Assembly (NCBI RefSeq): GCF_009834535.1
Contig: NC_045696.1
Location: forward strand, 74,464,001 to 74,528,000
Direction of reading: 5' to 3'
Source of the DNA: Camelus ferus
Lineage: Eukaryota
DNA length: 64,000 nt
Shown: one piece after another, positions 1 to 64,000 of the stretch
How the letters are laid out: every line of letters begins with the position of its first letter
Numbering within the stretch: position 1 is the stretch's first letter
Translations under genes and position numbers: made by a program
Notes under the pieces: generated by a model
What the model was told of the DNA's origin: nothing
Database searches by the model: none
Seen by the model: only the letters and a program-made list of their open reading frames with translations

Positions 1-1684
1 AATTGAGGATACTGGTTAATTAGGTTTTTGTTTTATGATAAGTGGCTAAAAGGAAATAATGTAATATTGTTCATGTGTTGGGGAGGGAAGAGTAATGGTA
101 AATTTTCAGACAAATTTTGATGGATTTAAATCATTTTGTGCTTTCTTCAATAAAGTGTTTAGAGGAATAGCTTAGGCAGAGAATCTAAGACTTTCCATAC
201 TTTCCGGGAACATTTTAAGAGCTGAAAAAACTCTGGCATATGTTGATGTGGGAACAACTTGGATCTTAAAATTAAAGAAATTAATTTTTTTCTACACAAA
301 TAACATCTGTCTAGAATTAGGGTCAATTTTAATCTATTTAATGAAATATCAGTATCATGTAATTGCTTTTATCTTGGAACCTAATAGACCTTAATGCATT
401 ATTTAGCAGATTGAAATGAGTTCAGGCCAAATCTCTTTTAACTGTTAATTTCTTTTGATATATATCTGAGAATCAAGTGGAAGAAAATGAAGGGGATAGC
501 AGAGAATCCATCTTTAGGAGACTGAGAAAAACTTCATAGGCAACTTAAAATTAAAGTATTATCAAATTACTCTTCTGCCTATTTCTAGTGGCTTGAGACA
601 CAGATTAGAGGCATATTTCCAGCATAGGAGATACAGGCAATCTGCCTAAAGCAGGGTGTAGAAATGACCCAACACCTCCTTGAGCTAGATAGTCCACAAA
701 CTGTTCCAGTCCTTCAGAATTAGGAACAAGATATGAATGTGATACTTATTTATAATTCATCAGACAAACCAGTGAATGCATTAGTAGAAAAACATATTTT
801 TGGAACTGCTAGAAATGTTTCAACAATCTTAAGGTTCTCTATGTTGAATCCTTTCTTAGACTTTGCAAGTTGAAGGTCATCTTTTTTATTGTGATTATAT
901 AACTTTGGTTGAATAGATTTCCTAAATGGCTCTATATTTGACAACCTTAGAGCGCATAACACAGTCTGTGAATTCATCAGCAATCTAATGGTACCTAGGA
1001 GTTTTGCAACTGCTACTTTAATGGGCCAAACCCAGACTTGCCTTGTTTTTCTACTGTTACGGGAAGCCCATTAACTTTTTCATTTCATTATGGTATAGCC
1101 TTGTCAAATTATTCTTTCAAAATAATAAATAGTTATTTCAGTTACTATAGACTTACAAATACATATGGAAAATAATTTACTCAGCTAATAGGATTTTGCT
1201 GATTTATAAAAGTATTAGTGCAGAGTGAGTGCTCACTTTTACATACTGTCTATTTGCATCACAAAAACCCTGCAAAGTCAGGGAAGGCAGTTATTAGTAC
1301 CAGTCTCACTCTCCAACTTAGAGAAAACTAAGCTCTCTGCCCTAGGTCACACAAAAATAGAAAGTGTTGTTTCTGGGGCTCAAACCCTGGGTTTCCAACT
1401 TCATATCCCATGCTCTGTCAACACAGATCCCACCTAACTAGCCTCAGAAACCACATGTATGTAAAGCCACGTTGCCACACACCTCTGGGTTAGGGTATCC
1501 CTTGGCAATTTGGAAATGACAGATAGGCAAATAGAATTATACTCAAGAAAAGGTAGAAACCTGGCAACTATTTCCTTCCCCTTTTGGTTTGTTAGTTGAA
1601 GGAGAACCTCCCCAAAAAAAGAAATATGTTATATACAGAGTAGGACGTGAGTCTAGGCACAATAGAGACACTGGCTTCAAAACC

Positions 1685-1730
1685 AGGCCACTGACCACTA
1701 GACCACTGACCACTAGGCCACTGACCAGCT
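1685..1730. repeat. 15-bp tandem repeat x3 (AGGCCACTGACCACT)
   Basis: Units start at 1685, 1700 and 1715. Confidence 0.9.
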
Positions 1731-2802
1731 AGAACAGATTACCTGGTTGCCTCCTAATCCAGCCTTTCCTGTTCATGGTGTCAGTACATACAGTGGGGGA
1801 AAGAATTGAGAGATTGCTTTTTAAATAAGCACCTAAATGATAGCTTCAAAAGCAAATTTCATCTGTTGATATAATTGTAACAGTGTCCTACATTTGGAAT
1901 TAATCAAACTGTGATTTTAGCTCTGCAGAAAGTTTGACAGAAGAGTAAAATGAGCCAGTACATCATCTGCATAACAATGGAAGTGTGAGTTACAGATTTG
2001 TAGTGATTAGAAAGAGGGAAGCTGGCTTTATTTAAAAGACTCAGGCACCCCAGGGATCCTGTTCATTTCAAGTCCCCAGTGGACATCATCCCAAGGTGAC
2101 ATCTTCATTCAGAACAATCCAGGCTGTATGTCACAGGCAGAGACATCTGTACGCTGTACCCCAAAATAAACTGCAGAGATATTAGCAAGAGCTTTTGAGG
2201 GAAAAACAACAACAATAAAACTACCTGTAATACATGATTACTTTCCAGTTCTGTTTTTTCAGTTGTTCTCTGTTTATGTACATATCCGTTATATATTTAG
2301 CTGATGTATATATTTGCTAATTGAAGTCTCTAAAATGTATATAATCTAACAAACTTTTAGTTAGGAATAAATAACTTCCTTGGAGCATTCAGATTTCAGA
2401 AATCAAAAGAAACTTGTTTTTTCACAAGAAAATTCTTCTCAAAAATTTCCAAACTATAATTTAAGGTCATCTGGCTAAAAGCTCAGTTCAGCTCCTGTTG
2501 GCACTGGCCCAGCACTACAGGCACGATCTTCATTTGAATTTCTTTTAGGCAACTCTCCCTTGACAAGCAGCTCATAGTCCCTGATAGGATATCCCCGTAG
2601 TGGCCGATTTTGGTCACCTGGTTCAGAATGGCTAGTTTTCAGTACCTGTGAAGTCTTGTTGATCAGATTAGACATCACAAAAGGAATTAACTGAGAAGGC
2701 TTAAAATAAACCTGCAACTGAATTGTCTTTGGATGTTTCTAAACAGTTTTCTAAGGTACAAAAGTAAGATTACTTTGTAATTATAGTAGTTGTTTCCTTA
2801 TT

Positions 2803-3191
2803 GCATTCATTTACTGGGGTTTCCATGACAAGTGCCACAGGCTGGGCGGCTTAAACAACAGAAGTTTATTGGCTCACGGTTCTGGAGACTGGAATTCTGA
2901 GATCAGGGTGTCAGAGGATTGGCTTCTTCTGAAGCATCTCTCTGTGGTTTAGAGATGGCTATCTTCTTCCCATGTCTTCATACTGTCTTCCTTCTGTGTC
3001 CTAATCTCCTCTTCTTGTAAGAATACCAGTCATGTTGGATTAGGGCCCACCCTAACACTTCATCTTAACCTAATTACCGCTTTAATAAAGACTCCGTCTC
3101 CAAATACAGTCACATTCTGAGCTACTGGAGCTACTGAGGGTTAGGCCTTCAACATATGAATTGGGGGTGGGGACACAACTCAGCCCATAAA
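2803..3191 (-). mobile_element. MaLR solo LTR (MLT1B-like)
   Basis: Hallmarks ggcttaaacaacagaagtttatt, ggattagggcccaccctaa and ttcaacatatgaatt...ggacacaactcagcccataa. Confidence 0.88.
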
Positions 3192-3504
3192 TTACTAATC
3201 TCAACCCATTAGAAACTAGCTTCTCATTATCCCTGGTCACTAGATTCAGCATCCCAGTCTTGCTTCTGATCCTTGATTTCTGTGCCTTACTAGTCCCTTT
3301 TGATTTAGGTCATCCCAGCACTGGTCTTTGCTTGTTGGCTGCAGACATAGACTTCCTCTCAATTTGCTCATGGATAAGACCTCTTACCCATACTGTGACT
3401 GTTCTTTGCCTCCGTTGCTGTTATTGAAGTCTCTTTACTGCTCTCACACCTTTTTCAGTTGCCCCTCTTTTGTTCCCTGCAGCTTCTAAACTCAACTTCA
3501 TTAC

Positions 3505-3670
3505 AGTGTTTTCTACAATAACCAAAAACTAGAAATAACTCAAATATCCATCAACAGTTATTAGATAAGTTATGATATATTCAAGTGATAAAATACTATG
3601 CAGTGGAGAGAATGTAATAACGATTTCTACTTACTACATGGACAAATCTCACAAACAGAACATTGCATCT
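3505..3670 (+). mobile_element. Old L1 (L1M) 3' fragment
   Basis: aataaccaaaaactagaaataactcaaatatccatcaacag resembles the end of L1 ORF2 / start of the 3'UTR. Confidence 0.65.
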
Positions 3671-3737
3671 TTGCTACCTACTTCATAAGGACAACTAGGC
3701 CACAGAGCCCATGAGCTCAGCAGTAACAGTTCAGAGT

Positions 3738-3925
3738 CAATATTTATTGAGTAACTACCAGGGGCCAGGCATTGGGGAAGTGCTTTCATACTCATTTAAT
3801 TCTCACAAATTTACGAAGTAGGTAGGTAGTATTTCTATCCTGTTTTTAAAAGGTAAAATGAAGCCTTAGAGAGAATAATTATAAAAGGCAGAGCTGGGAC
3901 TGAAACTCCTGTCTTCTGACTCCAG
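3738..3925 (-). mobile_element. MIR SINE
   Basis: tatttattgagt..ccaggc..atttaattctcacaa..ggcagagctgggactgaaac..tctgactcc. Confidence 0.75.
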
Positions 3926-5714
3926 TCCCGGTATTGGTGCCAACATGCCACATGGCCGTCCCTCTTTCCCTTCCACTGACCAGGAAGGCTGCCCTGGCTC
4001 CATTAGCTAATCCCCTGGCCACACAGTGACTGGGGCTCACAGCTCTGAGGTCTCTCCAAACTTCTCCTAACTCCTCTCCATAAAGTAAGAAAGACTGTTC
4101 ATCCTTTTAAGGAACCGGAAGGCACTAGGGAGAAGCAGTCTCACACACTGCCGATGACCCCAGAGGACTATTAAGATAAGCAGAGATGCCAGGGTCTGAT
4201 CTAGAATTTCAGAAGAGAAATGCCCAAAGCCTCAGCTTCTCTCTTAGAGCTGTTTCAGAGAAGTCAGGCAGATGGAGCACCTTAGCTGAGATCTTCTTGG
4301 CTTGTGAATTTAGCCTAGTTTCTGTGCTTTAGTTTCCCTAAGTTATATCAATAAAACTGGGGCATTTGGTGATTGGAGAACAAGCTGGTCAAAATACGTG
4401 CACCTGCCAGAAAATGAGGAAAGCCACAAAGAAGGCCACTGAATAGTCAGGCTCTGAGTTCACAAGTCTTCTTCATAAATTAGTGATAGAATTTGCCTGA
4501 AACATACATAACAGGGAATGCAGGTTCACTAGTTACAAGTCCTCCTCTAGAAAGAAAATGGACCCACTGTAATTCTGCCTTAAGACATCTACATAAATTT
4601 GCTATCCCAAAGCCAGAATTTTGGTAACAATGTATTTATCATAGGGTCTTTACATCTATTTTTTAAAGGTGTTGGGATTCAATTTCTTTGCTTTAAGATA
4701 ATGACAGTCAATATTTACAGGTCTTCAGTTTGGTAGATGGAGGGAATTCTTCCTTGTGACTTGTTTTTTGGCTTGGTAAATAGATTTTACCTACTAGGAG
4801 CAAGAAGTGGGGGGATGCAAGTAATCACTGATGACAAAAAGAGTTTCACAGGTAATAAAATCCATTCAAGGTAACTGTTTGATGGTCTTGACCACACATC
4901 TACCTACAGGGATTCTTATTCATTATATTTACTTTGGAAAACTTTCCAATCAAGAATATACGGAAAAGACAGGAATGATAAAGAAACCAAATTTTTGTAC
5001 ATGGTTCCTCCCAAGTGTCCTTACCACCAGACTACTGTCTACCACATTCTGCTATCTTGTATACTACTCCAGCTTGCCTGCTTGCAAACACATAGAAAGC
5101 AGACCTCAGTACCTCTTCTCCTAACCCCTCCCAGAAGGAGGCCACATCTCACCTCGCCCTTCACCCAAAACACCATTAATTCAGCATAATTTAAGCAACT
5201 GTCCATGCTGGTGATGAATGATTCTCATAAAATCTTACTTTCTCTCAAGTTTTGGAAATCCATCCGTTTGTGCAAGTAAGCTACAAGCAGTCTGGAGTAT
5301 TTGTATTAGGGAGGATATTTTTTGAAAAGAAAAAAATAACAAAATAATCTTTAGATCTTTCAGTTGTTTTCCTTTTAATTAAAAAATAACATCCCCCCAA
5401 AAAATGCCCGCTTTGCAAATCATCTGAGATTTAACAAGGAATTGAAAATAACAAGAGTAACTCTTTAATTACAGTTAATTTTTTTGGTGACCTATTTCAC
5501 ACAATCATCAAAAACCTCAATCATAAGTACATTTATATAAGTATAAATAACAAACTTAGGATTTATCATACAAAAAGGAAAACTTACTACTACATTCTCC
5601 AGTTACTTCTTAATTATCAAGTATGTATTATTTATGTCATCTTTAACATAAAGTCAAACAACGTCAAAAGAAAACAATTTTTTTAAACCACACCAGCCTA
5701 GGTAGCAAACGTTG

Positions 5715-5770
5715 ATATTGAGAAACTCAGTATTACAGTAAATATTGAGAGAAACTCAACATTACAGTAA
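5715..5770. repeat. Tandem duplication of a 27-29 bp unit
   Basis: atattgagaaactcagtattacagtaa followed by atattgagagaaactcaacattacagtaa. Confidence 0.85.
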
Positions 5771-7019
5771 AATAGGCTCCAAGTAAGTTGGAGCCACTTA
5801 ATCAGAGAAAGCCTGGGAGTAAACTTCCCTAATTCAGAACTGGTTATAGATGAATGACAACTGAGTGTTGTGACTTTGACCCTTTGTCAGGAAAGCTTGC
5901 TGAGCAGAGTAAATAAACTTGAGGACAAGGTGAGAGTGAGATGGGGAATGTTTAACCTTCTCCAAAGAACAAACAAATGGTAAACTGTGGACCAATGGAT
6001 CTTGGTTGTTAAAAAAGAAGTCTTATCTGCCCTTCAGAGCCAATTTTCATCATCTTTTACTTGGCAACACTTTCCAATTTTAATGAATTTTTATTTAGGT
6101 TCTTGCAACTAGTTCATTTCTTTAAATGTCTAATTAAGACTTTTTATCTAATTCAAAATCACTTTCTGTCAAAGTTGGCCATATTATGTGATTTCAGCAT
6201 CTTGAATAATCTGAAAAAGGTGTTTAATAGTTCCTTGTATTTACTGAGTAAACTGGAGTGTCTATTACTATACCAAATAATGCAAAATGGTTCAAAAAAA
6301 AACAAGCACGATCACTGCTTACACAAGTTCACAAGCTCTATAAAATAAAGGACTAAAGTGAGGTCCCTGGGAGGAGCTTAATTTTCACGTACGACTCAGG
6401 AATTTTGGGTACCAGGCAGTTCTCTTCCTCTAGCAACCCACTGTGTAAATAGGAAAAAATGAGAAGGACTGCTCTGGAACCGATTGGTGACTGTGGTCAT
6501 TGAGGGCTGATTTTGTTTTAATAAAGGGGGAGAGAGAGAGATTGACTCAGCTTCCTCAGAAGTGCTCCTGGATGGTCAGGAACACCCCGTGAGGCAGGAG
6601 AGAATAAAGTGCTTAGGCCTATTGTCTGGTGAAGAGATTACATTTTAAGAGAGTCACATCAATCTTACATGCCAGTGTTTTCTGCTCCAGGCCTAAATGT
6701 TCCAGGTGTTCTGAGTGTGTTTTAAGAACTGCGAGATGAATGCTGCTGATTGGGCGCCCACCAGGGTTTGTGAATACTGTTAAGAGAGGCTCCCTGAATG
6801 CTCACAGAAGTCGTGAGAGCGGCAGTGGCAAGGGGGCCTGTTAGGGCTGAAACACCCACGCTGGGACGTGCTGAGTGGGTGGCTGAAGCCGCTGCTGCCA
6901 AAATGGACCACCCAGAGGTGACAGAGCAGCTCCAGGGACAGCACAGCAGCCCCAGGGACACCATACTGACTGTTTAAAAGACACCAACCCGGGTCAACTT
7001 CTGCACCATGCACAGTGGA

Positions 7020-7268
7020 CACAGTCCATAGGGTATAGTAGCATAGATGCGTTTAAGGGCCCCTAAAAATGTTTTATGTCCTTTAAAGTCAGAACCCCCA
7101 AAATGACTATTATGATAATGAATATATAATAATAAATCGTCTGGATTATATCTGTCTTCATACCAATACAGTCATAAAATACAATTTTTAGCTTTTTTTT
7201 TTTTTTGTGTGGAGGAAGGGGCCCAGGAAGGCAAAAGTTAGAGGGCCTGTAAAAGTCATAAGGACCCC
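7020..7268 (-). mobile_element. hAT-type non-autonomous DNA transposon (ORSL/Tip100-like)
   Basis: Repeated gggccc motifs around an AT-rich core, ending ggaggaaggggccc..aaggcaaaag..aaaagtcataa. Family name recalled, not verified. Confidence 0.55.
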
Positions 7269-9254
7269 TACACCAATTATTCAGGTCAAGGAAAGTGAAT
7301 GTGCATGTGGGGGGCTTAGAATCCCAGCAACTTTGGTGGATGGAGATTTAAAGTTAAAGAGCTTATTATCCATGACTCTCCCATCACCACATACAACAAA
7401 AAGTGCCAAATAGCACGTAACACAAACTGAGGACATAGGCATTATATTGTAGATTGTAACTAGAAGAGCCCCTCATTTATCTCAGAAGATTTGATAGAAA
7501 AAGTGATGATTTGGAGAAGAGTGTACCTGTCATCCAGAAGACAACAACAACACTGGAGGGAAAAAACTAGTAAGAGAGAAAGATATGGAGAATCAAGTAG
7601 ATGTCCTCCTTTTAAATGCCCTGTGTCATTATTTTAAATAGAGAGGTATCAATTTCTTTACTGCAACTTGACTACCCGTATTAAGGAATCAGAAATCACA
7701 TTATTTCCAGCTATAAACAGATCACTGAACCGATGGTGAATGCATTATGATTTGTGAATTCCACATATGAATCTCTAGTTAAGAAAAGAGAGAATTCTGT
7801 TCGTTTCCCAATTGTTTCCATCTAGATCTGCGCTTCCTTTGGGATGTTTAGAAACAAGAATTGATCAATATGCCCAGATTTAGTTCTATTTGTTCCACTT
7901 TTAAAATTTACAAAACACCGGGGTGGTAGTGGAGTGAGTTAAATGTTACTGTCATAGGAGCAGCATGGTCTGAACCCTGCTCTGTGTTGGAAGAAATCTA
8001 TAGGAGCACATTTAACTGGGAAAGGACACAATATGGCAGGCAGAGATCGCCAGCGTTCAGGGAACATTGCTCTGACATTTTCCTGTATTGAAAGAGAAGT
8101 TTGAAGAGAGCATGACACTTCCCATGACATTTACCTTCCCAGTAAAAGAAGATTGTCCTGGCTCAGCACAAGAGAAACAAGCACAGCCATCAGAAATTAG
8201 CCATTTTTTGTGGCCAGTTTACCACATGTGCATGTAGGTCCAGGGTCCACAATTTATGAGATATATGATTTTTTAGCATATGCAATACTGAATAGCACTT
8301 CATTTGAGACAGTATGGCTAAAATGAATTAAATGACAGGTTTTTGCTTACATATATGTATATATGAAGAAATACATTCACACTTGCAAACTTGATTATTG
8401 TTTGTCTATCCTTAAAACATTCATCCTAAAAAACTGTTTAATTTTCAATATTGTAAAGATAAAATTGGGGGGGAAATGCATAAAAATGTTAGGGTTGCTG
8501 TTTTTATTTTCTTGTTTCTGTTTTATCTTAATTTTTTGGCAATAGCATATATTAATTTTATAATCAGAATAAAAGGAAGAGTACTTTTTAAATTCATATA
8601 TTAGATAATTTAGGGTTAGCAGAGATGTCTAGTATTATAATCTTTTAATTTTCCCCTAATTTAATACCTCCATTTCTTCTGTTTAATATCTCTGATGAAG
8701 AGACTCTGTTTTACTGTTGATAGATTAAGGATAATAAAAATAATTTTTAAGCTACAAACTCCATAGTAGCAGTAATAGAATAAAACAACTAGAAAATTGT
8801 TTATGAATGGACCATGTCACTGTGGAATTACTTTATTTCGTGCATCCAAAATAGATCTCAGGAAAATCCTAGTAAATATGTCATTTAATGGCACTGAGTT
8901 AGCATTTAATAAGAATTAGAGAGATGCTAAAGTTCATAAACCTAATTAAGATCTACAGAATAAAAGAAGTTTGTGTACATGAAATGCTGAGGTCCATTTT
9001 CCATGAAGACAGAAGGAAAAAACATTTTGTTAGAAATCTGCTTACAGCTGAAGTTATGGGTGGCTGAATCTTATTGACCACTGCAGACTGAAGAAAATAT
9101 TTCTCTAAAATGTCTGCTTAGATCTAGACTGCGAAATTATATTGAGAAGTGGTTGCTGCCCCAAAGTTGAGTGATACCATAACCAAGCTGTGTTTCTGGC
9201 CATCAGTGAGGGCGGCATGGGAGAGCCCTCCAGGCTCACGAAGCGGAAAGAGAG

Positions 9255-9490
9255 ATAACAGTGTGGTAGAGAAGGAAGCACAGAGGCTGGCAGGTGGGTC
9301 TGGGTTCCTGTCCTGGCTTAGCCACCTACCAGCTTTGAGGCCTGGGCCAAATCATGCCATCTCTGAGTCACAAAGCCCAGAAATGTCCAGCAAAGACAAT
9401 AATATCTGCCCCACAGAGCTCTCATGAGATCCAGTAAGTACAGCTATGGAGCAGACCTGGTAGAGTGCTCAGCACACAGTAGCTGCTCCA
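9255..9490 (+). mobile_element. MIR SINE
   Basis: acagtgtggtaga..ctgggttcctgtcctggct..gccacctaccagct..ctctgagt..gtgctcagcacacagt. Confidence 0.7.
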
Positions 9491-10501
9491 AATAGGTGAG
9501 GTCCCTTCCCTGCAAGACACGCCTGGAGCCAACACCTCCTCATCTGGAGATAGCTGGTATCCAACCTGTGAAGATCTGTGACTTCCAATACTTCTACTCT
9601 GTTTCTTATATTCTATATTGGAAAAAAATAAAAAGGGAGAAGAAGTGGGCCAATATTGAGTTTTCTTAATGAATGTTATCGTCACATTGCTATACTCCCT
9701 GTGTTTCATTCATTTAAGCCTGGTCTTATAGCAGAAGTTAATTTTAAAGACTGTTCTCAAAAATTATTGTTTGTTAGAAAAGCTGTTATTCTATACATTT
9801 CATTTGTGAAGAAACAAAATGATAAAAGAAACTTTAAAAAAATCAGAATTTTCTATGACAAACCACAAAAAAAGATAGAAGTTTCCCCTTATGCTGATAG
9901 TTTTCCAGTCAAAAATATCTCAAGAGATTCCAAAAGGAAGTGGGAGGAGGTGATTTTGAAGTATTATGTGAAAAGAAATAGGCTGCAGTAATTGCTAGAG
10001 GGTGTCATGATATGATAATCAACTTGTAAAATGTCACTGTTTTTTGTTGTGGCTAGAATGACGTAGAAGCATACCAGCTTAATGTACTCTAAATCCACTT
10101 ATATGCTTGAGTGTATAGTCAGTGTTTATTTCCTTTTTTGCTGTCTTCATGTTGTTTCAAATAATAGGTTAATATTGACCCTTTGGTATAGTTATATTAA
10201 GAAAATTGAGCTTGAAGTATGAATAATTATGCATATATATTCCTTACAATGTTTTAAGCCACTGAACTTAAAAAAAAAAAACTGCACAGTTGTATTACTG
10301 TCAGCCCTGCAGAGCTGCTGATAAGCAAAGTTGTATAGCTTCATGAATTGCCAAGTCAATTAGCAGCCAGGTTCTGAATTCTAGCAGCATTATCCCACAA
10401 GATAAATGGACAAGTCAGAAGTAACACAGCTTGATTTTAAGAAACCAGGTGGAGGTGGCAATACAACCTGGGGGGAATCTTGCTGTGATAAATGAGTTCA
10501 T

Positions 10502-10559
10502 TCACGTGATTTGGCAGTGGTTTTAGACACTGTCTGGAGTCGTGGAGATGTCACGTGAC
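10502..10559. promoter_or_regulatory. Paired E-boxes (TCACGTGA and palindromic GTCACGTGAC) upstream of exon 3
   Basis: TCACGTGA at 10502-10509 and GTCACGTGAC at 10550-10559, with CpGs retained in a CpG-poor intron. Confidence 0.45.
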
Positions 10560-10698
10560 CGACCTTCCTGCTCTCTTCTCAGACTGTACCACACTTGTAA
10601 AGCAGTGAGGCTCGTTGGGTAATAATTCAAAAGCCAAAAAGGCTGTAAAGAAAAAAAGTTGCTAGCAGGCACTAACCTGGGTGTCATGACTCTTTCAG

Positions 10699-10764
10699 GT
10701 AGTAGGTGTAACCTTGAAGAAAAAGTGGCACTGTCTTCAAAAAAGTGACCTGACCCTGGCTTTG
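10699..10764 (+). CDS. PEX5L: PEX5L alternative exon 3b, VVGVTLKKKWHCLQKSDLTLAL (66 nt, phase 0-0)
   Basis: Acceptor ctctttcAG at 10697-10698, branch point ACTAAC at 10671-10676, donor GTGGGT at 10765. The frame is open and the peptide matches the TRIP8b exon 3b insert as I recall it. Confidence 0.88.
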
Positions 10765-13068
10765 GTGGGTTTTTCTGCAAGAAATAAAAAGCACCGCATG
10801 TGATTATTATACATCCTTTCTAGCTGACCACTGCTTTGTTCTAGAGTTCAGCATGAAAGGACTAATTTTTGTTTTGTTTTGGTTTTGTTTTAGTGAAATG
10901 GCATGTCCGTTGCTAATTCTAGCTATTATATAGTTGCACATATGAAAAATACCTGTGTATAGTTTATGGATTGGTAGCATTTCAAATAAATGGTATATCA
11001 AAATATTCACCAGAAATTTTTTGAGATGCTTATCAATTGACATTTTTTTCTTAGCCCGAGAAGAGTCTGAATTGTAATTCTTTAATTATACCTTGTAACA
11101 TTAGATATGTTTTTAAAAATATATTAGGAATTTAAATATAAGCATGCCACTTTGTTTATTGCTGTATTATTAAACTTCTTGGAGCATGGAAAGAATTCTT
11201 CACAAATGATTTTGCTCTTTTGGAAAAAAACAAGCTGCAAAAATATTTGTTAAACTACATTTAGCCTGTAAATGAGTATAGCTTATAAAGGTACGTTAAG
11301 CTGATAGTATATAATGTTTCATCCAAATAATTTTTATAGTTTGAAAATTTGTCAGATAGTTTAATAGTGCCATAGTAAGTCTTTTCCCAGAATTCAGAGT
11401 TATATGTATCTCTATTTTAGGAAGTTGACATTGATTCATTAAAGGAAAAACCCGGGATCATTATGCACCCCAATTAGGCAATGAATGAATCACTGTTTCC
11501 CTTTATTCTTCCTGAAGTTAGTTAATCTAAGGATTGTGCCCATTTAAACATTTCAGAACACATATGAAAATTACTAGTGTTATATCTGATGAATAAAATC
11601 TCGAATAGTTAACATTCCTTTATAGAAATAACACATTATCATTCAATAATGCTAGTTCTTAAGTCAAAACAAACCAAAGACACAAACTTTCAGCAATGTA
11701 GATTCACATATTTTTAAATATAGTTAACTATACAGAAAGTTTTTCTTTGTTCTCAAAATAAAAGCAGCCACTTGTTACATTTTGCAAAGGCAATGCCTGA
11801 GAAAATGAACATTGTTTTGCTTCCAAGAGTAAACCTACCTTCTAAATACTTAAAGCCCTGTGGAAACCAAAGATGATAATGTAATTCTATCATTTTTTTT
11901 GTATAGAAACTATCAAGATTTATTAACCTCAAGAGTTAATATTGACCTTAGCTCTTAATTCCCTTTCAGACAACGGACCCCCTGTCCATTTTTGTTTCTT
12001 TGCCTGTGATATCTCTGTATGCTACATCAGTAATTTAAGTAGATTTACAACACAGATATTCAGGTGTGCACTTAGTAGAAAATGGTTTTCTCCAGGGAGG
12101 CTCTACCCAGAGACCAAAGAAAATGGAAGTTTTTGCTTTTAAGGTGTTTAAGATTATTTAATTTTTACGTAGTATGACATGTTACTAATTGGGTTGGGAA
12201 GGTGATATTTTGGTTTTTGTTTTTTCCATTGTGCCATATCTGCTCTCAAAAACTTAATAATCTGGTAAACTAAAACCACAGAAAGCCAGTACACCCCTTC
12301 ACAGTCCAGAATGCTGCTTATATGAGACAAAAAAAAAAAATGTAGATATCTATATATCAGTACCTCAATTATTAACCATCCTTTATTTACATCTGGATTT
12401 CTGGAATTCTCCAATTAAAAGACATTTCTAAAATCCTATTAAATTCTTTGGTCTCAAGAACGTTGAGAGTTGCAAATTTTTTTCATAACTACCTCTACAA
12501 AATAAACAAGCTGGGCGAATTCCTGTGATTTTAGGCCACTGAAGAATTTTTAGAGGTTTTATGACAAATTTACTCTTTTTATGCCCAATCCACTCAAAAA
12601 TGACAGACTCCAGAGATCACCCAGCAAAAGTCCTCTTTGGGGTTGAGACCCCAATCCTAATCCCTACCCCAGGCTCTTCACTATCATTCAAAAGATTTAG
12701 GGATTATATAAGAATAATTTATAAATGAACATAGCAGGCAAGCCATAGTGTTTTTAAATCAATACTATAAAAATTATGTCATGTCATGTAAAATGCCTTA
12801 AAATATATTATACATATAAAATACTATGTTAAAATTAAATATAATATGTCAGCTGTAAAGGTGAGAAAGTAGCTAACTAAAAAGTTCACAAATAATCTTT
12901 TTTCAGATTTTGTGTGTTTTCTCCTCAGCCAAAAGCCTCAAGATTCACTTGCAGCAGCCTACCTCTTCATTTATGTTGGATTGCTCTTTAAACATTAGAA
13001 TATCTTGTGATAAATAATAAGTTAAAGATTTCTCCTGATACAAGTCATTGTTGATTTCACTGTTATAG

Positions 13069-13173
13069 GGAAAAGGCTCTAGGGCGGCAGATAAGGCTGT
13101 TGCCATGGTGATGAAGGAGATACCGAGGGAGGAGTCTGCTGAAGAAAAGCCCCTCCTTACTATGACATCACAG
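13069..13173 (+). CDS. PEX5L: PEX5L exon 4 (alternative), GKGSRAADKAVAMVMKEIPREESAEEKPLLTMTSQ (105 nt, phase 0-0)
   Basis: Acceptor tgttatAG, donor CAG|GTGGGC. The peptide matches TRIP8b and contains the acidic dileucine-type motif EEKPLL. Confidence 0.97.
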
Positions 13174-15954
13174 GTGGGCAGACCCTTAGGGTTCCTGTAG
13201 GAAGCTGACATATGTTAATATATCAGACATTGTGATTTTTAAGTAGAAAAAAAAAAAAAAACCATTAACTCGATCCAATTTTTAAAAAAACAGTTTCAAT
13301 GAAACAATTATACAATATAAAATGAAAACCAAAATTCTTTTAAAAAAAAAGGAAAATTCCATCATTTAGTTAATTATTTGTGGATATTAATTTTCATTAC
13401 TCAACTTTAGTTAAAAAAAGAAAAAGAAAATGTACATGCAAGTAAAACATGTTACTTCTTTATAAAGGAGTCTTGTTAATGACTTTGGGAAAGAAATAAT
13501 AATTAAGCTAATGGTACATTTGAACCACAGCAACCAAAAAAAATTTCCTGTGAATAAATACAACTTATATTGTATACATATGTCAGTTTACCAGTAGAAT
13601 ATCTAAATTTTCTTAAATGTTAAATATATTTCTGTTGTGACTATGCATACTACATATATGTCTATACATATTTATGTGGATAACTAATTTACAGGAATGA
13701 GCCAGAAGTCCCTGAGTCCCCATGCAGAAAATGGCATTTGTGACCCCTCTTCTACTTAGTGACCTTGACAACAAAAATATCATCTCTATTAAAAGCACAT
13801 GAGGGCCATTTTCAGCATTTATTATAACAAGTATAGAAAAAGGTTTGCATTTGTATGCAAAGACACGCTGAGACTGAATCCTGTATGTCCTCAGGGACTT
13901 TTGAAACACCCTGTAAAATCCACATACATATGTATAATATATTCATCACCACTCTGTGGAACTATCAGTTTTAAATTCTTAAATGCAAAATATTTTTACT
14001 TGCATTTATCTTATAATTTAGATTAGATTGTTATCTTAAACATTTGGGGGTTTTTTTTCCATAATGCAATAGTAAATGCAGTGATTCACTTCCAATTTAT
14101 ATGAACATGTCTAGAATTAGAAAATGTCCATTTAAATTCCTCATGAAAGGCATTTATATCCAAAGCTAAATTATGGTAACTTATTTTTAGAATATCATCA
14201 GATCACAGCCCCAGCTGCTGCCAACATGTGTGGTTTTATTTCATTCCTAAACACTATGTTGTAAGTAATGAAAATTATAGCAACATATAACATCAAAATT
14301 GAATAATAAAAAAAGTTATTAAAGATTCCCAGGATTTGGGGATAAATCTTATGTTGGGAGTTTTTTATCCAAAAGAAGAGATGACTTCTTCCCAATGACA
14401 TATAGTAATAGTTGGAAAGAAATTTGCTTGATATTTACCAAGGCCTCCACTATTTACTTAGTTTACATAGTGAAGCATACAATTTTACACTGATCTCCTG
14501 CCCTTTGTAGAATCCATTTCTGAAATAGTCAGCCCACAGTTCTTCAGGTGAAGGCTATGGAAGGTGAGAACTACTTTGGAGTTCTCAGGCAAATGGCAGA
14601 GCCATGTACATCAGTAGATAAAACCTATCCAAATTCACAATTGGCATAGTTATGCTATAACATATCACGTCAGGACATCACAATTTTGGACAGGCTCTAG
14701 TGCCCAAAATTCTTTTTCTTCAAAACCATGCATTGCTATGTGCTTTCCAGTAATCCTTTTCAGTTGTCCGAAATTACCATTATAACCTAAACTTGAATTT
14801 AAATATAGTGCAAAATAATATTTTTGATTTTTAATTTAGAAAAGAAACTGTGATGATTACCATTTTCTCATACTCAGAACACTTGTGTGTACCAAGTTCC
14901 TTCTTTAATCCCTGTCTAATGTTGCATTAAGTGTTTTGAGGTACTAGCTACGATTTTACTGCATGAAGATGATATAAACGCTTCCTTTGATGCATCATAT
15001 TCTTGTCGCATACTGGCTAGTTTATGAATCAGCACACAGGGAGTTCTGATTCATAAAATGCAATGCACCTATTGTGTTGATAATTTTATGGAATTAATCC
15101 AGTGACAGCTGTGATACAACTTATTTCTCAGTCGAATGCAGTTTTATTAGTTGATATACTTTTTCCACTATACACAAGTGGCTTCTTCCCTGCCATGCAC
15201 CAGTGGCGTGCACAAGCCAAAAAGCAGCAGAATGATCTGAAAAAGTGAGTACTTCTCATGGCAACCACAGCATCCAATCTGTGTACCATACCACATTCTT
15301 ACTCGTTCCCCTGTGTGAATGTATTAGTGTCTGGAAACATGTCTGTCCTGGTGTCTCCTGCAAAGCCCCTATGACATAGTGCTACATACTGCCGAGTACA
15401 TTGACTCATCTTCATCACCAGCGTGTCGATGCCAGCTGCTCATTCATAGATTCCAGAAACATCCAGAGCTAATTGCTGTCTTCAGGACAATCACAATCAA
15501 TAAAATACAGATAAGCCCTTGAAACACTGAGTCCCTGACTTGTTTAGTAACTTCATTCTACAGACTGTGAAGTGTAGAATAGTTTATATGGAAACATTTT
15601 TGTATTATGTGATTATTAGGATTGCTTATAGAGGGATTTAGCCAAGCATACGCCAGTCAATTCATTTGTAGGACATTGAACAAATTGAACAAAACAGAAG
15701 AGTTGGCCAGGTGACTTGAACTCTGAAATTGCTGGACCCCCCCCCCCCGAGAATTGCTCTTTTTGTTTCATTTAATTATTACTTCTGTGTTAAACAGTAT
15801 ATCAAGCTTTCCATAGAAGCTCAAGTTCACGCTGTCCTAGACTAACACTGTTTAAGTCAAACAGTATGGAAACAAATGTGCATTGATGAAAGGTTTGAAA
15901 GGGAAAAAGAATATCTGAGCCATCAATTCCTGGAAGAAGTAAAGTTTCTCTAGA

Positions 15955-16272
15955 CCTGTGCTGTTCAGTACAGCAGCCACTAGCCACACATGGCTATTGA
16001 GTGTTCTGTGGGTACCCCCAATTGATAAATGCTATAAATATAAAATACATATCAACTTTTGAAGATTTAGTCCAAAGAAAAATAACGTAAACTATCACAT
16101 TAATCATTTTTATATTGATTACAAGTTTAAATGATAATATTTTGGATATATTGAGCTAAATAAAATGTGTTATTAAAATTATTTTCACCTGTCTCTTTTC
16201 ACAGTTTTTAAAGTAGCTACTTGAAAATTTAAAATTACCAGACTCTCATTATATTTCTATTGAACAGCATTG
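15955..16272. mobile_element. hAT-Charlie MITE (MER33-like)
   Basis: Terminal inverted repeats c(c)tgtgctgttcagta / tattgaacagcattg, internal gccactagccacacatggctattgag, and TCTAGA-like target sites on both sides. Confidence 0.85.
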
Positions 16273-16485
16273 CTCCAGACTGTAATAGTATAAATAAATC
16301 CAGTTTGAGGGTACAAAGGAAAACTATGTGCCAGAAGATTGAGTATATCGTAGGAGAAATTGTATTCTTCTTTATGAGAATGAAATGACTTTAGCGAATA
16401 TTTTTCTCTCATAAAGAACCTTCAGAAATTTCCATTTTAACCACATCCCTGGTCGTTTTTTTAGCAAAATATAGTTCCCCCCTTC

Positions 16486-16503
16486 CTTTTTTTTTTTTTT
16501 TTT

Positions 16504-16537
<34 letters not shown>
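16486..16537. repeat. poly(T)-(GTT)n microsatellite
   Basis: Direct reading. Confidence 0.95.
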
Positions 16538-18027
16538 AAAGCACAGGGTCTTAAAACTGTGTTCCAGACATTCTTGTTAAGGGAATTTTTTTTAACTCTG
16601 CCTTTGTTTTTCTATCTGTCCCCACCTCTTAAACCTAGGCATTGGTTTGACTTTGTGTCTGATAAAGAGTAATGTCCTTGATTGGAAAAACATTCTCAAA
16701 GCTACTAAAAATAGCCTTGTTTGGGTTTCTGTTACTAACTTGAAACAATTACTTTAATTATACTCTCCCACCTGCCTTCATGTTAGCACTAGCCAAGGTG
16801 TGAACAGTAATATTTATTTCCCCATGAACAGATTCACATTTTAAAGTCTAACTATCCTGTCAGGAAAATATTTGTAGTTGCTTGGTTGACATTTAGATCA
16901 AGTCAAAGAGTTGAAAATTATCACATGGTTAATCCTTTACAGGAAGATCCACTGGGACCATTTCCAGGAACTGGGGGATGAGGCAGTACCATGAGTCCTA
17001 TTAGCTCATGAGAAATTAATTCTGTCGGTGTCCGAGTTACCATGACAAAGCTCTCAAAGGCTGAATGCATAAGTGATGCATAGTAAGATTTAGTTGTCTC
17101 ATTTTTTCAATGGATTGAATCAGTCAGCTTAGTTTTAATATGATCACTATTTTGATGCACTTGGCCCATCAAATTTCTAAACTTGGATAGGACTAATAAA
17201 CAGATAGTTTACAGAATTATGAACAAAAACCTACTTAACAAGTGATACATACTTTGAATCAACAGTCACAAATAATAAAAGGAATGTTTAAAATGCATAA
17301 AGATACATCTTTTAAAAGCCCATTTGTGTTTTTATTTATATAAAAACAAAATCTTAAATTTTTTCCTATTACTTAGATGACATAAAAAGACTGGTATATT
17401 TTTACAAATTTTTTTCTAACCAAGATTGCAATATGAGACATTTGTCAGCTGTTTATTAACTTATTAGCTTCAATGTTTTAACTTTTAAAATTATTCTTTA
17501 AATACTAAAATATTTAAAAATAAAATAGAATATTTTATTTTAAAATAAAATAATAGTTTGAGATCATCAATCTGAAGTGTAAAATTATGAAATAATGGAT
17601 TATTATCCTTTACAGACCTTGTTTTATCATCTAAAACATATTTTGTTTTGTAGTTAATACAGAGTAATATAAGTTATCACAAAGTTTAGCTCTATATTTT
17701 TAATAAAACACCTAAGCAATATACTGTTTAAAGATAAATAAACTTAGGGTTAAGTCATAAAACAAGCTATATAAACATGCACTGGAGATTAGGTAGCAGG
17801 TAGTATTTAAAAACAAAATACTCTCCTTTCATCTTGGTTAAATGTTCCCCTGTATCATATAATAATTTAATTTTTTAACATTGAAATTAAGGAAATTCAA
17901 GGTGAACTAAGGCAAATGCATTTTTAGACAAAGTTCTAAAACAGACAGTAATTCATTAAAGCTGGATGATATAGTCTGCATTTTGTTCAAAACTAAACAT
18001 AGTATTGATATAAAATAAGAACCAGGA

Positions 18028-18165
18028 GGGGGAGGGTATAGCTCAGTGGGAAGAGTGCATGACTAGTAGGCACGAGGTCTGGGGTTCAATCCACTAAAAA
18101 ATAAAATAGATAAACCTAATGAACTCCCCCCCCCAACAATTTAAATAAAATAAAAATAAATAATT
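18028..18165 (+). mobile_element. Camelid tRNA-derived SINE (Vic-1-like)
   Basis: ggggagggtatagctcagtgg head with A box 18039-18049, B box gttcaatcc 18084-18092, aaacctaat motif, C-run and A-rich tail. Confidence 0.85.
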
Positions 18166-18904
18166 CTTTTTTTAAAAATTTAGTCACTAACTCCAACTCA
18201 TATTCAAGGGGAGAAGAATTGGGCTCTACCTTTGGAAAGAATCAATTTGGTCCTGTGGTGGCTACCATTAGCCACATCAAATGACCAAGTCATAAGCAAA
18301 TTGAAGAGGTTTGACTGAATATTTCATTTACAACTGATGATTACAAGGAAGTTGTAAAGTTTCAATAGTTTTTTGAATTCTCAGCAACAAGAAGTCCCTA
18401 CATGCAAGTTCTCACCTGTCTTCTTACTTCTGTTTCCTTTTGTTTCCATGTTCATTGACCATGTAAGGGTTTTCACTCAAAATCTCCAAATTTGAATCTC
18501 TGACTTAAAATCCCCAAGTGTGATGATAGTGTTATGTCTTGAAGTGCCACTGGCCTCTCATTTGCACTGATCCTTATCCTTCTTCCAAGGATGGAGTAAG
18601 GCAGGCCCATGCCTTTATTTCTGTTTGTCTCATTAGACATTCATTCTTTGCATTCTTGACTTCTCAACAGAAGCCTTGCATTTGGAAATGTTCCTTTAGG
18701 TAGCTCTAGTTTTCCAAGCATTTAAATGATGTGACAGTGGAGGAAAATGGACTTAGATTTGTGGTTTAAAACCTGCCAGGAAATTGGCAAACATTTCTGA
18801 GGGGCACTGGCCTCTCTGTTAGTTGATCAAACCCAGCATGAAATTGAGGACGCCCATGCAATCATTCTTTTGTACAAATCACCTTTCAGTTAGACTGTAT
18901 AAAA

Positions 18905-19150
18905 TCAGTCAGCATTTATTAATCTGCTACTAATGAGATACAAACAAGTAATTGGATAAAGTCTCTACCCTCAAAGAAGTCATAGTCTAGTGGGAGAAAA
19001 GCAGATAAACATAAGGTTAGAAAACCAAGTAACACATGGGAACCTGGAGGTCCTGTGAGAGGGCCCTCGCTGCCTAGTGCCAAAGTAGGTTTCCAGACAG
19101 TGTGCCAGTAGAACAGGGTCTTTAAAGAGAAATGAGAATCTGTTGCCATT
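18905..19150 (-). mobile_element. L2 fragment
   Basis: tcagtcagcatttattaa..gtctctaccctcaaagaagtcatagtctagtgggag. Confidence 0.65.
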
Positions 19151-22100
19151 AGAAAGGCCTTTGAACTAATCTAAATATTGAGAAGAGGACAAAGAAGGAT
19201 AATAAAGGAACATTTTAAATGTAAACAAAGTGAGACAAAGGCCTTAGCACCTAATGAAGTGGGTCATTTTAATTCATTTATGGTAATCCGAATGGACCAA
19301 AATTGCAGCCATTCCAACTTAGTTATTCAAGAAAACATGGGAACCACTTCACTCACCTTCTATTATTGTTATAACATCAACGTACTCTGTACCAAAAGGA
19401 TGAAATGAGGTAAGTTCACAAAGGATTTTCAAACTGAAGGAAGTAATTCTTAGAGAAAGTCAATAAGCTGTATCCTACCCATAAACAGAGACAGAATAAA
19501 AGGCACACAATTTGGAAGTAAAACTTGAGCGAGCTATGTAGGGGATTCTGTTCAGTTTGCGATATTCCTTTATGACCTAAAAGATTTACTCATTCTCAAG
19601 TCACTGTAGGGAAATCATAAATTTGTTTGAAAATGAGAAGGGGACATGTGAAAAGCTATTCTTAGCTATATAAATAAAATAAAACAGGACTTAGTGTGGC
19701 TAAAATAATGATTCCTAAATTCATCAGACTGAAGAGAGTTCAAAATTGGACTGCTTAAGATGGATAGTTTTGTATCTTCAGTTTCTGCAGAGTCACTATC
19801 CCTCTTGGTAGCCCTTTGTTGAACCCCTCTTCTATGAAGACATTTGATTCCAAGAAATATAAGTAAGACATAGCCTCTGACCTCAGAGCTTATAAGAAAA
19901 GATTTTTTCATGATATCTCCTCTTTCGTCTTCCATATCGCCATCAAAACTGAAAAACCATCAGTTCCCAAATTACCTCTCCATGTGATCTGAAATCCAAC
20001 CCTTCATCTTCTTACCCCAAACCCTGCCGCTGTCCCCTACTCCAATCTTGGCATTTACCAACAGATAAACTGTGCTCCAGCTTGAAAAACACGGACTCAC
20101 AAAGAAATGCGTTGTTTCCTCTTTGACTTGTGTCTGTGGAAGAAAGCCAGAGGAACAGTTCAGTTATGGGAACTGGGCAGCATAACAACTCCATCAGCCC
20201 AGGTGTGACGTGTGGTCACAAATAAGACAGGAGGTGTGGAACAGACACAGGCCTTAGGAGGCAAATGCTTAGGAAAAGACTGGAGAAGCCATGCCTTAGT
20301 CCTGGATTCCCTAGGATCTCTGAACAAACCTCCTCTTTGGTGTTCTTTTCTGTCCATGCTGAGAACATATGAGAATGCCAGAGATGCTTTCTCCAGATAA
20401 TAAGGCTAAAGTCTGAATGAAGAGAGAGACTCCCCAAAGTAAGAAAAAAAAAATTCTATTACCTTTGGTAAAGCAGACTTGACTAAAAGGATAGGCCTTT
20501 CCATTAATTGTGCCTTTTCCTTTGTTTTTCCATTTAGGTGTTTATGTGGACAAAGGTTTTACTTTCTAGAATTCTTTTATCAAATTTAGACTACCATTTT
20601 TCAGTGTTTACAACTGGAAGTGCCTATAGAAATCTAATATCCCGGTCTTCTAAAACTATAGGGAATTTGGGTCTATTCCACACATCTACTCAAAGAGCTA
20701 TGATTTGGAAAAAAAACTGTTAGTCCTTTTTTTACAAAGGAATTTAATTGTATCCAAAGTAAAGAAAAAGCATAAGGGGCTTTTTGTGGAATATAAATAA
20801 TATTTATCTTTACATAATAGTTGATATTTCTCCACACTATGGCTAAGAGAATAACTAAACTTTTTTAGTTATCTATGAATAAAATCAGATTTCTTCTTCA
20901 GAGAAATAACGGCTAACAAAGAGATAGTTATGACATCACACGTGCATATTTATACGTATTTTAAAGTCGCAGTTTTGTTGGTTGTATTGAGTCTTTGCTC
21001 CGTATACACTTGAGCCTAGGCCAGGAAGACCTAGAACCAGACCTCAGATAATTTGATTCCTAGAGAAATCTGTGAGTCTTTATACCAAGTAACACCAAAA
21101 CTTACAATACTTGAAGAAATTTCTGTCTCCGTGATTTGAATACTAAAAGAAAAATGAGCATTCTCATTACTTAGCCCATGATAATGTGCACAAATTAATA
21201 TGTATGAAAATCAAATTGCCAATTCTATGTGAAAATGTTAGACTCTAGCGAAGAGCTGAGATTTATTTAAAGATAATAGTGTGAATATATAAAAGTACCA
21301 AATGTGCCTCTTGGTTTTCAGTCCCCAAAGGATCACTGAAGGTTTCCATATTCCTCCTTCAGCAATAATAGAATTGCATTTTTTTCTTCCCATATTTACC
21401 ATTATTTAGGTCTCTTGCCATCTTCCATAAGCTTTAAGCTATAATACCACTATAATATAAAAACACTGTGCCAGAGAAATAATGATGTGAAACTGAGTAC
21501 ATATAAAATATTTTGATTTGGCAATACTCCAAAACCATTTGTTATTTTGCATGTCTCTTAAAATACAGCCGTGCAAATAGGTATTTAAAACCCTAGAGGT
21601 TTTTTGACACATCTTTTTTTATAACAAGTAGAAAACTAGGCGGCTATGCCCCTTTTAAGAAAGGCCTATATAAAAACTCCCAAAAAACTAAAGACAGTTC
21701 GTTTAGGAACTAATCACTTGTGTATCTTGTGTATTTTTTCTCTTAGCCATAGAAACAGAATTTAAGGATGTTTGGATTCAAAGAGGTGCAGAGTAACTGC
21801 AAGTAAATAGTTGGCTGCCACTGATAATGAGGTCTAATAAAAATCAAACTGAAAGATTTCTGAAATTAGAGAACAAACCAATGGGGAGATATAATTGAAT
21901 TTACAGAAATCTATCCTACATACAGATTTTCACAAACATATCTACTGGATACTTGTACAGTTAATATAACATTTTCTACTCTCTCAAAATAATATTGCTT
22001 ATACACTATTGAAAGCATTCCAAGGATATGTAAGGAAGGGTGTATACCTTTAGGTGACTTGAGCTTTTTGAGAGCAGGAGAAAAAGAGCATGTATCCACA

Positions 22101-22550
22101 CACACGGATCTGTGTGTGCTCTTAGCACATAGCACTGACTGACCAGCCCTAGCCAGAATGTGTCACCTCAAGATCTGAAGTCACTGTTTCCAGACTCAGT
22201 AGGAGTTTGTCATCCAAGTAAAAGTGGGACTGGCCCTTAGGTACTGTGATTCACTAAATGTCAGTTTCTGCATATTGAAATTACAGAATAATCCTCAAAC
22301 TGTTCTAGGAGGAGAAAAAAAGCTTGAGCTTTAAAAATTAAAGTTGGCTGCATCAAAAGTATGTTGACAATGCTAAAAGCCTCACTCCCCACCCCTTTTT
22401 TTTTCTTTCTCGCCCCTACCCCATTATTTATTGATTTATTTATCTTTTTGGTAGGCTTGCTATTCTCATTTTGTTGCAAGGCTGCATTTTAATTCATCTG
22501 ATTTTGCTGTTCAACAGTGCCCTTTGACACCTGTATTCATTTGTTCTCAG

Positions 22551-22662
22551 CTGGTGAATGAACAGCAAGAAAGCAGACCCCTCCTGAGTCCCTCCATCGA
22601 TGACTTTCTCTGTGAAACCAAGTCGGAGGCAATAGCAAGGCCAGTAACGTCCAACACAGCCG
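22551..22662 (+). CDS. PEX5L: PEX5L exon 5, LVNEQQESRPLLSPSIDDFLCETKSEAIARPVTSNTA(V) (112 nt, phase 0-1)
   Basis: Acceptor ttgttctcAG, donor G|GTAATT. Contains the dileucine trafficking motif ESRPLL. Confidence 0.97.
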
Positions 22663-23744
22663 GTAATTCTTTCACTTTTAACTGATCCTCAAGGAGAGTT
22701 ACTTTTCACTATAGAAAAATGGACAGTTTCTTTCCACAGTGTGTTTTAAGTGGAGAATAATGTTTGCAACCAAATGAAACTTTGGAACATACACAGTTCA
22801 ACATAAACCGATAAATCATTTTTCATTATATAAGAAACTTCAGTGGATGTTAAAGCAACCACTTTTGCTGAACACTAGAGTACCACAGTTAGCAATGAAT
22901 CTGCTTTCAATGCCTATTTTCCGATTTACATCTTCGCATCTCAAGTCACATCACATTAGGAAATCTTTCAAACAAAAGCATCTATTTCAGAGTAAGGATT
23001 GTCAAGTTCTGGCTAGAAATATTTTGTATGACAAAAGTCCAGTAAAATTAAAATATAGACAGCCCCTTCTGGTGGATTAAAATGACAATTAAAATGTCCT
23101 AGAGAGCTGGGAGATTATCCAGCCAATTTCATTTTTTTGACATGTAAATAAGTTACTTGCTCCCTCTTACGACAATTTACTTGAACATTCTTCTGAGATT
23201 AAAGACATTCAAACAGTAAACGATCTGTATAGGCACTAATGAGCAGTCATCCCATGAGTGAATGCGGGATGTCACTGGTATCAAGCACGCCTTCTCCAGC
23301 ATCCTCTGCACTTTCCAATTCTCACTGATGCGAAAACTAAGGCACTTAGGTAGGGCCAGCCTGAGGCTGCAACAGAAGATTTGACTCGAAAGCTACTTTT
23401 CACCTTCTGGGTCAGTGGCAGCCTTTCTGCATTGATCTCGTTCAGTCAACATTCACATTCAAAGGCATGTTGTTCAAATAGGAATGAAAAAAATAATGTC
23501 CAGAATCAAAGAACACTAGTCATGCTGGACTGCAGGAGAGAATTTAATGGGGAAAGGAGAGGATAATTACCTACTGTCTTGTTAAATTCATTTCATGTCC
23601 TCAGCTTGCTGTTTCCTGGCGTGGTTTTATTGTACTTTTAAGGAAGCGAAGAAAATCACAAGTGAAGGAAACTGTGGTTTTTAAGAAATGCTAAAAATTA
23701 CAACAATAAGAGTAACGCAAGATAGAGGGCACTTTATGCGGGAG

Positions 23745-23960
23745 TGTAGTCTACAGTCTCGAGTCAAACTTTGTGATTTCTAACCCCAGCTCTGCCACTT
23801 AGCAGCTCTGTGTCCTTGGGCAAGTTTCTTAACTAAGTCTATTTCCTCATCTGTCTAATAACAGTAAGATCTATATCTCTTAGGTTACTTGGGAAGATTA
23901 AATGAAGCAATTTATGTAAGCGCTTAAGCCCATGTAAGCTCTAACAGACGTTACCATTAC
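23745..23960 (+). mobile_element. MIR SINE
   Basis: ccccagctctgccacttagcagctctgtgtccttgggcaagtttcttaac..tttcctcatctgt..aagattaaatga. Confidence 0.85.
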
Positions 23961-24529
23961 TGTGAGATAGCGGGTGAAAACTGTACACCCAACACTTCCC
24001 TTTCCAAACGCATTAACTTTCTTTCTAACACACCAGAGTAATCATTTTCCAAATTCAGCTATCACTTTGAGTAATCAAGCCAATAAAAATGTACTTGGTA
24101 CATTTTAGGCAGGACATTAAACAAGTTCAGATACTATCAGGTCAGATTCATCCTCCTTCTTTATGAAACTGGAGACCACCCCTCCAAAACTGAGCTCCCC
24201 CCAGAAAAATACAGAGGAGCCCTGTGTCTCTAATTGCCGGAAAATCCATGAGCATGGGACACACTGAGAACTTCCCACTATTCTAGGAAAAAGCTGCCAA
24301 GCCTAATTCTCAGATCTGGATTCCAGCATCCTCTGCCCTTCTCAATGATGTTAAATCTGAGTCACATAGGAAGGGCCCACCAGAGAGAGCAACACAATAT
24401 CCGACTCAAAAGCTGCTCTTCACCTTGATTTTTCTAACATATGAAGGAGAGACCTGTGAAATATTGGAGGGAAAAAAATCAAAAGAATGTGTAATTTCTT
24501 GTGATCACACTGCCTACAGTATTGTCTCC

Positions 24530-24951
24530 TGTGTTAGTTTCCTAGGGCCGCCATGACAAAATCCCACACACTGAGTGCACTAAACAACAGAGATTGATGT
24601 CTCACAATTCTAGAAGCTAGAAGTCCAAAATCAAGGTGTCAGTAGGACTATGCTCCCTCTGAAGGCGGTTGGGAAGGATCTGTTCCAGGCCTCTCCCCTG
24701 GTTTCTGGTAGTTTCTTGGCTTGTGGCAGCATAACTCTGTTGGCACACGACATTCTCAGTGGGTGCATGTCTCTCAGTACGTGCCTCGGTCTCTGTGTCC
24801 AGATTCCTCTTTTTATAGGGACACCAGTCATACTGATTAGGGGCCCACCTTGTCTGACTCATCTTAACTAAGCTACATTCTGAGGTACTAGAGGTTAAGA
24901 CTTCAACATATGAACATATGAGTTTTAGGGGAACACAATTCAATCCATAAC
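24530..24951 (-). mobile_element. MaLR solo LTR (MLT1C-like)
   Basis: tgtgttagtttcctagggccgccatgacaaa..gctagaagtccaaaatcaaggtgtcag..ggaacacaattcaatccataaca. Confidence 0.88.
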
Positions 24952-27392
24952 ACCATCCAAAGTAAGACGTCAGGAAAAATGGTATGTTGAGACTGTGGGT
25001 TTTTTATTTCTCGACCTCAGCATTCAGTGCATCTGAGTCACACAGATTTTTATCCTTAAGGAAGACTGTAGATAGTGTGTTTTTTAATCTTGAAAACTTA
25101 TTTCAAGGCACACTGTATTTTGGTAATCCCTAAGGATTATAGTTCTTTTTAAAAATCATTACAAGCCCATAATTTATATCTCAGTATGCAACATAATTCA
25201 CATTATTCCACATTTTTAAACAGAAAAATTTTCAGCATACAAACACCTTGGAATCCTAATATGGTCCAATAATTTTATAGCTAAGGTTTCTGAGCAAAAG
25301 ATACAGTTATCATTTTCTGTCCAAATTTTTACTAAATAGTAATTTTAAATGGAACATCATCATTTTATAGAACAGTATGAAATTACATTGAGCAATTAGG
25401 ACAGTCGTTGAACATTAAGTGCCTATTATATCCCAAGCATTATATATGTCGTTACACTCAAGGAATGGATAGTAAACAATCCTGGAGTAAGTATGGGGGA
25501 AAACCTGCTTCAAGTTGTACCAAGTCAATCAAGTAGAAATTTGAAGAACCTTGTATCAAGATGAGAGGTTTTTATAGCTGGCATCTTCTTCCAATGAAGA
25601 AATAAACCAGTGTGCCACTATCTTGACAACTTCTTAAATATATAAAGAATATAGTTCTTATATAAATTAACACAAAATAAACAAGATAATTGTCTCTTCC
25701 AAAGGTCAGTCAAATGACAGGTTTTTTTCTCTACTGACCCTGAAAGAACTTATCAATCTCCTACCTCATATAAGCTCTAAATTGTAATTTTATTCTTAAG
25801 TATTTCAGTTATCTTTTTTACTTTCTGTTTGTTTCTAAATTAAAGATTAACTTTGGTCATCCAATGATGATAACTTCAAGCTGATCAAATCAGGATATTT
25901 TCCAATTTTTTTGCCTTTAACATTTTAAATTATCTTTAGTTCATCAGTAATCTAGATAGGTAACTAATTCCTTGGCCCTCTCAAGCTGTATCCCTAGATG
26001 GTAAGTAGGCCAAGATCATTGCTAATATCCTTGATTTTTAATGGCAAATAAATATATATTATATACTGATACATAGAGCAAATGCTCTGAAAGTAACTAG
26101 AAAGTAGCTGTTTTTAAGATACTGATTATATTATAGGACAAGTAATTACTATAAAACTTGCAATAATAACTTCTTGGTCTATAGTCTCCAAAAAGATCTA
26201 ATATATTTCAAAGTACAGGAAAGACTCTTTTCTAAAGAGCAAGAATAGGGGGTTCTTGGTTTGCATTTATCAATCTACATAATCTAAAAAAATTATCCAT
26301 AATCTTGAGCTATGAGGTGGACAATTACTATAGAAGAAATATTGTTCATGCTTTAAAAAAGAATAATATATTGGTATTATTGGTATGGGACCTGTATACC
26401 TGTCAAAGAGACCCCTATATAAAGGAAAAGCTACCCTTAACAAAGTTCACAATCCCATTAAAGCCACCTAACTGCAAAATTAGTGTAATACAAATACATT
26501 TAATTCCAAATACATTTTTATGAAGCCCAAATAGTCGTGAACCCAATGGCATGCCTCTTGAGAGAACTTAGAAATCTGGGAATTAGCCTTAATTACATAT
26601 TCCAATTAAAAGGCAAGAGTTGGTTGAATTATTTAAGTTCAATTTATCTATTTGACATCACTGGCAAAATGTTTCCTAAAGGAGTTTGCTCTGTAAGCAC
26701 TATATTAAAGAATTCCAAACTATACTTCAGTTTAAAAAAAATTTTTAAAGAATTCCATGTTTTCTGGAATGCCAGGGTAGCTTACAAATTGGGTGGCACA
26801 TTCTGTGACTACCCTGGTCAGGGCTGTCCCATGGTCTGTTCTCTCTGACCTACTCCTTGTAGATTTATTCCTTTAGAGAAAGTCACTAAAAATCTGAGGC
26901 TCATTATACTATAGTGATGTTAATAGCATTGCCATTGAAGTATCAAATCAGGGCTTCATCATATGTGCCATTGTATCCTAACTGTTGTAAGCAGCCTCAC
27001 CTCCCAAAGCCCAAGTAATGCAGTATTCATAAACATCTTCATTGCCATGTGGAGGCTTCCAGATTAATAGGCTGTGATCTTCAATCAAGTGTCCTTGAGA
27101 GAGATGGAAACAAACACTTACATAACATATTTCATCTTCTAGCTTCAGGAAATTACACCTAATGAGATTCGGTTACCAAAAAAAAGTTTCTGAGAGCACC
27201 AACTATTTAAATTATGCCTCAGACTACCCAAACTGGCAAATAATTGGTCGCTAAACAAAAAATAATCAAAGTCACATCAATAGTATCAGCACATTCCCTC
27301 CAAGTTCAGAAAAAGTCTAGAGAGGAGTGGTGAAGGGCACGGGCTTGCGGGTGGTGGGACTGTGAGTCCGGTGTGGATGCTGGCCTACCAGC

Positions 27393-27640
27393 TGTATTAG
27401 TTGCCTATTGCTGCTGTAACAAATTGCCACAAATCTAGTGGCTTAGAAAAACACAAATCTATTATCCTACAATTCTGGAGGTCAGCTGTCTTAAATCAAG
27501 ATGTCAAGAGGGCTGCATTCCTTCTGGAGGCTCTAAAGGAGAATTCATTTCCGTGCCTTTTCTAGTACCTGGAATTCCTTGGTTTATGGCCCTTTCTTCC
27601 ACCTGCAAAGCCAATAGCATAGAATCTTCAGGTTGCTCTG
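27393..27640 (-). mobile_element. MaLR LTR fragment (MLT1D/E-like)
   Basis: tgtattagttgcctattgctgctgtaacaaattgccacaaatctagtggctta..ttctggaggtcag. Confidence 0.8.
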
Positions 27641-27646
27641 TTTCCT

Positions 27647-27679
<33 letters not shown>

Positions 27680-27688
27680 TATACACAC
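27647..27688. repeat. (TC)n(CA)n microsatellite
   Basis: Direct reading. Confidence 0.95.
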
Positions 27689-27892
27689 CGTTTCACATCC
27701 ACTATAACAGGTGGTTAGCTTAAATAGAAACACAAATTCTGAAACACAAAGCTTCATGTGCCTAAGAGCATCTTTAAAATTGGGTTCAGAAAATCAGTAG
27801 AGCAGACGCCCTCTTCTGTGTCAAGGTATGCTGTCTTTGAAGCCCATGTGCAACAATGAAACCCTTTATTTTTGTCTTAACTAAAGCGCACA

Positions 27893-27893
<1 letters not shown>

Positions 27894-27932
<39 letters not shown>
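27894..27932. repeat. (CA)n microsatellite
   Basis: Uninterrupted CA run, about 19 units. Confidence 0.97.
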
Positions 27933-27934
<2 letters not shown>

Positions 27935-28957
27935 TAAAATGAGATTTATCTTTCTTAAGAAAGTGAAAGGCTGCACCCGTCCTTCTATGCTTTTGAAATT
28001 GTGTTCCCCGGGGACTCTCTCAGCTTCAAGGTTGCCATTCCACCTCCCAGCCACCCCCTTCATCAACTGGGTACCAAATAAGGCCTTTTGTGCCTGCCAA
28101 GCAGTTGTTTCACATTTGCTGGGAAAAGAACAAAGGAACAGAGAGCTCAGAACAAACGCAGGAAGTGCTGAGGACGTTTGGAGGGGAAAGATTGTTACTG
28201 AGCCAAGTTTGAATTCGCAATTCAGGCTTTTAGTAATTCATTTATTCTGAATGGTGAGAAGCAGATACAGAGTTAAATTAATGCTCATCAGTTATTATTC
28301 TGTAACAAATGTACTTCTATATACAAGCAGACGAGTCCTATATAATTTGCTTTTAAAAGAAGTGTAGGAGCTAGTGACTAATTCTTAATTGTTTGTACAA
28401 TTAGTAAAAAGACATATACAGCATTCCACAGACTGTCATCCACTTCCTTGCCTCTATTGTAAGGAAATCATGGTGGGCTGAGAATTCCTGCCAACGTAAT
28501 AGTGGCCTAGAAATTTCTATTTAAACATTCAAAGGATATGAAATGTGCGGCATCCTAGCTGACCCTGGCTGCTTGCTGCGCTTGCATTTTAGACATCAAG
28601 CCAGGCAGCTGAGCCTTGAAAGCCACTTCTTTCCCCCCAGATTCAAGTGCTTGCTCCCACAGAACACTCCTCATAGTTCAGAGCATCTTTCATTGGAAAG
28701 TGGCTCCCATTTCCTTAGGAAGACTCAAGTGAGATAAGCTGACACTTTCAGGGTGTTTTTTTAATAAATTTACTTCATAGCATCTTCTGTGGGACCAATA
28801 TTTTTGTCTCATCCTCCATCTTATTCCCACTGGTGTTTTTTCATTCCATCAGTGTGTAGACCTGATTCTTGCCTGAAATAGAGAAGAGTAGGGAAAATAG
28901 GAGATCAACAAAAAGGAAAAGGAAAGAAAAGCATCACAAATTGGCCACCAAAGAATA

Positions 28958-29150
28958 GAAATATTTACTGAGTACCTATGATATGCTGGCACTTTACACA
29001 TTTGACTTACAAATTAGATCATTTAATCTTCATGTCATACCTAAAGGACAGACTACTAATTCTGCATTTTTCAGCTGAGGAGACTGAAACTCAGAGAGGT
29101 CAAGAAACCCATTTGAAGCCACACAGCTAAGCAGTGGTAGAGCCAGGTCG
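28958..29150 (-). mobile_element. MIR SINE
   Basis: atatttactgagtacctatg..catttaatcttca..tgaggagactgaaactcagagaggtcaag..cacacagctaag. Confidence 0.85.
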
Positions 29151-29344
29151 TTCCACTTCACCATCAGCTTCAAACCATTGTGATTTGTAATTGAAGTCAG
29201 AAAGCAAGATTATTGAGAATAAAGCTTGACATCCTAAGGATCCCATGGGATTGGTTAGCTCATGATGAACGTACAGTACTAAAGAAATACTTGCTGTGAG
29301 CTCAGTTTAGCCCTGGCCCAGCCTTGAATGCAAGGGGGCAGTAG

Positions 29345-29453
29345 ATGGAAGAGCGTCGAGATGTCAGCAAAAATCCATCCACTCCCTACCAGGAGGAAAA
29401 GCCAGACATCAAAGAGGAGGAGGAGGAGCTGTTTGTAGACGGTGCTGGGAAGG
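29345..29453 (+). CDS. Candidate alternative first coding exon of PEX5L (MEERRDVSKNPSTPYQEEKPDIKEEEEELFVDGAGK + 1 nt)
   Basis: ATG at 29345, 36 open codons, then AGG|GTTAGC in phase 1, matching the exon 6 acceptor phase. Inferred from sequence only. Confidence 0.4.
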
Positions 29454-30441
29454 GTTAGCACGGGGAGTGTCCCTGTCACTTTGTTGGCTTTCCTAAGCTA
29501 GCCAGGTGAAGAGATCCTACGCCAAGAAGCCCACCAGCCCAGTTCAGAAGCCAGCCTCTCGGAAGGAGGGCTGGAGGGACCCTGTCTAATTGGAATTTTC
29601 CATTTCTCACAATGAGCTAATCAAACATCAGTTACTTGCACTGAAGAGAAAAAAGAATGAAGAGTTACAGAGCTTGCCTTTTTATTTCTCATTTGCCTAG
29701 TTTGCATTTGGACAAATTATTATTTCTGCCTTCATTAGAGTATTTAACACAATGTAATCAACCTGCTGGGAAGTAAAAGGGTAACCATTTTATGGTTTGT
29801 TACGTTGAAATTTGAATTTGCATATTAAGCAGCAAAGGTATTAACATGTGTACCTATTCATCAACTATGGATTGTAAAATACCTCTCTAGTGTGAGCCTA
29901 AACAGCAAGCCGTTTTCTGATTGAACTGCTTAATTAAATAAAAGATGATTAACAGTCTTCCTTTATACCCTGGATACTTCAGTAGTTTGAAGTGAAAACA
30001 TGAAGACATTTAGAAACTTTACCAAATCTTCGTCTTCACTGTCTGCAAGCATCCCTCTGAATATGACAGTTAGGCTGCTACCCCAGAAAATATGCCCTCT
30101 AAAATATGCCTCTTTATAAATAAAGCAAAGTCCATAAAGTAAATAGTATCTAAACTCATATTCAATTTTATCATTTTACTTTTGTTCAGACCTTCATCAC
30201 TGGGGAGGCTGGTCTAAGCCCTGTTTTGCGAATTTGTTACATGACAGCTGAAGGAGAGCATCCAGCCAGGTTCCCAGTCTAAATACAAACTGTCTTGATA
30301 AATCAGTGGGGAGCTAACTTAGTTTGGTGCTTCTTGCCTACTCTACAAACAAAATCCTTCTGCACCTAACCAAAACCTATTTTTAAAAAATAATCTGAGA
30401 GCAGTGAATGGGCTTATCTTAACCTCTTCCATCTCTGATAG

Positions 30442-30637
30442 TATTGACCACAGGCTTAGATCTCCTTGACCTGAGTGAACCCGTCTCTCAAACCCAAACC
30501 AAAGCCAAGAAGTTGGAGGCCTCAGTCGAAAACATCATCCCTCAAGAAAAAGACTGACGCATCTGACCTCATCAGTGCAGACGCTGAGCAGAGAGGTCAG
30601 GCTCTCCGAGGCTCGGACACGGCATCCTTAGACTTAG
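30442..30637 (+). CDS. PEX5L: PEX5L exon 6, (V)LTTGLDLLDLSEPVSQTQTKAKKLE..[+1 frameshift]..SKTSSLKKKTDASDLISADAEQRGQALRGSDTASLDL(D); 196 nt here versus 195 expected
   Basis: Acceptor ctctgatAG, donor TAG|GTAAGG. The 5' and 3' halves match TRIP8b in different frames; the supplied ORF 30475-30681 captures only the 3' half. Confidence 0.95.
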
Positions 30638-30829
30638 GTAAGGCGATAGCTTGTGTCTGCTACTGTTCACCCTTGCCTTGATGCAAGGAAGTTCTACAAA
30701 TGACATTAAAACCATGGGCAAAGCAGTCCAAAAGATGAATTCTATATCAGAAACTGGGCAGGACACACTTCTTTGTGCTTAGATTAAAGAGCAGTTGGGG
30801 AGTTCAACTTTGCAGAACTGGTGTGGATT

Positions 30830-30960
30830 TATTCATTCACTTACTTGACCCATGTGTATTGAGTTGTTGATAATGACAGGCACCAAACTAGGCACTGGAG
30901 TTACAGTAAAAATAAGACATGAATCTTGTTCTCTAGGAGCATTCAGTCTAGAGAGAAGAG
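30830..30960 (-). mobile_element. L2 3' fragment
   Basis: attcattcac..tattgag..aggcac..ctaggcactggag..ggagcattcagtctag. Confidence 0.65.
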
Positions 30961-31057
30961 AGTCTAGAGAGAGAGAGAGAGGAAATGCTAACCCAAGTTC
31001 CAGGAACAGCCAGACGAGACAGTCACATGTAACATGCATGGGGATACACCCAACACA

Positions 31058-31270
31058 GTAATAAGAGCTACCGTTTATTGATGGCCTACAATACCCAGAA
31101 CTGTGCTACATGATTTACATGTATGAGCCCATTAATTCATCACAACACTTTAAAATGAGTGAGGAACCAAATTTGCAAATTTAAATAACTTTGCCCAAGA
31201 CTCAGTTAGTATGAGGAAGAGCTAGAATTGGAGCCTCGCTCTAACTAACATCAAAGCCCGTACTTCTCTC
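31058..31270 (-). mobile_element. MIR SINE
   Basis: taataagagctaccgtttattga..cacaacac..taactttgcccaag..agagctagaattggagcct. Confidence 0.7.
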
Positions 31271-31502
31271 CATTGCACGTCTTCCTGAGAAAGGAGGCCT
31301 TAACCTCAGCTCATGGAACCAGTCAAAGTAAGCTCTCCTTTCTTAGGAGAACAGTGGCAGATCTTTCCGAAAACCAAGGGGAATGTGTATCTCTCCAGGC
31401 TGTGACTGACTGGTGGGTATGGGTATACATATGTGCATGAGGAAGTAGCCATAAAATGAGCATATTAGTAACTTTATCCACAAAGTTCTGAAGGTTAAAG
31501 GA

Positions 31503-31552
31503 ATATATATATATATGTGTGTGTGTGTGTGTATATACACATATATATATGT
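31503..31552. repeat. (TA)n(TG)n(TA)n compound microsatellite
   Basis: Direct reading. Confidence 0.9.
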
Positions 31553-31594
31553 AAAATCACTTAGCACTGTGATATATACATGTTAGATGGTCAT

Positions 31595-32645
31595 GAATTC
31601 ATTTATTCATTTGTTCAGTAAATATTTCTCTAAATAATTACTATGTTCCATACTATGTGCTGGAAATACAAAGATAAATAATATAAGCTCTCTGCCCCTT
31701 ATTAAGTTTACAGTCTAGTGGAGAGATAGAAAAAATTATTAAATGACTGTAATAAAATATGTCCTGTGTACTGTAATAAAGAAAAGCCCAAGTTAGTTAG
31801 TACATGAGCACCTTCATAGAGCCCCTGACCCAGCCAGGAGGTTGTAGAAGGTGTCTTATAGAAGCTGCTATGTGAGCAGAGTCTTGAAGGGTGAGTAAGA
31901 ATTTGCCAGACAAGGAAATATGGATCCGAGAGAGGTGAGGAGGAAGGGGCATGGCGTTCCTGGTGTAGAAGAGAAAGAAATGCACACACAAACACTGACA
32001 GATGTCTTTTCAAGTCAGTGCAAGTGTTGGCATCATAGTCAAGCATGAAGAGGAGTGAGAAATCAGGCTGAGAGTCACCAGGGGTCAGATAATGGGAGTT
32101 CTTGGATGCCATATCCTTAAGTTTGAGGTAAGGGCAGGGTTTAAAGGTTTTTTGCTTGGAGGAGTGACATCAACAGGTTCTATTTTAGAAAAATTTTTCT
32201 CTGGTGGGTGTGTAGAGAAAGGCATGGAAGCAGGGAGACCAATTCAGGCATCTAAGATAGTGGCAGAGGGGATAGTGAGAAGGAGACAGATTCAAAAAAT
32301 AAAATAAAATGAAACAGGATTTGTGGACTGAGTAGATGTATGTGTGCCAGCCAGGAAGACAAATAGAATGTGTCAAACTCTGTGATGAGGATACAGCGGG
32401 GAAAGGTGGGGAGGAGGAAGTCAAGGTAGAAATTGCTGAGTTCAGTTTCGAACCTGTCGTATTTTAGGAGATCGTGGGACTTCTCTGTGGAGATGTCCAA
32501 TGAACTGTTAGAAGTGTAGATCCAGAACTCAGGAAAGAGAACTGAGCAGGACATGGAGATTGGAAAGTCAGAGCATGGGACTGGGGCATCCATGATTTCA
32601 CAGTCATGGATGTAGATGAGCTCAACCTGGGGTGGATGGTGGAGA
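31595..32645 (-). mobile_element. L2 LINE, decayed
   Basis: attcatttattcatttgttcagtaaatattt tail; internal ggaagcagggagaccaatt, gtggagatgtccaa and tccagaactcaggaaagag. Confidence 0.8.
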
Positions 32646-33617
32646 AGGGAAGAGAACCAGCGCATTGTGCAAACCAGCTGCTCACACAGGCTCCCCTCTC
32701 CTCTGCCATGCCCCTCTTGGAGACCTCTCTTTGGAGGAAAACCTTATAACTATCTCCGACACTTCCTCACCATCCATGAGTTCTACGTTTATTCCATTTC
32801 AATCAATGAAATTTATACATGTGCATAGGATGTACTGTTAAATACATTACAATACAATAAACATGTAAATGAAATTTTCACTTCTCTGCTTTTGAGAAAA
32901 TGTCCTGTGAAGAAGTCAAACAAATTCTTATTTAAAGTTCTTTGGAGGGCATTGACAGCAAACCCAGCTTTTCATAGATGAAAAAATTGACCCCCAAGGT
33001 TGTTTAAGTGGATTGTTCACAGTCACACACCTGTTAATGAGAGAGAGCCCAGCCAGGTTCTTTATCTGTAAGAACAGAGCCACAGGGAGAAAACGGCTCT
33101 CGCAACTCTCAGCTTTCTCTGTCACCTCCTTTCTCTCTATTTCCATTATAAATTCCCTTCTTTGGTGAAAAATTAAGTAGTCTATAACAAAAACTGTGAA
33201 ATGTGTTCCAGTTTCTTCCCACTTCCTTTTAACAATGATATTCATTCTGTTCAACAGAATCTCTTTCTAGAAATGTGCCAGAAGTATCTCAAAGCCGCCT
33301 CCTTAGCTGTTAGCCCATTATCAACCAGACGCCATGCTTTCATACACAGAATGCAGAATGCACATACCTCTTGAGATAAATTCAGTTTAAAAAACTGGAT
33401 TGTTTAACTGTAAAAACAATCTAATTTCTCTTAATAGATCTCATTTATTTAGCTGCAAGCATTTTAATTACCTTTGGTCTTGGGGTTTGAGAGCATTGGT
33501 TAAGTAAAGTTCACTTGTATGAGACTTCTTGGTCTTAATCAATCTCTCTTCTTCTCTTTACACCTTGTATTCTCCTCCTGTTCCCCCCTCTTCGTCCCCT
33601 TCCTATATACTTAGCAG

Positions 33618-33741
33618 ACATTCAAACACAACTGGAAAAATGGGATGATGTTAAGTTTCATGGAGATCGGAATGGCAAGGGGCATCCCATGACAGAGAGA
33701 AAATCCTGCTCATCTAGAACTGGGTCAAAAGAACTTTTATG
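33618..33741 (+). CDS. PEX5L: PEX5L exon 7, (D)IQTQLEKWDDVKFHGDRNGKGHPMTERKSCSSRTGSKELL(W) (124 nt, phase 1-2)
   Basis: Long polypyrimidine tract, TAGCAG tandem acceptor, donor ATG|GTAAGA. Confidence 0.97.
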
Positions 33742-33776
33742 GTAAGATATTTTAATATCAGAAAAGAGTTATTTAT

Positions 33777-34193
33777 TTCAACCATAAAAAAGAATGAAAT
33801 TTTGCCATTTGCAGCAACATGAATGGACTTTGAGGGCCATATAAATGAATTAGTCAGGCAGAGAAAGACAAATACTGTATGATATCACTTATATGTGGAA
33901 TCTAAAAAATACAACAAATTAGTGAATATAACCAAAAAAAGAAGCAGACTCACAGATACAGAGAACAGACTAGTAGTTACCAGTGGGGAGAGAAGGAGAG
34001 GAGCAATATGGGGGGTGAGGGAGTGTGAGGTACTAACTATTGGGTGTAAGACAGACTACAAGGATGCATTGTACAACACAAGGATGATAGCCCATATTTT
34101 GTAATAGCTATAAATGAACTATAACCTTTAAAACTTATATAAAATATTTTTAAAATTTTTAAATGGATAAAAATTTTTAAAAACTAAAAATAA
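33777..34193 (+). mobile_element. 5'-truncated L1 3' end with target-site duplication
   Basis: ccataaaaaagaatgaaattttgccatttgcagcaacatg..gagaaagacaaatactgtatgatatcacttata, A-rich tail, TSD agaaaa(g/t)agt(t/c)atttat at 33760-33776 and 34194-34210. Confidence 0.92.
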
Positions 34194-34587
34194 AGAAAAT
34201 AGTCATTTATGCGTCATGTACTCTAATACTGAAATAGCCAATGAACTCAGTCAATCCAGATTCTTGTTGCCATTTACAACCCCCTATTTATCAATGTTAA
34301 TTTTTGTGGCTTCTAAAACTAAATTATTTCATCCGAATTGCTAAAAATTCAGCCAGTTAGGATTTTGGTAGATTCATAATTCAAAATTCAGTATTTGTTC
34401 AATCTTTGTTGATAATTTTGTAAATATGTAACTGGGTGACCAATCAAAACAGGTGCACATGTATGTTTACATATGTGTGTGTATTCAATGTATTGTATGA
34501 ATGGTAGTTAAATGTTTCTGGCTACACAGATAATCTTTTCTGACTTTCTTAATCATCACTGTCAGATAATGCACTAAGAAGAATCCA

Positions 34588-34690
34588 AGAATCAGCGGTA
34601 GAGTACATGCTTAGTCTTGGGTTCAATCCTCAGTACCTCCTTTAAATAAATGAATACAAACCTAATTACCTCCCCCTGCCCCCACAAAAA
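34588..34690 (+). mobile_element. 5'-truncated Vic-1-like SINE
   Basis: tcagcggtagag..gggttcaatcctcagtacctcc..aaacctaattacctcccc; TSD aagaa(g/t)aatcca at 34576-34587 and 34691-34702. Confidence 0.8.
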
Positions 34691-35192
34691 AAGAATAATC
34701 CATGGGTGCCCATGAGAAAAACTAGCCACTTGAATTTTACCATGTTTTTAAAGCTTCCTAAGGGACGGCATGTTTCAGTTTCCTGTTGCCCCTCACACAT
34801 CTCCATTTATTATGACATCCAAATTCTAAATAAAGATCAAATCTCACTGAGGCACTTTATGAGAAAGCTCCCTGCTCCCCCAGAATTACTTTTTTAATGA
34901 AGCAGAACTTTCAATAACAAAAATGGCATTGCATTTATTTACTTTTTACGCATAACTGGACTGAATTCTAAACCAAAGACAATAATACCTAGCACACTGC
35001 AGCCTTAAATTCCACTTAAATTCCAAACATGATCATTATAACAGAAATATATGTTATCTTTTTCATCAAAAGGCTGATGAGAGCTTTGTGACCATGGTTC
35101 TCGGTGATCCAAATTCGCCGAGTTTCTTGGCTGGGTTTCTAGCTGAATTTGCTTGTCGACGTACATGACTCTCCTTCATGCGTCCCTTATAG

Positions 35193-35289
35193 GTCCTCAG
35201 AGCACAGATCTCAACCAGAACTGAGTGGTGGGAAAAGCGCCTTGAACTCTGAGTCGGCTTCGGAGCTGGAATTAGTGCCTCCAACACAG
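35193..35289 (+). CDS. PEX5L: PEX5L exon 8, (W)SSEHRSQPELSGGKSALNSESASELELVPPTQ (97 nt, phase 2-0)
   Basis: Acceptor tcccttatAG, donor CAG|GTAACA. The peptide matches TRIP8b. Confidence 0.97.
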
Positions 35290-35714
35290 GTAACAAAACC
35301 AACTCCTCAATGTACCTGTCTTTTATAATCATAAACATTTTATTTAAATTTTCACAGAAAAGGTTGAAGTGTTTCTTCTGTATTTTGTATTTCATGTACT
35401 TTCTCACTCAGCATCTGTCTCAATGCTTAAACTGATGACTCAGATAGAGAGAAGGATAGATTTGGCTGGAAAATGTGTCGCTGAAGTCACTTTGTACCTA
35501 GCACTTTTTCCTTGTTATACCACCTACTGTTCCATTATTTTTCAATACAAAATCTGTTCTACTGCACCGTTAGCACTATTTATATAACAGACCCAAGTAG
35601 AAGGAAATTACGTCTTGAGCACTCATCACATTTATGCCCTGCAGACCAAGGCACGTACACATCAGGAACATGACTGCTAAGGAATAAATAATTACAGCAC
35701 TAGCCGTCATGGTA

Positions 35715-35950
35715 AGACTAAGAGCGACATTTGAGAGGACCCACTAAGTATTAGGGACTTTACTATGTGCTTTTCATATGTTACATCTAATACCTAAGTA
35801 ATCCTGTGAATTAGCATTAGCCTCACTTTAAAGGTCTTTGAAGAATCTTGGTGAAGTCAAAATCCTTTTCTGGGGCGCCCAGCTAATCACGGGCAGAAGC
35901 AGGGTGTGAACCAGACCCGTCTGTCCGCTACTCGACCCTTGACTCCAGTG
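35715..35950 (-). mobile_element. MIR SINE, degraded
   Basis: catttgagaggacccactaag..cagctaatc..ggcagaagcagggtgtgaacc. Confidence 0.55.
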
Positions 35951-36234
35951 TAACTGTCTCGTCTGTAACTAGTTGCCACTATGGTGAGGGCTGTGCCAAG
36001 CAGGCCCAAGGGAGTCTCAATCTTTTCATTTGCTCAAACACTTTACAAGGGTACAGCCTTGGTCTAAAACCGTAAAGATCTCTTAAGAAATGTGTCCACA
36101 TTCATGCATCTACCATATAGTTGGCAAATAAGTGGGATGAAATGAGCAAGAGAGATTTTCTTGAGTTTACTAGATAAGATATTGAAACTAAGAGGGGAGG
36201 TGTAGTGTCTGGGATGAAGTAAAGGCTTAACTCT

Positions 36235-36440
36235 GATAATAGCAGATATTACTGAGTGCTGTGAGAAGCCCTCCAGTACATATTAATTAGCTTGCTTGAT
36301 CCTGACAAATGACTGTAAGGTAGGTTTATTTATGGGGTAATAAATAATTTTTTATAAATGTCCCCATTTTATAAAAGGGGAAACTAAGGCACAGTGAGAC
36401 TAAGAAAATTGTCACTGTGCCTACAACTTAATAAGTGGCA
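36235..36440 (-). mobile_element. MIR SINE
   Basis: ccccattttataaaaggggaaactaaggcacag..ataagtggca. Confidence 0.7.
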
Positions 36441-38354
36441 TAGAGAAGGAAGACACAGAGAGAGAGGAAATGATGAGGAAATGGAAGACCTCTGGAAATC
36501 TTTCTAGGCCATTAACAGCACCCTCCCCTACACCTCACCCTCTGCAAGAGAAAGGTGGGCAATTACCGCTCCCAGAACTCTGCTGGAAAACAAATCCACT
36601 GACTTCCAGAGCAAATAACCCTGGGAAGCTTAATGAATTGTTAATGTAGCATGAAAATGTATTTTCTTCCTCTGTGTTCATTCTACATGTATATTTTTCA
36701 AAGCAAATTGGTAACATTTATTAGAGAAACATTTCTTGATAAGTGCATTAGAGATTTAGACTCAGCTAAAGTAATCGGTACTGTTTCATAAACTGGAATC
36801 CTTGGAACGATTTAATGGAGCCATAGAACGCTTGTTCCTGCAGCAGGGGGAGACTTGGCTGTTGCACACGGAGCTGGAGGGCGGAGGAGCAGCCGGGGTC
36901 CTCAGTTGCCTTGGAGACCCACAATGCATTTATCTTATTATTCCAATGACTGCTACTTTCCAGCTGGTTGTCTGATTTCATCCCACCACATCCTCCTTCC
37001 ACTTACCCACTGGTGTGCCTTTAAGCAGACACAATGTGCTTCAGAAAATTTGTATGAGATTCCCAACATTGTCCTCCAAAACATCAGGTAAAGTGCCCTG
37101 TGATAGTTCTCTGTCTAGATAAAATGTAGTGAATCCTTTTAGAGGGTTACCAATTATTTGTAAAGAATTTATCCCTTAAATTGTTTTTTTTAAACACTGC
37201 ATGTTTACTTACCAAGATTTGCCTGAACTAAGGAAATTTATAATCTCCAAGTTTTAATTCCAGCCTGTGGTTAAATAAGGAAAATTTCATGAATTTGGGA
37301 TTTAATCATCTAAGATACGAAGTCACTCCAGTGGAGCAGCAAGAGACTAGACTGATTCATCTGTTAGTAATAAAGGGCAGAAAGATGTTTTTACTGTTAG
37401 AAGCATACTGCTTTTAAATATATGCTCTCTTTACATAAATAAGATGCTGAGGTGATGTAACATTTCAACTTGCAAACTATTCAGGTAAACAATTTCAGCT
37501 CACCAAAATTTGTTACTGTTCCACCATCACTCAAATGGTTCACAGGAAAATCAAGGATATGTCTTTTCTCTCAAGCTAATGTAAATTATTTTAGTTCAAC
37601 CAGTGAGGAGCTATTTACAAGCCTTGCTTAAAAATCATATTTCAGAATCACAAAGAGAATGAAAGTTTACAATAGGAAGAAATCTCATGTTAGCTTGTTT
37701 TCTTTGCAAGATGGGGAAAAAGAAAAACATAAACGAGTTTCCTTCAAATAGTAATTTGAATACACTAATCAGAGTGGCAGAAGATTATAATAAATTATAT
37801 AATCTCTGTAGATTTAAGAATAAATTTTCTTGACATTATGCAAACTGTGTACTTGGTATTCCCTGGAGTTAATTGTTTAAAGAAATCACGCAATCTGAAA
37901 AATTAGAAAACATTTGAAAAACTGAGGAAAAACACAGAAGGTAATGATATAAAATTAGCTTTTTCAGTGAGATAGTGGTGAGGCAAAAGAAAAAGAATCC
38001 ACTTTCTGCTGGAGAGTGATGGTTCAAGCATTTCTTTTTCAAGTCTGGACACTGTAGGGACAGTGCCAACACAGGCTCTTCCCAACCTAGGCTGGACTTC
38101 AGGAGTCAATTCATCAGCCAGGCTCCCCAGATACCAAGGCACAATCATGTAACTCTCTGATGTGGCTAACTTTGGCACAGCAAATGCTTCCTTCTGCATA
38201 GTCATAATTCCATCCAGTTGGCAGTACCCCAAACCAGAACAATTTAAACTTTAAGATAAAAGTGCAAATGTGTTTTCTAAATTTCTAAAGGAGTAATATA
38301 AAAGTAATGTAAATGTAAATGTAATGTAAAAAATGAGTAAGGTAAATGCATGTT

Positions 38355-38550
38355 GATAGTAATATGAGACACTTCTAATATATTATTTGAAATGTTTATG
38401 GTAATCTTGGCAATTAATATTATCTGCATTTCTCAGACGAGAAATGCATTTTAGAAGACAGAGCTAATTTTCTCAAGATGACGCAGCTAAGATGGAGAGG
38501 AGGAGCCAGCCCTCAAACCACACCCATCAGCTTCTAAAGCCCTTGTTCTT
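38355..38550 (-). mobile_element. MIR SINE, degraded
   Basis: tattatctgcatttctcagacgag..ctcaagatgacgcagcta..ttctaaagccc. Confidence 0.55.
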
Positions 38551-39714
38551 CATCACACATCGCCTCCCATCAGCCACATTGAGTTTATCCACCTGAGAGA
38601 ACTCACAAACCATCCATTTCCCTTCTCACTGCAAGCCCTGATTATTGCTTAAGTTTATACGGTTAATATGAGTTAAGCGATATTCAAGGCTATCACTTTC
38701 TTCCGGAAACTGCAAGATGAATTAGGGTTGTCATCTGATCTGAGGCCATACACACGTTTGTGCCTCTCCTCCCAAATTCATTCTCAACCTCTTACTCTTA
38801 GAAATCCTGATGGCTTCCATTTCATTCCATTTCAGTTCAACAAATGAGGTTGAATGTCTACTGTCCATCAAGCCACAAGTGAGGCAGTGGAAAAGCTAGA
38901 AAGATGAGATAAGATTATAGGAGGTATGAAGACCTTTATGTCTAATAGAAACAATTAGATAGGACACTATAAATATCACTTTGCTGTTTGGAAGACAGTA
39001 CAGGAGCCACATCAACATCCCTTTTCCCCTACTGGCCATTCATGTGAGCCACCAGTGAGGAAGGAAACAAGGGAAGATGGAAGGAAGGAAGGAACAAAGC
39101 AAAGAAGGCAGAGAGAAGGCAAAAAGGAAGGAAAGAAATCTGAAGATCACTTCAGCATAGTAGGAAATCTGCACATTCTAGGTACTCAACAAATACTTCT
39201 TAAAATGAAAAAAAATAAAGATGCTAACAAAAAGAAGAAATAAAACGTCAAGTTAAAAAAATTGAAAGTAAAGGCTAATGGTTAATTAAAGGGAAGAAAA
39301 AATGAAAGGACAAAATTTTATCATTTTGAAGCTAGTTTTGAAAATAATTTTTAGTTATGCATGATAATAGACTGTCCATCTTTTTTAAAAATTAGCCCTG
39401 ATTCGCCTTGATGTTTCATAACAGAATTTCATAGTTGGGTGGAGATGAGAACCACGTGCTGCCTGCCTTTGCACAAAGTTCTAGGAATTTGCTCTTGCTC
39501 GAGGTGCAGCCTTTTTGTGTGCTTTCAGTGATAAATGTCTGTTGACTGATTAAGAAAAAATATCCTGACCATCTCAATAAAGCGAATGTTTAAACGATCT
39601 ACACTAGCGTAAAAGTCCAGCTAGTCTCCATCAACCACTAAACAAAAGCACTCCAACCACAGATTTTTTAATGAATTTCCAAAGTACATTTGATAAGCAC
39701 TAACCAGAAAAATG

Positions 39715-39960
39715 ATCATAACAAAGCCAGTTTTATTGAGCACTTACTCTGTACTGAGCATTTCGTGTGTGTGTTTATATGAACTATTGCGCTCAGTTCT
39801 TCTGTGGACTCTATGAGTGACTATGCCCTTTGCAGATGAAACTACTGAGGGTTATTGAGATTAAGTAATTTGTCCAGGGTCACCAGGTAGTGGTTAGTGG
39901 TAAAACAGGATTTAGCCCCATGCAGTCTGACTTCAGAGATTAAGCCTTTAATGACTGTTG
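39715..39960 (-). mobile_element. MIR SINE
   Basis: ttttattgagcacttactctgt..ttgcagatgaa..gagattaagtaatttgtccagggtcac..agtctgacttcagag. Confidence 0.85.
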
Positions 39961-40519
39961 TGTAAGGTCTGCTAGTTGTTATATTTTTCTTTTCTAGGTT
40001 AAGCAGATCCCTTTTCTCCTTCAGTTTCTTTTGGAAAGATGCTGAGCTTTTTAAAAATGTGTTTTGGTGGAACATCTCTAGCAATAATGTAAAGGCAATT
40101 GTATGAGAAGCTATGAATGACTGATACAGAGGTTAGCCAACGAAATTATGCCAGGACAACCACAAACACAGTAACGTGCAAATCATAATTTTGATCACAA
40201 TCATAATTTTGAATAAAGAGAGGAAACATTATTTTTAGAATTATTTCATGCTTTTTTCTTTCCCTTCACCTAATTCCGATCATCCAGTGCAATCAACAGC
40301 TGGAGGAATTAAATGCTTTCTTCTCTTGAGAGTGTAATTCCCTAAAATCCAATTAGCTTAAACCAATTAAAGTGCTGTTTTTAAAGCCAAGGCACTTCCA
40401 GGAAGTTGCTGTTAACTGCGGAGCATTTTTAAAAATCATACAAAGAAGAAAAGAAATTCCTACGTCAGAATATATTTGTGAGCTCCAGAGTTCCACCTAC
40501 GTGCCCACAATGGCAGTAT

Positions 40520-40710
40520 CAGAAGTTCCCAGGGCGTGTTTTGTCCCTAGACAGCGGTGTCAGCGTCACCTGGAAACTTGTTAGAAATGATGATTCCACG
40601 ACCCCACCCCACACCTACTGACTCAGAAACCCAGGGGGTGGATCCTGCAGATTGTGCTTAAGCAAGACCTCCAGGTGATTCCAATGTGAACGAAAGCTTG
40701 AGACCTGCCG
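40520..40710 (+). mobile_element. MER5A-like hAT-Charlie MITE
   Basis: tcagcgtcacctggaaacttgttagaaatg..ccccaccccacacctactgactcagaaac..ctccaggtgattc. Confidence 0.85.
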
Positions 40711-42539
40711 GGACAGCCATTGTGCCACCAAAATAGCTGCAACTCAAGTTTATGGGTGTAATTGTCTGGCTTATCATTCCTCTAGTTAAATACTAAGAAA
40801 TGTCTGCAGTTTACAAGCATTACTTATTTGTTTTCCCGTATTACAGTTTTGCCTGTAAAGAAATTGGATGTAAAAAAAAAATGTTACTTGAAAGGAAGGC
40901 TGCTCTTTACTATGTGCTGTAATCTGTATTTCGTTCTCAGTCCTACATCAGCACGCTGGGCACACTGCTGAGTTGCTAAAAAGTTTCAGAACCTTTAGAT
41001 GTATACTGCTCTCAGCTTGAAAACTGCCTCTGTTTACATTCAGTATCTGCTTATATTTTATAACTTTTATTTTATGCTTCCTTGGGCAAAGTAAATAGCT
41101 TTAAAATGTGAGCTCAATAAGATTTGAATTAGTAATAACATAAGGCTTTTCTAACAATGTAGAAAATAGCACTTACCTAAATAGTAATTGTGCTATCAAA
41201 ATAAAATTTCATTTTCACAGTGAGATTCTATTTACACTTGCAGTTTTAAGTAGTAAAGAGAATACGAACTAGTCGACTCCTGAGAGAGAGATTTCCCCTT
41301 CTTCCTGATATATGGTGACTTTTGCATCCTGTGATTCATAATCCACTTGGGTCGTGAAACATTAATGAAAGGAAGCCAGTGACAGTAATGGAGTCCTGTT
41401 AGGTCAGGCTTCACAGGAAAGACATCGTATTTCACTGCTGAAAAGTGCCTCTAATAAATGAAAGTGGCTTGGGACAAAAATATTAGTGCATTCTTTCTTC
41501 TCCTAATGTCATTCATGACGTTATTATATAAGTGCACGAAGTATATTTCTTACCACATGTCCACATTTTTAAAATGTATTTGTTTGCTTATTTCATTAAT
41601 GAAGGAACCAGCAGGAAGGCAAAAGCAAAGGATTAAGGAACAGAGATTTATGTAGCCAGTTGGGAAAGAAATGCCAAAATAAGTTTACCAGGTTAGATAC
41701 AAATTAATTAACTTTCAACAAGACAATAAAGTCATATTATTTTTGAGGTTAGCTTCTCTACCAGGCTGTAACACCCTAACAAGCTATAAATTCTAAAAGG
41801 TTATAAATCGTCTGCACCTTTATATTTGTTGATCAAAAATAGTCACCCAAGAGTGTCAGATGAGGATGGCAGTAGGCTGAATGGGGGCTCCCCAGAAGAC
41901 ATGTTCACATCCTAACCTCTGGGACCCATGATGATCAATCTTGCTTATGTTTTTGGAGATTCCCTCCCCCTCCCTGTCTTAATTGTCTGGATTAGAAAAA
42001 GTTCCATTACCTACCCCCCAAAACCAGGGCTTGCTGGCACAGAACTCTGCCACTCCAGGCACAGGCAGAAAGACAAATCCCGCTCAATCTCCTCTAAACC
42101 CTCCTTAGCCTCTGGACTGGTCAGAAGACCTTGACTGAGGACACAGAGCTTCCTTCTGGGAGTTGGGGAGAGAAATGCCTTTAATTCATTCACTCATATA
42201 TTCCCAGCAGCATTATTTGCAACAAATATTTACTGATTATTTATGGAGCACCTGTTCTTTGCAGGAGATACCAGGGATATGGCAGGGAATACATCAAGGA
42301 GGACAAAACGTAAATTAATGTTCCAATAGATTAACCTTTCACATTCATTAAAGCAAAATACAGTCTGACTATTGTTTATGCTCAAAAGTTTTCCTAATAA
42401 TTACTTCATTATTATTTTCAGTCCACAGTATTCTTGAAGGCTTCTTGGCTGACTCCCTCAACCATGCATGAACCTCCAAGGGACAGCTTTTCTCTATTTT
42501 GCATCTTCTATAATGTTCAGTTGAGCACAGCCTCCTGTG

Positions 42540-42745
42540 AGAGGCACTATAGGTCAGTGGTTATGAGCACGGCCCCAAAGCACCATCCCTGCCACTTACT
42601 AGCTGAGAGACATGGGGCAAGTTAATTAATCTCTCTGTGCCTCAATGTCATGGAGTTTATGGTAATACCTACCTCAGGTTGTTGAAAAGGCATGAATTAT
42701 AGTAAGTAAAGGGCTTGGAGCAGCATCTGGCATGTAGTGAGCCCT
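42540..42745 (+). mobile_element. MIR SINE
   Basis: gtggttatgagcacgg..ctgccacttactagctg..gggcaagttaattaatctctctgtgcctca. Confidence 0.85.
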
Positions 42746-43289
42746 GGTTTTACTCCTGTGTAATCATAAAAGGTCGGGGGGAGGGGTTCCTCTTTAGGAC
42801 CAGTGATGGTGGAGAAAGACTGAGAAACGGCTGAGCAGCATAGATGGTAAGTGCTGGGTGACGAGCCATGTTTTGCTGTAGAACAGTGATTTTCAAACAT
42901 GACTGCTTTTCAAAATCGCCACAGGAGCTTTTCAAACATTTAATGCCCGGGGACCCCAGCTTCATAGATTATATCATTGGTCTGGGTTGGGACCCAGGCC
43001 TGTTCGAGTAATTCCTGTAGAAGCGGAGGTTGAATATCCCTGCATAACATCAGTCTGCCACATCGGCTAAGGAGCCACCCTGCCCCCGCAGTGAAAGGGG
43101 CAGGGAGACTTCGCTGCAAGCCTCTCCCCTCCTCCTCCCCAAGGCCTGGCCTCAGCGTCCTTGGGCATACATCTCTTGTCAGGCCCTGGGCTCTGTCTGG
43201 GCCACTGCAGAAGTTACCACACAAAAACCCTACCCATGTGGATCCCACAGCAGAGCAAGATAGACAAGAAAACAAGCAATTAGGTGGCG

Positions 43290-43610
43290 AAAAATCAGAA
43301 ACACGGGGATAATTCTCATGAGGAGAATTCTGATCAAAGTACAGTATATACTTACTAGGAAATACTGGGGAAAGACTGAGGTAGAGCTACATGAATGAAA
43401 TGTGGAGACTGAAGGATACATTGTTGAGTAGAAAAAAGTAAGCCACAGAATAGCATACCAGTTGTGTTTAAAAAGAATTTTTGAAACACATTGCAATATT
43501 CTATCTACGGGTGTGTAAATATATGTTACTTCAAAGAAAAAAGGTCTAGCATTACACTTTCTTCATGATTAATTTTTTTCAAAAAGAATGTATTCATTGT
43601 GGAATTAAAA
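43290..43610 (+). mobile_element. Old L1M 3'UTR fragment
   Basis: gtacagtatata..gtagagctacatgaat..tgttgagtagaaaaaagtaagccacagaatagcata. Confidence 0.55.
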
Positions 43611-44315
43611 AGTAATAATTTTCTTTTAATTTCAGCAAACCCCTTATGGGGGATCTTCTGGAAATATTTGCATTTAGCCAAGTTCTGTATCACATTACCT
43701 GTTAATTGTGAAAAAGCAGTTGGTGTTACCAGACGAGATTTTACCTAAGTGATTTTATTATTTAGCAGAGAGCAGCGTCCTGAGGACACAGGACATGAGG
43801 CAGGTGTGTGCCAAAAGAGGGGAGGCCAAGGAAAGGGAATTCAGCAGGATGCCCTGCTGTGTTTCTAAGGAGAAAGACCTGGCAGCTGCCGTCCATCTCC
43901 GCAGCTTTCACAGTTTCACATGAGGCTGGTCCTCCTAACAAGCTGAAAGCTCAGATAGCTTTTATGCCCAGCCCGCTAACGGAGATTCTCCTTCCTAGCT
44001 GCATATTAGCATCACATGGGGAGACTTAACTAAAATAGCAACGCCCAGAACGAAGACCAATGAGAAGTAAGATCTTTGGGAGGTTGAGCCTAGGCGTTGG
44101 TTTTAATAGGACCAGAGCTGAGCTCCACTGTTCCGGGACTTGTACACGTTTTGGCGTCTTTCCCGTTTGGGCAACGTCATGCTCGCAAAGTAGTACAAAA
44201 ATGACATCAGTTGCAGGTTCTTAAACTCTAGGGGACTATGGGAAAAGGAAAAATATTTGCATTTTTGTATTACGTGATTCCAAAACTATAACACCACGTG
44301 TTTGGTTTATTTCAG

Positions 44316-44411
44316 GCTCGACTGACCAAGGAACAGCGCTGGGGAAGCGCTTTGCTTTCCAGAAACCACTCCTTAGAAGAGGAATTTGAAAGGGCAAAAG
44401 CAGCAGTGGAG
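44316..44411 (+). CDS. PEX5L: PEX5L exon 9, ARLTKEQRWGSALLSRNHSLEEEFERAKAAVE (96 nt, phase 0-0); start of the core that binds the HCN cyclic-nucleotide-binding domain
   Basis: Acceptor tttatttcAG, donor GAG|GTAACT. Contains the conserved RNHSLEEEF motif. Confidence 0.98.
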
Positions 44412-46859
44412 GTAACTTGTTTGTTTTTGTGTTTCATGTTTCTGAGAGTGGAATTCAGAAAAACTCAGACTTCAGCAGGATACTATGAAATGGGTCTTGC
44501 TTTTTAGACATGAAATAACCATAACTGTGATTGTTAGGATGAAACCTGTTACTAGAAAACTTTTGACTTCCCACAGGAGTGACTAATAGGTGTTATCTTT
44601 TATGCCAATTCTGTGGTAGCTGAGCAGCGGCTGTCTGGAGTCTTGGGTCAGAAAGAACTCTGAGCCTTGTCTGGGTTCCGTGATGAACCTGTGCTCTGTA
44701 TTTGCTGTGCTTCTGTGAGGCCAAGGTTCATGCCTGATGTTTTTATCTCTGGCATCTAGCACAATGTCTGAAATCTAGAAGGTCTTGATGCGCCTGAAGT
44801 ATTATACATTTTCCTAAGTGGGTGGGGAAAACGGCAGGGCTGAGATAGTCTAAGCAATTGGATAGCTCATCTCAACTTGAGCCATAATTTTTTACTGTTA
44901 GGAGTGTCCAAAACAGTAACAATGTTGATAAGTCAAATGAAATACTTAATTTGAATATTAACGTCCTTATTTAGGCTTCTACTGAGAGAGAGAGAAAGAA
45001 AGGAAAAAGGGAAGCCAAAAAAACAGCATCCTTTGCTGTTTGTATCCCTTTGCTTCCTGGTTAGAATCACAGAATGTGTCACAGACGCCCTCTGATTCTC
45101 ACCGGAGCTTTGCTAGTTTGCTATTTGAGAGTGGAGCTTTTCCCCAAACCCAAGTATGAACTTGTCGGAACCTCCATTTTTATTACTGATACGAAATCTT
45201 GAAAATTGAAAGTATTTCTGTAATAGGGTTCATTTATGTGTCTTAAGACTAGAATTTGGATGAATTATTGTACTGTGGGCAATCTTTCAGTAACTCCATA
45301 CTTGAAGTACAATTAAATCATATTTGCAATTAAAAGTATTCTTTATATTCTAGGAAATAATTCCAGCCAAATTTCTTATCATTCAGAAACCCAGTAACAC
45401 TTTTATCTCATCACAATGCAACCCACCCAAATTTCTTCTAATTTTAACTTTTTGTTTGTTTGTTTAAAAAATAGTTAATGCACATTTAGGGTTCTTGAAT
45501 GTGATCAACTGATTTGATTGAGACCAGCTGAGTTCAATCAAATTATTCAACTGCATGGAGCCTGCAGCTCAGTTTATCTTTAAAGTGTAGATTTTCCCAG
45601 ACTTAAGAGCAAATTTAAATTTATCTTTTGAACTCCTACTGTGCGTACACACTGAATTAGCACTAAAAAGAAGAGTATTTAGAACTATAGGATCTTAGGG
45701 CAGTAAAGACTTTAGAATTTATCTGGTCCCATTTATAATGAAGAGACAGTGGGTTCACACTCAAAAGACAGTTACAAAGAAATATAGCAACAAGGGAAAT
45801 TCTCCATCTATCTATCCATATATATTCATAAAATCACTTAATCTTAGTTCTGGTAGAGACCTTAGAAGTCATCTGTCTCCACCAGATACGCAAAACAATT
45901 TTTTTCTCTTTTCAAACATAATTGACAAGTTATTTATTGAAACACACCTGTTTCTACTTGAACACTTCCAATTAGGGGCAACTCACTTCTTTTCAAGAAA
46001 ACCTATTTCGGTTTTGGACAATCTTAACTATTAAAAAGCTCTTCCCTGAAATTTGCCCCCTAGCCACTACCAGCTTTGCTTATCCCTGGCTTCGCCCTCC
46101 CAGAACAAGGCAGAATGAGTTGAATCTCTTTACATGACGCCCATCTCACCCCAGAAAGCCTTTTTTTCTCCTGGCTTCTCCTTGTCTCTCCTGGGAGTTA
46201 GAAGACCTGAGTTGTTATTCCAACCTGTCACTAATAACTAAAGAACATCTTATTAACCAACATGAATCTCATTTTCCACACCTCTATGGTCCCCTCCAGC
46301 TACAAAATCCTAAAAGGCTATACGTTTTTTCAGGTAGTCATTCAGCAAACATTACTGGCTGTCTACATGTGCTGGCTGCTGAACTCCGTACTAAAGATAA
46401 AGAAATGAGCCAGCTTTGAGTAGCTGTCTAACAATGGCCTGGACCAGATGACCAACTGGACAAATCACTTGCTCCCTCTACTAGTTTCTTAATGTTAAGA
46501 TGAGGGGCTTGGATTTCTAATATACTAAAAACGCTATAAGTTTATAGCTTCAGGTAAAGTGAATGATAAGTAAGAATTTTCAGTAGATCAGAAACTGGTA
46601 AGCAAATTTGCTCAGCTAGAAGCCCAGAACTGAGTAGCTTCCTTAAGGAATGAGGAAGGTTGATGCTGACCAGAAGGTGTGAACAGTGTGGAGAAAAAAG
46701 GCACAAGGTTGGGGTGAGACTGTATTTCACTAGGCTCATGGTAAATCAGACATACAAAAATGCACACATCTGTGAACTACTTACTTACTTCCCAACATTA
46801 CTGTTACCCAGGGTATAATCAAAGTCCATAGTAGAAGACATAATAAAGTGCTTCAAAGA

Positions 46860-47590
46860 GTCTTGGAAATATACCTGCCCCTTGACCCAGCCACCTCTTA
46901 GAATTTATCCTAGAGAAATAACCATGAAAGTTTGCAATATTTTATCTGTAGAATTTTTTTAATAGTGAAAATTTGGAAATAGCCCAAGTGTCCCATAACA
47001 GAGAATTAACTAAATTACTATCGCTGTAGTAAAATGCTATGTAACCATTAAAAACTACATAGAAAAATATTTAAGATAATGAAAAAATATCTAGTGATAA
47101 TTGAAATAGTAGTTTATATGCTGACAGTTTTACAGTATGATCCCAACTTCATAAAATGTTAATAGCATAATACCTAACATGTTTGAGTCCACCCTGTGTG
47201 CCAGGCACTACCTCAGGAACATTGCGTGGATTCGCATTTAATCCTCACAGCAGTCCTATGACCAAGATATTATTACTGTTCTCATTCTGCAGATGAGAAA
47301 ACAGGCTTACGAGATATTGTGTACAGTTATGTGGCATTTTATAAGCGATTAAGATAGACTGAGAAATGAACAACCCTCATTTAGCAGGTTACAAAGCCAT
47401 GATTTTTCACCCAGACTCAGAGCCCAGATTCTAAATCACTGCACTATAGAAGCATAAAGAGAGTCTGTGCCCAAATGTTAACAGTAGTTATCCCTGAGTG
47501 GCTGGATTTAGAGTGATTTTATTTCTTCCATTAGCTTATCTGCATTTTCCAAATGTTCCATCATAAACACGTATTATGTTGGTAATCAAG
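46860..47590 (+). mobile_element. Old L1M(E) 3' fragment interrupted by a minus-strand MIR (about 47160-47450)
   Basis: ccccttgacccagc..tagaatttatcctagagaaataa..aatttggaaatagcccaagtgtcc; MIR core gtgccaggcact..atttaatcctcacagc..gcagatgagaaaac; L1 resumes at ccaaatgttaacagtagttatccctgag. Confidence 0.7.
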
Positions 47591-47849
47591 GGAAAAGTGG
47601 TGAGTTACAGACCCTGTAGTGGAATCTAAGATTCTCAAAAGAACTAAAAGTGTCACATTTTTCATCTGAAGACCAATAAAGAATGGCAGTGCAGATTGGC
47701 TTCATCAGAGACTGTTCTAAATGCTAGTAAGACCCAGATGGAAACCATGCCTGGAGCAAGCTGAATTTTTGCAGACTCTCCATTTTTATATCCTCTGATT
47801 CCAGTTTTCCTTCTATTCCACATTCTATCCCATTCTTAAACCCTGATTT

Positions 47850-48330
47850 TTTTGGTCATCATTCTGTCTCATGACCTGGCACCTGATCCCCTTTCCAGCT
47901 CCTCTGCTCCTCGTCCCCACGTGAGCCCCGGGGGCACTGCCGTGCTCTGTTCATCCTGCACAGCAGCCTCACTGCCCGCTGTCTCCATGCTGGCTTTCCG
48001 CTGTGGGGCATACTCTTCCCCTAGATCCTCCTGTGGCAGGTTCCTTCCTGTCATTCAAGTTCTAGCCTGAGTGTCAGAGCCTCAGACACTCAGAGCCGAA
48101 CCTGACCACCAGTTGCTATCACAGCGCCCAGAGTTTTGTTTTCCCCCCTTATATTTATCACTTTGTCTTTTCTTACTTGTTTTCATTTATCTGTTTGTTG
48201 TCTGGCTCTCCACTCTCAAATGTAACCTCTGTGAGAAAAGGGATCTTGTCTCTTATTTAACATTGTACCCCAAGATCTAGAACAATGCCTGGTACTTAGT
48301 AACTATTGAATAAATATTTTTCAAATTAAC
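47850..48330 (+). mobile_element. L2 3' fragment
   Basis: catgacctggcacctg..tgtaacctctgtgag..gggatcttgtct..tagaacaatgcctggtacttagt..aataaatattt. Confidence 0.8.
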
Positions 48331-49257
48331 AGATAATTGTTAATTGCCTAATGTGAACAACACTTCTATCTATTGTTTCCTATAAAGGGCCATATCGCCT
48401 TCTGATGTAATTTAGTGTTTGCATTTTCACAGCTGATGTAAACAATTTCATCTGTGGCGTGCAGGTTTCTGCCAGGGACTGTGCTGAAGTGTCTGTGGCT
48501 GGTCTTGGTCTCAGTGTCGGTCAGTGAGATGCATTTATAACAATGCGGGTAACACCAGCCCATCGTGCCATGGAATAACGTTAGGCATGTTTTATATTTT
48601 GCGTGGAACAAACTAGTCAATATTTACACTACGTAATACCCGACAATATGCAATTCAACTAACATTGAGCTCAAATGCCCTAAAATACAATCTTTTCTGC
48701 TAGAGGGAAGGCAATGAGCACCACGTGCACACTGATTGCATGTCTTCAGTGACCTGGAAACCTGTTCAGGTGCACAAGCTAACATTGTTCAAGTGCAAGT
48801 TGAACGGTTAGATCTAGCAAGGCCTTGTATGGGTGAACCTTTTTGCCTCCATACCTTACATTTTATTGAAAAATCACTGAAAATTCATCTCAGCTTTAAA
48901 GTATTGTAAATTTTAGGACAAAGAGCCAAATATTTCTATTTTGGGGCTTTAAAAAAAAAAAAGCCTCTTTCCTGGAGGGACTTCCTCCATGCCTCCTCCT
49001 GGATTTTCTTCCTAGCCCGCAGCCTAAATGCACCATCAGCTACAATGAGTTCCCTGGGAAAGATGCACAGGGAGGCGCAGGAGGGAGAAGCCGGGAGAAG
49101 CCCCAGAGGCTCAGTAAGGCCTAGAGAGAACTATGCTGCATCCGCGGAGGCGAGTGGAGGTCACGTGGGCAGTCAGCACACCCACACCCACACATCAGGA
49201 AGACCTCTCATCACTGTTAGGGAGGGAGGGAGCCAGGCAGCATCTGGTACTGTGTTT

Positions 49258-49462
49258 TTTTCTGTTTTGTTTTCTTTTTTTTTTTTTTTTTTTCATTAAA
49301 GGATATTACAAGATACTGAACTTAGTTCCCTGTGCAATACAGAAGAAACTTTTTAACCTATTTATATATATATATTGGCTAACATTTGTAAATTTCAAAC
49401 TACCAAATATTCCCCCCCACCCTTTCCCCAGTAACCATAAGATTGTTTACTCTGTGAGTCTT
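49258..49462 (-). mobile_element. Young, short 5'-truncated L1 3' end with perfect 15-bp TSD
   Basis: poly(T) tail then L1 3'UTR (ttacaagatactgaac..agttccctgtgcaatacag..gtaaccataag); TCTGGTACTGTGTTT at 49243-49257 and 49463-49477. Confidence 0.9.
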
Positions 49463-52252
49463 TCTGGTACTGTGTTTAGCTAGTCAGCCTCTCGAGGTGC
49501 CTCAGACTTCAAAATAAACTGCATGTAGCAACAGACTAGTCAGACATGTTTAAGCTCTTTCTGTGGGCCATGCGCTCGGCGAGGGACTAGGAATAGAAAA
49601 TGAGTAAGACAGCTCTGCCCTTAAAGATCGGGGAGAATGGCAGATATTTGCAGCTCAGGAGATCACCACGTGCAGCTTATCCCACGGTGTCATTATGGAT
49701 TTACACGTCCATCTCCTGCTAAATTTTGACTTCTTACACGTGGGATCGTGTCTCATCTTGCTAGATGCTCTTAGCACCTTTCAGAGAGGCTGAAGCAGAA
49801 CAAGGCGCCGCAAACTTCTGCTGGATAAATAAATGAACAAATTAGCAATTTATTCCTCTAATGCATCTATTTTATCTAAGCACCTCTTTCATGCGTGCTT
49901 CAGAAATACCAGAACTTGCTGACTAATAGAAGACAAACTTGTGCCCTGTCAAGCCTCACTGAAAGCTGCCTCCTGACTTCCCATTTCTGTGTCCTGTCTC
50001 AGGGGACACAGCTCACAAGATAACCCCTCTTCAGACCTGGGGCTAACTTTCCCTCAGTAGCACTGGATGAAAAAACAAAGGCAAATTAGTAATGACTGTT
50101 TAAAAATATGGATAATGAAAGAGTTCAATGCTAACTAGTAATTCTTTGGTCTAGATGTGTAAGTGACCTTTATCTCTGTTAAGTTTAACCAAGAAGTGTC
50201 ATGTTCAAAACAACGTACAACCAAACCCGGCTCTAGTGACATAAACTTAAGAATTCTTTCCATACAGAAATTTTGTTTCCACCTGAAGTTATTCTCTGTG
50301 TATACACCATGGATCTGATAGGCAACTCAGAAATATTAAATGATTGAAGAAAATTGGAGACCATTCTTGAACTGCTTTTATTAATACAGGATTATGTAAG
50401 AAACTGCTGACTTGGGTGCCCTCCTACCAAGAAGATTATCTGTCTCTGCCACCCCCTCGTATTTTCTCTTGCTTTCTATGACAGTGTCACCTTTTTGAAG
50501 TAGGAGGAAGAGATTAATGGATTAAACACTACTTAAATCATTCTGACTTAGATTCAATTTCCAAAAAAGAGAAAATCTTCTGAAAATATGTGGAGACATT
50601 CTTTGGGCAATGTTGAAGGAATCTTGAGGTTAACTGCTTGAGATACATTTTTCCTAAAGCTTAGCACATCATGTTAGCTATCGTGTTTCCCATGTCAAAT
50701 TGTAGATAGATCACATAAAGATTAGATGTGCTGCGAGTTCATTGGGAAACTGGCGGCTGTGCTCTCAAAATGATTCAATGTCCTTCCATTTTAAACAAAG
50801 AAAAGTTGATTTCCAAAAACAGTATGAAGCATAGATGAGAAATATTGTTGAGTGACTAGTGATAAACCCTCATAGGTGATATGGGTGGAAGTATAAAGAG
50901 GTGTGAGATGGTCTTAGATAAATTTATGGATAAGCAATTCATTTAAAGGAAGAGAGATATTTAGAGTTCACTGATAATTTTTTAAGTCGGTGTTTTGAAC
51001 GGCTACCAAAATCTTTCCCTGCCCCTTGATATCCTCTGTGTAAATACTAAAGTAAATAAATCTTTGACTTGACCCATTTTAAAAAAACTTCAGTTATCCA
51101 CAGACTGGTCTTCTAGACTATCATGTGTAGACAAGCTCCAGACCAAAAAGTAGCTTAGCTAAATTCCCTTCACTCCCAGACTAGCAGGCAGATCTCTTCC
51201 ATGCCACCGCTCAGGGCCCTGCGTTCCCTGCAGTTTGTTTCCCCTTGACCTTGGGGTGTTATCCTCCCCTGCATGGTCAAAGCCACGTTGCAGGTGTGTG
51301 TCTCCAGCCCCTACGAAGGCAAGGAGAGGTGGAGGCAGACCCACTTTCCTCAAAGTTCAGGCCCAGGTCACATCTGCTCACGGTCTACTGGCTGGAGCTC
51401 AGTTAAGCACCCACACCACCACCACACCTCCCCCACCCAAACCGCAGGGGAGGCTGCGAAACGACCACAGTTCTGTCAGGAAAGGAAGTTGCGTCTTGAC
51501 TGACGGCTAGCAGTCTGTGCCGCGCGCACCGTGCAGCTCTGATATTTGTATGAAAGTTAGAAATCCTCTCTTTCTCAATCTCTTTTTCTCTTTCCTAGAT
51601 TTTTTAACTTTTAGGACCAATTATTAAATAATTTTCTAGGAATTTTATTTCTGTGGGAGGAATAACATCCTTCTACTCATCTGGAACATTCAGAACCCCA
51701 CCTCTTGCTTAGCAGTGCCGTGCCATGTAACCCAATCACCGGCTTTCTACAAAGCTTCCTGTGATGTTGAATATCATTGTTCCTGGTTTATCGTAAAGGA
51801 AGAAAAATGAGATCTGCAGGTTGGTTAATGCCTTATTCTTGTCAAATAGCAAAGTCAGGGGTTAAAATAATTCTAGTCTTTAGTACTGTGTTCAGGTCAG
51901 TAGAGCCATCTTTCCATTTTGATTTTAAATGACTTTTTATAAAATCAAGATACTGATGATGAGAGATCTCTCTTTTTTAATGACAAAAACTTAAACTGCT
52001 CGTTGATTTAATAAGTAGAACACCAAACTCAACCCTACAGGGTTCAGTAAATAATCAATAAACTCCCTGTGGGCAAATTGGATTTCCTTTATTCATGTGA
52101 CTAGGGCGTATAGTATACCACACAGTGTTGATACACAGCTGATGTTCAATACATAAATATTTTCTATTGATTAAGAAAGTGGTCCTTTTCCATGAGGGTA
52201 ACCAGTCTTCCTTCTTCCTCCCAGATGATCGGTCATCTGCCCCTTAGATCTT

Positions 52253-52731
52253 ATATCAGTCAGGGGTCTCCAGAGAAACACAACCAGTAGGATATATAGA
52301 TAAAGGCAGACAGAGAGACTGAGATTTATTATAAATAATTGGCTCACAGGATTATGGAGGCTGAGAAGTCCCACAGTCTGCCAGCTGCAAGCTAGAGACC
52401 CAGGAAAGCTGGTGGTGGAGTTCCGGTCCAAATCTAAAGGCCTGAGGACCAGAAGACTCAATGGTGTAAGTCCCAGTCTGAGGACAGGAGACCATGTTGT
52501 AGCTCAGCAGACAAGAGAAAGAAGGAATTCTTCCTTCCTCTGCCTTTTTGTTCTATTCAGGCCCTCAACAGATTAGGTGATGGCCACCTACATTGGAGAG
52601 GGCCAGTGCTTTACTCAGTCTACCAATTCAAATGCTAATCTCATATAGAAACAGGCACACGCAGGGATGTTTAACCAAACATCTGGGTACTCTATGGCCC
52701 AGTCGAGTTGATACAAAAGATTAGCCGACAC
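52253..52731 (-). mobile_element. ERVL solo LTR (MLT2B-like)
   Basis: tcagtcaggggtctccagagaaacacaacc..attggctcacaggattatggaggctgagaagtccc..ttcaaatgctaatctc. Confidence 0.9.
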
Positions 52732-53072
52732 GGGTCTTAATGACATTCCCAGAGATCCCCAGTCTTCTCTGGAACCTCTGGTACTTAACAGTGAGAGATG
52801 TCACAGGCCATTTTAGTTTGTGCTTCATGCCAGGGATTCATAGTGCTCACCTCATCACCTTACGGAGGGGCTGAAATCCAGAGACACTATGGAACTTGCC
52901 CAAACATATGCAGCTGATTACTTGCAGGCAGAACTCGAAGCTGCATTTGTACATTCCCCTGGAGCTGTTGATAAAGGGAGAAACTTCTGGATTCAGAGAG
53001 TAAACAACATTAAAAGTTACTCAGACTTGGAATTTGGTTAGGGATTTCTTTTTCTTTTCTTACATCAGATTT

Positions 53073-54820
53073 TTCTTTTTTTATTGAAGTATAGTTGATT
53101 TAAAATATTGCGTTAGTTTTGAGTGTACAACAAAGTGATTCAGTTATACATATATACTATATTCTTTTTTTGATTATTTTCCATTATAGTTTATTACAGG
53201 ATATCGAATATAGTTCCCTGTGCTAAACAGTAAATCCTTGTTGGTTTATCTATTTTATATATAGTAGTGTGTATCAGCTAATCCCATAGTCCCAATTTAT
53301 CCCTCCCCTCTTTCTCCATTGGTAACCTTAAGTTTGTTTTCTATGTCTGAGTCTGTTTCTGTTTTGTAAGTAACTTCATTTTTACTGGTTTTTAGATTAT
53401 ATATATAAGTGGTATCATATAATATTTGTCTTTCTCTGACTTCGCTTAGTATGATCATCTCTGGATCCATCCATATTGCTGCAAATGGCATATTTTTTAC
53501 AGCTATGTAATATTTCATTGCATATATATACCACATCTTTATCCATTCATCTGTCAATAGACACTTCAGTTGCTTCCATGTTTTGGCTATTAGAAGTAGT
53601 GCTGCTATGAACATTGGGGTGCAAGTATTTTTTCAAATTAGAATTTTCATCTTTTATGGATATATGCCTGGGACTGAGGTTGCTGGATAATATGGTAACT
53701 CTATTTTTATTTTTTTAAGAAACTTCCGTACTGTTCTCCACTGGCTGTGCCAATTTACATTTCCACCAACAGTCTGAAGGTTCCCTTTTCTCCACACCTT
53801 CTAGAGCATTTGTTATTTGTACACTTTTTGACAATGGTCATTCTGAACTTCTGTCATTGTAGTTTTGATTTGCATTTCTCTAATAATTAGCCATGTTGAG
53901 CATCTTTTCATGTACCTTCTGGCCATCTGTATGTCTTCTTTGGATAAATGACTATTTAGGTCTTCTGCCTATTTTTTGATTGGGTGTTTTTTTTGTTATT
54001 AAGTTGTATGAGCTGTTTGGATATTTTGGAAATTAAGCCCTTGTTGGTCACATTGTTTGCAAATATTTTCTCCCAGTTCATAGGTTGCCTTTTTGTTTAT
54101 GGTTTCCTTTGCTGTGCAAAAGCTTGTAAGTTTGATTAGGTCTCATTTGTTTATTTTTGCTTTTATTTCTATTTTCTTGGGAGGCTGACCTAAGAAAACA
54201 TTGCTACGATTTATATCAGAGAATGTTTTGCCTATGTTCTCTTCTAGGAAGCTTATGGCGTTATGTCTTATGTTTAAGTGTTTAAGCCATTTTGAATTTA
54301 TTTCTGTGTAAGGTGTGAGGGAGTGTTCTAACTTCACTGATTTACATGCAGCTGTCCAGCTTTCCCAACACCACTTGCTGAACTGTCTTTTCCCAATTAT
54401 ATATTCTTGCCTCCTTTGTTAAAGATTAATTAACCATAGGTGTGTGGGTTTATTTCTGAGGTCTTTATTTCTGTTCATTGATCTATATGTCTGTTTTTGT
54501 ACCAATACCATGCTGTTTTGATTACTATATCTATGTAGAATTTTCTGAAGTCTAGGAGGGTTGTGCCTCCAGCTTTGTTCATTTCCCTCAAGATTGTTTT
54601 GGTAATTCTGGGTCTTTTGCAGTCTCATGTAAATTTTAGGGTTATTTGTTCTAGTGCTGTGAAAAATGTCATGAGTAATTTCATAAGGATTGCATTAAAT
54701 CTGTAGATTGCTTTGGATGGTATGGCCATTTTAACTGTATTCATTCTTCCAATCCAAAAGCATGGGATATCTTTCCCATTCTTGATTTTCTTTATCAATG
54801 TTTTTTATAGTTCCCAGGAT
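53073..54820 (-). mobile_element. L1 element, 3' 1.75 kb (decayed ORF2 C-terminus plus 3'UTR)
   Basis: ORF-track fragments [24 protein letters not shown] and MFIAALLLIAKTWKQLKCLLTDEWIK are L1 ORF2p. Poly(T) end and putative TSD atcagattt at 53064-53072 and 54821-54829. Confidence 0.96.
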
Positions 54821-56539
54821 ATCAGATTTCTTTATGTAATATATTGATTTTAATTTGTATTAAAATGACTTGATATTCATTGAAACACACATCAACCTCT
54901 GACAAAGGCAGCTGTATTTAATGGGCCAAGAGGGTTGGAGGCATGGAGAGAGAGTAAGTAAAAGGTAGAGAGGTATTAAAAACATAGCTAGAAATTATCA
55001 ATATCATACATGAGCCATATACAAATAATTGGAGAAAATTTTGATTTCCCGTAAAAAAAAACAAAACAAAACTGAATGGCATGGTGAAATCTGAGGATAA
55101 AAAGCTTCCAGGGATATTCCATCCTAGTTTACCTTGTATCCAAAGAGTAAAAATGAATAAATAAACAACCTCAACTCAAGCCCCCAAATCAGAATATTAT
55201 GGTTATTAAACACTATTTGCTGCCTGTGTCGAAAAGCTTGGGTAAGCGTAGAAAAGGGATGAGCAGTCAAATAATCCATGTCTGTGTCCTGCGTGGCTCT
55301 GGAGTGAAAACGCAGACGTACACAAGATTCACTACCTGATCTGAATACAGAAGGGAGGTACGGAGATCACTCTGCTTTTAAACCTAAATGTGAAAAAATT
55401 TTGCATTTTCAAAGAGGAGGTAAAATCAGTCTGAGTGTGTTTCCCCTAATTTAAACTCAGATGTGTTTGTGTGATGGTAACAGTGTTTATTGAAGCCACA
55501 GCTGTAAAGAATACAGTTGAGGAAGCTACATTTAAAGTTAGCCACTTCCTTGTCTAAATAAATAATTTCTTATGACTCATTTGGTATTCTGAATAGAGTC
55601 TTCTTTTCCAAAATAAGCTGACTTTTGATAGTAAAGCCTTTATTCTCTACCTGTGGTGAACAGATGTTGAATTGTGAGCATCACATTTATGAGTTGCCTC
55701 ATAAATTAGGTTTTAGTTTTAACTGGCCAGGTGCCAATAATACAATATAGTCTTCAAAATTGGAATTATGTCTTGTGTTTAGTGAAGTTTGATTTTATGG
55801 ACCTGTCAAGTCACAGTGATCAGTTGGATCAATGATAAAGATTTATCCTGTTCAAAATAATAGCTTTGCACTGTTCAGGTTGCCTGAGATGGGTGAGAAC
55901 ACACATGCACACAAATACACACAGCCCACTGTAAATTCAGGTGAGGTCCTGACTTATTCCAGCAAGGACCACAAGCATAATGGAAGTGAAGTGACTACAT
56001 GCGTGGGGCAGATGCAGCTTCTCAGTCTGACTTCCCCTAGCATCCCTAGTATGGGTGCATGGCTGTTGGTGACACTAAATCTATATGGGCTTGTGTCTTT
56101 ACTCAGGAAGAACTTACATAGTCCATCCTGAAACCATTTGGTTCTCAGGCTAAATGCAAGTGTCTGGAGAGATGGGGCCTCAGGCTGTGTGTCCATCAAG
56201 AAGGGGGAGAAAACAGCAGAGATGTGCCCCAGCCTCACCCAACACCATCAGTACCTCTAGCTCCCTCGATTTCCAGAAAGCCCACTGCCACGCTCTTAGG
56301 GGTGATCCTAAATTTTGCAAAAATTTAAAAGTACACATGGACTTTGAGAAAAGAGTAGAAGGAAATGCAAAGTATCAGCAGTAATTCATAACTTATCTCT
56401 GAATAGTGAGATGGAGAGATTATTAATTTTCATTGGTAATTTCAATGGTTTTTTAAAACTCCATAATGGTAATGTATTGATTTCATAAACATAAAATAAG
56501 TTTTTTTTTCTTCTCTTAAAACATACCCTATGTATCAGA

Positions 56540-56835
56540 TCAGGGTCAGGAGACTTGAGCTCTGTTTCTCCTGGGCCACTTGCTGCCTTGGCAGGCTTGA
56601 AAACATCCCGTTTCCCCTCTGGGCCTCGATTTCTTCACCTGTGACCTAAGACCATTAATTGGATCCACAGGACCCTAACTAGGCTGCCCACTGGAAATAC
56701 CTGGGGGGCTTCCAAAAATCCTGATGCCTGTCCCACTCCAAGAGACCATGACTGCATTTGCCCTGGCTGTGGCCTGGGTTTGGGAATTTTGAAAAGATCC
56801 CCAGGTGATTCAGTGTGAAGACAATTTTGGGGAAC
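56540..56835. mobile_element. MIR fragment followed by a MER5-like MITE
   Basis: cctctgggcctcgatttcttcacctgt; then cactggaaatacctggggggcttccaaaaatcctgatgcct..ccccaggtgattc. Confidence 0.65.
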
Positions 56836-58659
56836 CTCTGGATTCGATGATTTCTAAGGCTGTCTTCTGCTGTGACGGTCTGTGAGTCTGTGATTCTCCA
56901 CATTTGCCTAGGGCCATCCCTGAGTATCAGTTCTATTTTTAGCAATTGCTAGGAAATAATTCCAAAACTTTCCTAGGTGACCCATTTCAATGTCTTGCAA
57001 TCATTTCAATCAGAATATACTTTCTTTATGTCTAATCTAAATTCCTGCTGCAGCAATTTAAGGCACAGTGGGCAAAGAGAACATGTGGTTCTGATTGAAT
57101 TTGTTGCTGAGCTCCTTGCGTGAACTTACCGCACAGGCTTCGGTCATTTTTCACTCCTAACTAACTTCTCTACTTACCAGATCTTTACCTAGCAAGTTCC
57201 TTGTCAAGGTTCTAATTGCGAAGGAGAAATGCAAGTTTACTTTTTGCTCTATCGCCCAGAGTATATTTTCCAGTTTCTGCCAAAATCATTCCTAGTTCTG
57301 TGTTCCTGTGACATTCTTAGGGACAGTATGTTTTCAACCTTTATTTTTCTTAACCTAAGAATAATAATTTCAAAGAGAAGATATCACTAGGATTGCAGCG
57401 TATCTCTAATAGGTAAGCAGTCATCTTCTCTACTTACTAAATACATATTTCAGTTTTTTCCTATTTCTGTCTGTCATTTATCATCTTAATTGGCCACTGA
57501 ATTAAATAACTTATAATATTTTTTACATTTTATTTATATATATTTCATTATTGGTTGAATATTCCTTTCATGTTTTTATTATATTCTTCCTCCTCCCCAG
57601 ATTTTCTCTACCATTCTTCAGTGTTTTTCTTTCCTTTATTAGTATACTTATTGAAGTTAACAGATTTCAGCAAAAATAATTACAAGGGACGTATCGCACA
57701 TAATTTTGGACAGATGCTCAAGGTTCAACTAAAATGATTGAAAATACTGTGCCACTTACAAAATAATTCTTTCCTGTGCTGAAAAAATATGGTCTGATGC
57801 TCTCTACAATTGTGCCAGAATTCAAAAAGGGTGAATGACGTGAACATAGGCTCTCTTTTAAAATTCTTCTTAAATAGGTCCCCATTTTAGCTCTGAACAC
57901 TAGCTCTAAAGCCAACTTTGTTCTTTGTACATTTATGACAGTTTGATGTGAGCCCTTCTTATGTCTTGCTCTGCCCCATCCATTTGCAAATGAAAATAGA
58001 AACAGTTGCCTGTCCTGGTTACAGAATTCTGGGTACAGGGTCCTGATGAAATCTGAACTACACTGAAGGAATTGGCCCCACATCACAGCTGTGTCACATC
58101 TGGGTTTTAGCAGAAAGAATGCAGCCACTTTGAGAAGTTGATGGTGCATGTGTAATACCGCCTCATTGTTAAACATGAGATTGATTGAGCAGCACTGTGA
58201 TCCAGTAAAATCACTGCAATTCATCGGGCTTCTTCACGATTTTTATAGGATCTTTGAAATATTTTCAAAAGAACAGGAGCTTTTTCCATAAATCCACTGA
58301 ATGATGCTGACGCTAAGGAACCTTTATGATATGGCTTGAACCATACTGTATGCTTTTTATCTCTTCTACACCATTGATGTCTAAGTTGTTTACGTGGTGA
58401 AATGGTGATGTTTCTAAAGCCTTGTCAAAGGAGGTTTCTCTCGTGTAAGATATGGATGAGCTGTGCACAGAACAGAAGGCATCTTCTGTTTCAGTTGAAT
58501 AAGCACAAGTAGAGAGCTCTGAACATGTTGTGCCACTGTGTTCTCTGGGCCTGGGAAACTAACCAGGCACCTGCTCGTGGCATTTGGGGGTGAAACATAA
58601 GCTAGGGAGAATGTAAAGTCATCTAGGAAGTTGAATTGATGCTCACAAATTGAATAGTG

Positions 58660-59040
58660 CCTTCATTTATTTGTTTAAAAAAGCATTACACTTGTTAAGT
58701 GACTATTCTTTTCCAACTCTACATTAGGCACTGGAAATCCCAAAATGAGAGAGAGCAATCCTTGCCTTCAGTGTACTCAAAATCTGGTGGAAGATAATTA
58801 AAAATCCTAAAACAGGGACAGAGGAGGTTTCCCAAGAGCAGGCATCACACTCAGAGTTAAAAGAGGGAGTGGGAGCAGAGGGAGAAGGCATTCAAAGCAG
58901 AGGAAAGAAAACATGCAAATGCACAGAGGCACAGATGAGTGTCTGGCACATGGAGGTCCTGCAGGGGTCATGGGGTAAGGTTAGAATGCAGGGTGGGGAC
59001 GGAGGAGCAGTGGGAGATGAGAGCAAGAGCCAGGCAAAGG
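58660..59040 (-). mobile_element. L2 fragment
   Basis: ttcatttatttgtttaa..taggcactgg..ccttgccttcag..gaaggcattcaaagcagagg..catgcaaatgcacagaggca. Confidence 0.7.
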
Positions 59041-59249
59041 AGGCAGCAGCCAGATCTATCATGCTTTCCTCCAGCAGGTTTGTGTGGACCATGTACTGTG
59101 TGCCAAGCAGTGTGTTGTGCTGGATACTGGTTTTCTCCCACCTCACAGGCCATTCCTCCCCAGTCTCCTTTGCTGGCTCGTCCACTTGTGTGCGTCTACA
59201 CTAGTCCCAGGACACAGACCTTGCTCCTCCTCGTCTCCATCTCCATCTT

Positions 59250-60205
59250 CTCCTTAACCATCTCTTTCAGTCCTGTGGATTTAAACACCAACTCTACCCC
59301 AATGGCTCTTAGTCCCCAGAGATCCCAAAGCAAATATTCAATTACCTACTGATTCTGCCACTTGGGTTCTAGGATTCACTGTATATGTAACATGTCAAAA
59401 AAACAAACTCTTAAATCTCACATTCCAAACCTGTTCCTACCCCAGTTCAATAACAGAACCTTGATCTGCTCATACCCAAATCCTAGAAGACACTCTTCCT
59501 TCCCCTGCAGCCTCACAGCCAATCCAGTAGGGAGGACCTGTTGGAATAATGACCCAACTAAAGGATTCCAACCACATCTATTATCTACCCTACTTACACC
59601 TTCCTCCACACCAGCAGTATCCCTGGCAGTATCCACTGCCACAGCCTCCTCCCTTGTCTCCCGGCTTCCAATCTTGCTCCCCTGAAGAACTCCAAGTTCT
59701 CTTCTCAGAGCGTACATCAGATCCTATTACTTCCCTGCTGATAGTGGCAGGTGAAATCTGCCAATAGTTTCCCATCACAAATAAAATGAGATCCAGAGTC
59801 CTTACTTATGGTCCACAGGACATGCTCTGGCCCCTGCTATCATTCCGTGTTGTCCCTTCTCCCCACCCAATGGGACATTCCAGCCACACTGGCTTTTCTG
59901 TCCCTTTGTCCCTCCAAACTCATGCGCATCTCCATATTCTCTGCCCGCAGTGCTTTCACTTACACATCAGTGCCTTTAAGGGGTCTTCCTTGATCACTAA
60001 AAGAAGTCTTCCGTAATTGTCCTATATAATTATTTCTTAAAGTGCTGTAATTATCTGAACTTATATTACTCATTTATCTGTATTTTTTATTACCATATCC
60101 TTCTGCTCAACTGGAAACTCCATGAAAGGGTGGACTTTATCGTGTTTACTGTTGTGTCTCCACTCCCCAGAATGGCACACAAACTGCGCTCAGTACAAAT
60201 GAAGG
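59250..60205 (+). mobile_element. L2 LINE, decayed
   Basis: aacatgtcaaaa..aaatccta..tcagatcctattacttccctgct..cagccacactggctt..aaactccatgaaaggg. Confidence 0.75.
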
Positions 60206-61064
60206 AAAAGTACAGAATTTATGTGAGTTTAGATGGCATTGAAAAGTAGAATTCAAGCTTCTTTTGAATGTACCCAAAGAGTTCTATTTATTCTTTTCAG
60301 TATAAGGCATTAGCACAATAGCATGACTTAATAGTCTAGCCCTCATTTGGACATTCCTGCCCTATTTTATTTGGGAAAACTTGACCAAGTAGCGATGTTT
60401 ATGACTTTGTAACAGCTAGACTGAGGGATGTGTCCCACTTACATTTTTAATGTAAAAAACGTGATGTTGAATTACAGTATATTCAAAGAAAAAACGATAC
60501 AAAACCCTAGGAACAATTAAGTCTTAACTCAAAAACCACTAATTTATGTCAACTGCTTTTTAAGCTATACCTGATTTTGTAAACAACTTTGAATAATCTT
60601 CTTGAAACTGGAATTTTTCCTGAATCTTATTTAGAGTCAGATCCTTCTGTTTCCTTATCTCAAGTCCAAAGGGAAGAAAAATCAGAATCATTACATCACA
60701 ATCTATCACCTGCCTGGATGAATCCCTACCTCTTACACCAGAAAGAGTAGATTTTTCTCTTCTCAAATGAGAAAGCATCTTCCTTCAACAAGATTATCAG
60801 AGTCTAGATTTGCTGATTAGTTTTGAGACTATGGTTTCCATAACAACCAATACGTTTAACAGCCTGTGTTGAAAATTTTTTTCTCCTTAAAAGCCTGTCA
60901 CTAGAGAGCAAACTACATCAGAACACTGAGGGGGGATAATGGTTTATATATATATATATGGCATTTTCTTCTTGGTAAAATGAATCAATGCATAGGTTAA
61001 ATTATTTATTTTTCAAATCTCTTATTTTGAGATACATTTATTTGCTGTTACCCTACCATGCTCT

Positions 61065-61265
61065 CACATTGTTAAGCATCTGTTATTTGTCAAGCCTGCA
61101 CTTAGTTTTGCACATATGCTATCACATTTAATTCTCAAAATAATCTTAAGAGTTAAATAGTAGTAACCCATTTGTAGATGGAGAAATTACCCAAAGGTGC
61201 ATAGTAATACATTAGTAAGTAGGAACAGTCAGAATTCAAACTCAAGCCTTGCAATCCAAGGACAA
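61065..61265 (-). mobile_element. MIR SINE
   Basis: catttaattctca..cccatttgtagatggagaaa..cccaaaggtgcatag..gaattcaaactcaag. Confidence 0.7.
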
Positions 61266-61799
61266 TGACTAAAAAGTACATAATACTGCCTTTCTCCAGA
61301 GATTTTAAGTAGAATTTCCGAAGCCTAATAACATTAGTGGATCTAAAATTTAAATCTCTTGATTCCCAGTGAAACTTACACAACTCATCAGAAGTAAATG
61401 AATTTATACCTTCAAGATAAGGGACTGTTAACACTTCTTTAAGAAAAGCTGCCATAAAAGATCTGCATTATTCTTTAATAAACTTGAAGTTGGCTTCATG
61501 TGTTTTAATGATGTATCAATATATAGAGGCAACCCTGGTACATCCAAATTAAATGTGATTTAAGGGAAATTTAATTTTCTGAATTTTATTTCTCTGATTT
61601 TAACCTGCTCTTAACTCCTCTGTCTCAGTTTTCATTGACATAATCGAAGAAACAAAACACAGATGGAAAAAATCTTAATCAGTACTGAATGATAGGAATG
61701 GATACCACTAAAATGCCAAAAAGTATGAAGAATTTCTAAGAATATTCTAAGATTACTTCTGAAATAAAACGCATGTAATATCTTTATTAACAATCAAGG

Positions 61800-64000
61800 T
61801 CTAAAACTTGATTTTTCAGCAAATACTGGGAGGCTAAAGTACAAGTTGAAAGGAGTAAAAAGGATAAATAATCGCTCATGTTAAATGAAGGAATTCAATA
61901 TTACATTGGTTATTGATATAGTAGAGAAGTAAAAGGTCAAAATTGTTTTTAATTGAACTGTAACTACTAATACAGTAAAAGTTAATGTAACACTTTCAAT
62001 TTAATAAAGGACAAAACAGGAGAAAGTATGGCAGTATGGCAGGTGATGGGGGAAAGAGCCAAAGTCAGTTCTCTTATCTCAGTTTCCACAATAAATATGA
62101 ATTAGTTAAATTCTTCTGTTAGAAAACAAAGATACTCTTACAATTTCAAATATAAATTACAATTATGTTTTTTAAAAGAAATTCATCCAAACAAAATTAT
62201 ACAGAAAGCATAATTACACAGAAAATTAGTAATAATGAGATGGGCAAAGCTATACTAGACACAATACTAGATAAAGTAGAATTCAAACCAAAAAGGAGTA
62301 AATGGAATATGGACAGTTTACACTGATTACAAGTAAATTTTATATTGAAGATATAAGAACTATGAATTTTTATGCATTGAATATATAACCAAACATAGAA
62401 AATAAAAAGTTAAAAGTCCAAAGAAAGGTCTACAGTATGGTAGACCAGGTATCCTTCAGTCTTCTACTGTAAATATTAATATTCAAACACAAATATTGAA
62501 CATCTTTTTAAGTGTGTGAATTAGCATTAAACAGCGTAAGAGAAGTTCCCAGAGGCCAAAAATGTGAAGTAGGAACATAAATTCAGAATAAAAACTAACA
62601 CTAGCAGCTACCTTAAATTATCTGTTAATGCCATTTACTTGCAGCTAAGGATTTTAACAGTCACATAGTTGATAATAAACAAAGTCTCAGACCTAAAAAA
62701 AGTGGAGAGTTAAGTTTTTTAAAATCCAGGGTACTTGAAAGCCCACACTTTAAAGAAGGATAAATTGGGGGAGGGGGGAGTGTGTATTAATTACTGATAA
62801 TAGATAAGGATACAGTAACAGAGCAGAAGCTTTGAGGAACTCTAAAAAAAATATATAGAATTGGTTAGGGGAGTTCCCCTAAGAGAATGTGGAACAATGA
62901 GCAGTCTTCAGGCAAATTAGGCTATAATTCATACGTGCATGGTCCTAAAAGTATTAAGCCAAGAATTCAATTTAAAGCAGCCCCTCATATTGGTGCCTCC
63001 AGCCATTTGCCCAATATGCATACATACACAAACACACATACATACACACAAACACATACATAAACACATACACACGTGTGTACATTAAACCACACATATG
63101 GCACATAACATATGCACATATATGATACACATACATAAATATACATGTACATAAACACATACACATTCTCTGTAAAGGAATGCTTCTCAAGCCAAGCTTT
63201 AGGAAATTTTCACAGATAAATTTCCTAAAATACTTTAAGTTAAAAATTGGATATCTCACACACTCAAGAAGGGAAACAGTGAGAGTCAGAAAAACAAAAG
63301 ATCATACCTCAAAGACTTGAGAATTATCAGATATAGAATGTAAAAGAGTAATGTTTCATAAAAGAGGGAATTGAAAAATATCATTAAAAGACAAATGATT
63401 GTCAATAGTAACTGGGAAAATTTGAAAAAAATAGAACTTTAAGAAAAAATATAATGATTGCAATTAGTGTCTAAATTTTTGTGTTTTTCAGGTGGATAAA
63501 TATATGTATTAACTTTAGACTAATGAAATATGCATGTTAAATTTTTAAGGGTAATCACAAAAATGACAGAAATAGAATGTATGACTTAACAATCTATTGA
63601 AGGAGAAAAAATAGAAGTAAGGAATTTTTTTAAATGTAGTCATTCCAAAAGATAGTAGAAAAGGAGAAAAATACTTTAGAAAGGTAGACCAAATAGAACA
63701 AAATAAGATGGAGAAATCTATCCACATACATCAGTTATTGTGTAAATTATCCCATCTCTCCAATTAAATGACAAAGATTAGCTGACTAGATTTAAAATAA
63801 AACTAATTCTAGACTGTTTATAAAAGACACACCAGAAACATTAGGACATGAAAAGTCTGAAAGAAAAATCATGGAAAATATATACCAAGTAAACTAACCA
63901 AAGAAAGCTGACATAGCTATTAGCATCAGAAAAAAAACTTTAAGGCAAAAGCAATACTAAAGGCAACAAAGATTTCTAATATAAAAGGCTCAGTTCACAG
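61800..64000 (+). mobile_element. Old, fragmented or nested L1M region including two decayed ORF2 endonuclease-start segments (about 62060-62420 and 63730-64000)
   Basis: A-rich strand bias; ctccaattaaatgacaaagatt..atggaaaatatataccaag..aagaaagctgacatagctatt, and atgggcaaagctatactag..ataaagtagaattcaaaccaaaa..gaagatataagaactatgaat. Confidence 0.7.
63017..63165. repeat. Degenerate (CA/TA)n low-complexity tract
   Basis: Direct reading. Confidence 0.9.

What the first reader, a model, noticed from the sequence alone, without database searches (positions are those of the whole stretch)
29345..29459. Candidate alternative first coding exon about 1 kb upstream of exon 6
Seen: a GC-richer, CpG-retaining stretch with no repeat I recognise has tagATGG at 29345 opening MEERRDVSKNPSTPYQEEKPDIKEEEEELFVDGAGK, then one G and GTTAGC at 29454. 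Splicing to 30442 gives ...GAGK-V-LTTGLDLLDL in the exon 6 frame. An in-frame TAG directly precedes the ATG and there is no polypyrimidine acceptor, which fits a first exon. Inference: such an isoform would lack the exon 4 and exon 5 dileucine motifs and gain an acidic N-terminus with IKEE plus an acidic tract, a SUMO-consensus-like motif. The phase match has a 1-in-3 chance of being random, and the donor and Kozak context are only moderate.
Basis: partly seen in the sequence, partly recalled or inferred. Interest (0 to 1): 0.7.

Follow-up and report, generated by a model that had tools for sequence, protein, structure and literature searches.

The report
Unproven exon in camel PEX5L intron
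A short reading frame in intron 5 of a camel's PEX5L (TRIP8b) gene would join exon 6 in frame if it were spliced, but it is most likely ordinary intron DNA that only looks like a first exon: the one database record that uses it appears to be a faulty automatic gene model, and no RNA junction has been shown.

Summary
The letters are as described: ATG at 29345, 36 open codons, GT at 29454, in phase with exon 6. The host gene is PEX5L/TRIP8b of a Camelus species, and the stretch lies in intron 5. It is not the known testis exon 1c, which joins exon 10. The signals are weak: its donor scores below the six real donors scored, the -3 base is T, and an out-of-frame ATG lies 17 bases upstream. Equally good configurations occur about once per strand and phase in this window. 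Of 330 fetched PEX5L-type proteins, one carries the peptide: EPY81933.1 of C. ferus. That model skips exons 7-9 and adds an orphan exon, so it is likely an automatic prediction. No junction reads or orthologous DNA were obtained. One study's runs hold more of the stretch than exon 6 explains, but the place is unknown. Verdict: most likely a chance look-alike (0.62); a real coding first exon about 0.12. Separately, exon 6 carries one extra base here, probably an assembly error.

The parts
29345..29453 (+). Candidate first coding exon: ATG, 36 open codons, one base, then GT. Most likely intronic.
   Evidence: Identical to residues 1-36 of EPY81933.1.
29454..29459 (+). Candidate donor AGG|GTTAGC; weak
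   Evidence: Score 0.92 against 2.4-5.9 for six real donors; 92.8th percentile of all GT in the window (weight table recalled and approximate).
29328..29438 (+). Out-of-frame upstream ATG with a 36-codon frame that overlaps the candidate start
29414..29428 (+). (GAG)5 run that supplies the acidic tract
   Evidence: Only run of 4 or more GAG on the + strand of the window. The codon score falls from 0.27 to 0.07 without it.
29371..29392 (+). Pyrimidine-rich CAG acceptor inside the candidate; a second one ends at 29167
   Evidence: C+T fraction 0.75. All 6 cassette versions tested shift the frame or bring a stop.
29506..29511 (+). Stronger donor CAG|GTGAAG, 52 nt downstream and past the stop of the candidate frame
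   Evidence: Score 3.79; stop at 29456.
28960..29160 (.). Old SINE of MIR type, ending about 190 nt before the ATG
   Evidence: Label and bounds recalled from the look of the sequence; no repeat library was available.
10699..10764 (+). PEX5L optional exon 3
   Evidence: tblastn, 100% to P0012 residues 8-29.
13069..13173 (+). PEX5L exon 4 (35 aa, holds EEKPLL)
22551..22662 (+). PEX5L exon 5 (holds ESRPLL; exon 5 carries the tested dileucine motif); phase-1 donor
   Evidence: role from PMC7153792.
30442..30637 (+). PEX5L exon 6, 196 nt here with one extra base near 30525; a second acceptor at 30453|30454 is used by EPY81933.1
33614..33741 (+). PEX5L exon 7; in-frame Met at 33689 corresponds to the start of the annotated 434-aa short form
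35193..35289 (+). PEX5L exon 8
44316..44411 (+). PEX5L exon 9; by position it holds the first part of the HCN CNBD-binding site (inferred)
   Evidence: Site given as residues 235-275 of mouse 1a-4 in PMC7153792. Exon 10 was not found in the window.

Best explanation
The stretch is most likely ordinary intron-5 DNA of the camel PEX5L (TRIP8b) gene that is spliced out, and it resembles a first coding exon probably by chance. A somewhat GC-rich, purine-rich patch with a (GAG)5 run keeps one frame open for 37 codons, and a weak GT falls in the matching phase. The normal transcript would join exon 5 (ends 22662) to exon 6 (starts 30442). The same look likely attracted an automatic gene finder, which explains the single record EPY81933.1. 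Shown: the letters, the host gene, the weak signals, the chance rate and the make-up of that record. Inferred: that the record is an ab initio model, and that the stretch is not used in any tissue.
For: Donor below all six real donors scored; -3 base T; competing out-of-frame ATG 17 nt upstream. Three like configurations in this intron and nine on the + strand. With a codon-likeness filter added, the five control strand/phase classes give 1, 1, 2, 1 and 1 equal or better hits (one donor counted twice), against 1, the candidate, in its own class. The codon score is reached by 8 of 129 intronic ATG frames and 8 of 37 GC-matched ones, and mostly comes from the GAG run. Of 330 fetched proteins, 210 of the 242 with the exon-6 anchor have exon 5 directly upstream. 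The other 32 are unspliced or cut ORF calls from contigs, and none resembles the peptide (best score apart from EPY81933.1: 33 against 188). EPY81933.1 is named 'hypothetical', uses another acceptor, skips exons 7-9, adds a piece from 48432-48515 found in 1 of 330 proteins, and ends in a tail unlike the other camelid proteins. No TATA, CRE, GC-box, MYB or RFX match in 28700-29345. The review lists promoters a, b and c only, with exons 5-16 in all brain forms.
Against: No direct test was possible. The 330 proteins are a sample: 120 of 352, 120 of 281, 23 of 23 plus cluster members, with only 15 of 1437 members of the main cluster listed. A rare isoform could hide there. Three runs of one study, with small contig sets (85-144 million letters, RNA only by guess), hold 0.31-0.33 of the words of 29150-30700. 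Exon 6 alone gives at most 0.11; exon 6 plus a first exon reaching the left edge gives 0.27-0.32. Only 2.4% of same-size windows match it in both GC and CpG. The psi-K-x-E motif occurs in 3 of 102 comparable peptides. The peptide is identical in C. ferus, which says little between such close genomes.
Confidence: 0.62

Rival explanations
1. A real but minor alternative promoter lies here, and its first exon is in effect non-coding. It would end at the stronger donor 29505|29506, or be read poorly because of the two weak ATGs. The ATG frames at 29328 and 29345 would act as upstream ORFs, and protein would start at the exon-7 Met, giving the 434-aa form that keeps both HCN-binding sites but no N-terminal sorting motif.
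For: Donor score 3.79 at 29506, within the range of the real donors. Exon 6 has no ATG, and the first in-frame Met is at 33689. Ten of 330 proteins are 434-aa forms, among them human isoform 8 NP_001243685.1. The word share of study P2, 0.31-0.33, fits exon 6 plus 29150-29505 (0.30-0.32). The gene is known to use an internal promoter in testis.
Against: I did not see the first exons of the 434-aa transcripts, so nothing ties them to this place. No core promoter motif beyond CCAAT matches. The P2 share is not located and may be DNA. The four runs on record as RNA lie at 0.5-0.8 of the background expected from their contig size.
Confidence: 0.15
2. One reading: a camelid- or tissue-restricted first coding exon 29345-29453 is spliced to exon 6. 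It would give a protein of about 560 aa with a new acidic N-terminus, lacking the exon-2 tyrosine and exon-4/5 dileucine motifs but keeping the CNBD-binding site and the TPR clamp. It would be predicted to dampen the cAMP effect on HCN channels without driving their internalisation.
For: Exact in-phase geometry and no acceptor at the ATG. Best codon score of the 17 phase-1 + strand configurations. GC3 0.58, like exons 4-6 (0.54-0.59). A deposited gene model starts with the same 36 residues. The P2 share also fits exon 6 plus 29150-29453 (0.27-0.29). Both HCN sites lie downstream.
Against: Weak donor, T at -3, overlapping upstream ATG and a better donor just past the stop. Chance rate about one per strand and phase. 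Absent from the nine camelid isoform records named PEX5-related and from all other fetched proteins but one. The deposited model is faulty elsewhere and picks another acceptor. In this assembly the frame ends after 74 residues.
Confidence: 0.12
3. Part of the stretch is a rarely included 'poison' cassette exon, for example 29393-29505 (113 nt), with the GAG run as a splicing enhancer. Inclusion between exons 5 and 6 would bring an early stop and likely decay of the mRNA.
For: Pyrimidine-rich CAG at 29392 (0.75) and a good donor at 29506. All 6 acceptor-donor pairs tested break the frame or carry a stop. Such an exon would leave no protein record, as seen.
Against: Pairs of moderate splice sites are common in long introns (general knowledge). 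No reads and no conservation data.
Confidence: 0.08

Closest known systems
TRIP8b/PEX5L alternative first exons 1a and 1b (review PMC7153792, passages and section 5 part 1 read)
   Same: Same gene. A short first coding exon that changes only the N-terminus while both HCN-binding sites stay.
   Different: 1a and 1b lie upstream of exons 2-4, and all their products keep exons 5-16. The candidate lies in intron 5 and would drop exon 5. 1a and 1b are cloned and tested; the candidate has no RNA support.
TRIP8b promoter c / exon 1c of testis (same review, citing Lewis et al. 2009, which was not held)
   Same: An internal promoter inside the gene that gives an N-terminally shortened transcript.
   Different: 1c is followed by exons 10-16, so it lies downstream of exon 9 (ends 44411), 15 kb or more from the candidate. 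The candidate is not 1c.
GenBank EPY81933.1, hypothetical protein CB1_000693004 of Camelus ferus (P0140)
   Same: Begins with the same 36 residues and the same donor, joined to exon 6.
   Different: Uses the acceptor 12 nt further in, skips exons 7-9, adds an orphan exon and an odd tail; likely an automatic prediction. It shows that the idea was deposited before, not that it is expressed.
434-aa PEX5L short form (human isoform 8, NP_001243685.1, and RefSeq models of other mammals)
   Same: What a non-coding first exon here would produce.
   Different: The first exons of those transcripts were not seen, so no link to this place is shown.

Membership tests
PEX5L/TRIP8b (host gene) | Exons in order that match PEX5-related protein | tested here: met
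   Exons 3-9 map in order; exon 7 is 100% identical to camelid PEX5-related proteins.
PEX5L/TRIP8b (host gene) | C-terminal TPR clamp | tested here: met
   Shown on the camel protein P0002: TPR families above cut-off, PDB 4EQF at E 1e-242. These exons lie beyond the window.
PEX5L/TRIP8b (host gene) | Unbroken frame through exon 6 | tested here: not met
   One extra base near 30525 in this window; intact in the alpaca, Bactrian, dromedary, wild camel, pig and zebu proteins checked. Read as a probable assembly error; not checked on reads.
Known TRIP8b first exons (1a, 1b, 1c) | Position: 1a/1b before exons 2-4; 1c before exon 10 | tested here: not met
   The candidate lies between exons 5 and 6.
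Alternative first coding exon | ATG, open frame and GT donor in phase with the next exon | tested here: met
Alternative first coding exon | Signals stronger than intronic background | tested here: not met
   Donor 0.92, T at -3; about one equal hit per control class.
Alternative first coding exon | Junction reads to exon 6 and a transcription start upstream | tested here: inconclusive
   Only word shares of runs were obtained, not their places; no reads were laid.
Alternative first coding exon | Conservation of ATG, frame and donor in other mammals | tested here: inconclusive
   No orthologous DNA found. At protein level 1 of 330 records, from the same genus.
Alternative first coding exon | Translation shown (ribosome footprints, peptides) | not testable with these tools
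   No such data here.
CpG-island promoter (definition recalled: 200 nt or more, GC above 0.5, CpG observed/expected above 0.6) | CpG observed/expected above 0.6 | tested here: not met
   0.41 in 29345-29459; 0.27 in 29300-29600.
SUMO consensus site (psi-K-x-E with acidic tail; definition recalled) | Motif present | tested here: met
   IKEE plus acidic run; 3 of 102 comparable peptides carry psi-K-x-E.
SUMO consensus site (psi-K-x-E with acidic tail; definition recalled) | Lysine is modified in cells | not testable with these tools
   Five papers hold both TRIP8b and SUMO. Listing only; two titles concern SUMOylation of HCN2, none that of TRIP8b.

The most novel reading that the evidence does not exclude
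Camelids have a fourth TRIP8b promoter in intron 5, possibly active outside the brain. Its first exon replaces every known N-terminal sorting motif with an acidic, SUMO-ready head, giving an HCN-channel subunit that controls gating but not internalisation.
Probability: 0.12. Interest if true: 0.45.

Novelty: not a real feature. Interest (0 to 1): 0.14.

Why it matters
If the best reading holds, nothing new follows. It is an example of an intronic patch that likely fooled both a reader and a gene finder, and it flags EPY81933.1 as an unreliable model. If the exon were real, it would be a coding TRIP8b form that lacks exon 5 yet keeps both HCN-binding sites, which the review read here does not list. 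It would be a natural test of what the exon-5 dileucine motif does, a point the review calls unsettled. It could also bear on the reported salt-induced PEX5L mRNA in camel kidney, whose isoform that paper's passages do not give. Even then it is a new variant of a well-known mechanism in a gene with three known promoters.

Tried and rejected
No whole genome is held for this window. The phmmer search of the 36-aa peptide against 1.84 billion representatives gave 0 hits. I reject this as evidence, because an exact match exists in the same collection (EPY81933.1) and was not returned. The ESM Atlas, Pfam, PDB and exact look-up gave nothing for the peptide. Two scans of metagenome contigs for host DNA of this locus found no confirmed match (0 of 251 and 0 of 592 pattern hits), so DNA conservation stays open. 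No reads could be laid on the stretch, so junction, start site and the exon-6 extra base stay open. The four runs on record as RNA ('reproductive system', one study; shares 0.21-0.30) first looked supportive. Their contig sets are 831-937 million letters, and the shares are 0.5-0.8 of what even genome-wide cover would give (assumes letters spread over about 2,000 Mb, as the DNA-like runs suggest). Identity with exon 1c was rejected by position. My first exon numbering was off by one and was corrected (note; script labels e4-e8 mean exons 5-9). In one search the exon-7 donor was placed one base off and is left out of the donor range. The repeat finder over 22000-36000 listed no repeat covering the candidate among those shown (20 of 34 direct families, 25 of 50 inverted pairs). 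A PEX5L primer of the camel kidney paper does not lie in the window. No fold or complex was predicted: a 36-residue acidic peptide without relatives would give nothing usable. Paper searches listed no paper on a PEX5L exon in intron 5 (listings only; most subscription papers are not held). Santoro 2004, Santoro 2009 and Lewis 2009 were not held.

Full report
OBSERVATION. A TAG stands directly before ATG at 29345, 36 codons are open, one G follows at 29453 and GTTAGC at 29454; unspliced, the frame stops at 29456. The next exon begins at 30442 in phase 1, so a splice would be in frame. The patch is mildly unusual: GC 0.52 and 3 CpG in 115 nt, matched in GC by 5.9% of same-size windows, in CpG by 8.4% and in both by 2.4%. 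CpG observed/expected is 0.41, so it is no CpG island. The acidic tract is a (GAG)5 run. By eye an old MIR-type SINE ends about 190 nt upstream (recalled label, no call).

HOST GENE. The exon at 33617-33742 is 100% identical to camelid 'PEX5-related protein'. tblastn with fetched proteins maps exons 3-9 in order; exon 10 was not found in the window. The camel protein has TPR repeats and matches PDB 4EQF. Two diagnostic residues agree with C. bactrianus and not with dromedary or alpaca; the C. ferus model agrees at the one it covers. The candidate is thus in intron 5, and a product would lack the exon-4 and exon-5 [DE]xxxLL motifs. The exon-5 dileucine is the tested one (PMC7153792). Six of six proteins checked (four camelids, pig, zebu) read through. 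This would break every isoform that includes exon 6, so I take it for an assembly error; it was not checked on reads.

IS IT MORE THAN CHANCE? With an approximate donor table (frequencies recalled), the candidate donor scores 0.92. Six real donors of the gene score 2.4-5.9, and a better donor (3.79) lies at 29506, past the stop. The -3 base is T, and an out-of-frame ATG at 29328 opens a 36-codon frame over the start. Configurations of ATG, 30 or more open codons and a phase-1 donor at least as good number 3 in this intron and 9 on the + strand, the candidate included. A codon model trained on the gene's own exons is weak (leave-one-out scores -0.40 to 0.49). It gives the candidate 0.27, reached by 8 of 129 intronic ATG frames and 8 of 37 GC-matched ones; without the GAG run the score is 0.07. 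With both filters, the candidate is the only hit among 17 phase-1 + strand configurations. The five control classes, however, give 1 of 10, 1 of 16, 2 of 21, 1 of 19 and 1 of 30 (one donor counted twice). About one such hit per class is the chance rate. In its favour, psi-K-x-E occurs in only 3 of 102 comparable peptides, a test chosen after the fact. The AG before the ATG lacks a pyrimidine tract, but two pyrimidine-rich CAG acceptors end at 29167 and 29392. In 28700-29345 there is no TATA, CRE, GC-box, MYB or RFX match; there are three CCAAT matches, one E-box and one short RE1-type word.

PROTEIN RECORDS. I fetched 330 PEX5L-type proteins: 120 of 352, 23 of 23, 120 of 281 and cluster members. 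Only 15 of the 1437 members of the main cluster were listed, so this is a sample. Of 242 with the exon-6 anchor, 210 have exon 5 directly upstream and 32 are unspliced or cut ORF calls from contigs; 88 lack the anchor. Exactly one protein, among those 88, carries the peptide: P0140, EPY81933.1, 'hypothetical protein CB1_000693004' of Camelus ferus (score 188, next best 33). It joins the same donor to a CAG 12 nt inside exon 6, skips exons 7-9, inserts a piece from 48432-48515 that no other of the 330 proteins has, and ends in an odd tail. I infer an automatic prediction. It shows that the stretch looks coding to software and that the idea is already deposited; it is no evidence of expression. 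It also voids the empty search, which missed this exact match. None of the nine camelid records named PEX5-related uses the stretch. Ten of the 330 proteins are 434-aa forms; those shown start at the exon-7 Met, and their first exons were not seen.

RNA. Twenty of 24 listed runs hold part of 29150-30700; no reads could be laid, so only shares are known. Exon 6 alone would give 0.09-0.11; with a first exon from the left edge to 29453 or 29505, 0.27-0.29 or 0.30-0.32. The six best holders, likely DNA (about 2,000 million letters), hold 0.93-0.94. Scaled to that, the four runs on record as RNA ('reproductive system', one study) hold 0.5-0.8 of background and say nothing. Five guessed-RNA runs lie at 0.65-1.3 of background, and two further runs have shares under 0.2. 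Three runs of one study (85-144 million letters, RNA by guess) hold 0.31-0.33, five to eight times background. That fits a first exon but also any other 500-nt piece, or a reduced-representation DNA library. It is one study and unlocated: a lead only. Two scans for orthologous host DNA in metagenome contigs found nothing.

LITERATURE. PMC7153792 (passages; section 5 part 1) gives three promoters. a and b act in brain, with exons 5-16 in all forms; c acts in testis, with exon 1c followed by exons 10-16, and was not shown to be translated. The candidate is therefore none of these. Both HCN-binding sites lie downstream of exon 6 (the exon mapping is my inference). PMC8125662 (passages) confirms eleven brain forms and one testis form. 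PMC3883711 (passages) gave the exon-5 primer. PMC2780955 (passages) lists four brain PEX5L cDNAs without structure; its supplements were not read and may bear on first exons. PMC8972041 (passages and supplement rows) reports PEX5L mRNA in Bactrian camel renal medulla, FPKM 1.20 under salt against 0.006, with no isoform in what I read. The primary isoform papers were not held. Searches listed nothing on an intron-5 exon. Earlier scan notes had nothing on this DNA or gene.

MECHANISM AND VERDICT. Most likely (0.62) the stretch is spliced out with intron 5 and the resemblance is chance. Next (0.15) is a minor non-coding first exon ending at 29505 that would feed the 434-aa short form. A poison cassette such as 29393-29505 gets 0.08; all six pairings tested break the frame or carry a stop. 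Split-read counts and a mammalian alignment would decide among these. Interest 0.14; 0.45 if the coding exon proved real.

Noticed in passing
window 30525: Exon 6 has one base more than the camelid, pig and zebu proteins allow, which shifts the frame to a stop at about 30555. Probably an assembly error; a real null allele is not excluded.
   Followed up: partly
window 49009-49269: An intron-9 segment matches the odd C-terminal tail of a white-tailed deer PEX5L-like model (P0139; 49% over 93 aa, E 8e-17) and holds three of the eight best codon-score ATG frames. Intron 9 is where the known testis exon 1c should lie (inferred); whether this is it was not tested.
   Followed up: partly
window 48432-48515: Piece used as an exon only by EPY81933.1, in 1 of 330 proteins; likely a prediction artefact.
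   Followed up: partly
window 30442-30637 and 33614-33617: Many fetched PEX5L models skip exon 6 altogether, although the review counts exons 5-16 as conserved. Exon 7 appears to have a tandem acceptor that adds one residue.
   Followed up: no
gene as a whole (PMC8972041): PEX5L, mostly a brain gene, is reported as induced by salt in Bactrian camel renal medulla (FPKM 1.20 against 0.006); the promoter used is not given in the passages read.
   Followed up: partly
window 29500-29590: The GC-richer patch runs on past the candidate, with a second short open frame rich in Lys, Pro and Ser after the 29506 donor; no explanation.
   Followed up: no
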